A stretch of DNA of 64,000 nucleotides from an uncultured Planktomarina sp. Its GTDB lineage: Bacteria; Pseudomonadota; Alphaproteobacteria; Puniceispirillales; Marisalimonadaceae. Shown here piece by piece: positions 1 through 64,000 of the stretch. Made by a program: the position numbers and the translations under genes. The first letter of the stretch is position 1. Each line of letters starts with the position of its first letter. Below the pieces are notes generated by a model that was not told the origin of the DNA, made no database searches, and saw only the letters and a program-made list of their open reading frames with translations. The stretch is taken from assembly GCA_905181795.1 (NCBI GenBank), contig CAJIZD010000005.1, positions 7,721-71,720 on the forward strand, written 5' to 3'.

Positions 1-117
1 GTTACTTTCTTTTAGAATATCATTAAATATTATTGGTTTGGCATGATCTGATATAATTTGTAAGACATCAATACCTCTTGAAAAGCTCTGTGTTCCCTTT
101 ACTTGCTGAATTGTCAT
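1..117 (-). CDS. IclR-family transcriptional regulator, N-terminal part (runs off window)
   Basis: Manual minus-strand translation from the ATG at 117 gives MTIQQVKGTQSFSRGIDVLQIISDHAKPIIFNDILKESN, which fits an IclR HTH N-terminus (QS..RG..VL..I). Divergent from the SDR operon. Not in the ORF track. Confidence 0.7.
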   Translation of the reverse strand, partial: MTIQQVKGTQSFSRGIDVLQIISDHAKPIIFNDILKESN

Positions 118-254
118 TTTGGATACCTATAATATTTGAATTATTATTGTATATGATGAATTAGTTTTTGATAAGTACTTGACTATTTATTTAGTCTTTA
201 TATATTATCACATATTAGATTAATGTCCACAATATGATAATAATTGGAATATAA

Positions 255-955
255 ATGAATAACTTAAAATTAAAGGCGCTTATAACTGGTGGTACAAGTG
301 GCTTGGGTAAAAGTATTGCTGAGGGATTTGCTGATGCGGGATATAAAGTAATAGCTACTGGAGTTGGACAAATTCCAAAAGATAAAAGTAATATAGAGTT
401 TTGTTCTCTTGATGTACTTGATGAAGGATCCATTAAAAAAAAATAGAAAAAATTGATTATATAAATGTTTTAATTAATGCAGCAGGTACAATCGCAAGAC
501 ATAAAGAACTTCAACCACGTGTTTTTTCACAAGTTGTAGACGTTAACTTAAATGGTACAATGCGAGTATGTTCTGAGGCCCGTGGTCTATTATCTAAATC
601 AAAAGGTTCAATTATCAATATTGCTTCAATGTTAAGTTATTTTGGTGGGGGAGTGGTGCCTGGCTACTCTGCATCCAAGGGAGGAATTGTTCAGTTAACA
701 AAATCACTGTCAATTGCATACTCGCAAGATCAAATTCGTGTAAATGCCATTGCTCCTGGTTGGATTTCAACACCAATGACAGAAGAATTGAAATTGGATG
801 CAAAACGAAATGAAAATATAATAAATCGAACGCCAATGGGAAGATGGGGAGAACCAAAAGAATTGGTTGGACCAGCATTGTTTTTAAGTAGTAAAGCAGC
901 ATCATTTATAACTGGTACAGTACTAAATGTAGATGGTGGATATGCTTGTATGTAA
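255..955 (+). CDS. SDR-family oxidoreductase (KduD/FabG-like), split by a probable sequencing frameshift
   Basis: TGGTSGLG Rossmann motif, NAAG, YSASK catalytic motif, VNAIAPG. ORFs 255..446 and 560..955 join if one A is added to the A9 run at 435-443. Confidence 0.85.
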
Positions 956-988
956 AAATAAAATAGAACAATTTAAGGAAATAAAAAA

Positions 989-1516
989 ATGATTTCGACA
1001 CAAGATAGCCAAAACGCTAATATACCCTACCAATTACCAATGCCTCAAAATGCTTTGCCAGAAATAGTTATTCCTTCGGCAATTCCTGAGGACGATACTT
1101 TGTGGGTTAAACAAGCAGAAAACGTCTACTTCCGGCCACTTTGTCTAAACGCTTCTCAAGGCTATTGGATGAACCTATTGAAAGTTACAAAGTCAGGAGT
1201 ACTATCTCGTCATCGACATCCTAATGCGGTCCACGGATTTGTTTTAAAAGGTAGATGGCATTATTTAGAACATGATTGGGAAGCAAAAGAGGGAAGTTAT
1301 GTGTATGAACCTCCAGGTGAAACACATACTTTAGTGGTGCCTGAAGATGTCGAAGAAATGATTACTTTTTTTCAAGTTAACGGAATAATGTCCTATGTCG
1401 ATCCATGGGGTAAGTTACTCGGTTATGAAGATGTTTTTACTAAAATAGATTTATGTAGAAAGCATTTTATAAACATAGGTCTTGGTGAAAATTACGTAGA
1501 TCAATTCATACGTTAA
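989..1516 (+). CDS. 2,4'-dihydroxyacetophenone dioxygenase-like cupin
   Basis: Cupin motifs HRHPNAVHGFVLKGRWHYLEHDW and YEPPGETH, typical of the DAD family. Confidence 0.75.
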   Translation: MISTQDSQNANIPYQLPMPQNALPEIVIPSAIPEDDTLWVKQAENVYFRPLCLNASQGYWMNLLKVTKSGVLSRHRHPNAVHGFVLKGRWHYLEHDWEAKEGSYVYEPPGETHTLVVPEDVEEMITFFQVNGIMSYVDPWGKLLGYEDVFTKIDLCRKHFINIGLGENYVDQFIR

Positions 1517-1565
1517 TGATATGATAATAGTATAATTATAATCCAAAACATAATAGGGGATAAAG

Positions 1566-2693
1566 TTGTCTGATAAAAGTAGAGATTCTGAAATTCGTGT
1601 TAAAGTTAAAGATGCAATAGAGCTTATTACTGAAATATTTCAGGCTAAAGCGTGTAGCGATGACGAAGCTAAGACTATTGCGGAAAGACTTTGTGGCTCC
1701 AACTTAAAGGGTCATGATAGCCACGGGATAGTTAGAGTGCCTAGGTATGTAGAGTGGATGGAAAGAGACTGGGTTTTTCCAAATATTGAATCAGAATTAG
1801 TAATTGATGCAGGTGCATTAGCTTGCTTGGACGCCAAGCAAGGGTTTGGCCAAGTTGCGGGAGAACGAGCTGTTGACGAAGGAATTTCTAGAGCTAAGAA
1901 ACATGGTGTTTCTGTAGTAGGACTAAAAAATTCAGGTCACCTTGGTAGAATTGGAGACTGGGCAGAAAGAGCAGCGGACGCTGGGTTTGTATCTTTTCAT
2001 TTTGTAAATGTAAGAGGAAGTCTTTTGGTAGCTCCTTTTGGTGGAACAGATCGTCGTGGAAGCACTTCACCTTTAGCCATTGGAATTCCATCAAAGGGTA
2101 AAGAGCATATAATACTAGACATGGCTACCTCTACTGTTGCTGAAGGTAAAGTAATGGTTGCTCAAAAGGGAGGTAAGCCTCTACCTCAAGGAGCGTTAAT
2201 TGATAGCTCAGGAAACTTAACTATAAACCCAGAAGTAATGTATGGGAAAATAAGTGATGATGAAGTGCCTGACTCTGAAAATGGAAGTGGAGCTATAACA
2301 GCTTTTGGATTGCATAAAGGTTCAGGCATAAACTTTATGATGGAAATGCTTGGTGGAGCTTTAACTGGTTCAGGAGTATCTGCGGGAATAGATGATAAAG
2401 AAAAAAGGAAGTTTGCTAATGGAATGCTATCTATTTATATATCTGTAGAAAAGATGGTGGATCTTGATTATTTTTCAAAAGAAGTTCAGTCATATGCTGA
2501 TTTTGTAAGAGCCTCACCTGCATCTGATAAAAACGGAAAAGTTTTAATTCCAGGGGACAAAGAGATTATTACAAATAACGATAGATTAGCAAATGGGTTG
2601 CCTGTAGCACCTATAGTTTGGGAAAACATTAAACAAACTGCTCAAAAACTTGAAATCCCAAATCTTGAGAGATTTGAAAAAGCTATAGTTTAA
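1566..2693 (+). CDS. Ldh_2 family (malate/lactate/ureidoglycolate) dehydrogenase, YbiC-like
   Basis: GHDSHG, HLGRIGDWAE, LDMATS..AEGK and HKGSG motifs. Confidence 0.85.
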   Translation: MSDKSRDSEIRVKVKDAIELITEIFQAKACSDDEAKTIAERLCGSNLKGHDSHGIVRVPRYVEWMERDWVFPNIESELVIDAGALACLDAKQGFGQVAGERAVDEGISRAKKHGVSVVGLKNSGHLGRIGDWAERAADAGFVSFHFVNVRGSLLVAPFGGTDRRGSTSPLAIGIPSKGKEHIILDMATSTVAEGKVMVAQKGGKPLPQGALIDSSGNLTINPEVMYGKISDDEVPDSENGSGAITAFGLHKGSGINFMMEMLGGALTGSGVSAGIDDKEKRKFANGMLSIYISVEKMVDLDYFSKEVQSYADFVRASPASDKNGKVLIPGDKEIITNNDRLANGLPVAPIVWENIKQTAQKLEIPNLERFEKAIV

Positions 2694-2754
2694 TTTTCTT
2701 TACTAGGTTTAGTTAGATATCATAACGTTTTATTTGGCTATTCTAGTTAGGTGA

Positions 2755-4173
2755 ATGTTGATGCATCCTGAAAACACAAATTTCATTTACGTTAATCGTG
2801 AGATGCGAACTTTATCTAATATAGACTATGATATTACTTTGCTGGATTGGCTAAGAACAAACCTGAAATTAAAGGGAACCAAGGAAGGTTGCGCTGAAGG
2901 TGATTGTGGAGCATGCTCAGTTCTAGTTCATGATGGATCTAATTCTGAGGTAAGACCAATTAATTCTTGTTTAGTCAGAGTAGGTCAGGTTGTTGGAAAA
3001 GGGGTTATTACTGTTGAAGGTATAGGTAATGAAAAAAAACCTCATCCTCTGCAAACTTCTTTCATTAAAGAAAATGCATCACAATGTGGATATTGTACTC
3101 CTGGATTTATAATCTCTGGGATTTCATTATTAAATTCAAACAAAGATGTTGATGAAAATTCAATTAACGATGCTGTTTCAGGTAATTTATGTAGATGTAC
3201 AGGTTATTCTCCAATAGTAAAGGCGCTAAAATCTGTTGGTAATAATCATGAAGAAATAAAGCCTATACAATTCGTAGAACAAAATAATGATGTCCAATTA
3301 GGCCTTGTTTCCTATCATAATCCTATCAATTTAGATGAATTATTAAATTTAACAAATAAACCTAACTTTAGATATTTAGCTGGTGGTACAGATTTAAATT
3401 TGCAAAGACCTATAATTAATGAAGACCAAAACACTATTATCAACTTAAGCAATATAAAAGAATTAAAAAACATAGAAGTTCAGAATAATAAACTTCTTTT
3501 AGGTAGTGCTGTAACTATAGAAAATTTCTTAGTTACAATTAAGGATAGAATACCAGAATTAATCGAACTTCTGCAAAGATTTGGTTCACCACAAATACGT
3601 AATCAAGGTACTATTGGAGGTAATTTATGTACATCCAGTCCAATTGGAGATATAGCTCCTGTCTTTTTGGCTTTGAATGCAAAGTTAAATATTTTTGGAA
3701 GTAACGGAAGAAAAAAAGTAAATTTAAATGAATTTTACACAGGTTATAGAAAAAATATCTTAACTAAAGACGAGATTGTAAGTTCAATTGAAGTGCCTTT
3801 ACCAAAAAAGGATTACAATCTCTTTTGTTGGAAGTTATCAAAAAGATATGACCAAGATATTTCTACAATCTCTCTTACTGTTTATATCAAAATTAGAGAT
3901 CAAATTATCGATGACATCCATCTTGCAGCAGGAGGTATTGCTGAAACTCCAAAATATCTAGATAACCTTTGTAAAGATATGATAGGACAAAAACTAGATA
4001 AATCAATTTCGTTGGCTATCAATAATATTAAAAATTATATAAAGCCTATATCAGATATAAGAGGAACTGCAGATTATAGAATTGAGTCCTTTAGGGGGTT
4101 ATTTAGAAGGCTAGAAAAATGTTTGGTTGATGGTGTAAAGACAATGTCAATTATGGATTATAATAATGAATAA
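2755..4173 (+). CDS. xdhA: xanthine dehydrogenase small subunit (2Fe-2S/FAD)
   Basis: GTKEGCAEGDCGAC, SQCGYCTPG, GNLCRCTGY, AGGTDL and KLSKRYDQDIS motifs. Overlaps xdhB. Confidence 0.95.
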   Translation: MLMHPENTNFIYVNREMRTLSNIDYDITLLDWLRTNLKLKGTKEGCAEGDCGACSVLVHDGSNSEVRPINSCLVRVGQVVGKGVITVEGIGNEKKPHPLQTSFIKENASQCGYCTPGFIISGISLLNSNKDVDENSINDAVSGNLCRCTGYSPIVKALKSVGNNHEEIKPIQFVEQNNDVQLGLVSYHNPINLDELLNLTNKPNFRYLAGGTDLNLQRPIINEDQNTIINLSNIKELKNIEVQNNKLLLGSAVTIENFLVTIKDRIPELIELLQRFGSPQIRNQGTIGGNLCTSSPIGDIAPVFLALNAKLNIFGSNGRKKVNLNEFYTGYRKNILTKDEIVSSIEVPLPKKDYNLFCWKLSKRYDQDISTISLTVYIKIRDQIIDDIHLAAGGIAETPKYLDNLCKDMIGQKLDKSISLAINNIKNYIKPISDIRGTADYRIESFRGLFRRLEKCLVDGVKTMSIMDYNNE

Positions 4174-6448
4174 AGTTGCTTTTCATGACTCTTCCATCAG
4201 GCATACTACTGGTCAAGCAATTTATATTGATGATATGCCAGACCAAGAAAATTTGTTACATGGTGGGCTTGTTCTTTCTAAGTGCGCTTATGGAAAAATC
4301 AAAAAATTAGATTATTCTAAATTAGACAAATTACCTTATTCTACAAAAATTATTACAGCAAAAGATATTCCTGGTGAAAATGAAATAGGTCCCATTAAAA
4401 ACGGAGAACCAATTTTGGCTGATGACGTAATAACATATTACGGTCAACCAATTGCAATAATCTTAGCCAAAACTCACCAAGAGGCAATATATGCGAGTAA
4501 TTTAGTAGAAGTTGAAATAGAATTTATTGGAGAACCAATACTTACACTCGATGACGCTTATTCTAAAAGCTCATTTTTAGATGAACCAATTATTTTAGAA
4601 AAGGGTTTGCTAGACAATGAAATGGACCGTTCTAAATTCAAAATATCTGATTGTTTTGAAATTGGTGGTCAAGACCATTTTTACCTTGAAACACATGTAG
4701 CGTTGACTTTCCCAAGTGAAAATAATGAGTATACAGTTTGGTCAAGTACACAACATCCAACAGAAGTACAACATGGAGTTGGAAAAGTTTTAAACATTCC
4801 ATCTGCCAAAATTGATAGTAAAGTTAGGAGATTAGGTGGTGGTTTTGGAGGCAAAGAAAGTCAGGCTACAATATTTGCGGCAATGTCTGCCTTATGTGCG
4901 TTTGTTACTCAACAGCCAGTAAAAATCCGTCTTAATAGGCATCATGACATGACGGCATCTGGAAAAAGACATAACTTTAAAATATATTTTACAGCCGGTT
5001 TTTCTAGCAAGGGAAAGATAAATGCTCTGGATTTAAGGTTATTAAGTAATGGTGGAAATGTTTTGGATCTCTCGGGTCCTGTTATGACAAGAGCTTTAAC
5101 CCATTTAGATAATTGTTATTTTATAAAATCAATAAAAGCTGTTGGTTATATCTGTAAGACTAATACAGTTTCAAATACTGCCTTCAGAGGATTTGGCGGT
5201 CCACAGGGTATGCTAGCAATTGAAAATATTATTTATTTTGTAGCTCAATTTTTAAAAAAGCCATTAGACGAAATTAGGGATATTAACTTTTATTCAAAAT
5301 CAAACGGTCTTACTACACCTTATGGTCAGGTTGTATCAAAACCAAGAATTGAAAGAGTTATAAAAGAGATATATGGATTTAGTGATTATCATAAAAGGGT
5401 AGAAACAGTAAAAGTTTTTAATTTAGATCAAGAGAAAAATAAATTACCCTTTAGAAAAGGGCTTGCCCTAATGCCTGCAAAATTTGGAATATCATTCAAT
5501 AAACCGTCATTTAATCAAGCAGGAGCTTTAGTTCATGTATATTCTGATGGATCAGTGAGATTAAATCACGGAGGCACAGAAATGGGTCAGGGGTTGTTTA
5601 TTAAAGTAGCCCAAGTTGTTGCAGAATGTTTCAAAATTCCTTTAGAACAAATACATATTACTTCTACTAATACTGCAGAGGTTCCAAATACTTCTGCAAC
5701 TGCAGCTTCATCTGGTTCAGATTTAAATGGAATGGCAGCTTGGGATGCTGCGTCTAAAATAAAAAATAGAATGATTAATCATGTCTCTCAATTATTTCAA
5801 AAACAAAAGTCAGAAATAGCTTTTGAAAATGGTAGAATAATAGCAGGTAATAAAAGTCTGTTATTTTCAGAATTAGCACACTCATGTTGGGAAAACAGAA
5901 TATCACTATCATCTACAGGCTTTTACAAAACCCCCAAAATACATTGGGATCAAGGTAAATTAAAAGGTCATCCTTATTTTTATTTTACTTGGGGTGCAGC
6001 CGTATCAGAAGCTTTAATAGATATTAATACAGGTGAAAGTAGAATACTTCAGGCAGATATTATTCAAGATTGTGGTAATTCTCTTAATGAAAGTATTGAT
6101 ATAGGTCAAATTGAAGGTGGTTTTATTCAAGGACTAGGGTGGTTAACATGTGAGGAACTTCATTTCTCTAAAGATGGAAAGTTATTAACTACGGGGCCTT
6201 CAACTTATAAGTTACCAGGTAGTAGAGATGCTCCTCCAAAGTTTAAAGTTAAATTACTTGAAAATGCTGATAATGATGAGAAAACTATTTTTAGATCTAA
6301 AGCTGTTGGAGAACCGCCTCTATTGTTAGCTATTTCACATTTTTTGGCTATTAAGGATGCTATTAAAGCAGCTAATCCATTATCAAGACCAGAAAAATTA
6401 AATTCACCTGCTACTCCCTCTGAGATTTTAAAGGTTATTAAGGCTTAA
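4166..6448 (+). CDS. xdhB: xanthine dehydrogenase molybdopterin-binding subunit
   Basis: QDHFYLE, GGGFGGKES, AFRGFGGPQG and SKAVGEPP active-site motifs. Confidence 0.95.
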   Translation: MNKVAFHDSSIRHTTGQAIYIDDMPDQENLLHGGLVLSKCAYGKIKKLDYSKLDKLPYSTKIITAKDIPGENEIGPIKNGEPILADDVITYYGQPIAIILAKTHQEAIYASNLVEVEIEFIGEPILTLDDAYSKSSFLDEPIILEKGLLDNEMDRSKFKISDCFEIGGQDHFYLETHVALTFPSENNEYTVWSSTQHPTEVQHGVGKVLNIPSAKIDSKVRRLGGGFGGKESQATIFAAMSALCAFVTQQPVKIRLNRHHDMTASGKRHNFKIYFTAGFSSKGKINALDLRLLSNGGNVLDLSGPVMTRALTHLDNCYFIKSIKAVGYICKTNTVSNTAFRGFGGPQGMLAIENIIYFVAQFLKKPLDEIRDINFYSKSNGLTTPYGQVVSKPRIERVIKEIYGFSDYHKRVETVKVFNLDQEKNKLPFRKGLALMPAKFGISFNKPSFNQAGALVHVYSDGSVRLNHGGTEMGQGLFIKVAQVVAECFKIPLEQIHITSTNTAEVPNTSATAASSGSDLNGMAAWDAASKIKNRMINHVSQLFQKQKSEIAFENGRIIAGNKSLLFSELAHSCWENRISLSSTGFYKTPKIHWDQGKLKGHPYFYFTWGAAVSEALIDINTGESRILQADIIQDCGNSLNESIDIGQIEGGFIQGLGWLTCEELHFSKDGKLLTTGPSTYKLPGSRDAPPKFKVKLLENADNDEKTIFRSKAVGEPPLLLAISHFLAIKDAIKAANPLSRPEKLNSPATPSEILKVIKA

Positions 6449-6529
6449 CAAGTTAAATAACTTTAATTTGTTTTTATCTATATATTGTGATTTGGTAATT
6501 ATGTTTAACAACATTTAGGGGAGGTAACT

Positions 6530-7858
6530 ATGAGTGCCTTAGAAAACATTTCACAAGAAGACTTAAAAAATCCTGATTATGTTCCACCTTTACAGGTTGG
6601 TCTAATTCTTGGATTACAACATGTTCTAGCAATGTTTGTTAGTAACGTAACACCTTCTATAATTATTGCAGGTGTTGCTGGTTTTGCCTTTGGAAGTGCT
6701 GACACAGTATTTTTAATACAAATGTCTATGTTATTCGCTGGAATTGCTACTTTAATGCAAACAATTGGTTTTGGTCCAGTAGGGGCTAGGCTACCGGTTA
6801 TGCAAGGTACTAGTTTTGCTTTTGTGCCAGTCATGATTGGAGCTGCTAAAATGGGTATGGGAACGCTTTTCGGTGGAATAGTCATTGGAGGTTTGTTTCA
6901 TGCTTTTATGGGATTATTCATAGGTAAAATTCGTCATTGGTTCCCTCCATTAGTTTCTGGAATTATTATTTTAGCAATTGGTATATATTTGATTCCTGTT
7001 GGGATTCAGTATGCTGCTGGTGGTGCTGGTGATTTTAATATGTCAAAACCGACTTGGGGAGGTTTGGGCAATTGGAGCCTTGCAATAATTGTTATATTAG
7101 TATCTTTTGGATTAAAATTTTGGACAAAAGGAATTATTTCAAGCTCATCAGTATTATTAGGAATGATTGTGGCTTATGTTATTGCTATTTTTATGGGAGA
7201 CGTAAACTTTTCTGGTGTAAGTAAAGCTGCATGGTTTGCCTTACCAGAGCCATTTAAATATGGTTTTGATATTAACTTAACTGTGATAATAGCTATGTGT
7301 CTTATGTCTATTGTTAGTGCAATTGAAACAGTTGGAGATATCTCAGGTATAGCCAAAGGTGGAGCCAATCGAGAAGCTACGGATAAAGAGCTTCAGGGTG
7401 GAACCTATGCAGATGGAATAGGTACTGCAATTGCTGGAATTTTTGGTGGCTTGCCAAATACGAGTTTTAGCCAAAACGTTGGTCTGATTTCTATGACTGG
7501 CGTAATGAGCAGGTCTGTTGTTACTATAGCAGCTATTTTTTTAATACTTTGTGGTCTCGTTCCTAAAATAGGCGCACTAGTTTCTTCTATGCCGATAGCC
7601 GTGCTAGGAGGAGGAGTTATTGTCATGTTTGGTATGGTTGCATCTGCAGGTATAAACATGCTTAGTAGTGTAAATTGGAATAGAAGAAATATGATGATAT
7701 TTGCTATTTCTTTATCTATAGGTTTTGGTTTACAAAAAGTTCCTGCTTCTGTTCAAGGATTAGGAGGGGATCTTCAAATGCTGATGACATCTGGTCTATT
7801 GCCGGCTGCTTTCTTAGCTGTTTTGTTAAATATTATTTTACCAGAAGAAGATAAATAA
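6530..7858 (+). CDS. NCS2/NAT-family xanthine/uric acid permease
   Basis: LQHVLAMF and NAT signature SFSQNVGLISMTGVMSR. Strong SD (GGGGAGG). Confidence 0.92.
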   Translation: MSALENISQEDLKNPDYVPPLQVGLILGLQHVLAMFVSNVTPSIIIAGVAGFAFGSADTVFLIQMSMLFAGIATLMQTIGFGPVGARLPVMQGTSFAFVPVMIGAAKMGMGTLFGGIVIGGLFHAFMGLFIGKIRHWFPPLVSGIIILAIGIYLIPVGIQYAAGGAGDFNMSKPTWGGLGNWSLAIIVILVSFGLKFWTKGIISSSSVLLGMIVAYVIAIFMGDVNFSGVSKAAWFALPEPFKYGFDINLTVIIAMCLMSIVSAIETVGDISGIAKGGANREATDKELQGGTYADGIGTAIAGIFGGLPNTSFSQNVGLISMTGVMSRSVVTIAAIFLILCGLVPKIGALVSSMPIAVLGGGVIVMFGMVASAGINMLSSVNWNRRNMMIFAISLSIGFGLQKVPASVQGLGGDLQMLMTSGLLPAAFLAVLLNIILPEEDK

Positions 7859-7888
7859 TAATTTTTAAAATTATACTAATACTGTTAC

Positions 7889-7924
7889 ATTACACCGCTA
7901 AACTAAAAGCGGTGTAATTTTTTT
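7889..7924 (+). terminator. intrinsic terminator-like hairpin after the permease
   Basis: 11-bp stem ATTACACCGCT/AGCGGTGTAAT followed by a T run. Confidence 0.65.
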
Positions 7925-7925
7925 A

Positions 7926-9278
7926 ATGTCTAATATTCTAATAAAAAATGCAAAAATTATTGCAACGATGGATGACAATCAAAATGAAATTGTTAATCAA
8001 TCTATTTACTGTGAAAATGGAAAAATTATTGAAATTGGTCAATGTGAAAACGCCAATTATGACACCAGGAGCGCAATAGATGCGTCTGAAATGGTTGTAA
8101 TACCAGGGTTGATTAATACACATCATCATTTATTTCAAAATTTAACTCGTTGCTATACAAATGCTCAAAATGAATCATTATTTGGTTGGTTAACAAGTTT
8201 ATATCCAATTTGGAATAAAATAATCCCGTCTGATATCTATATTTCATCACTAATTGGTTTGTCAGAAATGGTAATGAGTGGATGTACAACTTCTAGTGAT
8301 CATCTATATCTTTTTCCTAATGGTTCAAAACTTGAAGATCAAATTGAAGCGGCTAAACTTGTTGGTTGCAGGTTTCATGCAACCAGAGGTTCAATGAGTA
8401 TAGGAGTTAGTAAGGGAGGTTTGCCACCTGACACTTTAGTAGAAGAAGAAAACTTTATATTAAAGGATTGTCAAAGAGTTATTGAAACGTTTCATGATGA
8501 TGCTGATTTATCCATGTTAAAGATAGCTTTAGCACCATGCTCACCATTTAGTGTAAGTCAAAATTTAATGAAAGAAACAGCAATTTTAGCTAGAGACTTT
8601 TCTGTAGGTATGCATACCCATTTGGCAGAAAATAAAGAAGACATTATTTATACTGAGGAAAATTTTGGTATGCGGCCCGGTCAGTATATTGAAGAATTAG
8701 GATGGTTAGGTAATGATGTTTGGCATGCTCATTGTGTTCAATTAGATGAAAATGAAGTAAGTTTATTTGCAAAAACAGGTACGGGAATAGCTCATTGTCC
8801 TTGTTCAAATATGCGTTTAGCAAGTGGTATTGCTCCTTTGAGAAATTGGCTTGATGCAGGCGTTAATGTTGGATTAGGTGTTGATGGATCAAGTTCTAAT
8901 GATAGTGGACATTTATTAAGTGAAGCTCGTCAAGCTATGCTCTTACAAAGAGTTAATCTAGGAGCAGACAAATTTTCAGCTCGAGAAGCACTATATACTG
9001 CGACAAGAGGTGGAGCTAAAGTTCTTAACAGAAACGACATAGGACAAATTGCCGTTGGTAAGGCTGCAGATTTTGCCGTTTATGATCTTAATCAAATTTC
9101 ATTGTCTGGAACTTGGAGTGATCCATTGGCTGGTTTAGTGTTTTGTTCACCTATGCATACAGCTTACACAATATGTAATGGGAGAGTGATTTCTGAGTCA
9201 GGTAATATGAGTAACTTTGATCTTGGTGTTTCACTTGATGAACACAAATCTGCGTCAAAGAGATTGCTAGATTTATAA
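7926..9278 (+). CDS. 8-oxoguanine deaminase (amidohydrolase family)
   Basis: INTHHHLFQNLTR, SSDHLYLFP, RFHATRGSMS, APCSPFSV, HCPCSNMRLASG and GVDGSSSND motifs, in a purine-catabolism context. Confidence 0.85.
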   Translation: MSNILIKNAKIIATMDDNQNEIVNQSIYCENGKIIEIGQCENANYDTRSAIDASEMVVIPGLINTHHHLFQNLTRCYTNAQNESLFGWLTSLYPIWNKIIPSDIYISSLIGLSEMVMSGCTTSSDHLYLFPNGSKLEDQIEAAKLVGCRFHATRGSMSIGVSKGGLPPDTLVEEENFILKDCQRVIETFHDDADLSMLKIALAPCSPFSVSQNLMKETAILARDFSVGMHTHLAENKEDIIYTEENFGMRPGQYIEELGWLGNDVWHAHCVQLDENEVSLFAKTGTGIAHCPCSNMRLASGIAPLRNWLDAGVNVGLGVDGSSSNDSGHLLSEARQAMLLQRVNLGADKFSAREALYTATRGGAKVLNRNDIGQIAVGKAADFAVYDLNQISLSGTWSDPLAGLVFCSPMHTAYTICNGRVISESGNMSNFDLGVSLDEHKSASKRLLDL

Positions 9279-9281
9279 ATA

Positions 9282-9797
9282 TTAAAAGATTAAATGTCTT
9301 ACTTCATTTTCTTTGAAATGATATTCTATTAAATTAACAGAAGAATTTTCATTTTTTTTAATTCTATCAACAATCCAAAAATCTTGTTTTTCTCTAACTA
9401 ACAAAGGGTGATGCCAAACATTCCTATTGTAAGTTATGCCAACGTCACCTTTTATGTGAAAACACCTTATAGTATCTAAATCTGGCATATTATTTTTGTC
9501 CTTGGACACAACTATTAACCAATCTATATTTTGAATAGGTAAGAAGCTTTGAGAAGCTATAGGGTGTTTTTCCATTATTTTTATTTCAATAGGTAAATTT
9601 CTTGGGGACCCTGAAAATATTGAAATTGCTGGAACTCCACCTTCATTGTTCAATTCTAAATCTGAAATATTATGATGACGAATTGTGGTACCTTGATTTA
9701 TAGAAATTTTTTCAGAAGTTGACTCTTTATTTATTACATGTCCAAATTCACTGAAGTTATCTAAGTCTATATTTTCAATTTCAATTTTATTTATCAT
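9282..9797 (-). CDS. allA: ureidoglycolate lyase
   Basis: INQGTT.RH, MEKHP..SQSFLP and YNRNVWHHPL motifs. Downstream of alc. Confidence 0.9.
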   Translation of the reverse strand: MINKIEIENIDLDNFSEFGHVINKESTSEKISINQGTTIRHHNISDLELNNEGGVPAISIFSGSPRNLPIEIKIMEKHPIASQSFLPIQNIDWLIVVSKDKNNMPDLDTIRCFHIKGDVGITYNRNVWHHPLLVREKQDFWIVDRIKKNENSSVNLIEYHFKENEVRHLIF

Positions 9798-10791
9798 CTA
9801 ACTTTTTTCCAAATATTCTAAGTCTAGAAACACCACCATCTGGGTAGATATTTAATCTAATGTGTGTGGCCTCAGCTTTTGAATTTGAATTAATTTCATA
9901 CTCATGGATATTGTCGGCAGTTAACTTGGTTTCATCTAGTATAACATCCCAATTTTCTGAACCTTGAATAAGGTCTTTTGTTGTTATGTTCTTATCAATA
10001 GATATTGCTTGAATTGATGCTCGGTCAGGATAGTTTCCTTTAAAATGAGCTGTATCAATTTCAATTTTTTCAATGTTACCTTTATGTGCTAATTTAATAA
10101 TGATCCAGTCATTACCTGGCTCACGTCGTCTTCTAGTTTCCCAGCCATCACCCATAGTCTGTCCTCTTCCTTCAGAAAGAAGTGCAGAGACATCTCCGTA
10201 ATGAGCATTGTTATAAGCTAAAATAGAGCCACCTAGTTTTAACGAAGATATTTCTATTATTTCTTCATTATTAAACTCATCCCAATTATATTTTACCTCT
10301 CCAAACAATCTAATACGTGCAACGCCGCCGTCAGGAAATATTTGTAACCTAACGAAATTAAATTTTTCTTTTAAATTTAATTCAAAATTATTCTTACAAT
10401 CCCCAACTAGGTTAGTTTTAGCTATTAAAGATTTCCAATTAGAATCTTTATTCGGTTCAGTCTCGCTATATATTCCTTCTAAAGAAAAAAAAGGAGGAAA
10501 GTTTCCAGTAAAATAGCTCGTGTCTATCTCTATTTTAGATATAATGCCTGCTGAACCAAGCTTTAAAATTGCCCAATCATTTCCACCATCTCTTCGTCTT
10601 TTGCTTTCCCATCCATCCATCCATTTACCATGATTATCATATTTATCTTCGATAAAAATAGGATCTTTATCGTTTAACATTCTTGTTACTTCACCAAAAA
10701 AATCATCAGAAAAAGCCAATATTTTGGTACCCATTTTAGGTGAAGCTAGATTAACTAAACCTTGCATTGAATTATTTGTAGTCATGATCAT
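9787..10791 (-). CDS. alc: allantoicase
   Basis: Two allantoicase repeats (DGWESKRRR / DGWETRRRR, DT..F.GN.P, PDGGV.R). Confidence 0.95.
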   Translation of the reverse strand: MIMTTNNSMQGLVNLASPKMGTKILAFSDDFFGEVTRMLNDKDPIFIEDKYDNHGKWMDGWESKRRRDGGNDWAILKLGSAGIISKIEIDTSYFTGNFPPFFSLEGIYSETEPNKDSNWKSLIAKTNLVGDCKNNFELNLKEKFNFVRLQIFPDGGVARIRLFGEVKYNWDEFNNEEIIEISSLKLGGSILAYNNAHYGDVSALLSEGRGQTMGDGWETRRRREPGNDWIIIKLAHKGNIEKIEIDTAHFKGNYPDRASIQAISIDKNITTKDLIQGSENWDVILDETKLTADNIHEYEINSNSKAEATHIRLNIYPDGGVSRLRIFGKKLDDK

Positions 10792-10804
10792 TAATCCTAA
10801 TTAT

Positions 10805-12211
10805 TTAGAGTAAACAAAAGTCTCTTGAAACATATCTACCAAGATTTTTTTGTGTAATAAATTTATTATGTTCATAAATTTTTTGACCTCTTAACCAAGT
10901 CTGTACAGGCCAGCCCTTAATTTCTAAGTTTTCATAAGGTGTATAGTCAGATCCATGATGTAGGTCAGCTTGTTTTATTTTTTTTACCTTATTTGGATCC
11001 CAAATAGTTAAATCTGCATCACTTCCGATTTTAATAGAACCTTTTTGAGGGTATAATCCATACATTTTAGCAGGATTTGTAGAGGTTAATTCTACAAATC
11101 TCTCAATTGAAATTCTGTTTTTGCTTACTCCTTCTGAAAATAAAATTGGAAGTCTGGTTTCTACACCAGGTATCCCATTAGGAACCCATTTGAAGGAAGT
11201 CCTTGCTCCTGGTCGATCTTTTCCTTTTTTATCTTTAAACTTAAAAGGGCAGTGATCTGAGGAAAAAATATCAAACGTTCCGTCTATAATTCCTTCCCAA
11301 ATTGCTTCTTGACTTTCTCTATCTCTTGGAGGAGGAGAGCATACATACTTAGCCCCCTCAAAATCCATATTAAGTCCTTTCATATCATCTTCAGTTAGGC
11401 AAATGTATTGAGGACATGTTTCTGAAAAAACCTTTATACCATTTTCTTTAGCCCATTTTATCTGCGATAAGGCTTCATTGCCTGATACATGAACTATTAC
11501 AATGGGTATATCAACAATTTGTGCATGGCTAATTGCTCTATGAGTAGCTTCTCTTTCTACAATTTGAGGTCTTGATAATCCATGATAGTAAGGGGCTAGT
11601 TTACCTTCATCTTCTAATTTTTTTGTTAAATATCTTATAGCATCATAACCTTCTGCATGAACCATAACCAAGGTTTTTTCTTTTTTTGCAACTTCAAAAA
11701 CTTTTAATAGTTCTTCATCATTAAGCACTAGATCATCGTATGTCATGAAAACTTTGAAAGAAGTATATCCGTCTCTAGCTAATGCAGGTAGTTCTTGGCC
11801 TAACACTTGCGCTGATGGATCACTAATTATCAAATGAAAAGAAGTGTCCACAAATAAATTACCCTTAGCTTTTGCATGATAATTTTTTACACATTCTCTC
11901 AATGATTGTCCTTTTTCTTGCATAGCAAAAGGTAATACTGTTGTAGAACCTCCAGCAGCTGCAGATTTAGTAGCACTTTGAAAATTATCAGCCATTTCTA
12001 CATCAGGTCCAGAGGGTTGATCGATGTGAACATGTGCGTCTATTCCACCCGGTAGTATAATTAGATCGGTAGCATCTTCTATGATTTTGGCATTGCTATT
12101 CAATTGGCCTAATGCACAGATTTTTCCCTCAAAGATGCCAATATCACAATTTTCTATACCTTTTTCAGTAACCACTCTACCATTAGTGAGAATAACATCC
12201 AGATTTTCCAT
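10805..12211 (-). CDS. hydA: dihydropyrimidinase/hydantoinase-type cyclic amidohydrolase
   Basis: GGIDAHVH, SFKVFMTY (carboxylated Lys), VHAE, SSDHCPF and NGIPGVETR motifs. Confidence 0.85.
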   Translation of the reverse strand: MENLDVILTNGRVVTEKGIENCDIGIFEGKICALGQLNSNAKIIEDATDLIILPGGIDAHVHIDQPSGPDVEMADNFQSATKSAAAGGSTTVLPFAMQEKGQSLRECVKNYHAKAKGNLFVDTSFHLIISDPSAQVLGQELPALARDGYTSFKVFMTYDDLVLNDEELLKVFEVAKKEKTLVMVHAEGYDAIRYLTKKLEDEGKLAPYYHGLSRPQIVEREATHRAISHAQIVDIPIVIVHVSGNEALSQIKWAKENGIKVFSETCPQYICLTEDDMKGLNMDFEGAKYVCSPPPRDRESQEAIWEGIIDGTFDIFSSDHCPFKFKDKKGKDRPGARTSFKWVPNGIPGVETRLPILFSEGVSKNRISIERFVELTSTNPAKMYGLYPQKGSIKIGSDADLTIWDPNKVKKIKQADLHHGSDYTPYENLEIKGWPVQTWLRGQKIYEHNKFITQKNLGRYVSRDFCLL

Positions 12212-12229
12212 ATGTATCTTCCATTACTA

Positions 12230-13456
12230 TTATTTGTTTTTTGTTAGATTTAATATTGTTAAATAAAGTTCTTCAATTTGAGCTCTTTCGTGATTTTCTA
12301 AAAATGAAACATTACCTGGTGGCATTGCAAATGAAGCAACTGATTGAGAATATATATTTTGAATATTCATCAGAATGTCTTCAGTGGTCTCAAGCATTAC
12401 CTGCTTTGGAGCACTGTGCATATTGTCCCATAACGGTTCCTTTGCGTGACACATAGAACATTTTGAAATTATAATCTCTTGAGCATTTGTTAAAATAGGC
12501 TCTGGTATTATTTTAATTATATGAGCATTTTGATTAGTCTTTGTAAGTTTGGGTTTACCTAAATTAGAAATGAACATTGATAAGGATAACAAAATAATTA
12601 TTGGAAAAATTATCCAATATGGTGGTTTGATACCAGTATGTTTAACATTAAAAAAATGTCTTATTAATGCACCAATTATTAAGATAATAGGAATGATCAA
12701 CCAAGAGTACTTTGTTGCATAAATTATTGGGTAATGATTTGAAATCATAATAAAAATTACTGGTAGTGTTAAGTAATTATTATGAAGAGAACGTTGTTTT
12801 GCTACCATGCCATATTTTGCATCTGGAGTTTCATTTTTAATAAGGCTGGCTACTACTTTTTTTTGTCCAGGTATAATAACCATTAAAACATTAGCAACCA
12901 TTATTGTTCCCAATACAGTTCCAATCTGCATAAAAGCTCCTCTGTAACTAAAAAGCTCAGAATAAATCCAGGACATGATTGTAATTAAAATAAAAATAGA
13001 CAGTATTAACGTGTAAACATTAGTTTTTAATGAAATTCTGCACATCATATCATAAACTAACCAACCAAATATTATTCCTAAAATAGATATGATTACTGCC
13101 TCATATTTTTCAAAATCATATTTGATTATGTCTATCATATATAATTCTGCCCCTGCGTAATATATAAGCGCTAGTAAAGCAAAGCCGGAAACCCAAGTAG
13201 CGTAAGCTTCCCACTTAAACCAAGTAAGTTCTGATGGAAGCTTAGAAGGAGCAACTAAATACTTAACTAAATGATAAAACCCACCACCATGGACTTGCCA
13301 AGCTTCACCATGTGACTTGGGAGGTAAATTTTTATTTTGTTTTAAACTTAAATCAAGAGCTATGAAATAGAAACTAGATCCAATCCAGGCAATGCCAGCA
13401 ATTACATGAAACCATCTTAAAATAAGTTCTAGCCATTCATTCATTAGAAACATCAT
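12230..13456 (-). CDS. puuD: membrane urate hydroxylase with C-terminal cytochrome c
   Basis: RWFHVIAGIAWIGSSFYF, WQVHGGGFY, WFKWEAY, RSLHNNYLTLPV and heme motif CSMCH. Confidence 0.93.
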   Translation of the reverse strand: MMFLMNEWLELILRWFHVIAGIAWIGSSFYFIALDLSLKQNKNLPPKSHGEAWQVHGGGFYHLVKYLVAPSKLPSELTWFKWEAYATWVSGFALLALIYYAGAELYMIDIIKYDFEKYEAVIISILGIIFGWLVYDMMCRISLKTNVYTLILSIFILITIMSWIYSELFSYRGAFMQIGTVLGTIMVANVLMVIIPGQKKVVASLIKNETPDAKYGMVAKQRSLHNNYLTLPVIFIMISNHYPIIYATKYSWLIIPIILIIGALIRHFFNVKHTGIKPPYWIIFPIIILLSLSMFISNLGKPKLTKTNQNAHIIKIIPEPILTNAQEIIISKCSMCHAKEPLWDNMHSAPKQVMLETTEDILMNIQNIYSQSVASFAMPPGNVSFLENHERAQIEELYLTILNLTKNK

Positions 13457-13459
13457 ACC

Positions 13460-13813
13460 TTAACTGCCTCTATAAGTGCTGTAGCCAAAAGGAGATAAAA
13501 GTAATGGAACGTGAAAATGTTCAAGTTTATTAGTGATATTAAATCTGATAGGGATCTTATCTAAAAATAAACGTTTATCTAAATTAACATTAACATTTTT
13601 TAAATAATCTCCTACAAAAAATAATAACTCATACTCAATTTCTTCTAAATTCTCTGCAGTAATTAATGGTTTATCAACTCTTCCATCTTGGTTAGTTATA
13701 AAAGTTCCAACCAAGTTCTTTTCTAATTTGTTTATTTTAAATAACTCAATTTTTAGATTAAAAGCAGGTGCACCTTTACTGGTATCTAAAACATGTGTCG
13801 TGAGGCCAGCCAT
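13460..13813 (-). CDS. uraH: 5-hydroxyisourate hydrolase
   Basis: LTTHVLD N-terminus and C-terminal HVPLLLSPFGYSTYRGS. Confidence 0.95.
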   Translation of the reverse strand: MAGLTTHVLDTSKGAPAFNLKIELFKINKLEKNLVGTFITNQDGRVDKPLITAENLEEIEYELLFFVGDYLKNVNVNLDKRLFLDKIPIRFNITNKLEHFHVPLLLSPFGYSTYRGS

Positions 13814-13882
13814 AAATTTCTCTATTAAATGTTATATAAAGTATGCTTTAATAATATAAACACTTTAATATTAGGTGATAAT

Positions 13883-14404
13883 ATGTCCAACAAAACTTTT
13901 ATATTTTTATCTAAAAAAATTTCGAAGACGAAAATCATAGAACTTTTAAAAAGTATATATGAACATTCTCCATGGGTACCTGAAAGGCTTTTTTCTAATG
14001 ACGTTAATGAAATTTTAAATAAAGAATATTTGCAACAAAAAATGAAATCAATAGTTGACAACGCAAGTAAAAAGGAAAAATTAGACTTAATAAAGTCCCA
14101 TCCAGAGCTAGGAAACAAGCTGAAAAAGATAGATGAATTAACTGAATTCTCCAAGAAAGAACAAAAGTCTGCTGGGTTAGATCAATGTAATGAAGAAGAA
14201 TTTGAAGTTTTAACTCAACTCAATAAGCAATACAGAAATGAATTTCAATTTCCATTTATCATTGCTGTTAAAGGTTTATCAAAAAATGATATAATAAATG
14301 AGATGAAAAAAAGAGTTCACAATAGTGAAGAAGAAGAATTTGAAACTGCAATGAAACAAATACATAAAATAGCAAGTTTAAGGATTAATGATTTGACTTT
14401 TTGA
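13883..14404 (+). CDS. uraD: OHCU decarboxylase (stand-alone)
   Basis: EHSPWV, HPEL, S..EQ..AGL and FPFIIAVKG motifs. Start placed at ATG 13883 after AGGTG. Confidence 0.9.
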   Translation: MSNKTFIFLSKKISKTKIIELLKSIYEHSPWVPERLFSNDVNEILNKEYLQQKMKSIVDNASKKEKLDLIKSHPELGNKLKKIDELTEFSKKEQKSAGLDQCNEEEFEVLTQLNKQYRNEFQFPFIIAVKGLSKNDIINEMKKRVHNSEEEEFETAMKQIHKIASLRINDLTF

Positions 14405-14450
14405 CGAGCCAACTTAATTTTTTAAAGAATAATTATATTTGGAATGAAAC

Positions 14451-15404
14451 ATGTTAAAAACATTAAAAGATGAAAAAGGTGTTATAGCTATAGCAACAAC
14501 TCCTTTTGATGAGAAAAACCAGATTGACTTTAATTCAGTTGATACGCTTGCTGATTATTACTTGGAAAGTGGTGTGTCAGGAGTGACAATCTTAGGTGTT
14601 ATGGGTGAAGCTCATAAGCTTAATATAGATGAACAAAAATCACTTATAGAGCATTATATAAAAAGGCTACAAGATAAGGTGCCAGTTATTGTAGGAGTAT
14701 CTAATCCTGGATTAGATAATTTGGAATTACTATCTAAATTTTCAATGCAAAAAGGGGCATCAGGTATTATGGTATCTGGAATGAATGGTTTGAAACATGA
14801 TGATCAAATTGATTCATATTTTAATCAAGTTGTTGAACGTACTAGAGATATTCCGATTTGTCTTCAAGATTATCCGCCTACTACTAATGTCTATTTTTCT
14901 GAGAGCATAATAAATAAAATTTTAAAAGATCATCCTTCAATTGAAATGTTTAAACATGAAGAATGTCCAGGACATAACAAGTTAACAAGATTGATTCAAT
15001 TTCGAGAAAAGAAGCTTAATAGAAAGTACAGTATATTTGTAGGCAATGGAGGTTTATATGTACCTCAGGAACTTCGAAGGGGTGCGGATGGTATAATGAC
15101 TGGTTTCGCGTTTATAGAAATGTTAGTCAACGTCTACAATTTGTTTGTAAGTAACTCTAAGGAAAGTTCTGAAGATTTATTTGATATATTTTTACCTTTG
15201 ATAAGGCATGAGCAGCAATTTGGCATAGGTTTAGCTTTAAGAAAATTTGTATTACAAAAAAGAGGTATTATAGAAACATCTAAAGTACGAGCACCTGGAC
15301 CTCAACTTACAAATGAAGATATAATAGAAATGAATAACCTTCTAACAAGATTAGTGATAAGGCTTAAAAAGTCAGATTTTCCTTTACCAAGTGGAATTAA
15401 TTAA
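14451..15404 (+). CDS. DapA/NAL-family class I aldolase (not DapA itself)
   Basis: TPF, LGVMGEA, LQDYP and FKHE (Schiff-base Lys). Lacks the GTTGE and LYN motifs of true DapA. Confidence 0.8.
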   Translation: MLKTLKDEKGVIAIATTPFDEKNQIDFNSVDTLADYYLESGVSGVTILGVMGEAHKLNIDEQKSLIEHYIKRLQDKVPVIVGVSNPGLDNLELLSKFSMQKGASGIMVSGMNGLKHDDQIDSYFNQVVERTRDIPICLQDYPPTTNVYFSESIINKILKDHPSIEMFKHEECPGHNKLTRLIQFREKKLNRKYSIFVGNGGLYVPQELRRGADGIMTGFAFIEMLVNVYNLFVSNSKESSEDLFDIFLPLIRHEQQFGIGLALRKFVLQKRGIIETSKVRAPGPQLTNEDIIEMNNLLTRLVIRLKKSDFPLPSGIN

Positions 15405-15407
15405 ATT

Positions 15408-16145
15408 ATGAAAATACTTTTATATAACCCGAATACAAGTGAATCTATAACTAAAACCCTTTATGATACTGCTAAATTGGTGGTAAGTGAGGGAACATCA
15501 TTAATTCCTATGACAGCTGAGAAGGGTTTCCCTTACATTTCCACTAAACCAGAAGCTCTTATTACCGGAACAACCGTTCTAGAGACTATAGCTAAATATA
15601 AATCTGAATATGACGCTGTAATTATAGCTGCTTTTGGAGATCCGGGGCTTATAGCTGCGCGGGAATTATTTAATATACCTATAATAGGACTTGGTGAAGC
15701 TGCAATGTTAAGTGCATGTTTGTTTGGAAAAAAATTCTCAATTATATCTTTTACTAATGCTATGTCTTCTTGGTACGAGGAAAGCGTTGAAGTCTTAGGT
15801 TTGCAACCCAGGTATGCTGGTTTTAGAGCCATTGAAGGTGTTGTGTTATCAATAGACCAAATTCAATCACTTCAAAAAGATGCCCTCATTAATTCTGCCA
15901 AAAAAGCGGTTGAAATTGATGGAGGGGATGTAATAATTTTTGCAGGAGCACCCCTTTCAGGGTTTAAAAAAATAGTTCAAGCAGAAATAAGTGTTCCAAT
16001 TATTGATTGTGCTGAAGCTGCTGTAAAACAGGCAGAATTAGCAATTGCAATGAATAGTAAAATAAATAGTAGTAAAAAACTTCCTCCTAAAATTTCTACT
16101 GGTATCGAAAAAGAGTTATCCAACTACCTTTCTCATAAATCTTAA
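15408..16145 (+). CDS. Asp/Glu/hydantoin racemase-fold protein lacking both catalytic Cys
   Basis: NPNTS, AAFGDPG, PIIGLGEAA and AGAPLSG motifs. Confidence 0.8.
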   Translation: MKILLYNPNTSESITKTLYDTAKLVVSEGTSLIPMTAEKGFPYISTKPEALITGTTVLETIAKYKSEYDAVIIAAFGDPGLIAARELFNIPIIGLGEAAMLSACLFGKKFSIISFTNAMSSWYEESVEVLGLQPRYAGFRAIEGVVLSIDQIQSLQKDALINSAKKAVEIDGGDVIIFAGAPLSGFKKIVQAEISVPIIDCAEAAVKQAELAIAMNSKINSSKKLPPKISTGIEKELSNYLSHKS

Positions 16146-16158
16146 GAATGGGTAAAAT

Positions 16159-17064
16159 ATGAAAAGAAATTTTATTGGATATGGAGAAAACAAACCTAAG
16201 ATTTCTTGGCCTAATAAAACTAATTTAGCTGTTTCTATTGTTGTTAACATAGAGGAAGGTGCAGAGCTTTCAGTTTCTTCAGGCGACAGTGAAAATGAAT
16301 ATGTTTATGAAAATAACAAAAAAAAAATTGAAAATGGTAATCAAGATTTATGCATGGAATCTCATTTTGAGTACGGCTTAAGATCCGGTATTTGGCGTAT
16401 TTTTAATGTCCTAGATGAATATAAAATTAAAGCAACTTTTAGTTGTTGTTCTCAGGCGTTAGAAAAATCACCATGGTTAGTTAATGAAATCTTAAAAAGA
16501 GGACATGAGATTTCTGCTCATGGTGTTAAATGGATATCTCATGCAAACTTGAACGTAAATGAAGAAGAGAAAGTGATAGAAGAATGTTATTCCTCAATAA
16601 GCCGATTGTCAGGGAAACCTCCAATGGGGTGGCATACAAAATCTGCAACTTCTCCTAATACAAGAAATTTATTAATAAAGCATGGAGGTTTTTTATATGA
16701 ATCTAATGCTTATAATGATGACTTACCTTATGTTTTAGAAATAAAAAGTAAAAATATTGTAATTATCCCTTATTCCTTTGATACAAATGACATGAGGTTT
16801 GAGGGGAATGGAGGATTTGTTCATGGAGCAGATTTTTTTAACTATTGCAAAGAAACATTTGATCAATTGCTTGAAGAAATTAAAGATGGTTCTATTAAAA
16901 TGATGTCTATTGGACTGCATCCAAGAATTATTGGAAGGCCAGGGAGAATTGGTGGTTTAGCTAGAATCCTAGAGTATATTTCAGATCAAAAAAAATGTTG
17001 GATTACTAGACGTATTGAAATAGCTAAATTCTGTTTACAAGAAGATGTATTTAAACAAAATTGA
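16159..17064 (+). CDS. polysaccharide-deacetylase-fold hydrolase, PuuE (allantoinase)-like paralog
   Basis: WP..LAVSIVVNIEEG, FEYG.R.GIWR, HEISAHG.KW, DDLPY, DTNDMRF and IGLHPRIIGRPGR motifs. Confidence 0.8.
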   Translation: MKRNFIGYGENKPKISWPNKTNLAVSIVVNIEEGAELSVSSGDSENEYVYENNKKKIENGNQDLCMESHFEYGLRSGIWRIFNVLDEYKIKATFSCCSQALEKSPWLVNEILKRGHEISAHGVKWISHANLNVNEEEKVIEECYSSISRLSGKPPMGWHTKSATSPNTRNLLIKHGGFLYESNAYNDDLPYVLEIKSKNIVIIPYSFDTNDMRFEGNGGFVHGADFFNYCKETFDQLLEEIKDGSIKMMSIGLHPRIIGRPGRIGGLARILEYISDQKKCWITRRIEIAKFCLQEDVFKQN

Positions 17065-17163
17065 TTAATTATTTATCACTAGAATGCTTATTTTTTTTTC
17101 AAATTGACTCTTTATTTTTAGACGTGCCTAATGTTTTCATATTATTAATGAAAGGAAAATATA

Positions 17164-18139
17164 ATGTTAAAACATACTCTAAAGAAAATGTTTTTGGTTA
17201 TAGTGATGTCTGTTTTTACCATCAATGTGCATGCCGCAGATTGGACTATGGCATCTGGTTATCCAAAAAGTAATTTTCATACGCAAAATATAATGAAGTT
17301 TATTGATGAAGTAAAAGCTAATACTTCAGTTAATATAAACCTTAATGAAAATGATACTTTAATAAAAATTGATGCAATTAAAACTGCGTTGCAAAGAGGT
17401 CAAATTCCCATTGGTGAAATTAGATTAGGCATTTATGGTAACGAAGATCCAATGTATATTCTTGCTGGACTTCCATTTATTGCACCTGACTACTCTAGTG
17501 CGTGGCTTCTAAAAGATGTACAAATGGGGTATCTCCAGGAAAAGTTTGGAAAAAAGGGTCTTATGATCTTATATACTTCACCTTGGCCAGGACAAGGTTT
17601 TTATACAAAAACTCCAGTGAATAGTGTAGCAGATTTTAAAGGTAAAAAACTGAGAATTTACTTCTACTGCAACACAACAAATGGGTTCAATGTTAGGGTT
17701 TAATGCTACAATTTTACCTTTTGCAGAAATACCTCAAGCTTTTTCAACAGGTTTGATTGAAGCATTGTTTACAAGCCCACAAACTGGCATAGATATTCAA
17801 GCTTGGGACAATACAAAACATTTTACCTATGCAGGCGCAATTTTTAGTAAAAATGCAGTTGTAGTATCTAAGAAGGCATTTAATGCTTTATCAAAAGATG
17901 ACCAAATGAATATCCTAGCAGCTGCTAAAAAAGCAGAAATAAGAGGTTGGGAAATGAGTGCAGAAACTACTAAGAAGCAGATTGATATACTAAAGAAAAA
18001 TGGAATGTCAGCAAAAAATGCTCCTGATGAAGTTATCAGCAAAATGAAAAGTATTGGTCTTGAAATGATGAAAAGCTGGAGGTCAAAGGCTAGTCCTGAG
18101 GCTAACGCAGTTTTGGATCGTTATTTATCAATGAGATAA
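17164..18139 (+). CDS. TRAP transporter substrate-binding protein (DctP family), split by a probable sequencing frameshift
   Basis: Signal peptide, PWPGQG, G.KLR. ORFs 17164..17703 and 17681..18139 join after removing one T near 17662 (LRIYSTATQQMG). Confidence 0.88.
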
Positions 18140-18175
18140 ATTTTTATTTTAAGAAAAACTTAAAGAGAGATAGTT

Positions 18176-18691
18176 ATGAGAAAAAAATTAGATAAATTAT
18201 ATTTATATAGTGGCTATCTCTCTGCTTTTTTTATGATGCTAATTGCGTTAACTATTGTAGCTCAAATTTTAGGACGTTTTGTTAATATTACAATAGATTC
18301 AACTGAAACAGCTGGATTTAGTTTGGCAGCACTTACTTTTTTTGGGCTGTCTTATACTTTCCATAATGGAGAACATATAAGAGTTACATTATTCACAAGG
18401 TTATTAGGAAAAAAGATAAGGAGATATCAAGAGCTGTTCTCTCTTTTATTTTGTATTGTAATCACTGCCTATCTTACTTATTGGTCTTGGGACTTCGTTT
18501 ATTTTTCTTATATCTTTGAAGATATCAGCCCTGGCCTTCTAGCTATACCTTTTTGGATACCTAGAATATGTATGTCAATAGGAATAACAATCTTCCTAAT
18601 AGCATTAATAGATGATTTTGTTACTGTTTTACAAAACAATCTTCCTTCATATGTTAAAAATGCAAACCCAATTTTAAAAGATAACACTTAA
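18176..18691 (+). CDS. TRAP transporter small permease (DctQ family)
   Basis: Four TM segments, GEHIRVTL motif, lies between DctP and DctM. Confidence 0.9.
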   Translation: MRKKLDKLYLYSGYLSAFFMMLIALTIVAQILGRFVNITIDSTETAGFSLAALTFFGLSYTFHNGEHIRVTLFTRLLGKKIRRYQELFSLLFCIVITAYLTYWSWDFVYFSYIFEDISPGLLAIPFWIPRICMSIGITIFLIALIDDFVTVLQNNLPSYVKNANPILKDNT

Positions 18692-18705
18692 ATATAGGAA
18701 AAAAT

Positions 18706-20004
18706 ATGGCTACTGGGTTATCAATATTACTATTTTTTCTACTGTTATTCTTATTATCTCTTGGGATATGGGTGGCCCCCGCATTAATAACATTGGGTTA
18801 TATTTTATTAGAATTTTTTACACCGGCTCCTGTAGGATCTTTACTCGCAAGTACACTTTGGGATGCTAGTTGGAATTGGGCATTAACAGCTCTACCATTA
18901 TTTATTTGGATGGGTGAAATATTATTTAGAACACGTCTTTCTTCAGAAATGTTTAAAGGACTTGCTCCTATGTTATCAAATTTGCCCGGTGGTTTGATTC
19001 ACGTTAATGTTGTTGGGTGTGGTATAATGGCTGCTGTGGCTGGATCTAGCGCAGTCACTTGTGCAACTATTGGAAGAATGAGCATTCCAGAATTAAAAAA
19101 AAGAAACTATGATGAGACATTAAGCATAGGTTCATTAGCCGGTTCAGGTACCTTAGGCCTACTAATACCTCCATCAATAATGTTAATAGTTTATGGTGTT
19201 TTGGCTCAAGTATCAATATCAAGATTGTTTATAGCGGGTGTACTTCCTGGGATAATGATAATAGGTATATTTATGTCATACATAATTATTAGAGCTAAAT
19301 TAAATCCAAGTTTGGCACCTAAACAGGGTGTTAAGTACACATTTATAGAAAAAATCAAAGCTGCTAGAAACTTACTGCCTGTAGTTGGATTAATATTTCT
19401 TGTTCTAGGATCGATTTACGGTGGTTATGCAACTCCTACAGAAGCCGCGACAATAGGTGTTATAGGAGCTCTTTTATTAGCTTGGTCTTCTAAGTCTTTA
19501 AGTCTTAAGAGTTTTGTTGACAGTTTAATGGGTGCTGTAAAAACATCTTGCATGATTAATTTTATAATAGTTGGAGCAGCCTTTTTATCTCTTGCAATGG
19601 GTTATACTGGTATACCTAAACAATTAGGACAAATTGTAAATGATTATCAACTGTCCCAATTATCATTGCTAGCTATATTAACATTACTTTATATATTTTT
19701 AGGCTGTTTTCTTGAGGGTACATCAATGATGGTGTTAACTGCTTCAGTAGTTTTGCCTATGGTTCAGACAGCTGGTATAGATTTAATTTGGTTTGGTATA
19801 TTTACGGTTATTGTAGTTGAAATGGCTCAAATCACACCACCCGTTGGCTTTAACTTGTTTGTGCTTCAGGGCATGACTGGAAGAGATATTTTGAAAATAA
19901 CAAAGGCCGCATTACCATTCTTCTTTTTAATGTTATTAAGTATTGTTATCCTTGTAATATTTCCACAAATTGTAACTGCTCCAGTCAATTTTATGATTAG
20001 ATAA
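18706..20004 (+). CDS. TRAP transporter large permease (DctM family)
   Basis: GTLGLLIPPS, TPTEAA and ITPPVGFNLFV motifs. Confidence 0.93.
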   Translation: MATGLSILLFFLLLFLLSLGIWVAPALITLGYILLEFFTPAPVGSLLASTLWDASWNWALTALPLFIWMGEILFRTRLSSEMFKGLAPMLSNLPGGLIHVNVVGCGIMAAVAGSSAVTCATIGRMSIPELKKRNYDETLSIGSLAGSGTLGLLIPPSIMLIVYGVLAQVSISRLFIAGVLPGIMIIGIFMSYIIIRAKLNPSLAPKQGVKYTFIEKIKAARNLLPVVGLIFLVLGSIYGGYATPTEAATIGVIGALLLAWSSKSLSLKSFVDSLMGAVKTSCMINFIIVGAAFLSLAMGYTGIPKQLGQIVNDYQLSQLSLLAILTLLYIFLGCFLEGTSMMVLTASVVLPMVQTAGIDLIWFGIFTVIVVEMAQITPPVGFNLFVLQGMTGRDILKITKAALPFFFLMLLSIVILVIFPQIVTAPVNFMIR

Positions 20005-20027
20005 ATAAAGAATAAGGACATTAATAA

Positions 20028-22097
20028 ATGAGATTAGCTATAGATATAGGAGGAACTTTTACAGATTTAGTTTTAGAACATGGTAATGAATTGCTTACTA
20101 AAAAAGTGCTGACTTCAATATCTGAACCTGAATTAGCTGTAATAGAAGGCGTGTCAGAATTATTAGAAGAAAATAATATTAAAGCTTCTGACATTAAAAT
20201 GATAATTCATGGGACAACTTTGGCTACAAATGCAGTTATTGAAAGAAAAGGTGCTAAAACCTGTTTTATAACAACATCAGGTTTTAGAGATGTTTTAGAT
20301 ATTGGTTATGAAAGTAGGTTTGATCAATATGACATTCTGATAGATAAAACAATGTCCCTTGTTCCAAGAAAGCATAGGTATGTAATAGATGAAAGAACAG
20401 ACGTTAATGGTTCAATAATTACGTCAATTGATAAGGGGCAATTTTACAATTTAATTACTAAAATTAAGAATGAAAAATTTGAAAGTATTGCTGTTGGCTT
20501 TTTACATTCTTATGCCAATCCAGAAAATGAGAAAATTTTAAAAACTTTTTTAACTAACGAATTACCAGATGTTGAAGTAAGTGTTTCATCTGATGTTTGC
20601 CCTGAGATAAGAGAGTATGAACGATTTACGACTACAGTTGTGAATGCATATATAAAACCATTAATGTCTAATTATTTGAAAAAATTAGATCAAAAACTTC
20701 TCAATTCTGGATTTAATTGTCCACTTCTTTTAATGACGTCAGGAGGCACTTTAACAAACATATCCAGTGCGTGTAATAACCCAGTAAGGTTAGTAGAGTC
20801 AGGTCCTGCAGGAGGTGCAATTTTAGCAACCTCAATTGCAGAAGATATGAATTTAAGTAAGGTAATATCGTTTGATATGGGCGGAACAACAGCAAAAATC
20901 ACAATAATTGAAAATAAAAAAGCAATTAAGGCACGAGAATTTGAAGTAGATAGAAAGGCCAGGTTTAAAAAGGGTAGTGGCTATCCTCTTAGAATACCAG
21001 TGATAGAAATGGTTGAAATTGGTGCAGGTGGTGGATCAATAGCAAGAGTTAACAAACTAGAGCAAATTATTACAGGTCCTGATAGTGCTGGTTCTTTTCC
21101 TGGTCCAGCTTGTTATTCAAATGGTGGCTCAATGCCAACTATTACTGATGCAGACCTTGTCATAGGTAAAATTAATCCTGATAACTTTGCAGGAGGAAAA
21201 ATTAAATTATCTAAACAACTTGCGGATAAAGCAATTACTGAAAATATTGTAAAATTTGTTAACATTGATACTAATATTGCTGCTTTAGCAATATCTGAGA
21301 TTGTTGATGAAACTATGTCAAATGCAGCCAGAGTTCATACAGTTGAACAAGGACACGAAACTTCAAATAGAACATTAATAGCATTTGGAGGAGCCGCTCC
21401 TCTTCATATTGCTAGAGTTGCAGAAAAACTAAGAGTTTCCAATGTAATTATACCCACAAATGCTAGTGTGGGATCAGCTGTAGGTTTCTTAAAAGCACCT
21501 GTGGGCTATGAAGTTGTTAAGAGCTTAAGGATGCTTCTTAATAGATTTGAGACTGACAAGGTAAATGATTTGTTAGAAAAAATGAAAAATGAAGCTCAAA
21601 GTATCATTCAATCTGAAACAGGTTCTATCAAATTTGTTGAAGAGAGGTTTGCTTTTATGAGATATGCTGGACAAGGACATGAGATCAAAGTCCAAGTTGA
21701 TAATAATTTATTAACACAGTCTGATATAAGCAAAATAAAAACATCATTTGAAAAAAAATATGAGAATTTATATTCAAGAATACTTCCAAATGCTGATATA
21801 GAAATATTAACATGGTCTTTATCGCTATCAATCAAAAATGAAAAATTAAATTCTTTTCAGAAACTTAATTCTTATAAAAAAATAAAAGAACAATCTTTAG
21901 TTGATATAGTTGATTATGACAGTAGTAAAAAAATTAAAGTGCCTTATTTTGAAAGAGCTTCTTTAAAGCCTGGTGATATTATTGAGGGTCACTGCATTAT
22001 TTCAGAAGAACAAACAACAATAGTTGTATCAAATAAATTCAATACAAAAGTTTTATCTAATAATTTTTTACAAATGGAATATACAAATGATGAGTGA
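20028..22097 (+). CDS. hydantoinase/oxoprolinase subunit A (HyuA-like, ATP-dependent)
   Basis: DIGGTFTD, HGTTLATN, ESGPAGG, DMGGTT, IGAGGGS and FGGAAPLH motifs. Confidence 0.92.
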   Translation: MRLAIDIGGTFTDLVLEHGNELLTKKVLTSISEPELAVIEGVSELLEENNIKASDIKMIIHGTTLATNAVIERKGAKTCFITTSGFRDVLDIGYESRFDQYDILIDKTMSLVPRKHRYVIDERTDVNGSIITSIDKGQFYNLITKIKNEKFESIAVGFLHSYANPENEKILKTFLTNELPDVEVSVSSDVCPEIREYERFTTTVVNAYIKPLMSNYLKKLDQKLLNSGFNCPLLLMTSGGTLTNISSACNNPVRLVESGPAGGAILATSIAEDMNLSKVISFDMGGTTAKITIIENKKAIKAREFEVDRKARFKKGSGYPLRIPVIEMVEIGAGGGSIARVNKLEQIITGPDSAGSFPGPACYSNGGSMPTITDADLVIGKINPDNFAGGKIKLSKQLADKAITENIVKFVNIDTNIAALAISEIVDETMSNAARVHTVEQGHETSNRTLIAFGGAAPLHIARVAEKLRVSNVIIPTNASVGSAVGFLKAPVGYEVVKSLRMLLNRFETDKVNDLLEKMKNEAQSIIQSETGSIKFVEERFAFMRYAGQGHEIKVQVDNNLLTQSDISKIKTSFEKKYENLYSRILPNADIEILTWSLSLSIKNEKLNSFQKLNSYKKIKEQSLVDIVDYDSSKKIKVPYFERASLKPGDIIEGHCIISEEQTTIVVSNKFNTKVLSNNFLQMEYTNDE

Positions 22098-23719
22098 CAA
22101 GAATATTACAGAGGATAAAAAAAATATTCAAAATCAAGTAATGTGGAACCGACTTCTTTCAGTTGTTGAAGAACAAGGTCAAACTCTCATTAGAACTGCT
22201 TTTAGCCCAATTGTTAGAGAATGTGGAGATATCTCTGCAGGTATTTTTGACTTAGATGGAAGGATGATGGCTCAAGCTGTAACTGGAACACCTGGCCATG
22301 TCAATTCAATGGCAGAATCAGTAAAACACTTTATTAATCATTTTCCATTAAATACTATGAGTGAAGGCGATATTTTTATTACAAATGATCCATGGATGGG
22401 TACAGGGCATTTAAATGACTTCGTCATAACAACACCTTGTTTTAAAAATAATAAAATAGTTGGTCTTTTTTCATGTACTTCACATCTTACTGATATAGGT
22501 GGGTTAGGTGTTGGCCCAGATGCCACGGATGTTCACATGGAAGGTTTATATATTCCAATGTTAAAATTGGCTGATAAAGGAGTTATGAATAAAACTCTTC
22601 TTGAATTAATAAGACAAAATACAAGGCAACCAGTTGAAACTGAAGGCGATGTATATTCATTAGCTGCATGTAATGATATTGGTTGTAAAAGATTAGTAGA
22701 AATGATGAATGATTTTAATATTAATGATTTAAAAGATTTGTCAGATTTTATTTATAATAAATCTCTGAAAGCAGTGGAAAACGAAATACAAAAAATACCA
22801 AATGGCGAATATAAAAATTCTATGATGATAGATGGCTTCGAAAATGATATTAAGTTAGAAGCTACACTTATTGTTAAAGAAAAAACCATATCGGTAGATT
22901 TTTCTGGAACATCTGAAAAATCAAAATTTGGTATAAATGTGCCTTTATCATACACTAAAGCCTATACATGTTTTGGATTAAGCTGTTTGTTAAGTGCAGA
23001 AATACCTAATAACGCAGGATCTTTGTTTCCTTTTGAAATTGATGCCCCATTAGGATCAATTTTAAACGCACCTTATCCTTCAGCAGTTTGTGCAAGGCAT
23101 ATTATTGGACAAATGCTTCCTGATGTAGTTTTTGGCTGTCTAGAAAAAGCAATACCAAATAAAGTGCCAGCCGAAGGGGCATCTTGTCTGTGGAATATTA
23201 CCTTCAGGGGTAAAACTGATAGAGGTGCTAATAATAACTCTTTATTTGCAGTAACTGCAGTAGTTAATGGCGGAACAGGTGCTAGGCCAAGTAAAGATGG
23301 TTTGTCTGCAACAGCTTACCCTTCAGGTGTAAAAGGGACGCCTGTAGAAATTAATGAGGCTGTGGCTCCATTATTATTTTTAAAGAAAGAATATAATCCA
23401 GGTAGTGGTGGTAAAGGAAAATATAATGGAGGTGATGGGGCAAGTAATTGAAATTAAATCAGCTATTAATGAAGATATGGATCTTCTTGCATCTTTTGAC
23501 AGAATTAAATTCCCTGCTAGAGGGAGAATGAATGGAGAAAACGGAAAAGCAGGGCATGTGTCAATTAAAAATAAAGGTAAATTAAATGGTAAGGGCACAC
23601 AAGTCATTAAAGCAGGCGACATAATAGAAATTTTCACTCCTGGTGGAGCTGGGCTTGGTGATTATTCTGAAAGAAATGAAGATTTAATTAAAATAGATAA
23701 AGAAAATGAGTTGCTCTAA
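22087..23719 (+). CDS. hydantoinase/oxoprolinase subunit B (HyuB-like), split by a probable sequencing frameshift
   Basis: RTAFSPIVRE, NDPW.GTGHLND, H.TDIGG and TPGGAG.G motifs. An extra G in the run at 23437-23440 splits the C-terminus. Confidence 0.9.
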
Positions 23720-23729
23720 TTAATTTTTT

Positions 23730-24433
23730 TTAAATTTTAAGGCGATTACTTCTTGTTAAAGGCTTTGTAAATTTTTTAATTTTAAGACCTTGTTTTGAAA
23801 GATTTTCAACAAGTGCAGCAGCAGCTGTTACACCTTCAATTATAGGAATATTAAATCTATCACTAAATATTTTTGTTAAATTTAAAATTCCAGGGCTAGT
23901 TATTATAATTGCCTCTGGATTATCCTCAACGATTGTTCTATTTACCTCATTTTCTAATTTTTTTATATTAGACTTAGACATTGTTTCCATATCCAATATG
24001 GGCACTTCTATAGATCTCAATGAAACACATTTATGATCTAGATCATATTTAATCAAATTATTCTTTATAGCTTCGTGAGATACAGATAAGTTTGTGATAA
24101 TTGAAAACTTATTAGCAATAATATTAGCAGTATAAAAAGCAGCCTCGCCAATGCCTATTACAGGTTTAGACGTAATTTTTCTAACAATATCTATTCCAAT
24201 GTCTTCGAAGCACGCTAAAATGAAGGCATCTGATGAATTATTATTTTCTATTTCTTTAACAAGTTTTGAAACATTTGTAGTTTCGAGGTAATAACTATAA
24301 TAATCTTCAACAATAGACTCCTCATCATATAAACTGTTGAACTTTTATCTATTACACTAGATACGCAGTGTTTAAGTTTTTTATTTGATTGTACTGTTGC
24401 GTACGGGTTGATAATACAAATTTCAATACCCAA
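23730..24433 (-). CDS. allantoin/hydantoin racemase-like (HpxA-like) protein, divergent, with a frameshift near 24325
   Basis: Joined frames give IINP...DAFILACFEDIG...PVIGIGEAA...KFSIIT...PIIEGVTAA. The second Cys motif is replaced by IIITSPGI. Confidence 0.7.
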
Positions 24434-24444
24434 GGAGACTAACT

Positions 24445-26790
24445 CTACTTATTTACTATGTTAGGTTTATTAAATATAGTAATCGGTGGTGGATCCTTCT
24501 TGTATTTTTTTATCTCAACCAATGTAGAGTGCGCTGAAGGACCTTGGGAAAGTGAAGACGTTCCAATATCTTCAGTTAAGACATTTGGGTTACCATGAAT
24601 GCAAAAGCTTCCGTCATCCACTGGATTGTACCATGCACCTACAGGTAAAAAAACAATACCAGGCATCACTTCTGAACTTCTTACTACACCAGCAAGGCAT
24701 TTACCTCTTTTATTAAAAATTTCAACTATGTCACCATCTTTTAGATTTCGGAAATCTGCGTCTTTAGGATTAATTTTTACAGGTTCTCTTCCATTAATCT
24801 TAAATTTTTGACTTTCTGATCCATTGTCGAGTTGGCTGTGTAATCTATTGTGAGGTTGACCAGAAATGAGCTGAAGAGAGAATTGTTTTGTAAGTGCTGA
24901 TCCTAACCATTCATCTTGTTCTAACCATGCTGGGTGTCCAGGGCAGTCTTTATAATTAAAATCAGCTACAGTTTGAGAAAATATTTCAATTTTTCCTGAT
25001 GGTGTTGCAATTCGGTTCTTCACTGGATCTTTCCTAAAATCTTCTAGCAAAATAGTTTGCTTTTTAGGAGATAATACCTCTTGAAACCCATTTTTCCAAA
25101 ATTTGTCAAAATCAGGTAAGTTGAAATTAGCATCTTTAGCGCTCTGTATAGATACTTCCCATAGATGTCTCAGCCATTGGTCTTCATTACGTTCTTCAGT
25201 AAATTTTTTGTTAATATTTAGCTTTGTAGAGATAGCAGAAAAAATATCATAATCAGATTTTGATTCACCTACCGGCTCAATTATTTTATGCATTGGAGAT
25301 ATTGTTTGATCCCAGTGCCTGACACCTATATCATTTCGCTCTAAGGAAGTAGTTGCGGGTAATACTATATCTGCATGTCTTGCTAAGCTGTTCCACCAAA
25401 TCTCATTAACTATAATACTATCTGGTTGCTTGAACGCTTTAACTAGTTTTTTTAAGTTCATCTGATGATGAAAGGGGTTTCCTCCAGCCCAATAAACTAG
25501 CTTAATATCGGGGTACTTAAGTTCTTTACCATTATAAGCTAAAGTTTTACCTGGATTAAGAAGCATATCTGAAATTCGTGCAACTGGTATAAAATCACTT
25601 ACTGGATTTTTAAATTGTTCTAAAGCTGGCCATTTGTGGTAATTAACAGGGTTTCCTATACCATTTTCAGCGCTGTAACCTAGTCCAAAACCTCCACCAG
25701 GAAGACCTATTTGCCCCAACATGCATGCCAAAACAGAAATCATCCAATGGGATTGCTCTCCATATTGTTGTCTCTGCAAGGCCCAAGCACCAGTTATCAT
25801 AGTCCTGTTCTTAGACATTTGTTTGGCTAAATCATATATAATGTCACTTGGAATGCCTGTTACTTTGGAAGCCCACAATGGAGTTTTTGCTTTTCCATCT
25901 GAAATCCCTTTTAAGTAATCATAAAAAACATCATACCCAGTACAATATTTTTTTATAAAATCTCTATCTATTAAACTTTCACTTTCAAGTATAAAAGCTA
26001 TACCAAGCATCAAAGCTGTATCTGTTCCAGGTCTAATTTTAATCCAGTCAGCATTACTAATGGTATCAGCCTCCATTTCCATAGGGCTAATATTAATAAA
26101 TTTTATACCTTTTCTTGCACAATCTTTGATAAATTGTTTAGTTGTATGCTTGCCAACACCTCCAGATGTGACTTGTGAGTTTTTTAGAGGTAAGCCTCCA
26201 AACATAACTATTAATTCTGAATTGTCTTTTATATTATTCCAGTCTGTATGAGTATCAAGAAATTTTCTGTATGATAAACCTATTACATGAGGCATGATTG
26301 TCTCGCTTGCAGCATAAGAATAGGTGTTGACTGATTTAGTATACCCACCGTAACAGTTGAAAAACCTATGAAGTTGGCTTTGTGCATGATGAAACCTACC
26401 TGCTGAACCCCAACCATAAGAACCTGCAAAAAATGCTTTGTTTTTATGTTTCTTTTTAATTCTGTTCAGCTCAAAGGAAACTATATCGATAGCTTCTTCC
26501 CATGAAACTGCGACAAAATCATCAGATCCACGTTTTTCTCTGGAACGTTTGCCTGTAATAGCCATTTTGCCGTTAGCTAATTCTTTTCTAATTTCTCTGA
26601 GATAGCCTTTACGAATATGAGGAACTTTAACTCTTAACTCATCATCTATAGAATCTATAATTCCTTTTGCAATATTAGATGGATCTCTATCTTGTCCGTA
26701 AGGCTTCATGCCAACAATTTTACCATCCTCAACCTCGGCATAGTAGCTTCCCCAATGAAAAGCGGTAGGTTTTTTTGTTCTATTTGGCAT
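24445..26790 (-). CDS. DMSO-reductase-family molybdoenzyme, BisC-like (cytoplasmic S-/N-oxide reductase)
   Basis: AFHWG, GSYGW.SAGRFH, TYSYAA (Ser ligand), WAGGNPFHH and RLHSQL motifs. No Tat signal. ATG at 26790 follows an AGAGG SD. Confidence 0.85.
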   Translation of the reverse strand: MPNRTKKPTAFHWGSYYAEVEDGKIVGMKPYGQDRDPSNIAKGIIDSIDDELRVKVPHIRKGYLREIRKELANGKMAITGKRSREKRGSDDFVAVSWEEAIDIVSFELNRIKKKHKNKAFFAGSYGWGSAGRFHHAQSQLHRFFNCYGGYTKSVNTYSYAASETIMPHVIGLSYRKFLDTHTDWNNIKDNSELIVMFGGLPLKNSQVTSGGVGKHTTKQFIKDCARKGIKFINISPMEMEADTISNADWIKIRPGTDTALMLGIAFILESESLIDRDFIKKYCTGYDVFYDYLKGISDGKAKTPLWASKVTGIPSDIIYDLAKQMSKNRTMITGAWALQRQQYGEQSHWMISVLACMLGQIGLPGGGFGLGYSAENGIGNPVNYHKWPALEQFKNPVSDFIPVARISDMLLNPGKTLAYNGKELKYPDIKLVYWAGGNPFHHQMNLKKLVKAFKQPDSIIVNEIWWNSLARHADIVLPATTSLERNDIGVRHWDQTISPMHKIIEPVGESKSDYDIFSAISTKLNINKKFTEERNEDQWLRHLWEVSIQSAKDANFNLPDFDKFWKNGFQEVLSPKKQTILLEDFRKDPVKNRIATPSGKIEIFSQTVADFNYKDCPGHPAWLEQDEWLGSALTKQFSLQLISGQPHNRLHSQLDNGSESQKFKINGREPVKINPKDADFRNLKDGDIVEIFNKRGKCLAGVVRSSEVMPGIVFLPVGAWYNPVDDGSFCIHGNPNVLTEDIGTSSLSQGPSAHSTLVEIKKYKKDPPPITIFNKPNIVNK

Positions 26791-26831
26791 TTTGACCTCT
26801 ATCAAATATCAGGATAAATCTAATTACAGAT

Positions 26832-29783
26832 TTAGTAAATTATATTTTCGTCTAGAAATTTAGAAACATGAATTGCATTCCTATTTAAGCCATCTTTAAT
26901 TTGACATCTACATGATGTCCCATCGGCAATAATAGTGACATTTTTATCAGTATTTTGAATTGCAGGGAAAAGTTTTTCATCGGCCATTTTCATAGAAATG
27001 TCAAATGTGTCTTTACCATATCCAAATGCACCTGCCATGCCACAACAACTAGTTTCTATAGTCTCAACTTCTAAACCTTCAATTTTTTTTAATAAACTTT
27101 CGATTGGCTTTACTACGTCAAATGCTTTTTGATGACAGTGACCATGTAATAATACCTTTTGATTTAATTTCTTAAACTTTAACTTTTTACAATTTTTTTC
27201 TAGTAACTCTTCAAAAGTGTATGAATTATTTTGTAATAACTTCATATCTTTATCTTTTATAAGTGCAGGAATCTCATCTCTAAAAGATAGAATACATGAG
27301 GGTTCTAAGCCAACAACTTCAATTCCTTTTTGCAAATAAGGTAAAAAAGTATTTAAAATTTTTGTTGCTTCAATTTTAGCATTTTCAATCAAGCCGTTGC
27401 TTAAATAGGTTCTTCCACAACATAATGTTTTATTATCTTCTGAATTTGGAATAAAGGGAAAATATCCAGCTGATTTTAAAACTTTTATTGCAGATCTAAT
27501 ATTTTCTGGCTCATAATAACGATTAAAAGTATCAACAAATAATATAATTGGAGTTTGATCATTAATTTTTTCAATTGAGTTTGGTAATTCGCTATTTCTA
27601 AAAAAGTCATTACGCCATTCTGGCAAGGGTCTTTGTGCAGTAAAACCAAAAAGTAATTCACTAATTTTTGCAGCGCCAGGAATTTTATCTCTTAGATTGA
27701 AAAGTTTAGAAAAGTTAGATGCAAACGCAGCATACTTAGGTAAGTAGGCTATTAATTTGCTATTTATATCAAGACCATATTTATTTGCGTGTAGGTTTGA
27801 AATTTCTATTTTCATTTTTGACATATCTACGCCTGTTGGACATTCGCGTTTACAAGCTTTACAAGAAACACATAACTTCATTGTTTCTGTCATTTCTTTA
27901 CTTGTAAGTGCGTTTTTACCCAATTGTCCTGAAAGGGCTAATCGAAGTGAATTAGCTCTTCCTCTGGTTGAATCTTTCTCGTCTTTTGTAACTCTGAAAG
28001 AGGGACACATAACTCCGCCATCTAGCTTTCTGCATGACCCATTATTGTTACACATTTCAATTGCGCCTTGGAGACCACCAGCATTGCCAGGCCATTGAGA
28101 CCAATCTAAAATAGTATTAATATTTTTTGCGTTATATGAAGGGGCATACCTAAAGTAATCTCTAGCGTCCATTTTAGGTGCATTTAATATTTTGCCGGGG
28201 TTAAAAATATTATCTGGATCAAAAGCTTGTTTAATAGTTTCGAAAATATTAATCATTTTTTTTCCAAACATTACTTCATTAAACTCAGAACGTGCTATTC
28301 CATCACCGTGCTCTCCTGAATAAGAACCTTTAAACTTTTTTACCAATTTACTAGTTTCATCAGCAATATTTCGCATTTTTGAAACATCCGTTTGAAGTTT
28401 CATGTTTAAAACAGGTCTTACATGAAGACATCCAACAGAGGCATGAGCATACCAAGTTCCTTTGGTGTCATATTTGTCAAATATTTGATTTAATCCATCA
28501 GTATACTCAGCTAGATCTTTAAGCTCAACAGCACAATCTTCTATGAAAGAAACTGGCTTTGCCTCATTCTTCATAGACATCATGATGTTCAACCCTGATT
28601 TTCTCATTTCAGTTACTTTTGCTTGTAAAGCATTGTCAATAACATCAATGACTCCTCCAATTTTTTTGTTACCTTTCCATGAATATCCTAAATCACCCAT
28701 TAATTGATGAAGTTTTTTCAATCTATGTTGATTCACACTCATGTCTTCCTCTGCGAATTCAACCAAAAGTAAAGATTTAGGGTTGCCTTTTACGACTGCT
28801 TCAACTGTAGGTTGAAATATATCAATCTTTCTTGCAAGACTAAGCATCGTATCGTCAACAAGTTCCACTGCTATTGGATCTAATGGTACGATATGTTGTG
28901 CAGCATCCATTGCCTCATAGAATGATGGGAAGTGACATATACCCATAATTTTTTGAGAAGGAAGAGGTGATAATTTAAGAGTGATTGCTGAGGAATACAC
29001 CAGAGTACCCTCTGATCCGACTAGTAAGTGTGATAAATTTATACCATCTCCTTTTTTACCGTTTGGTCTGGAGGCCATTGCATCTGGTAAAAGTGAATCA
29101 ATATTATATCCGCCAACTCTTCGAAGTACTTTAGGAAATTTTGTTAATATTTCATCTTTATTCTCTAGAGCTAGATTTAAAAGGTTATTTATAATTTGTG
29201 GAGCAAGTTCTTTGCTCGAAGCTATCTCTTTATCTTTAATATTCCCAAATTTATACGTTGAGCCATCACTTAATATTCCTTCTATTTCAAGAACATTGTC
29301 TCTCATCATTCCATATCTAATTGAGCGTCCACCACAACTATTGTTACCTGTCATTCCACCAATTGTTGCTCTGCTGGAAGTTGAAACATCTACAGGAAAC
29401 CATAATCCAAATGGTTTTAAAAATCTGTTTAATTCATCAAGTACTATTCCAGGCTCGACAATGCATGTCATTTTTTCTTTGTTAAAATCTAATATTTTAT
29501 TTAAAAATTTTGAATTATCTATAACTATTGCTTCATTAACTGTCTGACCACATTGAGAAGTTCCTCCTCCTCTAGCTAAAAGTGGAACTTTGGCTTCTCT
29601 TGCATAATTAATAGTATCTATCAAATCTGATTTATTTTTTGGTATTAAAACACCATACGGCATCATTTGATAAATAGATGCATCTGTTGAGTATCTGCCT
29701 CTAGTAAAATTGTCGTAATAAACTTCTGCTGTTGTTTCATACTTCAATTTTTTTAGTAATTGCTGTGAACTACCATCTGGCAT
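26832..29783 (-). CDS. FAD-linked oxidase with C-terminal Fe-S domain (YdiJ / GlcD-GlcF fusion type)
   Basis: RGGGTSQCGQ, GSEGTL, HASVGCLH, SGEHGDG, CVSCKACKRECP and CCG motifs. Confidence 0.88.
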   Translation of the reverse strand: MPDGSSQQLLKKLKYETTAEVYYDNFTRGRYSTDASIYQMMPYGVLIPKNKSDLIDTINYAREAKVPLLARGGGTSQCGQTVNEAIVIDNSKFLNKILDFNKEKMTCIVEPGIVLDELNRFLKPFGLWFPVDVSTSSRATIGGMTGNNSCGGRSIRYGMMRDNVLEIEGILSDGSTYKFGNIKDKEIASSKELAPQIINNLLNLALENKDEILTKFPKVLRRVGGYNIDSLLPDAMASRPNGKKGDGINLSHLLVGSEGTLVYSSAITLKLSPLPSQKIMGICHFPSFYEAMDAAQHIVPLDPIAVELVDDTMLSLARKIDIFQPTVEAVVKGNPKSLLLVEFAEEDMSVNQHRLKKLHQLMGDLGYSWKGNKKIGGVIDVIDNALQAKVTEMRKSGLNIMMSMKNEAKPVSFIEDCAVELKDLAEYTDGLNQIFDKYDTKGTWYAHASVGCLHVRPVLNMKLQTDVSKMRNIADETSKLVKKFKGSYSGEHGDGIARSEFNEVMFGKKMINIFETIKQAFDPDNIFNPGKILNAPKMDARDYFRYAPSYNAKNINTILDWSQWPGNAGGLQGAIEMCNNNGSCRKLDGGVMCPSFRVTKDEKDSTRGRANSLRLALSGQLGKNALTSKEMTETMKLCVSCKACKRECPTGVDMSKMKIEISNLHANKYGLDINSKLIAYLPKYAAFASNFSKLFNLRDKIPGAAKISELLFGFTAQRPLPEWRNDFFRNSELPNSIEKINDQTPIILFVDTFNRYYEPENIRSAIKVLKSAGYFPFIPNSEDNKTLCCGRTYLSNGLIENAKIEATKILNTFLPYLQKGIEVVGLEPSCILSFRDEIPALIKDKDMKLLQNNSYTFEELLEKNCKKLKFKKLNQKVLLHGHCHQKAFDVVKPIESLLKKIEGLEVETIETSCCGMAGAFGYGKDTFDISMKMADEKLFPAIQNTDKNVTIIADGTSCRCQIKDGLNRNAIHVSKFLDENIIY

Positions 29784-29909
29784 AGAAACCTCTGTCTTTG
29801 AATTAAAATTCAATATGGAAAATTTATTATTTAAAGTGTATGTATAAAGTAATTTATAAATAGTTTATTTTCAATGACAGATATTAAGTAAATAAGGAAA
29901 TTTTTTAAT

Positions 29910-31082
29910 ATGAATAAAAAATATATGCCTGGAAAACATTTTTTACAATTACCTGGACCTTCAAATGTGCCTGATAGAATTTTACGTGCTATGGATTATC
30001 CTACTATAGATCATCGTGGACCAGATTTCCCTAATTTGGCCAATGCCTGCCTTGATGGAATGAAAACGATTTTTAAAACAAATTCAGATGTAATAATTTT
30101 TCCAGCATCTGGAACAGGTGCATGGGAGGCGGCACTAGTAAATACCATTAATGAGGGTGATTTAGTTCTTATGGTTGAAACTGGGCACTTTGCTACTTTA
30201 TGGAAGAAAATGGCTGATAAACTTGGTATCAATACAGAGTTTTTAGAGACTGACTGGAGAAGGGGTGTTGAACCCGAAAAATTATTGGATAGATTAAAAA
30301 AAGATGCTGAAGGAAAAATCAAGGCTGTATGCGTAGTCCATAATGAAACATCTACAGGTAGTACTTCAAGAATAAAAGAAGTAAGAAATGTAATGAATTT
30401 AGCTAACCATGAAGCTTTATTAATGGTTGATACAATTTCGGGATTAGCTTCTATGGATTATAAACATGACGATTGGGGAGTTGATGTTACTATTTCGGGC
30501 TCCCAAAAAGGCTTGATGCTACCCCCTGGCTTATCATTTAATGCAATATCAGAAAAAGCTATTCTTATCTCAAAAAAATCTGGTATGCAAAGATCCTATT
30601 GGGATTGGCAAGAACAAATAGAGGCTAATAAGTCAGGTTCTTTTCCATATACTCCTGCTACCAATCTTTTATATGGTTTAAAAGAAGCAATAAACATGCT
30701 TCACGAAGAGGGTTTAGATAATGTTTTTAAGCGACATGATAGACACGCAAAAGCAACAAGGGCAGCTGTTCAAGCTTGGGGTTTGGAGGTTCTTTGCCAA
30801 GAAGAAATGGATTACTCTAATGTCTTAACTGCTGTTAAATTACCAGATGGACATAATGCAGATCAATTAAGGAAAATTATATTAGAAAATTTTAACATGT
30901 CACTTGGAAACGGTTTGTCTAAGCTTGCTGGTAAAGTTTTTAGAATTGGTCATTTAGGTGACTTTAATGATCTAATGCTAATGGGAACATTAACAGGTAT
31001 AGAAATGGGATTGTCTTTAGCTGGTGTACCTCATCAAAAGGGAGGTGCAGCAAGGGCCTCTGAGTTTTTAATCAGTGCATAG
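29910..31082 (+). CDS. class V PLP aminotransferase, serine/alanine-glyoxylate aminotransferase-like
   Basis: HFLQLPGPSNVP, VHNETSTG, GSQKGLMLPPG and FRIGHLG motifs. Confidence 0.88.
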   Translation: MNKKYMPGKHFLQLPGPSNVPDRILRAMDYPTIDHRGPDFPNLANACLDGMKTIFKTNSDVIIFPASGTGAWEAALVNTINEGDLVLMVETGHFATLWKKMADKLGINTEFLETDWRRGVEPEKLLDRLKKDAEGKIKAVCVVHNETSTGSTSRIKEVRNVMNLANHEALLMVDTISGLASMDYKHDDWGVDVTISGSQKGLMLPPGLSFNAISEKAILISKKSGMQRSYWDWQEQIEANKSGSFPYTPATNLLYGLKEAINMLHEEGLDNVFKRHDRHAKATRAAVQAWGLEVLCQEEMDYSNVLTAVKLPDGHNADQLRKIILENFNMSLGNGLSKLAGKVFRIGHLGDFNDLMLMGTLTGIEMGLSLAGVPHQKGGAARASEFLISA

Positions 31083-31160
31083 TTAAATATTATTTTTTAT
31101 TGTTGTTTGACAATGTATTGATATATTATCGAGATGCATTAATTATTTGTAAGGGGAAGA

Positions 31161-31223
31161 TTATGTATTTTCCCAGATATAGCTACTTGGTTACCAAACT
31201 ATATTATGGGTGATGTGAAATGA
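31161..31223 (+). pseudogene. 3' remnant of a TRAP large permease (DctM/MatM-like C-terminus)
   Basis: Start-less frame LCIFPDIATWLPNYIMGDVK* whose TGA overlaps the ATG of malonyl-CoA decarboxylase. Confidence 0.55.
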
Positions 31224-32524
31224 GTAAAATGAAGTTTTTTCAAGAGTTGATTAATTCACTCTTTGATAAACCTATAAAAAGTAATTCATTCAATATTTTC
31301 CAAGATAAAAGTAAATCTATAACCACAAAAGATTATATCGAAAACGTAGCTTCAGCAAAAGGAGAGGTTTCTGCCTTAGGTTACGCTGAATTGCTAATGA
31401 AACATTGTGAAGAATTAAATGATAAAGAGTTGTTGAACTTTTTTAAGTTAATTAGGGATAATTTTGAAATAACTTCTGATGAATTATCTAATGCTATAGA
31501 AAAATATCAACTTGAAAAAAACTCTGAAAACCTAGTTCAATTGATGAAAGTTGCAGAACCTAAGCGACGTGAAATTTTCAGAAGATGCAACGGCATATCA
31601 AGGGGGACTATAAGGTTAGTTAACCTTAGAAAAAGGTTATTAGGTATTATAAGTAAACACCCAGAACTTAAAGCTGTAGATTATGATCTCGTTTATTTGT
31701 TTAAAAATTGGTTTAATAGGGGGTTCCTTATTTTAAGGCCTATAAATTGGGAAACACCAGCTCATATATTAGAAAAAATTATAGCTTATGAAGCTGTTCA
31801 TGAGATTAATTCATGGGATGAATTAAGATCACGTTTAGCTCCTAAAGATAGACGATGCTTTGCATTTTTTCATCCTGCAATGCAAGATGAACCGATCATA
31901 TTTGTTGAAGTTGCACTTATGAAAGAGGTGCCTTCTAAAATTCAAGATGTCCTTCAGGAGAAAAGAAATGTCTTTGAACCAGAAGAAACAACTGTGGCAG
32001 TTTTTTATTCTATCTCTAACTGTCAAAAAGGATTAGCAGGTATTTCTTTTGGTAATTTTTTAATTAAGCAAGTTGCCAATGATTTAAATCTAGAGTTTAA
32101 AAATCTCAAGAAATTTGTAACTCTATCTCCAGTACCTGGATTAAGAAAATGGATTAGTGATAAACACCCAAAATTTGCAAAGAGTTTAGAAAGATTAAAG
32201 CGACCTGAACAATTTTTGAAAGTTCATGACAATATGATGGAGTATGTTGGTAAGTATTTTTTGAGCACTGAAAGAACTGATAAAATGCCAAACGATCCAG
32301 TTGCAAGGTTTCATCTAGGTAATGGAGCATCCTTAGAGCAAATTAATTATTTAGGTGACTTATCTTCCAATGGGATAAATTTATCTGCCGGTTTAATGGT
32401 AAATTATCTTTATGATCTTGATAAAGTAGAAAAAAACCATGAATTATATACATCAGAAAAAAAAATAAATATTTCAAAAAATGCTAAAAAGGTATTATTA
32501 AAGTATACGAAAGAAACTCTCTAA
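31220..32524 (+). CDS. matA: malonyl-CoA decarboxylase
   Basis: WFNRGFL, YEAVHEI, DRRCFAFFHP, FYSISNCQ.GL.GISFGNFLIK, TLSPVPG and DPVARFHL.NGA motifs. Confidence 0.93.
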   Translation: MSKMKFFQELINSLFDKPIKSNSFNIFQDKSKSITTKDYIENVASAKGEVSALGYAELLMKHCEELNDKELLNFFKLIRDNFEITSDELSNAIEKYQLEKNSENLVQLMKVAEPKRREIFRRCNGISRGTIRLVNLRKRLLGIISKHPELKAVDYDLVYLFKNWFNRGFLILRPINWETPAHILEKIIAYEAVHEINSWDELRSRLAPKDRRCFAFFHPAMQDEPIIFVEVALMKEVPSKIQDVLQEKRNVFEPEETTVAVFYSISNCQKGLAGISFGNFLIKQVANDLNLEFKNLKKFVTLSPVPGLRKWISDKHPKFAKSLERLKRPEQFLKVHDNMMEYVGKYFLSTERTDKMPNDPVARFHLGNGASLEQINYLGDLSSNGINLSAGLMVNYLYDLDKVEKNHELYTSEKKINISKNAKKVLLKYTKETL

Positions 32525-32527
32525 TTT

Positions 32528-32935
32528 ATGTTTAAAAGGAAAAAAATGACTATTTTTAAATACTTTCTTGTTTTTTTATCCATCTCTTTGTTTTCTAGTA
32601 ACGTTTTGGCTAAAGAAACAAAATATAGTTGTAAACCTCAAAGTGCAGCTGCAGTAAGGTCCAATGGTATTCAAGTTTTTAAAATTTCTGGTAAAGAAAA
32701 ACCTGTTGAAATAACCATCAAAGATGGAGAAGGTCTGAACTCGGGACTTTTTATGGTAAATAATTCAAAATATGAAATTTTAGATTTAGGTACTGGCAAG
32801 GCATATGCTTTTGATAAGAATGAACCGTGGACACATATTCAAGATATATTTTTTCTAGATAATGATAACTTGTCATTCATTTTAGCTGCGAATGCATCTA
32901 TTACGAGATACATTTGTGAAGAAAAAACAAAATAA
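32528..32935 (+). CDS. hypothetical exported protein
   Basis: Signal peptide ending VLA, two Cys near the termini of the mature part. No family recognised. Confidence 0.6.
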   Translation: MFKRKKMTIFKYFLVFLSISLFSSNVLAKETKYSCKPQSAAAVRSNGIQVFKISGKEKPVEITIKDGEGLNSGLFMVNNSKYEILDLGTGKAYAFDKNEPWTHIQDIFFLDNDNLSFILAANASITRYICEEKTK

Positions 32936-32961
32936 AGCTGCATTTAAAATTTAGGCCTAAA

Positions 32962-33990
32962 ATGTTTAAACGTTCTCAATTAATGAAATTTTGTACATCT
33001 ATTTTTACATCTTTGGGAATGGATGATGAAAAAGCTAATGATACATCAGATATTTTGATAGAGGCTGATATGATGGGGCACTCTACTCATGGTGTTAGAC
33101 TACTTCCATTATATATAAAAGATATTGAAATGGGTAATATGAAAATCTCTGGTACAGAGGATGTCTTAAAAGATCTTGGTAGCTCTGTAACTCTGGATGG
33201 CAAACAATTGCCAGGTATATGGTTAACAAAAAAATCTTTAAAACTTGCATCAGATAGAGCAAAAAATCATGGTACAGCTACGGTTCTTATTAGAAATAGT
33301 CACCATAATGGAGCTTTAGCTGCGTATATGTTACCAATTGTTAAGAAAGGTTTGGTTGGAATAATTAAAAGCTCTGTTCCTTCAACTGCAACAGTTGCTC
33401 CATACGGTGGAACAAAAGCTTTACTCTCGCCAAATCCCATGGCCTTGGCTTACCCTACAAATAATAATCCTGTAATTATTGATATTAGCGCATCTATTAC
33501 TACTAATAATATGATAGCTGACAAAATTTCAAAAAATGAATTGTTTGATTTTAATTGTTTATTAACTTCCGATGGAACACCAACTAATGACCCTTTTGAA
33601 GTGCAAAATAAAAACGGAACTGTTATGCCAGTAGGTGGTCTTGAGTATGGGCATAAGGGTTTTGGTTTAGCACTTGGCATAGAAGCATTATCTCAAGGTT
33701 TATCAGGTTCCGGGAGAAGTAAAAAACCCAAATCAATGAATCTTTCAACTTTTGTTCAAGTTATTGACCCGGAAGCATTTTCTGGTTTAGAGGCCTTCAA
33801 AGAAGAAATGACTTTTCTTTCTCAACAATGTCTAAATAACGAACCTATTGATAAGAACAATAGAGTTCGAATGCCTGGAGAAAAAGCTTTGTTGAGGAGA
33901 AATGAATCTATTAAGAATGGTATATCATATAATCAAGAAGTTCTAAATACCTTAGAAAATCTTTCTGAAAAATTTAAAATAAATTTGTAA
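32962..33990 (+). CDS. Ldh_2 family oxidoreductase
   Basis: GHSTHG, NSHHNG, SPNP.A, GHKGFGL and RMPGE motifs. Confidence 0.85.
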   Translation: MFKRSQLMKFCTSIFTSLGMDDEKANDTSDILIEADMMGHSTHGVRLLPLYIKDIEMGNMKISGTEDVLKDLGSSVTLDGKQLPGIWLTKKSLKLASDRAKNHGTATVLIRNSHHNGALAAYMLPIVKKGLVGIIKSSVPSTATVAPYGGTKALLSPNPMALAYPTNNNPVIIDISASITTNNMIADKISKNELFDFNCLLTSDGTPTNDPFEVQNKNGTVMPVGGLEYGHKGFGLALGIEALSQGLSGSGRSKKPKSMNLSTFVQVIDPEAFSGLEAFKEEMTFLSQQCLNNEPIDKNNRVRMPGEKALLRRNESIKNGISYNQEVLNTLENLSEKFKINL

Positions 33991-34000
33991 ATAAACTGAC

Positions 34001-34450
34001 TTATCTGCCCCGCCACTCACTCACTTCCCCTAGTATATCTATGAGTGTTGATAATTTCTCTTCGCCATAACGTTTTTGAATAGCATTATATATCAATTCT
34101 ACATCTGGTGCTATTTTATTAAGTATCTCTTTACCTGCGCTGGTTAAGCTTAAGTTAACTCGTCTTCCATCTTTAGCATCGACAAATCGTGAAATATATT
34201 GGTCTTTTTCAAGCTTACCTATAATTCTTGAGAGACTTGGAGCTAATATGCAAGCGTCAAAAGCGACTTGCCCTGCATCAGAGTCTCCCTTTTCACCTAA
34301 CACCCTTAATACTCTCCATTGTTGTTCAGTGAAGCCATGTTTAGCTAAAACAGGTCTAAATGAGAGCATCATTGCTTCCCTAGCTCTTAACATGGCTATA
34401 GGTAGTGATTTACTGGTATCAGGATAAGTTTTGTTAACTTCTTTATTCAT
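34001..34450 (-). CDS. hpaR: MarR-family regulator, HpaR-like
   Basis: SLPIAMLRAREA.M..FRP.L..HG.TEQQWRVLR and CIL.PSLSRI are typical of HpaR. Confidence 0.8.
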   Translation of the reverse strand: MNKEVNKTYPDTSKSLPIAMLRAREAMMLSFRPVLAKHGFTEQQWRVLRVLGEKGDSDAGQVAFDACILAPSLSRIIGKLEKDQYISRFVDAKDGRRVNLSLTSAGKEILNKIAPDVELIYNAIQKRYGEEKLSTLIDILGEVSEWRGR

Positions 34451-34715
34451 TTAAAAGCCCCCACTTTTTCTCGCACATTAAAGAAAAGATTTAATTAATA
34501 AAGGTTATAAAACTTAACATATTAAATATTAGCATGTTTTAAATAAATTTTTAATATATTCAACACTAAAGTGACTAATTTTTTGATCAAATAAGAATAA
34601 TGGATAGACTAAATCATATTATATGATTTGTATTTAATAATTGAAGTTAGATAATTTTTAATATGAAATAATAAAATATAAACATTGTTAAAAAATAAAA
34701 TTAAGGTCTTAAATC

Positions 34716-35501
34716 ATGAAAAATATTGCAAAAGATAAAATTTTAAATAATGAGCTTTGTCTTGGAGTTGGCTTAAGGCAAACCAGAACAGTAGATATAG
34801 GTAAAATCATGGCTACTTGTGATTATGACTGGTTATTTATTGATATGGAGCATAATAGCATGGATATTGACATTGCTTCACAAATTTCTGTTGCCGCTCA
34901 GGATGCAGGAATAACTCCTATCGTCAGGGTTCCAGATTTTGCTCATCATCATGCTACAAGAGTACTTGATTGTGGTGCAATGGGAATAGTTTTTCCTCAT
35001 GTTGAAAATGCAGATATTACTAAAAAACTTGTATCCTTTTGTTTATTTCCTCCTAAAGGTCACCGTTCTATGACAGGTTCTTTGCCTCAATTAAATTTTA
35101 AATCAATGCCAATTTCAGAAGTCGCAACTACTATTAATGACAATATGCTTATTGTTGTAATGTTGGAGAGTCCTGAAGCTATTGAAAATGTTGATGAAAT
35201 AGCGGCAGTTTCAGGTGTTGACGTAATACTGATAGGCACGAACGATTTATGCATGGAAATGGGGATTCCAGGAGAATATTCGAATCCTAAAATAAAAGAA
35301 GCTTATACGAAGGTTATTAAAGCTTGTGAAAAATACAATAAAACTCCTGGAATGGGAGGTGTTTATGACGAAGAGTTAATGTCTGAATATATTGGAATGG
35401 GAATGAAATTCATATTGTCTGGATCTGATCTCTCATTTATGATGAATTCAGCAAAACAAAGATCTCAAAATTTAAGATCTTTTCTTAAAAGTAACAAATG
35501 A
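34716..35501 (+). CDS. HpcH/HpaI-family class II aldolase
   Basis: WLFIDMEH, PIVRVP, PPKGHRS, MLES and IGTNDL motifs. Confidence 0.85.
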   Translation: MKNIAKDKILNNELCLGVGLRQTRTVDIGKIMATCDYDWLFIDMEHNSMDIDIASQISVAAQDAGITPIVRVPDFAHHHATRVLDCGAMGIVFPHVENADITKKLVSFCLFPPKGHRSMTGSLPQLNFKSMPISEVATTINDNMLIVVMLESPEAIENVDEIAAVSGVDVILIGTNDLCMEMGIPGEYSNPKIKEAYTKVIKACEKYNKTPGMGGVYDEELMSEYIGMGMKFILSGSDLSFMMNSAKQRSQNLRSFLKSNK

Positions 35502-35521
35502 TTATATCTGGAGTTTAAATA

Positions 35522-36658
35522 ATGAGTAACGTAGCTTTGTTCGACCCTATTACTATTAAATCTAAAGTATTTAGAAATAGGATAGTTTTGTCGCCTATGT
35601 GTCAATATAAAGCTGTTGATGGATTGGTAAGTGATTGGCACTTCCAACATTATTCAAGATTTGCTTTTTCAGGACTTGGTGCTGCCTTTATTGAAGCAAC
35701 CGGTGTTTCTTCTGAAGGAAGAATTGGTCATGGTTGCACTGGGATATGGAGTGACGAACATGTCCAAGGCTTGTCCAAAATTGTCAAAGTTTTTAAAGAG
35801 TATAATTGTGTAAGTGGGATTCAATTAGCACATGCTGGAAGGAAAGCTAGTTTTTTAAGGCCTTGGGATGGAGCCTCACCTATTACAAAAGAAGCTTCTG
35901 ACGAACCTGCATGGCAAACAATTGGCCCAAGTGCAATCCCAATAAATGATAGCTCACCAATACCTAAAGAAATGACAATTGAAGATATTAAAAAAGTAAA
36001 AAGTGATTTTAAAAAAGCAGCCCAAAGGGCAGATAAGGCTGGATTTGAAATAATAGAAATTCATGGGGCGCATGGATATTTGTTGCATTCTTTTTTCTCA
36101 CCCATCTCTAATAAAAGAAATGACAAGTATGGAGGTAGTTTTGAAAATAGAACAAGGTTTGCATTAGAAACCGTTGCTGAAATCAAATCAGTTTGGCCTG
36201 AAAATAAACCTATATTTTTTAGGATTTCGTCTGTGGATGCACCGGGAGAAGGTGCTACCATTGAAGATAACGTCAAATTTGCTAAAGCACTCAAACTTGC
36301 AGGTGTAGATGTTATAGATTGTTCTTCAGGAGGTATAACTGGTTCACCTATATTGAATAAATCAAAAATTATTCCAGGGTTCCAAGTTCCTTATTCTGAG
36401 AAAATTAAAAATGAAGCAGAGATAAGTTCTATGGCAGTTGGAGCCATTATAAATCCAGATCAGGCTAATGATATTATATTAAATAAAAGAGCAGATTTTG
36501 TTGCTTTAGGTCGAGAATTACTTGCTGATACTCAATGGGTGTATAAAGCAGCCACCTTTTTTAATTTAGAAAATGCCAAATCATTTCTTCCAGATAGTTA
36601 TTCGTTTTACTTATCAAGAAGAGATGACTTTTTAGATAGATCGGCAAAACCTGCTTAG
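35522..36658 (+). CDS. NADH:flavin oxidoreductase (old yellow enzyme, YqjM-like)
   Basis: SPMCQY, QLAHAGRKAS, EIHGAHGYL and YGGSFENR motifs. Confidence 0.9.
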   Translation: MSNVALFDPITIKSKVFRNRIVLSPMCQYKAVDGLVSDWHFQHYSRFAFSGLGAAFIEATGVSSEGRIGHGCTGIWSDEHVQGLSKIVKVFKEYNCVSGIQLAHAGRKASFLRPWDGASPITKEASDEPAWQTIGPSAIPINDSSPIPKEMTIEDIKKVKSDFKKAAQRADKAGFEIIEIHGAHGYLLHSFFSPISNKRNDKYGGSFENRTRFALETVAEIKSVWPENKPIFFRISSVDAPGEGATIEDNVKFAKALKLAGVDVIDCSSGGITGSPILNKSKIIPGFQVPYSEKIKNEAEISSMAVGAIINPDQANDIILNKRADFVALGRELLADTQWVYKAATFFNLENAKSFLPDSYSFYLSRRDDFLDRSAKPA

Positions 36659-36665
36659 AAAAAAA

Positions 36666-36992
36666 TTAACTTGTTTTAAGCTCATAAAAGTCAACTGGCT
36701 TTAATAGTTTATTTTCTTGAGACTCTAGAGCTCCTAATTTAGCGCTTTCTTGAGTGTAATTAATCCAGTCTGGGTCTGACCACATAGCAGCTCTTTTAGT
36801 TTCTCTATCACCGGCATTTTTATAAACCCAAATATGAGTGTATTCATTTGGATTTCCTGTTTCAGTAGTGGCAAAAAGTAAAGGATTTCCCAAATGTTTT
36901 GACTGGGCTGGTTTTCCTAAATCACTGTATAATTTAAGATGTGACTTTATAGTTCCTGGTTTGCATCTATATGTTCTAACGTCTAAAAGCAT
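36666..36992 (-). CDS. NIPSNAP family protein
   Basis: D.RTY...PG and HIWVY....DR...RAAMW.DP.W motifs. Confidence 0.85.
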   Translation of the reverse strand: MLLDVRTYRCKPGTIKSHLKLYSDLGKPAQSKHLGNPLLFATTETGNPNEYTHIWVYKNAGDRETKRAAMWSDPDWINYTQESAKLGALESQENKLLKPVDFYELKTS

Positions 36993-37086
36993 GACATTTC
37001 CTTATAATAATTAAAATATTTAAATATTAACTTTATTGTATAAGAATGTAAAAAGATATTAGATATTAGAAACATAAGGTAAAAAT

Positions 37087-37374
37087 ATGAATATTGGAGA
37101 AAAAATTAACACAACAGAAAGGTTAGTTATTGATTCTTCGAGGGTTAGTCGTTATTTAGGTTATCCAAGGAAAGTTCCAATTTGGAAAATAAGCTTTAAA
37201 TTACCAAAAAATTGTTATCTTTTTCGAACCAAAGACAATTCTGATATAGCATTAGAAATAGAAAGTATGGAAGGTTTTGCAATTATTCCTTCCCTTTCTA
37301 AAGAGGAATCTATTAGACGTTTGAAAACATTAATCCCCTCAGCTGATTTAAAGGGTGAGATAAATAGAGTATGA
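37087..37374 (+). CDS. hypothetical protein
   Basis: 95-aa ORF with SD (AAGG). Stop overlaps the next start (ATGA). Confidence 0.6.
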   Translation: MNIGEKINTTERLVIDSSRVSRYLGYPRKVPIWKISFKLPKNCYLFRTKDNSDIALEIESMEGFAIIPSLSKEESIRRLKTLIPSADLKGEINRV

Positions 37375-37805
37375 AAAAAATTTATGTTGATGCAGATGCT
37401 TGTCCTGTAAAAGAAGAAATAATAAGAGTTGCTAATCGTCACAAATTGAATGTTTTAATGGTGTGCAATGGAGGTATAAGGCCTTTTAAAAGTGACTTAG
37501 TAAAGCTTATTATTGTTTCAGAAGGCTCAGACGAAGCTGACAAGTGGATATATGACCAAGTAAGTAAAGATGATATAGTTATAACGGCTGATATTCCTTT
37601 AGCAGCTAAGTGCATCGCTAAAGAAGCTGTCGTATTAAAGCACGATGGTAATTTTTTAACTGAAAATAATATTGGTAATGTATTAGCTACAAGGGACTTA
37701 ATGTCAGATTTACGATCATCCGATCCTTTTTTAAAAGGGAAAAACAAGCCTTATTCTAAAGCAGATAGAAGTAAATTTTTAACTTCGTTAGAAAATTTAA
37801 TTTGA
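37371..37805 (+). CDS. YaiI/YqxD family (UPF0178) protein
   Basis: IYVDADACPVK, D.AD.WI and VITADIPLA motifs. Confidence 0.9.
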   Translation: MKKIYVDADACPVKEEIIRVANRHKLNVLMVCNGGIRPFKSDLVKLIIVSEGSDEADKWIYDQVSKDDIVITADIPLAAKCIAKEAVVLKHDGNFLTENNIGNVLATRDLMSDLRSSDPFLKGKNKPYSKADRSKFLTSLENLI

Positions 37806-37875
37806 TTATATTATTGTGGTTACAAATATTTATTCCATAAAATTTTATATATTTTTGGGTGATATTACTTTTTAT

Positions 37876-38050
37876 TTGCAAAACTATAAAATTTAGCATA
37901 TACGAGAGTTAATTATCTAAGCCTGTAAAGGCAGTCAGTTTTCTGACTAATACGATCGACTTCCTTGGTCATTTAATGTTCAATCTAGTCTGGCGTGTTT
38001 TGATTGAACAACTACGCTTATGAAAATAAGTTAATAACAAGGAGCAAAGA
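37876..38050 (+). promoter_or_regulatory. sigma70-like promoter and long structured 5' UTR of the cold-shock gene
   Basis: TTGCAA-17 bp-TATACG (37876-37904). Hairpins at 37921-37932 (GTAA loop), 37933-37948 and 37977-38010. Confidence 0.5.
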
Positions 38051-38257
38051 ATGCCTAACGGTACAGTAAAATGGTTTAATCCAAATAAAGGTTTTGGCTT
38101 TATAGAGCCAGAAGGTGGATCTCAAGATGTTTTCGTTCATATATCTGCAGTGGAAGCTGCTGGTATGAATACATTAAATGACGGAGCGAAAGTAAGTTTT
38201 GAGCTTGAAACTGGTAAAAATGGAAAAGTAGCTGCAGTTAATCTTCAGTCTGTTTAA
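38051..38257 (+). CDS. cold-shock protein (CspA family)
   Basis: GTVKWFN, KGFGFI and DVFVHIS motifs. Confidence 0.95.
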
Positions 38258-38280
38258 ACTGTTTTAAAATAATATTTAAT

Positions 38281-38305
38281 AAAAGGGCCATTGGCCCTTT
38301 TTTTT
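38281..38305 (+). terminator. intrinsic terminator of the csp gene
   Basis: AAAAGGGCCA-T-TGGCCCTTTT inverted repeat with a long T tail. Confidence 0.8.
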
Positions 38306-38387
38306 ATTTTAAAATTATTTAAAAGAAGACTAAATTAAGAATAATATTTTTCTATAAAGTAATATATTGGAAGTGGAGGTAGTGATT

Positions 38388-38960
38388 ATGAAAACACTAA
38401 AATTAACTGAAGAATATATGGAAAAAAGGGTTTCTAGATTTTTAAATTTAGAACCATTGCCAATACAAATAGATAAAAATATTCCTCAAGCAGGTAAAGA
38501 TATTGTTTATGCCAGACAGTTACTTTCTGTGATTGGTTTAGATCCATCAGAAGGTAAAACGCCAATTAATTCTGGTGCGCCTATTACTGGGGCTGGAGGA
38601 ATTACAATAACTTTAGCTAGATGTCCTGTTGGTCAAGGCCCAGGATTACATAACCATTTGTCAACTTTTGAAACTTTTACAGTTTTAGAAGGAGAATTTT
38701 TAATCAAGTGGAATGATGATGGTTCAGAAGAGTTAAAAATCCAAAAATATGACACTATTTCAATACCGCCTGGTGTTTGTAGATCATTTACTAACGTTGG
38801 TAAAGAAGAGGGTCTTTTGCAAGTAATTATATCTGGTGGTGTTCATGATATGAACGATATTGCTTTTACGCCATATGCTGCAAAAGAAATGAACGACATA
38901 GAACCAAATTTGTCTAAGAAGTTTGAAAATATTGGTTTTAAATTTGATGCTGGTGTATGA
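38388..38960 (+). CDS. cupin domain protein
   Basis: GPGLHNH..TFETF.VLEG and ISIPPGVCRSF motifs. SD GGAGG. Confidence 0.8.
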   Translation: MKTLKLTEEYMEKRVSRFLNLEPLPIQIDKNIPQAGKDIVYARQLLSVIGLDPSEGKTPINSGAPITGAGGITITLARCPVGQGPGLHNHLSTFETFTVLEGEFLIKWNDDGSEELKIQKYDTISIPPGVCRSFTNVGKEEGLLQVIISGGVHDMNDIAFTPYAAKEMNDIEPNLSKKFENIGFKFDAGV

Positions 38961-38997
38961 ATTATTTAACTAAGGATTTAAAAAATATTAATTAATT

Positions 38998-39879
38998 TTA
39001 TTTTGTTTTTATTCGAGTAATTATAATTCCTGCTAATATAATTAAGAATGCACCTAAGATGGTATTATCATCAGGTATTTCGTCATAAATAAAAAAACCC
39101 CAAAATGCTGCTAATAATACTGTTAAATATACAAAAGGAGCTGCAAAAGACGCGTTTATAACTTTCAATGCCTCTATAAAAAAGAAATGACCAATTGTTG
39201 CTAATGAACCCAAACAGAACATTAGAGCAAGTTGATTGAAATTAGGTGTTTCCCAATAAAAGAAAATAAAGGGTAAAGATAAAACGCTTCCACTGACGGC
39301 TGTAAATAAAAGTGTTGTTTGATTACTGTCTGAAGTATTTAGGAATTTTGTAAAAATTGTAAAAAAAGCAAAGCACGTAGCAGCTAAAAAAGGGAAAATT
39401 ACTGCATAATTAAAAACATTACTATTAGGTTTACTTATAATAATGGCTCCAATTAGTCCCACTATTACTATAATAACTTGAGTGAGTGTTATTTTTTCTT
39501 TTAATATAAAAAAAGCAAGTATTGTCGTTATTACTGGGCCTATCATATAAATCGCAATATTTTCAGCAAATGGCAAATAAGCTAGGCCTGAAAACATAAA
39601 ACATGTGGTTATAAGAAGTAGTGCTCCTCTTAAGACCTGTAATAATGGAAATTCACTTTTTAAATGCTTGCCTGTCTTCTTATTAAAGATAATTAATAAT
39701 AATATTAATTGTGAGCTATATCTTGCAAACACAACTTGAAATGGATTGAAGCTCTGTCCCAGTTCTTTAGCGGTTAATTCCATTATTGAGAAAAATAGAT
39801 AAGTACTTATTAGTAATAAGGTTCCAATAAGAGAATTGGATAGATTTAAATCTAAAAGTTTTTTTACTACACTAATCAT
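38998..39879 (-). CDS. DMT/EamA family transporter
   Basis: About 10 TM segments, LKEK motif, APFVY..V..A..WG. Confidence 0.85.
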   Translation of the reverse strand: MISVVKKLLDLNLSNSLIGTLLLISTYLFFSIMELTAKELGQSFNPFQVVFARYSSQLILLLIIFNKKTGKHLKSEFPLLQVLRGALLLITTCFMFSGLAYLPFAENIAIYMIGPVITTILAFFILKEKITLTQVIIVIVGLIGAIIISKPNSNVFNYAVIFPFLAATCFAFFTIFTKFLNTSDSNQTTLLFTAVSGSVLSLPFIFFYWETPNFNQLALMFCLGSLATIGHFFFIEALKVINASFAAPFVYLTVLLAAFWGFFIYDEIPDDNTILGAFLIILAGIIITRIKTK

Positions 39880-39941
39880 TGCTTAACATATTAATCAATC
39901 TTCTATAATGCAATTTAAAAATTCAAATCATACCTTATCAA

Positions 39942-40080
39942 ATAAAAAGGACGAAGGATGGGGGTCCTTCGTCCTTTGTTTATCAGATGACATAATAGCT
40001 ACCTTTGGGGAGGAATATGAGCTTTATGTTATGTCACCATCTTTATTAATATTCGAGGGAGGAATTACGAATATTAATTG
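39942..40080 (-). ncRNA. three-hairpin anti-SD sRNA, cuckoo/alpha-r14/CcsR-like, in the 3' region of the DUF1127 gene
   Basis: Minus-strand hairpins with C-rich loops: 40045-40078 (loop UAAUUCCUCCCU), 39988-40036 (loop containing UUCCUCCCC) and 39946-39977 (13-bp stem, loop CCCCCA, U tail acting as terminator). Confidence 0.75.
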
Positions 40081-40088
40081 TTAAATCT

Positions 40089-40343
40089 TTAAGCGGCTTC
40101 TTTGTCTTCTACTTTATTGTCTTGCTTAACAGTCTTTGTTAGACCTAAGCTACCTGCTGGGAAGTCTACAACGTCAGTTACGTTAAAGAAGTCACCATTT
40201 AATACTTGCTGTCTTGTGAAACCAATATCAGCTAATGTACGGTCATCTAAGCTTATTAAAGCTTGTCTAGTTCTTGATACTGCAATCTTGTCAAAAACAG
40301 TTGAGATAAATTGATTGGCTCTTGCTAAAAATGTATTTTCCAT
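40089..40343 (-). CDS. DUF1127 (YjiS-like) small protein
   Basis: SRTRQALISLDDRTLADIGFTR signature. Confidence 0.88.
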   Translation of the reverse strand: MENTFLARANQFISTVFDKIAVSRTRQALISLDDRTLADIGFTRQQVLNGDFFNVTDVVDFPAGSLGLTKTVKQDNKVEDKEAA

Positions 40344-40658
40344 CGTCTTTTCACTTTTCTTTATAAAATTAAGAAGGATTATCCCTTCGTTGTTAATTAT
40401 ATACGAAATAAAAATGACAAAGAGAATATAGCAAAATGGAAAATGATTATTTCCAAAATAGAATGATTAAACATATTTAAAACATAATTACGACTAATTA
40501 GGAAACAATGTGGCTATGATTAGGAAGGAATAGTTTAGAAGTGAATGATATTAGCAATATTGATAATATTAAAATATATCCTTAATACATTTTATGTACT
40601 TGATTAATATTTGTCGATATTTAATATTTTAAATATATATTTTTAAGGAGTATGTGAT

Positions 40659-41117
40659 TTGTCAAAAGCTTTTTTGTTGTGGTGGATACAGGTAGTTACT
40701 GTGTCATTTGCTGCAATCTTAATTTTTACTTATGGATGGTTTGAAAAGCTATATGATGCTGATCAAACTAAGATTAGTTTTATAATAATAGTAATTTTCA
40801 TTGGAACATCAATATCAACAGGTTTCTTAAGTTTTAAGTCAAGCGTTGAATATAATAAATTAAGTAATTATATATGGTTTGCTTCAGAAACAATGGTTAC
40901 TCTTGGTTTAATTGGAACAGTTGCAGGGTTTTTGTTAATGTTAAGTTCTGCTTTTGATAACTTAGATGTTAGTAATGTAGAAAATGTCCAAAAAGTAATA
41001 TCTAATATGGCGTTGGGAATGAGTACGGCTTTATGTACTACTCTTGCAGGTTTAGTTGGTAGTGTATTAACTAAAATTCAAATGGTTATTCTAGAGAATA
41101 ATTCTAATTATGAGTGA
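40659..41117 (+). CDS. MotA/TolQ/ExbB proton-channel family protein (short)
   Basis: TLGLIGTVAG and GMSTALCTTLAGL channel-helix motifs. SD AAGGAG before the TTG start. Confidence 0.85.
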   Translation: MSKAFLLWWIQVVTVSFAAILIFTYGWFEKLYDADQTKISFIIIVIFIGTSISTGFLSFKSSVEYNKLSNYIWFASETMVTLGLIGTVAGFLLMLSSAFDNLDVSNVENVQKVISNMALGMSTALCTTLAGLVGSVLTKIQMVILENNSNYE

Positions 41118-41730
41118 TCCTAGATACAGATCTTCTTTTGGATTTATAGATCTATTATTCAATATGCTGATAGGTTTTGTATTCTTGTTTATGTTAGCTT
41201 TTTTGTTAATAAATCCAGTAGCTAAAAAAGAAACAATAAAGCCTAAAGCAGAGTACTTTATAGAATTGGAGTGGGATGGTGAAAAGCCATATGATCTAGA
41301 TGTTTGGGTTAAAGACAATATGGGCCATATAGTAAGTTTCAGAAGGCCGGATGACGCATTAATCCATTTAGAAAGAGATGATTTAGGTACTGTAAATGAT
41401 ACTTATGTGGATCAAAATGGTAAAACAGTTTACTTAAAAGAAAATAGAGAGGTTGTCGCTATAAGAACACCAGAGGCTAGATCATATTTAGTTACAATTC
41501 ATTTTTATAATGCAAGAAAATTTCCAGCACCCCTTACGCATGCTACAGTAAGGTTATTAAAAGTTAACCCTTATAAAGAAGAATACACAAAAAAATTATT
41601 TTTTAGTGAAGAAGGCCAAGAGCTCCCAGCATTTAAATTTAGAGTTGATTATAATGGTATTGTACACGTTGATCCAACGAACGAGCTTATAATTGATGGT
41701 GAAGTAATAAGAAAAAAGAGTGGTGTGTAA
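41110..41730 (+). CDS. single-pass membrane protein with an ExbD/MotB-like Asp helix and a YfaP/DUF2135-like periplasmic domain
   Basis: N-terminal FIDLLFNMLIGF TM, followed by a W....DLDVWV.D..G..V, LERDDLG, Y.V.IHFY pattern. Overlaps the upstream gene. Confidence 0.65.
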   Translation: MSDPRYRSSFGFIDLLFNMLIGFVFLFMLAFLLINPVAKKETIKPKAEYFIELEWDGEKPYDLDVWVKDNMGHIVSFRRPDDALIHLERDDLGTVNDTYVDQNGKTVYLKENREVVAIRTPEARSYLVTIHFYNARKFPAPLTHATVRLLKVNPYKEEYTKKLFFSEEGQELPAFKFRVDYNGIVHVDPTNELIIDGEVIRKKSGV

Positions 41731-42203
41731 TGTTAGATTTTTCAATCAGCACAGGACAATTAATGTTGATTTGGTCGTTTGCGGGGGCTATTTGTTGTTT
41801 GCCATTTTTTACAAAGAATGTTTGGCAAAGGTTTTTTACAGTACCTATTATATTTATTGCGATATGGCTTAGTTTTTATACAAATCACGAGTTTATAGGC
41901 CGTCCTATGTATGACAGGCCTCCAGAACAATTTGTGTATGAACATCACGCAGTCATTTATGATAAAGGTGAGAGATTAATTGTACTTTGGGCTGTAAAAG
42001 ACGGTATTAATAAGCTTTTTAAATTCCCTCATACAGAACAAAATGAAGAAGCTTTAGATCAAGCTAAAAGAAATGCTGAAAGATCAGGTGTCCCTCAAAT
42101 GGGTGAAATTGTTAAAGAAGATCCAGTTGAAAAAAGATCAAGAAATAACGAATTTACTTTGAAAACTTATCGGTTTCCATTTCAGAAGATGATGCCTAAG
42201 TAA
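41730..42203 (+). CDS. hypothetical membrane protein (two N-terminal TMs plus soluble domain)
   Basis: Coupled to the previous gene by a TAATG overlap. No family recognised. Confidence 0.7.
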   Translation: MLDFSISTGQLMLIWSFAGAICCLPFFTKNVWQRFFTVPIIFIAIWLSFYTNHEFIGRPMYDRPPEQFVYEHHAVIYDKGERLIVLWAVKDGINKLFKFPHTEQNEEALDQAKRNAERSGVPQMGEIVKEDPVEKRSRNNEFTLKTYRFPFQKMMPK

Positions 42204-42208
42204 AATAT

Positions 42209-43312
42209 TTAAATTTTAAACTTTTGTTCTATATACTTACTCAAAATTGGTTGAATCGAATTTGACATCTCTGAAAAAGAATCCTCCCACAAATTTTTTG
42301 AATTCCCAACATCATGTCCTGTAAGAAGTAGTGTGCCGAAGGGTCCTACTTGGTCAATAAACTGAATTAATTTTTCTGTGACAGTTTTTTTGTTCCCAAC
42401 AATAATTAAGTTCTTTGCTTTTGTTATGGCTTCTGGAAGTTCTTTGTTTAGATTAATATCTTTTCCTAAAGTGCCAGAAGCTAGCTTTGAAACAGTATTT
42501 AAATAAAGAAAATAATGAGAAAAAACCCCTTTGGGGTTATCTAATATCTCTTTTGCTTCTGAGTCTGAAGAAGTGATAAGCACGCTTCTCCCAACACGCC
42601 ATTTACGATAGGAAGGTTTTTTTCCTACTTTATTTGCAGCTTCTTGATAAGTAGGCCAGTGAGTTGCAATATCATTTGCATCAACAAAGTTTCCTGAAAT
42701 TGGTATCCATCCTTTTTCTCCAGCTAATTTAGCAGTCATTGAATTAGGATTTTTTAAAGATACTGCAATTTCTGGATGAGGAGTTTGAAATGGTTTAACA
42801 AATTTTCCAATACCTAATTGACTGACAACATTTTTGTTAAGAGAAATGTCTAGAAATTCACCCTTATAATTATAATCTTTCTCATCACTCCAAAATTTTA
42901 AAATTGCCTCTATAGATTCAATCATGGTAATGGCACGTGTGCGACCATCCATATTGTCAAAAAGTTCCCAGTCACTAACTAGACCACCAGCACCAACTCC
43001 AAGTATAACTCTGCCTTTAGATAGATGATCAAGTAAACTTACTTGACCTGCGACTACTGCTGGGTGTTGTTGTGGTAAAGAAATAACACCTGTTCCAAAT
43101 TTTATATTTGTGGTCTCTGATATCAACGAGGCATTAAATATCAGAGGAGAGGTTACTGGCTCTGCAGTTGAGCTATAATGTTCACCCATCCATGCTTCAG
43201 TGAAATGCAATTTATCAGCTAAAATAACAAGCTGTCTGTCTTCTTCATAAGAAACGCTTACATCCTTGTCTGCTGGATGCAACGGCATCATAAATAATCC
43301 AAGATTTAACAT
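42209..43312 (-). CDS. LLM-class flavin-dependent oxidoreductase
   Basis: LGLFMMPLHP, EAWMGEH, GTGV..LP..HP and LDHLSKGR motifs. Confidence 0.88.
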   Translation of the reverse strand: MLNLGLFMMPLHPADKDVSVSYEEDRQLVILADKLHFTEAWMGEHYSSTAEPVTSPLIFNASLISETTNIKFGTGVISLPQQHPAVVAGQVSLLDHLSKGRVILGVGAGGLVSDWELFDNMDGRTRAITMIESIEAILKFWSDEKDYNYKGEFLDISLNKNVVSQLGIGKFVKPFQTPHPEIAVSLKNPNSMTAKLAGEKGWIPISGNFVDANDIATHWPTYQEAANKVGKKPSYRKWRVGRSVLITSSDSEAKEILDNPKGVFSHYFLYLNTVSKLASGTLGKDINLNKELPEAITKAKNLIIVGNKKTVTEKLIQFIDQVGPFGTLLLTGHDVGNSKNLWEDSFSEMSNSIQPILSKYIEQKFKI

Positions 43313-43405
43313 TTATTTACAGTTTTTCCAAAATAAGTTCGTTTTAATTTTTTCTTATATTATAAAAGCTTAAACTTTATTATTTTATATGTAATTATAA
43401 AAAAA

Positions 43406-44380
43406 TTAAAAATCTAATACTACAGAGCCAGTTGTAAGTCTTCTTTCTAAAAGAGATTGAGCTTTTTTGATATCATCTATTCTTATAACGTGATCAATAT
43501 TAATTTTAATGTCTTTATTGATTATCATATCAAAAAACATATCTGCATTTTTTTGCATTTCATCACTATTTTTGATGTATGTATTTAACCCACCAGTTGC
43601 AATTGATCCTGAAAAAGATCTTAATGTATTTATATTTATAGGTTCAATTGGTCCTGATGAAACGCCAAATGTCACTATTCTTCCTTTTGGAGCAAGGCAT
43701 TTTATACCTTTTAAAAAAGTATCCTTCCCAACAGAGTCGTAAATAACATCTACACCTATATCTTTTGTTATTTCCATAACTTTTTCATAAAAATTATCCT
43801 TTAAATAATTAATCGTGAAGTCACAGCCATTTTTCTTTGCAATTTTTTCTTTTTCTTCAGTACTAACTGTTCCAATAACATTTGCTCCAATCTTTTTGGC
43901 CCATTGGCATAGGATTTGGCCAACACCACCTGCGACAGCATGTATAAGTAGAGTATTATTTTTTTTTAGTTTGTATGAATGATGTAATAAATATTGGGAT
44001 GTTAGTCCTTGAAGAGTTGCAGCGGCGGCAATCTTAAGATCAACTTCATTTTTTAATTTTATAAGTTTATTTTCATTTAAATTCATCATTTGTGAAAAAG
44101 AACCGAGGTTCATGCAGTGAGTGACTTTGTCACCAATTTTAAATTTTGTAACATTACTTCCTAATTTTTTGATTTTTCCAGAAGCCTCCATGCCCATTAT
44201 AGTAGGCAGGTTTTTTAAGGCGTAAGTTCCATTTCTTTGATTTATATCTATAAAATTCAAACCAGCATAAGAGTGCTCAATCAATACTTCATTTGCACTA
44301 GGTTCTTTGATGTCTATTTCTTCTAATTTTAGGGCATCAACAGATCCCTGTTCATATATTTTAACTACTTTAGTCTTCAT
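43406..44380 (-). CDS. qor: zeta-crystallin-type quinone oxidoreductase
   Basis: GLNFID, G.EASG, LQGLT, HAVAGGVG, YDSVGKDTF and TTGSVVL motifs. Confidence 0.85.
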   Translation of the reverse strand: MKTKVVKIYEQGSVDALKLEEIDIKEPSANEVLIEHSYAGLNFIDINQRNGTYALKNLPTIMGMEASGKIKKLGSNVTKFKIGDKVTHCMNLGSFSQMMNLNENKLIKLKNEVDLKIAAAATLQGLTSQYLLHHSYKLKKNNTLLIHAVAGGVGQILCQWAKKIGANVIGTVSTEEKEKIAKKNGCDFTINYLKDNFYEKVMEITKDIGVDVIYDSVGKDTFLKGIKCLAPKGRIVTFGVSSGPIEPININTLRSFSGSIATGGLNTYIKNSDEMQKNADMFFDMIINKDIKINIDHVIRIDDIKKAQSLLERRLTTGSVVLDF

Positions 44381-44396
44381 CTTTTTACTCACTAAA

Positions 44397-45041
44397 TTAT
44401 AAAAGGAAATTTTTTAATATTTCTTTTCCACCTTCACTACCAAATGATTCAGGGTGATATTGGATTCCATATATTGGATAAGAATTATGCGATATTGCCA
44501 TAATTTCATTTTGTGATGTTATATCTTTAAATTTAGGTAAAATATTTTCAAAGTCTGTATCATGCGAAACTCCATTTATAGTAAAGCAATCAGGAAGTGA
44601 TTTTACGTCAACTATTAATGAATGATATCTCATTATTTCAATGTTTTGAGGAATATTATTATGTATTCCTTGTTTGTCATGGCATAGATACGATACTTTA
44701 CCATGCATTGGTTTTTTAGCATGAATAATTTTACCGCCATAAGCATTGACAATGCCTTGCATACCAAGACAAATTCCTAATATTGGGGTAAGCGGACCTT
44801 TTTCTAAAATTACATCCTCACATATACCAAAATATTTTTTTTGTTCAGGAGATCCTGGGCCAGGTGATATAATTATTTTATCTGGGTTAATCTGGTTAAT
44901 ATCAATTATTGTTAATTCATCATTTCTTTTTACAATGACTTCATTATCAAGCTTATTTAAGTACTTATTAAGGATTTCACCACACAATTGATATAAATTA
45001 AAGGTAAATGAATCATAATTATCTATAATTAAAACCTTCAT
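44397..45041 (-). CDS. trpG: anthranilate/ADC synthase glutamine amidotransferase component II
   Basis: IDNYDSFT.NL, ISPGPG, GICLGMQ, RYHSL and QYHPES motifs. Confidence 0.88.
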   Translation of the reverse strand: MKVLIIDNYDSFTFNLYQLCGEILNKYLNKLDNEVIVKRNDELTIIDINQINPDKIIISPGPGSPEQKKYFGICEDVILEKGPLTPILGICLGMQGIVNAYGGKIIHAKKPMHGKVSYLCHDKQGIHNNIPQNIEIMRYHSLIVDVKSLPDCFTINGVSHDTDFENILPKFKDITSQNEIMAISHNSYPIYGIQYHPESFGSEGGKEILKNFLL

Positions 45042-45042
45042 T

Positions 45043-46437
45043 TTATTTTTTATTCTCAAAAGATTTAAGAACTGTTTTCATTGCTTCTAACTTTCTTTCT
45101 ATTTCTTGATATTCTTTATCGGGGTCTGAATCGTATACATTTCCTCCACAAGTTTGTGCATAAGCTTCTTCACCTTTAATAAATAATGATCTTATAGGTA
45201 TTGCAAACGTACAATCTCCATTAAAGCCAAATTGACCAATAGCTCCTCCATATGGCCCTCTACCATCTTCTTCAATTTCATTTATTATTTTCATTGCTTC
45301 AATTTTAGGAGCTCCTGATAGGGTGCCTGCAGGAAAGTTTGATGCTAGTGCTGAAAACATATCTTCATTTTCATTAATTATGCCTGCAATTTCAGATGAA
45401 ATATGTTGAACATGCGAGTATTTTTTTATATCCATTAAATTTCTTACTTTAACGGTTCCAAATTTTGCAACTCTCCCTAAATCATTTCTATGTAAATCAA
45501 CTAGCATGTTATGTTCTGCTATTTCTTTACTATCATTAAGCAACTCCCTAGCTAATTTCAAATCCTCTTCTTTATTTGAGCCTCTCTTAGTTGTTCCAGC
45601 TAGAGGAAATGTTTCCATTTCACCATTTTTTAGTCTAAATAATAGTTCAGGTGAGGCGCCAATAATGACTTGATCGTCAAATTTCATAAAATACATATGT
45701 GGAGAAGGGTTAAGGGAGCGTAATTTAGAATAAATTTCTGTTAAATTTCCTTTAATTCTATAATGACTTTTAAAGCCAACCTCACATTGAAAAATCAAGC
45801 CATTTTTTATATCTTCTTTAATTTTTAATACTGCTTTTCTATGATCTTCTTTTGTCATAGAATTTTTGATGAATTTACAATCTACATTCTTATTGAATTT
45901 ATTATTTTGTTTCAGTATATCCTTGAGAATTTCAATTTTGTTATCTTCATAATAATAATAAAATACTTCTCCAGTCATTTGATCAAAAATTAAGCCATCA
46001 AGGTACACACCAAATTTAAATGATTCAAAATTATTATTTTTTGTAATATTCAAATTATCTTCAAAAAAATTAATACTATCGTACCCGATAAAGCCAACTA
46101 ATCCGCCTGCATATTTTCTTGATATTATGTTCTGTGGTATGATTTTTCGTAATTCATAATAAGCATTGTCACAAATATATTTTTCAATTTTACCATTACT
46201 CGTATCCTCAATTATTAATTGATTTTTTTGTTCAGAATAAACAAGATATTTTGGATTAAAGCCAACAATATGATAACGAGAAATGTTACTTTCTTCACCT
46301 AACGATTCAAATAAAAAACAATTTTTAAAATTTTGTTCTATTTTAATAAATAGCTGAAAAAAGTCATACTCATCTCCAATTTTAACATACTTAGGTTTTC
46401 CTTGGATTATTATTTTCTTTGGTTTTTTATTAATCAT
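45043..46437 (-). CDS. trpE: anthranilate synthase component I
   Basis: LFESL, NPSPHM, GASPE, PLAGT, EHNMLVDL.RND, FPAGTLSGAPK and RGPYGG motifs. Confidence 0.85.
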   Translation of the reverse strand: MINKKPKKIIIQGKPKYVKIGDEYDFFQLFIKIEQNFKNCFLFESLGEESNISRYHIVGFNPKYLVYSEQKNQLIIEDTSNGKIEKYICDNAYYELRKIIPQNIISRKYAGGLVGFIGYDSINFFEDNLNITKNNNFESFKFGVYLDGLIFDQMTGEVFYYYYEDNKIEILKDILKQNNKFNKNVDCKFIKNSMTKEDHRKAVLKIKEDIKNGLIFQCEVGFKSHYRIKGNLTEIYSKLRSLNPSPHMYFMKFDDQVIIGASPELLFRLKNGEMETFPLAGTTKRGSNKEEDLKLARELLNDSKEIAEHNMLVDLHRNDLGRVAKFGTVKVRNLMDIKKYSHVQHISSEIAGIINENEDMFSALASNFPAGTLSGAPKIEAMKIINEIEEDGRGPYGGAIGQFGFNGDCTFAIPIRSLFIKGEEAYAQTCGGNVYDSDPDKEYQEIERKLEAMKTVLKSFENKK

Positions 46438-46723
46438 TTAAATCAATTTTATTTGTTTTAAGTATTTGGATAACTTCACTATTAACTTTAAAAATATCTT
46501 CGTTTTCTAATGCACTAGCGCCTCTTGTAACTGTAGCTATTCCAACATTTAAAATTTCTGATATTTCTCTTTGTTTTTTTCCTTTAAGTAGTAATTGAAA
46601 TATTTTTATACGATTTTCTAACTCTTTTATTTCTTTGTTTGTGAAGAGAGCTTTTAAAAGAAGGTTCATAATTTCAGGCTTGCTGGTTTCAGATAATAAT
46701 TTTATTAAAAATGTTGCTTTCAT
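46430..46723 (-). CDS. trpR: Trp repressor-like (TrpR/YerC-YecD) regulator
   Basis: LFT.KE...L..R..I..LL..G..QREISE.L.VGIATVTRG is the TrpR HTH signature. Overlaps the trpE start. Confidence 0.8.
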   Translation of the reverse strand: MKATFLIKLLSETSKPEIMNLLLKALFTNKEIKELENRIKIFQLLLKGKKQREISEILNVGIATVTRGASALENEDIFKVNSEVIQILKTNKIDLND

Positions 46724-46733
46724 GTACTAGTAC
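46724..46733. promoter_or_regulatory. putative TrpR operator core GTACTAGTAC
   Basis: Perfect 10-bp palindrome of two GTACT half-sites directly abutting the trpR start codon. Confidence 0.5.
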
Positions 46734-46779
46734 GTTTTCATTTTAGTTAAAAGTATGTATAAAATAAAAATTTTAAAAT

Positions 46780-46986
46780 TTATACTGCTTTTAAGTTTCC
46801 GGCAGAAACTTTACCGTTCTGACCATCTTCAAGTTCGTATTGAATTTTTTGATCAGGTTCAAGTGTTGTCATGCCTGCTGCTTGAACCGCACTGATGTGA
46901 ACAAACACGTCTTTATCTCCACCCTCAGGTTCAATAAAACCATAGCCTTTGGTTGGGTTGAACCATTTAACTGTTCCTGTGGCCAT
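46780..46986 (-). CDS. cold-shock protein (CspA family), second paralog
   Basis: MATGTVKWFN, KGYGFI and DVFVHIS motifs. SD AAGGA. Confidence 0.95.
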   Translation of the reverse strand: MATGTVKWFNPTKGYGFIEPEGGDKDVFVHISAVQAAGMTTLEPDQKIQYELEDGQNGKVSAGNLKAV

Positions 46987-47092
46987 TTTTCTTCCTTTTC
47001 TTTTCTTAAATAATAAGAGCATCTTATAGCTACAAATTACTTTATTAAATAATTATTGTTAAGGCAAGTTTCAAATTACACTATCTTATTAG

Positions 47093-48013
47093 TTAATAAT
47101 CAGCTTCTTGTGCTTTAATTATTGAACTTACAGCAGTATTATAGGGAGTTTCAACATTATGTTCTTTTCCTAAAGTTACTACCATACCATTAATAGCATC
47201 AATTTCTGAAAGTCTCTGAGCTTCAACGTCTTGAAGCATTGAAGGTTTTGAATTAAGCAATTTTTTACCAAATTCCGTTATGTAATCAACTGTATCGTCA
47301 AATGTAAAGTTTACTTTTCTAAGATCACCCATCTTTCTTGCTTCAAGAGCACAACCTTTGGCAATATTGAACATATCTTCATTTTCCATGACTTGACCTA
47401 GCGTCTTTTTAAAAATAGAGCATGAACCACTCCAAGCAACATTACATACAAATTTTTCCCAAATTAATTGTTCAATATCTTCAAATGACTTTGCGTTAAA
47501 TCCAGCATCACACCAAACTTGAACTAAATTTTCTAATCTTTGTGTAATGCCTCCATTCATTTCACCTATCCTAATCATACTCATGTTATTGTGATGTGCA
47601 TGTCCAGGACCAATCATAGAAGCTCCAAATCCTTGAGCGACGCCAAGGAGTATATTGTCCGTAGGCATAAAAGATGCTATTCTTTCTCCAGCACCTAATC
47701 CATTTTGAATAGTTAAAATTATAGAATCTTTGGATACAATTTTGCTAAGTTTTGAAGCAACTGGCCCAACTCCAGCTGCTTTTGTTGCAATAATGAATAG
47801 CTCGTATCCTTTAGCATCATTAATATCTTTAGAAACTTTTATGTTTTTGACAGTTTTGTCACCGCTAAAGCCCGACACTCTTAGGCCATTAGTATTTATT
47901 GCCTTGATATGGTCTTCCCAAAGATCAATTGCTAAAACGTCGTTATTGCTTTGTGCAAGAAAAGACGCATAAATAGATCCCATTGCACCAGCTCCAATTA
48001 CAGCTATTTTCAT
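47093..48013 (-). CDS. ketopantoate reductase family (PanE/ApbA)
   Basis: GAGAMG, IATKA, QNGLG, WEKF..N and SMLQD....R..EID.ING motifs. Confidence 0.85.
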   Translation of the reverse strand: MKIAVIGAGAMGSIYASFLAQSNNDVLAIDLWEDHIKAINTNGLRVSGFSGDKTVKNIKVSKDINDAKGYELFIIATKAAGVGPVASKLSKIVSKDSIILTIQNGLGAGERIASFMPTDNILLGVAQGFGASMIGPGHAHHNNMSMIRIGEMNGGITQRLENLVQVWCDAGFNAKSFEDIEQLIWEKFVCNVAWSGSCSIFKKTLGQVMENEDMFNIAKGCALEARKMGDLRKVNFTFDDTVDYITEFGKKLLNSKPSMLQDVEAQRLSEIDAINGMVVTLGKEHNVETPYNTAVSSIIKAQEADY

Positions 48014-48030
48014 AGTTAATATCTCCACTA

Positions 48031-48933
48031 TTATTTAATAAAAGTTCCATTATTTAATTCATACATTGCTTGCTTAATTTCTTCGTTTGTGTTCATAACA
48101 ATTGGACCATGCCATGCAACTGGTTCCTGAATAGGGTTACCCGAAACAAGTAAAAACCTTACCCCTTTGTTGCCAGATAAAAGCTTTATTTGATTTCCTG
48201 TGTCAAAAGTAATTAAAGTCTTGTTTCCACTCATGTCTCTAATTGTATACTCTTCATTGTTAATAGTTTTTTCTATCTTTATTCCTTTTGGTTTTGAAGA
48301 ATAGTCAAATTTAGCATTACCTTCAAAAACATAGGCAAAGCAATTATTATAAGTAGGAATTTCAAAACTCTTTATTCTATTAGGTGGTACATAAATATCA
48401 AAATACTGCGGATTTGAAGCAATTCCTTTTATCAACCCCTTATAACCTTTATAATCACCTATTACTATTTTAATGATTGTCCCATCGTCATCTTCTATAA
48501 CACTTATTTCTTCAGATTTGACATCTTGGTAGTTGGGGTTTGTCATCTTTAGATTTGAGGGAAGATTAGCCCATAATTGAAACCCATGCATCTCTCCTTT
48601 ATCATTACCCTTTGGCATTTCCTGATGTAAAATACCTGAACCTGCTGTCATCCATTGGACATCTCCATCATTAAGGTTTCCAGAATTACCTAAACTATCC
48701 TTGTGCTCTACGGAACCTTTTAAGATATAAGTTATAGTTTCAATGCCTCTATGAGGATGCCATGGAAAACCTTTTAAATAGTCATTGGGATTTTCATTTC
48801 GGAAATCATCTAACAGTAAGAAAGGATCAAACTGACTTGTGTTTCCAAACCCAAAAGCTCTATCTAACCGAACACCAGCTCCCTCAATTACAGGTGAAGA
48901 CGTTTTGTTTTCTAAAATAGGCCTAATACTCAT
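48031..48933 (-). CDS. pirin family protein
   Basis: DPFLLLD, GFPWHPHRGIETITY and QWMTAGSGILHQEMP motifs. Confidence 0.93.
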   Translation of the reverse strand: MSIRPILENKTSSPVIEGAGVRLDRAFGFGNTSQFDPFLLLDDFRNENPNDYLKGFPWHPHRGIETITYILKGSVEHKDSLGNSGNLNDGDVQWMTAGSGILHQEMPKGNDKGEMHGFQLWANLPSNLKMTNPNYQDVKSEEISVIEDDDGTIIKIVIGDYKGYKGLIKGIASNPQYFDIYVPPNRIKSFEIPTYNNCFAYVFEGNAKFDYSSKPKGIKIEKTINNEEYTIRDMSGNKTLITFDTGNQIKLLSGNKGVRFLLVSGNPIQEPVAWHGPIVMNTNEEIKQAMYELNNGTFIK

Positions 48934-49039
48934 TATAATTTTTACATCTACAAGAATAATATTTATTAATCATTTTTTTAACCAATTAACTTATAGTAAG
49001 TATATTCTTATCAAATATTTAGTAAAAAGGAATTAAAAC

Positions 49040-49841
49040 TTGATAGAAGAAGCATTATCAAATTTAAGATTAATTAATGAATTAGAAGTCTTAATACCAA
49101 TTGCTCTTTTGGCTGTAATACTTGTAGCTATTTCGAAATCAGGCTTTGGTGGTGCTTTAGGATCTCTTGGATTGCCAGTTATGGTTTTAGTTTTTCCTCC
49201 AAAGTTAGCTATAGCAATATTACTTCCTTTATACTTAATTACAGATGTTTTTGTAGCTTTTACATGGAGAAAATTTCCAGTCTTTAAAATTTTAAAGTTA
49301 ATGGTTTTAGGAGGTTTAATAGGTCAAATTTTAGGATGGCTTTGTTTTGAATATCTTGATGATAGTTATATTTTAATTTTAATTGGTCTATTAGCATTAA
49401 CAACTTCTATTAGATATTTTAAAGATATTTTTATTAAAGACTCATTTTGTCATGAAAACAAAAAAAATATTAGAACTCTCTTATACTAGAGCAATTGGTT
49501 GGTGTGGTTTTTCTGGTTTTTCAAGTTTTGTTGCTTTAACGGGGGGTATTCCAGCTCAAATTTTTCTTTTACCACTTGGTCTAGAAAGACAGTTATTTGT
49601 TGGGACTATGAGTTTTTATTTTTTGATTATAAATTTAGCAAAACTTCCTTTTTTCTTTAATTTAGAAGTTTTTAGCCATACCAGTATTTTATTAAGTTTT
49701 ATTGTTTTGCCAATATTACCACTTGGTATATATTTGGGTAAGTTCTTGAATAAAAAACTATCTGATAAATTATTTTATCATATAAGCCACTTTGCTTTGT
49801 TTTTGTGTGGTATTAATTTAATAAGTAAACAAATTTTATAG
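49040..49841 (+). CDS. TauE/SafE sulfite exporter family, split by a probable sequencing frameshift
   Basis: SKSGFGG, LLPL...D, SGFSSFVA..GG.P and INLAKLP motifs. Two overlapping ORFs join near 49440. Confidence 0.8.
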
Positions 49842-49850
49842 GGGTTATCA

Positions 49851-50234
49851 ATGGAAAGTGATATTTTTAAAAAAGGTATAGCAAAAAGAAGAAAAGTACT
49901 TGGTGATGAATATGTTGATAAAGCTTTAGCTTCTGCTGACGAACTAGGAGCTGATATGCAAAAACTAGTTACTGAATATGCATGGGGTGAAGTTTGGAAC
50001 AAAGAAAACTTATCTGACAGAGACAGATCACTTGTTAACCTAGGCATGATAGCTGCCCTAAATAGATCTCATGAATTTAAATTACATGTTAGAGGTGCCT
50101 TAAATAATGGTTTATCAAAATTACAAATAAGGGATGTTGTATTACAAATTACTATATATTGTGGCGCCCCTGCAGGATTAGAGTCTCTTAGATTAATTAG
50201 GGAAGTATTTAAAGAAGTTGATGCAGAAAAATAG
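49851..50234 (+). CDS. carboxymuconolactone decarboxylase family protein
   Basis: RRKVLG.EYV, EYAWGEVW, HVRGALNNG and YCGAPAG motifs. Confidence 0.88.
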   Translation: MESDIFKKGIAKRRKVLGDEYVDKALASADELGADMQKLVTEYAWGEVWNKENLSDRDRSLVNLGMIAALNRSHEFKLHVRGALNNGLSKLQIRDVVLQITIYCGAPAGLESLRLIREVFKEVDAEK

Positions 50235-50296
50235 TAATTAAATCCTTTAAATTAAGGTTTAAAATATATGTAATAACTAATTTTTAGTGGATAATC

Positions 50297-51712
50297 ATGG
50301 ACCATAAATTTGATAAAAATGATTTAAGTGAAGTTGAATATTCTTCATTTGATAATAATTTCAAAAGTTTATACGGTCTCACAACTGTTGTTGAAGATGC
50401 AATCAAGTTAACCATTAAGAAAAAAAATAGACAGGGTTTAAAAAAATTAATTGAACCCCTCCATCCCGCTGATCAAGCTGATATGATTGAAAGGCTTTCT
50501 GGTGAAAACTTAAATCTTTTTTTAAACTTATTAGGGAAAGCTCTTGACCCAGAAGTATTAGTTTATTTAGATCATAACGTTCAAGAAAAAGTCATTGACT
50601 TTATTGGGACCAGGGCTTTAGCAAAAGCTATACCTGAATTGCATTCAGACGACGCTATTGAAATTCTTCAAGAACTAGAGGAAAAAGATAGAAAAGTTGT
50701 TATAAAGCAACTTCCTAAAGCTGATAGAATTTTAGTTGAAGAAGCTCTTTCATTTCCAGAATCCTCTGCTGGTAGGTTAATGCAAAGAGAATTCTTAGCT
50801 TTTCCAATTAATTGGACGGTTGGTCAAACTATTGACCATATGAGAACTAAACCTCAGGATGAAGAAGAAAACTTTTATTCAATATATATTGTAGACCCTG
50901 CTCAGAGACTTCTAGGTGTTATTTCTCTTTCAAAGTTATTGTCAGCTAGTAGACCAATTAGACTAAATGACCTAATGCAAACAAATCCAAGAAGTGTAAA
51001 TGTTGATACAGATCAAGAAGAGGTGGCGCTATTATTTCAGCAATATGGTTTAGTAAATATGCCTGTAACAGATGTAGCAAATAGACTGCTGGGTGTAATA
51101 CTCGTAGATGATATAGTAGATGTGATTAATGAAGAGGTTGAAGAAGATCTTCAAGGTTTAGCTGGAGTAAGTGATTTTTCTATAAGATCTTCGTTTTTAG
51201 AAACCGTTAAAGGAAGGTTTTCTTGGCTTATTTTAAATATGTTCACTGCTATTTTGGCTTCATCAGTTATAGGATTATTTCAAGATGAAATAGAAAAACT
51301 AGTTGCTTTAGCTGTATTGATGCCAATTGTTGCATCTATGGGTGGAAATGCTGGAACTCAAACTGTAACCGTAGCAGTAAGAGCGTTAGCTACTAGGCAG
51401 TTAAATTACACTAATTTGCAAAAATTTGTTTTTAAAGAGACATGGGTCGGTCTGGTTAATGGTGTTATATTTGCTTTTTTGTCAGTGTTATTAGCATATT
51501 TATGGTTTGGCGATAAACAGATTGCATTTATTATGGGTTTGGCAATGATAGCAAATCTGTTATTTGCAGGAATTTTGGGTACTTTAATTCCATTAACATT
51601 AGAAAAGTTTAAAATAGACCCTGCAATTTCGAGTTCTGTATTTTTGACTACTGCAACGGATGTCATAGGTTTTTTTACCTTTTTAGGTTTGTCCGCATTG
51701 GTAATTTTATAG
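50297..51712 (+). CDS. mgtE: magnesium transporter
   Basis: HPAD.AD N-domain, CBS pair, MGGNAGTQ and DPAISS..F.TT.TD motifs. Confidence 0.95.
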   Translation: MDHKFDKNDLSEVEYSSFDNNFKSLYGLTTVVEDAIKLTIKKKNRQGLKKLIEPLHPADQADMIERLSGENLNLFLNLLGKALDPEVLVYLDHNVQEKVIDFIGTRALAKAIPELHSDDAIEILQELEEKDRKVVIKQLPKADRILVEEALSFPESSAGRLMQREFLAFPINWTVGQTIDHMRTKPQDEEENFYSIYIVDPAQRLLGVISLSKLLSASRPIRLNDLMQTNPRSVNVDTDQEEVALLFQQYGLVNMPVTDVANRLLGVILVDDIVDVINEEVEEDLQGLAGVSDFSIRSSFLETVKGRFSWLILNMFTAILASSVIGLFQDEIEKLVALAVLMPIVASMGGNAGTQTVTVAVRALATRQLNYTNLQKFVFKETWVGLVNGVIFAFLSVLLAYLWFGDKQIAFIMGLAMIANLLFAGILGTLIPLTLEKFKIDPAISSSVFLTTATDVIGFFTFLGLSALVIL

Positions 51713-51728
51713 ATTTGGACCGATTTCA

Positions 51729-52148
51729 TTGACATATCATTTAAAAAAAATTGCAGTTGGAATAGAGAGTATTGAGAGACTTCGTGTAAGACAGAAAATG
51801 CTTACTGATGCTTATGGAAAAATAATACATACAACTAGAAATATGCCAAAACAAAAGGACCAATTAATTAAGACAGGTTCAATTTTTTGGATTATTAAAA
51901 GAAATGTTTTGGTTAGACAAAAAATATTAGACATAATTTCTGTTATCAGAGACGATGGGACTAAAGGTTGTGAAATTGAGTTAGATATAGATTTAGTGCG
52001 AGTTATCCCAACACCAATGAAACCTTTCCAAGGTTGGAGATATTATATGGCTGATGACATCCCGCCAGATTTAAATTTAAGTAACGAAGATAATGAAGAT
52101 TTACCTGAAAAAATTAATTCTGAGTTAATTAAATTAGGTTTATATTAA
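51729..52148 (+). CDS. DUF1489 family protein
   Basis: HL.K..VG, TRNMPK, GSIFWIIK and PFQGWRY motifs. Confidence 0.85.
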   Translation: MTYHLKKIAVGIESIERLRVRQKMLTDAYGKIIHTTRNMPKQKDQLIKTGSIFWIIKRNVLVRQKILDIISVIRDDGTKGCEIELDIDLVRVIPTPMKPFQGWRYYMADDIPPDLNLSNEDNEDLPEKINSELIKLGLY

Positions 52149-52254
52149 CAACAAAATTGTAAATTCGTATTTGAATTATTATTTATAAAGAAACAGATAA
52201 CACTGTATTAACTTGTCAATTATTATCTTAATACTTTATGGTATTAAACTTTTT

Positions 52255-52389
52255 GAATACGAAATTTGTTAGAAAGAGAATAAATGATTTCTAAAATATT
52301 TAATAGTAAGCTGATTACTTCTGGAATACGAAAATTGTTAGGAACAGAAAATGTGATTTCTAAGATATTTAATCGTAAGCTGATTAGCT
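52255..52389 (+). repeat. imperfect 69-bp tandem duplication over the start of the RND adaptor gene
   Basis: GAATACGAAA.TTGTTAG.AA.AGAA...TGATTTCTAA.ATATTTAAT.GTAAGCTGATTA occurs at 52255 and again at 52324. Confidence 0.85.
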
Positions 52390-53472
52390 TTTATTTTGGT
52401 GTTTTTAGTAAGTCTAATATCTTATAAATATCTTGTATCAACTAAACCACAAGCAGAACCTTTGAAAGTGAAAGAAAAAACTTTCTATGTAAATGTAGTT
52501 AAAGCTAAGAAATCAGATCATTTTCCTACTTCTGATGCATTTGGAAAAATTGTCTCTTCACGAACAGGTGAGCTTCGATTTGGAGTTCTGGAAAAATTGA
52601 ATATATCCCAGATGCTTTCTTAAATGGTTCTTATGTAAAGAATGGACAAGTTTTGGCAAAGCTTGACCAAAAACGTTACCTTCTTGAAATTAAAAGGCTG
52701 AATGTAGAAACTGAAGAATTAGGTAAACAGTTAGATATTCGTAAAGGGCAAGTTAAAAGATATAAATCAATGTTAACAAGAAAAGTTATATCTCAAAATA
52801 AATATGATAATGAATTAATACTTCTTTCAAAAAATAATTCTGATTATATCAGATCTAAAACAATTTTAGAAAAAGCAAAAGAAGATTTATCTGACACTGT
52901 TTTAAAGGCTAAATTTAATGGAAGATTATTTAATGTAAAAATTAATAAAGGTCAGTTTATTTCTAGTAATGAAAAAATAGCTGATATTTTTTCTATTGAT
53001 GATTTAGAAGTTGAATTTGTTGTTCCTGCTAAAGTCTATTCAGAATGCAAAAAATTTAATAGGTAAGTCAATTGAAGTAATTTGGGAAGGTGGAACAGAT
53101 TCTCTAAAAAAAATTACGGCAGTTATTGAAAGAACTGATGGTAAAACTAACGAAGAAGAGGGTGGTGGAAAATTATTTGCTAAAATAAACCAAAACCTTA
53201 ATCAAAATGATTATATCCCTGTAGGAACATTTGTTCGTATAAAATATCCTCAAGGAGATTTTAAAGGATTGTTCAAATTTCCTGAGACTTCTTTATATGG
53301 TGATAAAGTTTATATAGTTGAAAATAAAATTGCCAAAGAAAAACAAGTTTCTCTTAAATATAAAGGTTCTGGATTTGTATTAGTTAAAGGAAATTTTACT
53401 GATGATGATTTAATAATTTCTACACGAATACCAACTAATCTAGATAATAAAAAAGTTTCGGTATTAAACTAA
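52284..53472 (+). CDS. RND efflux periplasmic adaptor (membrane fusion protein), with several probable sequencing frameshifts
   Basis: N-terminal TM, coiled-coil hairpin, L.DT.LKAKFNG lipoyl motif. Fragments 52396..52623, 52653..53066 and 53011..53472 are collinear. Confidence 0.75.
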
Positions 53473-53508
53473 TTAAAAAAGAAAATAAACTTTAAGGTAG
53501 AATTTTAG

Positions 53509-56500
53509 ATGCAATTTAAAGAGTCAGGTTTTTTAAAATTTTTTGTAGAGCATAGAACTTCTGCTAATATTATCATGATTTTGATGATTGTAATTGGACT
53601 TTTATCAATTGGAAGGCTTAATAAGCAGTTTTTTCCAGATTTTGATGTTGAAGTGGTTGCGGTCACCATAGATTGGCCAGGAGCAACTGCTGAAGAGATT
53701 GATCAAAATATTGTTCAGTTATTGGAACCTGAGCTAAGACCTATTTCTGGAGTAAAAGAAGGTTTCTTCAAAATCTGTTGAAGGTTTCGGCATACCCAAA
53801 TTGAGTTTAACTTTGGTTATGATATACAAAAAGGAAGAACAGATATTGAAACGGCTGTTTCTAGGATAAACTTTCCTGAAAAAGCAAATAAACCTAAAAT
53901 AATTGTTGGTGAGTTTTTTGATACAGTTACTAGAATTGTATTATCTGGAGATATTGCGTTATCTCAATTGAGAGAAAAATCGAAAAAGTTAAAAGAAGAA
54001 CTTCTAAATTCTGGAGTAGATAAAGTTGATATTCAGGGCCTCCCTAAGGAAGAAATTTTAATTGAGATTTCTCAGTTTGAAGCAGCAAGGTTAAAGTTAT
54101 CATTCACTCAAATAGCAAATTTAATTAAAGTTGAAACTCAAGACGTATCTGGAGGTAGTTTTGCAGACGGATCGCTTAGAGTTAGGACTGTCGGAGAGAA
54201 AAGACTAGTTGAAACTTTTAAAAAATTAGAGTTAAAGAACTTTAGTTCAGGTGGAAGGATTACACTTGAAGACATAGCACAGATAAAATCAAGTGTTGAA
54301 AAAGGTAGTGTTTTAAAATTTGTAGATGGTAACCCTGCTGTTGAATTATGGGTAAGAAGAAGTAAGACAAGCGATGCCCTTCAAGTTTCTGAAAATGTTG
54401 AGAAGGTAATTGCCAATGCAAAAAACATTATTGGAAATGATATTAAAGTTGAGACATATAATACAGCAGCAAATCTTAATTGAAGAAAGAATTTCTTTAT
54501 TAGTCAAAAATGGGTTAAGCGGCCTTTGTATTGTTTTAGCTGTCCTATTTCTATTTCTTAGTCGTAACACAGCCATTTGGGTGGCCCTAGGAATTCCGAT
54601 AGCCTTTTTAGCAACTTTTGGTGTTATGTTTGTTTCAGGTCAATCAATTAACATGATTTCATTATTTGGGCTTATAATGGCCTTGGGAATTGTTGTTGAT
54701 GATGCAATAGTTGTTGGTGAACACTCTTCTTACTTAAAAACAAAAAGGAAATTAAATAGTACGCAAGCTCCAGTTGTTGCAGCAACTAGAATGTCTATGC
54801 CAGTTATATCCGCTATGCTTACAACAGTAGCAGCATTTATTCCGTTATTTATGGTAAAAGGTGTCATTGGTGAAATAATAGCTGCTATTCCTTGGGTAGT
54901 TTGTGCAGTGTTAGTTGCAAGTTTGATTGAATGTTTTTTAGTTTTACCGGCACATTTAGCTCATTTTGACAAATCAAATAAAGAAGAAGGTAAATTTAGA
55001 TTATGGTTTGATCAAAAATTTAATTCTTTTCAAGAAGGTGTTTTTAGGAAATTTGTTGCATTAACTTTTAACTATCGATACGTAACTTTTATGGTTGCGG
55101 TAGGAATGTTTGTGGTTTCTATAGGCATGATGTCTGGTGGAAGAGTTTTGTTTAGTTTTTTTCCAACGCCTGAAGCTGATATTGTAATGGCCAACTTTAA
55201 AATGCATTCAGGTTCAACGAAATCTCAAACTAAAAAAATGTTAGAAAATATTGAAAAAGGTCTAAATAAAACTTCATCTCAATTTTCTACTTCACCTGGG
55301 TTAGTAAAATTTAAAATGTCTACAATGAGTGGGAGAACATTTATATCAAATGGTGCTGGTTCGGACTCTATTGGCAACGATATTCTTGGTTCTATGGTAG
55401 TTGAGTTAGTAACTGCTGACAAAAGAAAAATAAGAACAAAAGAATTTATTAGAGTTTGGAAACAAAATGTTGAAACAGTATCTGGTCTGGATAAATTTAC
55501 AATTAGATCACCTAGTGGAGGTCCTCCAGGAAGAGACCTTGATGTAAGGTTTCAAGGTAAAAATTTAGATACTTTGAAATTAGCTTCAAATGAATTAATA
55601 GAAATTGCTAGAACAATACCGGGAGCAACTTCTTTAGATGATAATTTAGAATATGGCGTTCAAGAAAAAAATTTAAGCTTAACAAATAAAGGACAATCTT
55701 TAGGGTTGTCTATTTTAGATATTGGTGAACAGGTAAGGTCTGCTATTAATGGAACTATAATTTCTAAATTTCCCAAAGGTGATGAAGAGGTTACGGTACG
55801 TTTAAAATTATCTGAGAGTGAACAACTTACAGATATGATTAAAGATTTAAGAATTATTACACCCACAGGTGTTAGTTTTAAACTAAAGGATATAATTAAA
55901 ATTGATAATAAACTTCCTTTTGCATCTATTAATAGAAAAAATGGTTTTAGAGAGGTAACAATTTCAGGTGATCTTTTCCCTCTTCTTATGAACACCTCTC
56001 AGGCCAGGCAATTTTTAATGGAAAACGGACTACCTGAAATTGCTAAAAAATATAATATTACCTATAGATTTGATGGTAAAGATTTAGAACAAAAAGAAAC
56101 GTTTGCTGATATGGGAACTGGTTCAATAATAGGTTTGTTATTAATCTATTTTATTTTAGCTTGGGTTTTTAAATCTTGGTCAAGGCCATTTTCAATTATG
56201 ATTATGATACCCTTTTTCATTTATAGGTGCAGTTCTAGGTCATTATTTATTGGGCCTAACGATGTCAATATTATCTATGTTTGCTCTTGTTAGCTTTAGC
56301 AGGAATTGTTGTAAACAACTCAATTATTTTGGTATCAACTATTGAAAGAAGATTAGAAGATTTAAAAAATAATGATGAAAACAAAGACAAGGCAAGTGTT
56401 ATCAATGAATCAATAATAACTGGAGTGGTAGATAGATTTAGACCTGTTTTATTAACTTCACTCACTACTATTGGAGGTTTATCAGCACTTATGTTTGAAA

Positions 56501-56655
56501 CATCATTACAAGCTCAATTTTTGATACCAATGGCAGCAACCATCGTCTTTGGTTTAGGCATAACAGCATTGCTTGTTCTTGTTATTGTTCCGGCTATGAT
56601 GGGTATAAGTAATGATTTTTCTAAGTTTATAAGAAGAGTTAGAAATAGAGGATAA
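53509..56655 (+). CDS. RND efflux permease (AcrB/AcrD/AcrF family), with several probable sequencing frameshifts
   Basis: GIVVDDAIVVGE, GIVVNNSIIL and RFRPVLLTSLTT motifs. Collinear fragments total about 1040 aa. Confidence 0.85.
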
Positions 56656-56656
56656 A

Positions 56657-57031
56657 ATGTCAGATATTAAATATATTAGTGAAGCTTCAGAAAAATTTAA
56701 TTTATCAAATGTTAACTTTAATAAAGATGGTTTGTTACCAGTTATTTCTCAGTGTTTACATTCTGGAAAAGTATTAATGATGGCATGGATGAATGAACAT
56801 GCTTTAAGAAAAACAATAGAAACAAATAACATGTATTATTATTCACGTTCTAGATCTAAGCTTTGGAGAAAAGGTGAAACTAGTGGTCATTTTCAAAAGC
56901 TACATAAGCTTAGATTAGATTGTGATGGAGATACTTTGTTGGCCTTAATAGAGCAAACTGGTGCTGCGTGTCATACCGGTGCTGAAAGTTGTTTTTTTAA
57001 AAATTTTGATGATGGAAAAAATGGTAAATGA
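56657..57031 (+). CDS. hisI: phosphoribosyl-AMP cyclohydrolase
   Basis: SRSR..LW.KGETSG, DCDGD and ACHTG..SCF motifs. Confidence 0.95.
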   Translation: MSDIKYISEASEKFNLSNVNFNKDGLLPVISQCLHSGKVLMMAWMNEHALRKTIETNNMYYYSRSRSKLWRKGETSGHFQKLHKLRLDCDGDTLLALIEQTGAACHTGAESCFFKNFDDGKNGK

Positions 57032-57719
57032 AAATAACCCAGGTTCATTTGGAAGTTCTAGAGGTTTATCTAAAAAACCAAAAAAAGATAAAACAAGAAA
57101 ATCATCGAGCACCAGATGGATTGGTAGACAGCTCAATGATCCTTATGTGCTAGAGACACAAAAAAGAGGTTATAAGTCTAGAGCTGCATTTAAACTTTTA
57201 CAAATAAATGAAAAATATAAATTTCTTCATCAAGGATTAACTGTTGTTGATCTTGGGTGTGCCCCGGGTGGTTGGCTTCAAATAGCATCTCAAGAAGTAG
57301 GATCCACAGGAGGCAAGGAGACAGTTGTAGGAGTTGACTTGCTTCCAACTGATGACATTGCTGGTTGTATTTCGATATTAGGGGATATAAGTGAAAAAAG
57401 TATTGGTGATAAGTTGATTAATATCCTTGGCTGTAAACCTAATATTGTTTTATCTGATATGGCAGCCAATACTACAGGACATAGAAAAACAGACCATATA
57501 AGAACTACGTATCTAGTAGAAACAGCCCTAGATTTTGCAATCGAAAATTTAGAAAAAAATGGTGTGTTTTTAGCAAAGTGCTTCAAGGGTGGTGCTGAAA
57601 TTGAGTCTTTATCATTAATGCGAAAATATTTTACAAAGGTAAATCATATTAAGCCTGATGCCAGTAGAAAAGAGTCTGTAGAAGGTTATGTAATAGCTTT
57701 AGGCTTCAAAGGAATTTAA
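57021..57719 (+). CDS. rlmE: 23S rRNA Um2552 methyltransferase
   Basis: SRAAFKL, DLGCAPGGW, SDMA and KP.ASR.ES.E motifs. Confidence 0.92.
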   Translation: MVNENNPGSFGSSRGLSKKPKKDKTRKSSSTRWIGRQLNDPYVLETQKRGYKSRAAFKLLQINEKYKFLHQGLTVVDLGCAPGGWLQIASQEVGSTGGKETVVGVDLLPTDDIAGCISILGDISEKSIGDKLINILGCKPNIVLSDMAANTTGHRKTDHIRTTYLVETALDFAIENLEKNGVFLAKCFKGGAEIESLSLMRKYFTKVNHIKPDASRKESVEGYVIALGFKGI

Positions 57720-57833
57720 TGAAGACTAAAATATCTTTGCATAAAAGAAACAAAAGTATATATATAAAAAGCAACGCATATAAAATTTTTTAGTTACAAT
57801 ATTAACTCAAACCTCCAGCGTTGGAAAAATTAA

Positions 57834-59288
57834 ATGATTATTGAAGCCGCTTATACTTTTGATGATGTTTTATTACAACCCGCACATAGCACTTTTGGTC
57901 CAGCTGATGCAAATGTAAATACATTTATTACTAAAGACATTAAATTAAACATACCTCTCCTCTCTGCTGCCATGGACACTGTAACTGAACATAGTTTGGC
58001 TATTACCATGGCTCAACTGGGTGGGATAGGAGTTTTACATAAAAATTTTACAATAAAAGATCAAGCATCTGAGGTTAAAAAAGTTAAAAAATTTGAAGCT
58101 GGCATGGTAGTTAATCCAGTTACTATTAAACCTGACCAAACACTCGGTGATGCTTTCAAATTAATGGAAAAGTATAAAATAAGTGGCATTCCTGTTGTTG
58201 AAGGTTCTCAAAATAAATTAGTTGGCATTCTTACAAATAGAGATGTGAGATTTGCAAATGATTATAATCAATCAGTTTCAGCACTTATGACTAGAAATGT
58301 TATAACTGTAAAAGAAAATGTTAGTACTGAAGATGCTAGGAAACTTCTTCATACTAACCGTATTGAAAAATTAGTTGTTGTAGATGAAGATAATTTTTGT
58401 GTTGGTTTAATAACAGTAAAAGATATGGAAAAGGCCCAGAATCATCCAGATGCCTGCAAAGATAATCAAGGAAGACTTAGAGTGGCTGCAGCCACAGGTG
58501 TTGGAAAAGATGGAATGACAAGAGCAGAACAATTAATAGATGCAGGTGTTGATGTTTTAATTGTTGATACAGCACATGGTCATAGTGAAATGGTTTTGGA
58601 TACAGTAAGGCAAATAGCAAAATTATCTAATACAGTCGCTTTAATAGGAGGGAATGTTGCTACAGGAGACGCAACCCAAGCATTGATAGATGCAGGCGCA
58701 AACGGAGTTAAAGTTGGAATTGGTCCAGGTTCAATTTGTACAACTAGAATGATTGCCGGTGTTGGGGTTCCTCAATTGACTGCAATAACAGATTGTTCAA
58801 AAGTGGCTAATAAAGCTTCTGTTCCAATTATAGCGGATGGTGGAATTAAGTATTCGGGAGATATTGCTAAAGCAATTGCTGGAGGATCAAGTGCAGTTAT
58901 GGTGGGTTCACTTTTAGCTGGAACTGATGAAACGCCAGGTGAGGTTTTTTTATTTCAAGGTAGATCTTATAAATCATATAGGGGCATGGGCTCATTAGGT
59001 GCAATGGCTAGGGGGTCGGCTGATAGATATTTTCAAGCTGAAATAGAAACCTTGAAATTAGTGCCAGAAGGAATTGAAGGTCAAGTTCCTTACAAAGGGC
59101 CATCTGAAAATGTCATTCATCAATTAGTGGGTGGGTTGAAATCAGCTATGGGTTACACAGGTAATAAGAATATAAAAGAAATGCAGAAAAATTGTGTTTT
59201 TAAAAGAATTAGTAATGCTGGTCTTAGAGAAAGTCATGTTCATGACGTTACTATAACTAGAGAAGCTCCGAATTATCGACCTTCCTAA
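57834..59288 (+). CDS. guaB: IMP dehydrogenase
   Basis: [11 protein letters not shown] pair, [11 protein letters not shown] and YRGMGS motifs. Confidence 0.97.
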
Positions 59289-60622
59289 TGTTAGATCAGG
59301 AGCGTATATACTCAATATTAGAACTGTTAAAATTATTTGATAACAGTGATAAGATTGCCAGTAATTTAGTACAAAATTTTTTCCGATCTAGAAAGCATAT
59401 GGGATCTAAAGACAGGAAGTTTGTATCAAGTAGCTTTTGGAACATATTGAGACATAGATCTAAAATTGGATGGCATTTAACTTTACTAGATATTGAAATC
59501 ACAAATGAAAGAGAATTATTTTTAGAGTTATTTTTCTTAAATACACGTTATAAAAATAATTTAATAGAAATAAAAAAATTATTATTATTAAAGCTGAAAG
59601 ACTTTATCAATATTGCTGAAGAAGATTTACATTTTTTGGAAAACTTAAATCTTGCTGGCTTTTACAATAATAAAATGCCTGAACCTGTTTATTATGAGTT
59701 ACCAGAATATTTAATAACAAGTGTAAAAAAAAATTTCCCAAATGATTGGAAAGAAGTTTTATTATCATTAAATAAAGAAGCTTTTTTTGACATTAGAATA
59801 AATAACTTAAAGATAAAATCTCGAGAAGAAATTAAGACTTTATTGCAAGATATAAATGTACCAGTCGAGTACAGTAAATATTCACCTTTAGGAATAAGGC
59901 TTTCAAAAAGGTTTCCAATAGAGGGACATCAACTCTTCAAAAATGGCAATATTGAAATTCAAGGAGAAGCCTCCCAATTAGCTTCGTTACTACTTGATGT
60001 AAAACCTGGAATGTCAGTTGCTGACATCTGCTCAGGAGCAGGAGGAAAGTCTCTTATCTTAGCAGATATCATGAATAATAAGGGAAGAATCTTATCTCTA
60101 GATACTAATAAAAAGAGGTTAGAAAATGCTAGTGTCCGCCTTAAAAGAGCAGGTGTTCATAACGTTGAGAGACGTTTAGTTAAACAAAATTGGAATGTTT
60201 CAGGCTTAGAAAATAAATTTGATTTAGTTTTAATTGATGCACCGTGTTCTGGTATTGGAACATGGTCAAGAAGTCCAGATTCGAGATTTAACTTTGATCA
60301 AAAAAAATTAAATGATTTAATTAAAATTCAATCAGAACTTTTATCAAAGGCATCAATGATGGTTGCTCCTGGTGGAAAATTAGCTTATATTGTTTGTTCT
60401 TTTTTAATAGAAGAGGGGGGTGATCAAATTGAGAAGTTTAAAGAAAATAACAAAATAGAATTTTCTGAAATTAACATGTTTAATATGTGGAACGATACTA
60501 TTTTACCAATGAATGGCATTGAATATCCATTTCAAAGTGATTTAAAGAAAAGCATTTTAATTAATCCAGCTAAATACAATGTAGATGGTTTTTTTATTTC
60601 AATGTTTCAAAGAAGAAGATAA
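59288..60622 (+). CDS. RsmB/NOP-family RNA m5C methyltransferase
   Basis: Q.EASQ, D.CSGAGGK, DAPCSG.G and Y..CS motifs. Sits between guaB and guaA. Confidence 0.88.
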   Translation: MLDQERIYSILELLKLFDNSDKIASNLVQNFFRSRKHMGSKDRKFVSSSFWNILRHRSKIGWHLTLLDIEITNERELFLELFFLNTRYKNNLIEIKKLLLLKLKDFINIAEEDLHFLENLNLAGFYNNKMPEPVYYELPEYLITSVKKNFPNDWKEVLLSLNKEAFFDIRINNLKIKSREEIKTLLQDINVPVEYSKYSPLGIRLSKRFPIEGHQLFKNGNIEIQGEASQLASLLLDVKPGMSVADICSGAGGKSLILADIMNNKGRILSLDTNKKRLENASVRLKRAGVHNVERRLVKQNWNVSGLENKFDLVLIDAPCSGIGTWSRSPDSRFNFDQKKLNDLIKIQSELLSKASMMVAPGGKLAYIVCSFLIEEGGDQIEKFKENNKIEFSEINMFNMWNDTILPMNGIEYPFQSDLKKSILINPAKYNVDGFFISMFQRRR

Positions 60623-60653
60623 TTTAATATGACTTTAGAAAGAAAGAAAATTT

Positions 60654-62208
60654 ATGAGAAATGATGTTGTTTTAATTATAGATTTTGGAAGCCAAGTAAC
60701 ACAATTGATTGCAAGACGTTTGAGAGAATTAAAAGTCTATTGTGAAATACATCCTTACAACAAAATAAATGTCGAATTAAATAATAAGCTCAACCCAAAA
60801 GCAATTATACTTTCAGGTGGGCCAGCAAGTGTATTAGATCATGATGCTCCAAGGCCTCCGGATAGTATATTTGATATGGGCGTCCCTATTTTAGGAATAT
60901 GCTATGGTCAACAAATTATGATGAAGATGTTAGGGGGTAAGGTGACCTCTGGATCTGGCACCTCTGAATTTGGTAAATCGTATGTTAAGCAAAAGAATGG
61001 AAAAATAAAGCTTTTAGATGGATTGTTTGACAAGAACGAAACTGAACAAGTTTGGATGTCTCACGGGGATCATGTTTCGGCTATACCAAGCAACTTTAAA
61101 GTATTTGGTACATCTGAAAATGCACCATTTGCGATAATTGGTGATAATGAAAAACATTTTTATGCTGTTCAATTCCACCCTGAAGTTGTTCATACATTAA
61201 AAGGAAAAATATTAATCAAAAACTTTTTAGATCTAGCTGACATTTCATTTGACTGGACTATGCAGGCTTATAGAGAAAAGGCAATAAATGAAATTAAAAA
61301 TATTGTTGGTGAAAAAAAAGTAATTTGTGCATTATCTGGAGGTGTTGATAGTTCAGTAACTGCAATTTTAATACATAAAGCAATAGGTGAACAACTAACT
61401 TGTATTTATGTTGATAATGGTTTGATGAGAAAAAAAGAAAGTGAAGAAGTGATCAAGCTATACACAGATCATTTTAAACTTAATTTAGTTGCAGTACATG
61501 AAGAAAACCTATTTTTGTCAAATTTAGATGGTATATCTGATCCAGAAGAAAAACGTAAAACTATAGGTAAATTATTCATCGAAGTTTTTGAAAAAGAAGC
61601 TTTAAAAATAGGTGATGTAAGTTTTTTAGCTCAAGGGACCTTGTATCCCGATGTGATTGAAAGTGTAAGTTTTTCTGGAGGACCCTCTGTAACAATTAAG
61701 TCACATCACAATGTAGGTGGTTTGCCAGATATTATGAACCTAAAATTAATAGAACCTCTTAAAGAGTTGTTTAAAGACGAAGTAAGAGCTTAGGTAAGAG
61801 CTTGGTATACCTGATAATTTTATCCAACGTCATCCATTTCCTGGTCCTGGATTGGCCATAAGGTGTCCAGGTGCAATTACAAATGAGAAATTAGACATAT
61901 TAAGGAATGCTGACGCTATTTATATTGACCAGATAAAAAAACATGGTCTTTATAATAAAATATGGCAAGCTTTTGCAGTAATTTTGCCTGTAAAAACGGT
62001 AGGGGTTATGGGTGATTCAAGAACTTACGATTATGTTTGTGCATTACGTGCAGTAACTTCTATTGATGGCATGACTGCTGATTACTATCCTTTTGAACAC
62101 GAATTTTTAAGCGAAACAGCTACTAAAATTATAAATAATGTAAATGGTGTTAATCGTGTAACATACGATATTACATCTAAACCACCTGGTACAATTGAGT
62201 GGGAGTGA
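60654..62208 (+). CDS. guaA: GMP synthase (glutamine-hydrolysing), split by a probable sequencing frameshift near 61790
   Basis: [31 protein letters not shown] and C-terminal KPPGTIEWE motifs. Confidence 0.95.
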
Positions 62209-62683
62209 GTTGAGTGGGAGTGATTGAAGTAATTGATTTTGTTAATAAATTATTATAAATCAAATAAATTTGAAAGGATAAATTGTTAGTGGATAGTTTA
62301 GTTAATTCAATTTTTAGGTTTTTTTTACCATCAGAAATCTCTTTAAAAAGTGAAAAAATTTTAAAGAATATTGCTCTAATGCTTGGTATACTTAGTGCTA
62401 TAGCAATTATTTTTGATTGGTATCCATTAACTATGTTTTTGTCTTTTCCATTTTGTTTAATTTGGATTTACTGTGCTTGGTTACATACCGAACCTCAATT
62501 AAAATGGGTTAACTTGATTTTTCTCTTAATTTATAGTTATGGCATTACACGGTATTTTTTAGGAGTGTAAAATTTATTGTTTTACTATAATAATTTAGAG
62601 TTTCAAAGTAGTTTCATACTTTTATAATAGATCTTGAATAAACAACACTGACGTACAGTACTCGTATTATTGAGTGGGAGTAG
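62194..62683 (+). repeat. three copies of the guaA 3' end (TTGAGTGGGAGT), att-like direct repeats
   Basis: Copies at 62195-62208 (inside guaA), 62210-62223 and 62670-62681. Confidence 0.8.
62283..62570 (+). CDS. small hypothetical membrane protein (about 3 TMs)
   Basis: Hydrophobic 95-aa ORF with SD AAGGA, lying between att-like copies. Confidence 0.65.
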   Translation: MLVDSLVNSIFRFFLPSEISLKSEKILKNIALMLGILSAIAIIFDWYPLTMFLSFPFCLIWIYCAWLHTEPQLKWVNLIFLLIYSYGITRYFLGV

Positions 62684-62844
62684 TTATTATAGTGTAAGTT
62701 ATTGATTTAATTATATTAATTACTTACACATTTGTTTCACATAAAAAATCAATCGTTGATTTAATTGAAGTTTTCTCGTACAGTTACACAGAATGTTGCA
62801 CAAACGTGTGACTACTGAAAATCATAGTAACTCTGCGAGCAAAC

Positions 62845-62952
62845 TTGGCACTTAAAAAACAAAACTTTGCTGAAGGCGAAATAGCAATATTTGATGAAGC
62901 TTGTGTGTACAAGCGAGGCGAGTATTGGCAGTTTCGCTTGTGGTTGCCTTGA
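62845..62952 (+). pseudogene. N-terminal stub of a tyrosine integrase
   Basis: TTG-start frame MALKKQNFAEGEIAIFDEACVYKRGEYWQFRLWLP* resembles an integrase arm-binding N-terminus (YKR...WQ.R.W) and lies next to the att-like site. Family assignment is from recall. Confidence 0.5.
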
Positions 62953-63093
62953 TGACTGACTGGCATAGTGAGGCGCTGTGCAAATACTTTTGTCTAATTA
63001 CAACACACAGCACTAGACGTAGAAAAAACGTGCTTCCCAACCTTTCCCAAAATCTATATGATGACACAGACACTTATTCAAAGGAGATGTGTG

Positions 63094-63270
63094 ATGAAAT
63101 CATATGACGAACTTAAAGCTGAAATGGAAACTATCCAGCAGCAGATGGTTGAAGCTAAGAAGAACGAACGTGCTAACGCACTCAAAGAAGTGAAGCGTCT
63201 TTGCAAAGAGTTTGGCTTTACTGCTGGGATGCTTAAAGGTTCATTGGCTGAAGGACGGAAGAAGAAATGA
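63094..63270 (+). CDS. H-NS-like protein, N-terminal oligomerisation domain only
   Basis: MKSYDELKAEME.IQQQM.EAKKNER..AL.EVK.LCKEFGFTA pattern. SD AAGGAG. No C-terminal TW.G.GR.P DNA-binding motif. Confidence 0.65.
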   Translation: MKSYDELKAEMETIQQQMVEAKKNERANALKEVKRLCKEFGFTAGMLKGSLAEGRKKK

Positions 63271-63664
63271 AATTCTCAGAAATTGAACTTCCTTCCAATC
63301 GAAAATTTGGGTTTTTCTTTACATTCGTCTTTGCAGTGCTGGCAGCCTATTTCTATTCACTCAGCAATGTAACTTGGGCATATGTATTTATTGCAGCAGC
63401 ATTGATATTTCTGCTTGTCACGCTGATAAAGAGCGATGCACTTCTACCTCTAACAAGCTATGGATGCGTTTTGGGCTCCTACTTGGCATGATAGTAAGCC
63501 CAATCGTACTTGGGATTATCTTCTTTGGCTTGTTCACACCAATTGCAATGTTGATGCGTCTAAGTGGACGCGATGAGTTGCGTTTAAAGTATGCTCAGAA
63601 AGTAAGTCACTGGATTTCACGCTGCGAACCAATCAAATCTGAATCATTCAAACACCAGTTTTAA
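63267..63664 (+). CDS. SxtJ-family membrane protein, split by a probable sequencing frameshift near 63450
   Basis: PSNRKFG, L.PLNKLWMRFGLLLG.IVSPIVLG and final F..QF motifs. Confidence 0.8.
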
Positions 63665-63678
63665 TAAAGGCTAATCAA

Positions 63679-63828
63679 ATGGAATTTTTAAAAGAACTTT
63701 GGGCATTCTTACGTGTACGTAAAAAACTATGGCTTGCTCCCATCATTATCGTAATGTTGATTCTTGGAGGCTTGCTGATACTTGCGCAAGGTTCTGTAGT
63801 AGCGCCTTTCATATACACACTCTTTTAG
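63679..63828 (+). CDS. SxtK-like (DUF5989) small membrane protein
   Basis: Manual translation MEFLKELWAFLRVRKKLWLAPIIIVMLILGGLLILAQGSVVAPFIYTLF. Below the ORF-track size cutoff. Confidence 0.85.
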   Translation: MEFLKELWAFLRVRKKLWLAPIIIVMLILGGLLILAQGSVVAPFIYTLF

Positions 63829-63837
63829 GAATTGCGC

Positions 63838-64000
63838 ATGTATATCTTAGGTATTTCTGCCTTTTATCACGACAGCGCTGCATGCTTGCTTAAAGATGGT
63901 GAGATTATTGCTGCAGCACAAGAAGAGCGCTTTACTCGTAAGAAGCACGATGCTGGCTTCCCTACTCATGCAATTCAGTATTGCTTAAAAGAGGCTGGAA
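63838..64000 (+). CDS. O-carbamoyltransferase (NodU/CmcH/SxtI family), N-terminus, runs off window
   Basis: MYILGISAFYHDSAACLLKDGEIIAAAQEERFTRKKHD. Confidence 0.9.
   Translation, partial: MYILGISAFYHDSAACLLKDGEIIAAAQEERFTRKKHDAGFPTHAIQYCLKEAG

Follow-up and report, generated by a model that had tools for sequence, protein, structure and literature searches.

The window analysed here, a 64,000-nucleotide stretch of a contig from an uncultured Planktomarina sp. of the SAR116 group, carries on its + strand at positions 40659-42203 three overlapping genes for membrane proteins (confirmed by an ORF check), which we refer to as A, B and C. The features of the locus are as follows:

40438..40454, no strand assigned: 17-bp perfect palindrome, GGAAAATGATTATTTCC, intergenic, between gene A and the divergently oriented DUF1127 gene; candidate operator
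40645..40650, + strand: Shine-Dalgarno sequence AAGGAG, 8 nt 5' of the TTG of gene A (sequence read)
40659..41117, + strand: gene A, 152 aa, TTG start
40884..41102, + strand: final pair of transmembrane (TM) helices in A, spanning residues 76-148 and forming the conserved MotA_ExbB core, from the Pfam extent and alignment; invariant T87 and T127
41110..41730, + strand: gene B, 206 aa
41149..41151, + strand: codon for D14 of B, a TM Asp lying about 5 residues inside the helix as counted from the cytoplasm, invariant in 56/56 homologues
41245..41700, + strand: predicted TerD-like beta-sandwich of B (residues 46-197), from VIA, Foldseek and invariant columns
41730..42203, + strand: gene C, 157 aa

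The initial annotation had described three overlapping, translationally coupled genes, and the ORFs were exactly as claimed: when the sequence was read, genes A and B overlapped by 8 nt (ATGAGTGA) and genes B and C by 1 nt (TAATG), and all of the motifs that had been quoted (LGLIGTVAG, GMSTALCTT, FIDLLF, DLDVWV and LERDDLG) were found. An in-frame TGA lies immediately 5' of gene A, so that no earlier start is possible for it. One flank of the trio consists of csp, cupin, EamA and DUF1127 genes, and the opposite flank of genes for a luciferase-like monooxygenase and a quinone oxidoreductase followed by trpG/E. As had been stated, tonB, TBDT, tol/pal, flagellar and zorC-E genes are all missing from the flanks, and the trio is self-contained, in that it lies outside Ton, Tol, flagellar and Zorya loci. 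We also considered the possibility that the local region is a prophage and rejected it, as integrase, tRNA and phage genes are absent nearby, the GC content is the same as that of the flanks and synteny at the locus extends across genera. The palindrome upstream of gene A is kept in both SAR116 genus-level clades that have the locus and occurs as a single copy in the 1.07-Mb assembly (expected by chance, 0.13 per window). An Rfam search of the window gave no match, and in a scan for sigma-70 promoters and terminators the promoter signal was not above chance (11 sites against 12 expected).

Protein A crosses the membrane four times, lacks a cytoplasmic domain and is a minimal channel subunit of the MotA/ExbB/TolQ family. 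Its placement in that family, proposed in the initial annotation, was supported by a Pfam match to PF01618 (32.8 bits against a gathering score of 22.9; E 6.7e-8) that covers residues 76-148, and phage homologues of A match the same model. Alignment of 40 homologues revealed sixteen invariant positions (W8, D35, T37, G83, G86, T87, G90, F91, G120, M121, A124, L125, T127, L129, G131 and Q141), among which G83, G86, T87 and G90 lie in one of the two pore-lining helices and G120, T127 and G131 in the other. T87 and T127 would presumably be the equivalents of ExbB T148 and T181. The matches of A to ZorA, MotA and TolQ models were weak and confined to the TM core, and a PDB sequence search with the A profile gave marginal matches to MotA only (6ykm and 8gqy, E 0.1-0.8); A is a very divergent member of the family. 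It resembles the MotA/PomA subunits in its four-TM topology and in these marginal PDB matches, but it is devoid of their torque-generating cytoplasmic loop.

Protein B is bitopic, with an N-in TM helix (residues 9-34), a short conserved linker (INPVAKK) and a periplasmic beta-sandwich (AF2 model, pLDDT 82.7), and its family comprises 2054 representatives at 50% identity. The initial annotation had placed an Asp in the TM helix and had named beforehand its loss among homologues as evidence against a motor; D14 proved to be invariant in every one of the 56 diverse homologues aligned. Its position is comparable to that of ExbD D25, TolR D23 and MotB D32. A single N-in TM helix with a conserved Asp near its cytoplasmic end, in the product of a gene directly 3' of a MotA/ExbB gene, puts B in the functional class of ExbD, TolR and MotB; the Asp is of the essential type, and B has an ID..L motif as in ExbD and TolR. 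The likeness to ExbD/TolR is limited to this short motif, however: Pfam and NCBIfam searches gave no match to B at E <= 1, and hence none to PF02472, and instead of the ExbD alpha/beta domain B has a predicted all-beta sandwich on a very short linker. Similarly, the Asp-bearing single TM helix is shared with MotB/PomB, but the plug and the OmpA-like peptidoglycan-binding domain are absent, no PF00691 match being obtained for B or any of 56 relatives. The claim that the periplasmic part of B differs from both ExbD and OmpA-like domains was therefore upheld, both by the lack of a Pfam match and by the predicted fold. The further suggestion of a YfaP/DUF2135-like domain fared less well, as B of the window had no DUF2135 match and only two of the 56 relatives did so (PF09906, a 48-position model; best E 1.5e-5), marginally and over residues ~122-165, away from the DLD/ERDDLG motif on which the suggestion was made.

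When the model of B was compared with known structures, the best VIA matches were to TerD-family proteins (Z 11.8 for 3ibz, 10.7 for 2qng and 10.5 for 2qz7), with 132-136 residues superposed at an rmsd of 3.6-4.0 (3.6 over 136 residues for the best). The fourth match, 9a6r_B (Z 10.1), is to an integrative model that we do not identify as TerD-family, and the next, at Z 6.3, is to a clearly different fold. Foldseek likewise matched B to the TerD-like fold (E 1.3e-4). The periplasmic domain of B is thus TerD-like by predicted fold over residues 46-197, and, as in TerD proteins, invariant acidic residues including a DxD are clustered in it; in the 56-sequence alignment the invariant positions of the sandwich are D62, D64, D90, D91, G93, N96, D97, N112 and E114. 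At the level of sequence the homology was undetectable, as PF02342 (TerD) matched none of the 56 B family members and hhalign against a shallow alignment of 19 proteobacterial TerD genes returned a probability of 0.2%. TerD proteins are, moreover, soluble, cytoplasmic and encoded in ter operons, whereas in B the domain lies in the periplasm and is joined to a TM helix of the stator type. In the model the acidic cluster is probably a Ca2+ site and is put forward as a candidate for one; because the TerD likeness is one of predicted fold only, Ca2+ binding by B is something that we infer from it. Querying the PDB sequences with the profile of B gave no match at E <= 10, and every neighbour in the ESM Atlas was a 'hypothetical protein' cluster of viral or Pseudomonadota origin. 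Among 267 family members no fusion of B with A or C was found, and the extra length of the long B variants consists of disordered acidic tails only.

Protein C was confirmed as a 2-TM protein, the hairpin (residues 2-56, with a short K/R-rich loop) being seen both in the alignment and in the AF2 model (pLDDT 82.9). The hairpin is followed by a small periplasmic domain of ~100 residues, with the order b1-b2-b3-alpha-b4-b5, and by a conserved C-terminal YxFP...PK motif. Neither VIA nor Foldseek gave a significant structural match for this domain: the VIA 'wide' search was dominated by helical-hairpin matches to residues 1-57, and the Foldseek matches were to OB-fold B subunits of AB5 toxins, at E 0.056-0.1 only. 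The order of its secondary structure elements resembles an OB fold, although that fold is not established for it. Complex prediction with residues 36-206 of B and 52-157 of C gave scores of 0.00, 0.48 and 0.00, which speak neither for nor against binding. Pfam detected no hydrolase domain, such as the muramidase domain of a membrane-anchored phage endolysin, in C of the window, but in 5 of 80 viral loci (L138, L152, L156, L158 and L172) the C homologue is fused at its C-terminus to a T4-type lysozyme (PF00959, Phage_lysozyme; E 1e-47 to 1e-50). The presence of this enzyme on C in some phages places the C-terminus of C in the periplasm, pointing towards peptidoglycan.

The fusion of a complete lysozyme to C raises the alternative that the trio is a device for lysis or for controlling the proton motive force (PMF), in which A and B make up a gated ion leak, a pinholin-like depolariser or a PMF sensor, and C is a tethered wall effector or endolysin anchor. 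Phages would then time or execute lysis with the trio, whereas in bacteria a tamed form of it would serve regulated wall turnover. The small size of the proteins, their place in the membrane and their translational coupling, all as in lysis cassettes, fit this idea, as does the fact that unplugged stator units leak protons, as in MotB plug mutants. On the other hand, most C proteins have no hydrolase, and the phage loci that we read place the trio among replication and nucleotide-metabolism genes (those for DnaB, RNase H, PhoH, exonuclease, endonuclease VII and topoisomerase) rather than in recognisable lysis cassettes. A lethal depolariser is also hard to square with constitutive, near-universal carriage on the chromosome and with extreme purifying selection (see below), and we consider this explanation unlikely.

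The three genes travel together. Gene A adjoins B in 78 of the 79 viral loci in which this could be assessed, and C adjoins B in 74 of 80, with three more found nearby by profile search; in the bacterial loci examined the trio was complete in every case and C always adjoined B. A-B-C is therefore one conserved unit. At least 442 viral contigs of IMG/VR have it, as do 25 isolates of Rhizobium phages, which fall into three genome types, and it stands alone on the chromosome in ~13% of the Alphaproteobacteria sampled. The suggestion in the initial annotation that marine phages have similar genes was strongly borne out by the IMG/VR contigs and phage loci, while its description of the cassette as an orphan has to be abandoned in favour of membership of a large phage-and-alphaproteobacterial family. 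A full-text search of the literature found no description of the trio, and a 2025 phylogeny of MotAB does not cover the phage forms. The 'MotA' named in papers on pelagimyophages and methylophages is the unrelated T4 transcription factor rather than protein A.

The survey of bacterial and IMG/VR neighbourhoods also showed that the trio is kept together without being embedded in TonB/Tol operons, which bears on a second alternative: that it energises an outer-membrane process (nutrient import or tethering) in the manner of Ton or Tol, with C as the TonB/TolA analogue and the phage trios as auxiliary metabolic genes (AMGs). There is a parallel with ExbB-ExbD-TonB and TolQ-TolR-TolA, as there is a MotA_ExbB channel core in A, an Asp-bearing protein in B and, in the same operon, a third, membrane-anchored periplasmic partner, and in both cases the output is wholly periplasmic; in addition, some viral loci have PhoH and further genes resembling AMGs close to the trio, and a TonB-dependent receptor lies ~5 kb off in one bacterial context. 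The differences are nevertheless extensive. A, a four-TM protein lacking a cytoplasmic domain, has 152 aa against about 230-245 for its counterparts, and C has a pair of TM helices in place of the single N-terminal one of TonB and TolA, neither a Pro-rich nor a long helical spacer that could reach the outer membrane, and no Pfam match to TonB_C or TolA. Since the linker of B is only ~13 residues long and C has only a small periplasmic part, neither protein could plausibly span the distance to the outer membrane, which makes long-range action of the Ton/Tol type unlikely. Receptor, tolB and pal genes are not consistently linked to the trio in the loci examined, genes for outer-membrane partners are absent, the family is mainly phage-borne, and SAR116 genomes carry a separate, canonical MotA_ExbB and ExbD pair. 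In view of these points we regard a Ton/Tol-like energiser as very improbable. Nor are flagellar genes linked to the trio, which differs from MotAB/PomAB also in having a third gene, C.

In low-GC SAR116 bacteria the trio occupies one syntenic locus (csp-cupin-eamA-DUF1127-ABC-llm-qor-trpGE) across two genus-level clades, in ~54 genomes. Within the genus 28 of 36 genomes match; of the 7 with a completeness of 90% or more, 6 do so. The pN of B was 0.011-0.038 compared to 0.10-0.12 for trpE, synonymous sites being saturated, so that non-synonymous change in B is 5-9 times slower than in trpE. In these bacteria the trio is a core locus that is inherited vertically, evolves very slowly and is subject to very strong purifying selection. 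Contigs from marine metatranscriptomes of four studies span the operon; these are assembled RNA-library contigs that are strandless and in which DNA carry-over is possible. As for its origin, A has a short, phage-like size, and in an unrooted tree of B the SAR116 clade (support 100/100) is nested inside viral clades (97/90 and 98/93). An AU test rejected the grouping of SAR116 with the other chromosomal clade (p 0.019), for a group picked after an earlier tree had been seen. The nesting of SAR116 B among viral lineages suggests an old capture from phage.

A phage source would also fit a domesticated superinfection-exclusion module, as phages are the usual origin of exclusion genes, and the initial annotation had raised both phage sensing and superinfection exclusion as possible roles. 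The corresponding alternative is that the trio is such a module, or a Zorya-like sensor or blocker of incoming phage at the inner membrane. ZorAB is a MotAB-type motor that serves in defence, outside motility, and the best PADLOC matches of A were to ZorA models (E 1e-6). However, the matches to ZorA models in PADLOC and NCBIfam scored only 19-26 bits against cut-offs of 190-700 and span residues ~30-150, which is the TM core; A stops at residue 152 and so has no counterpart of the long C-terminal tail of ZorA, and no zor genes, including those for the ZorC/D/E effectors, are present nearby. The locus lies outside defence islands and is conserved as a core gene would be, and its slow non-synonymous change is the opposite of what is typical of defence genes. 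Near-universal presence in the genus together with extreme conservation argues against arms-race roles and for an envelope function, and an anti-phage role is in our view quite unlikely. Slow evolution and vertical inheritance fit a housekeeping role in the envelope or peptidoglycan better.

By analogy with the 5:2-type motors familiar from flagella, Ton, Tol, gliding and Zorya, the best reading of the trio would be an ion-driven motor of this type, exerting its action on the envelope through C as the output partner. A would form a ring, presumably pentameric as in those systems, whose ion path would be lined by its last two helices, where the invariant Thr and Gly residues lie, and the centre would be occupied by two helices of B, each with its invariant Asp. 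Protonation and deprotonation of D14 (or binding of Na+) would then move A relative to B, any rotation, like the 5:2 stoichiometry, being an analogy with the family. As A has no cytoplasmic domain, the work would have to emerge on the periplasmic side, where it might pass through the TerD-like, probably Ca2+-binding sandwich of B, carried on its short linker, and through C, the hairpin of which could dock on the ring like the anchor of TonB or TolA, leaving the small periplasmic domain as the effector. An ancestor of the low-GC SAR116 genera would have fixed a phage-type cassette in its chromosome, where it would now be an expressed locus. On balance, and with moderate confidence, we favour the conclusion that the trio is a miniature machine powered by an ion-motive force and belonging with MotAB, ExbBD and TolQR, of phage-type origin, with all of its soluble parts facing the periplasm and with a role in the envelope. 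More tentatively, and with rather less confidence, we propose that the trio represents an undescribed family of 5:2-type motors, carried and spread by phages and the smallest of the Mot/Exb/Tol superfamily, that couples the membrane potential to a Ca2+-binding sandwich and a 2-TM cell-wall effector, and that at least two bacterial lineages have independently made it a core envelope machine.

If such a minimal motor without a cytoplasmic domain does exist, it would reveal how small a working machine of this kind can be, and it would be attractive for structural work. The occurrence of the trio in hundreds of phages and in abundant marine and soil Alphaproteobacteria would mean that phages routinely bring a membrane-potential-driven device into the envelope of their hosts, a process that, to our knowledge, nobody has studied; as cultured Rhizobium phages carry the trio, the question is open to experiment. 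For SAR116, one of the abundant bacterioplankton groups of the ocean, conservation of the cassette more tightly than the tryptophan-biosynthesis genes indicates that it probably has an important function in the cell envelope.

The initial annotation had placed an orphan MotA/ExbB-ExbD-like ion-motor cassette at 40659-42203, and the coordinates of its three open reading frames were matched exactly, as was every motif cited for their products:

40659-41117, plus strand: gene A, TTG start, 152 aa
41110-41730, plus strand: gene B, 206 aa
41730-42203, plus strand: gene C, 157 aa

Gene A shares 8 nt with B, and B shares 1 nt with C. The start of A is settled by an in-frame stop immediately upstream, and the TTG is preceded, at a distance of 8 nt, by an AAGGAG ribosome-binding site. 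The flanking genes are ordinary metabolic ones, with csp, cupin, EamA transporter and DUF1127 genes upstream and, on the opposite strand downstream, a luciferase-like monooxygenase, a quinone oxidoreductase and trpG/trpE; GC content is level throughout the region (~0.31).

Protein A exceeds the curated threshold for Pfam MotA_ExbB (32.8 bits, E 6.7e-8), and models of MotA, TolQ and ZorA match it weakly, in the transmembrane core only. The protein comprises four hydrophobic segments with practically no cytoplasmic domain, and across 40 homologues the residues G83, G86, T87, G90, F91, G120, M121, A124, L125, T127, L129 and G131 of the last two helices are invariant. As the A-family profile hits solved MotA chains with no more than marginal significance (6ykm, E 0.1; 8gqy, E 0.8), A is a remote branch.

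No Pfam or NCBIfam family could be assigned to protein B, whose family comprises 2054 representatives at 50% identity. The acidic residue noted earlier in its transmembrane helix proved to be D14, invariant in an alignment of B with 55 relatives, where the motif F-I-D-L-L-F-N that contains it occupies the cytoplasmic end of the single helix. A conserved INPVAKK linker leads to a soluble domain, in which D62, D64, D90, D91, G93, N96, D97, N112 and E114 are invariant in the same alignment; this acidic cluster may bind Ca2+. An AlphaFold2 model (pLDDT 82.7) predicts a helix at 9-34 followed by an all-beta domain, which superposed on three TerD-family crystal structures with Z scores of 11.8, 10.7 and 10.5 (rmsd 3.6-4.0 over 132-136 residues), on the integrative model 9a6r_B with a Z of 10.1, and on the entry in the following row with 6.3; Foldseek gave an E of 1.3e-4. 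None of the 56 B-family members matched Pfam TerD, and hhalign returned a probability of 0.2% against a TerD alignment, so that 'TerD-like' describes the predicted fold only, a relationship invisible to sequence methods. The DUF2135 assignment originally proposed for B was marginal: only two of the 56 relatives match, and in a different segment.

Protein C likewise had no assigned family. A two-helix transmembrane hairpin is common to 48 homologues, and its short K/R loop implies an N-out/C-out topology. Also shared are an LG(Y/W/R)P motif, a small domain of b1-b2-b3-alpha-b4-b5 order, a basic linker and, at the C-terminus, a YxFP...PK motif; fold searches with the soluble part gave no significant match. 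Five viral loci encode a C that is extended at its C-terminus by an entire T4-type lysozyme domain (PF00959, E 1e-47 to 1e-50):

L138:2768-3661: C-lysozyme fusion
L152:2645-3553: C-lysozyme fusion
L156:2454-3356: C-lysozyme fusion
L158:2382-3278: C-lysozyme fusion
L172:1604-2509: C-lysozyme fusion

These fusions, all in one viral subclade (7 rows in the careful tree, 11 in the quick tree) branching just outside the clade that holds SAR116, confirm that the C-terminus of C is periplasmic and link the module to peptidoglycan.

The best-supported reading makes the trio an ion-powered machine of the MotAB/ExbBD/TolQR type, in which A would form the ring and the Asp helix of B the ion-binding axle. 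The output would be wholly periplasmic, through the sandwich of B and through C, because A lacks any cytoplasmic domain. The data establish the family to which A belongs, the invariant Asp, the periplasmic topology and the lysozyme fusions; we infer the 5:2 stoichiometry, rotation, ion specificity and target. C would take the role of TonB or TolA, but at short range, because B and C are both too short to reach the outer membrane. That shortfall, together with the lack of linked outer-membrane partners, argues against a Ton/Tol-like outer-membrane energiser, despite the similar three-part logic.

On metagenome contigs carrying B relatives the order A-B-C is retained amid phage genes (among them DnaB, DUF3310, RNase H, PhoH, PD-(D/E)XK nuclease, ClpP and metallophosphatase). 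The trio also occurs in 25 Rhizobium phages in culture, which represent three genome types (~68, 154-158 and 171 kb) and in which it is annotated merely as hypothetical proteins, and IMG/VR, when scanned, yielded at least 442 viral contigs with a match. Among 80 of these that were fetched, A adjoins B in 78 of the 79 that could be assessed, and C is immediately next in 74 and nearby in 3 more; the trio is a conserved, mostly phage-borne unit. A device for lysis or for control of the proton-motive force would fit the lysozyme fusions, but is at odds with the placing of the trio in replication modules of phages and with its stable carriage on chromosomes.

Across the Alphaproteobacteria, 54 of 401 sampled genomes (43 of 307 genera) carry the trio. 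Solitary chromosomal copies are found, for example, on an 820-kb contig between ABC transporter and trehalose genes and, in one marine lineage, beside the suf operon. In these bacteria A is longer (173-290 aa), and SAR116 A is short and phage-like in length; some versions with an A of 250-290 aa have C duplicated in tandem (A-B-C-C'):

L194:6556-7532: two C-like genes in tandem
L201:6581-7549: two C-like genes in tandem

On the quick tree, viral clades also took in the B sequences (L073, L074, L075, L095 and L098) of MAGs that bear the labels Methylophilaceae, Legionellales, Chloroflexota, Flavobacteriales and Hellea; the contigs concerned probably represent DNA of phages or prophages that was binned with these MAGs.

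Within the low-GC SAR116 lineage, to which this genome belongs, ~54 genomes from two genus-level clades share the same locus, csp-cupin-eamA-DUF1127-A-B-C-llm-qor-trpG-trpE, and a match was found in 28 of the 36 genomes of the genus, including six of the seven that are at least 90% complete. Protein identity within the genus is 94-100% for B versus 67-85% for its neighbours, and non-synonymous divergence is 0.011-0.038 for B versus 0.10-0.12 for trpE, with synonymous sites saturated in every gene compared. These figures reflect purifying selection on B over a long time, not a recent transfer. A defence or exclusion module would be compatible with a phage origin, but this conservation is the opposite of that of an arms-race gene, and the trio lacks the hallmarks of Zorya, A matching ZorA weakly and in the transmembrane core only.

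The same SAR116 genomes retain a canonical MotA_ExbB and ExbD pair elsewhere. Complete relatives also have a second MotA_ExbB-family gene ~30 kb from the cassette (ORF ~258-265 aa, E ~1e-29), and their one PF02472 ExbD gene per genome lies beside another MotA_ExbB paralogue:

G006:C5:384790-385146: second MotA_ExbB-family gene
G016:C9:43535-43891: second MotA_ExbB-family gene
G025:C6:30086-30442: second MotA_ExbB-family gene
G033:C53:54438-54797: second MotA_ExbB-family gene

Marine metatranscriptome libraries from four studies yielded assembled contigs that cover the operon, one of them extending over A, B and C; this suggests that the trio is transcribed, although such contigs show no strand and may include DNA carry-over. 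The region upstream of A contains the following features:

40438-40454: perfect 17-bp palindrome, GGAAAATGATTATTTCC, between the divergent DUF1127 gene and gene A
40200-40420, minus strand: DUF1127 gene and its upstream part, high word depth in metatranscriptome X10
39977-39946: strong hairpin terminator after the DUF1127 gene

The palindrome, with additional GGAAA half-sites close by, is single-copy in the 1.07-Mb assembly and kept in both genus-level SAR116 clades while the remaining spacer varies; it is a candidate operator. X10 word depth was ~1,400-12,000 over the DUF1127 region versus ~6 on the cassette, suggesting that the small gene, or an RNA associated with it, is expressed at a very high level. 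Many single-cell and metagenome contigs of relatives (loci L021-L051) start 70-150 nt 5' of A, where the AT-rich spacer of variable length (~40470-40640) evidently interrupts assemblies.

When B was placed on a careful maximum-likelihood tree, the sequences from SAR116 grouped as a single clade (100/100) within starred clades that are otherwise wholly viral (97/90 and 98/93), and the remaining chromosomal alphaproteobacterial sequences form their own (100/96). Constraining the two bacterial groups together cost 35.5 log-likelihood units (AU p 0.019). With the short, phage-like length of SAR116 A also in view, the simplest reading is that the SAR116 ancestor captured the cassette from a phage long ago, a direction of transfer that we infer, since the tree is unrooted and the AU grouping was picked after viewing a first tree. 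No description of the trio was found in the full-text literature or family libraries searched, and its Atlas neighbours are all 'hypothetical'. We rate the trio as a new, phage-borne, minimal family that would belong inside the 5:2-motor superfamily.
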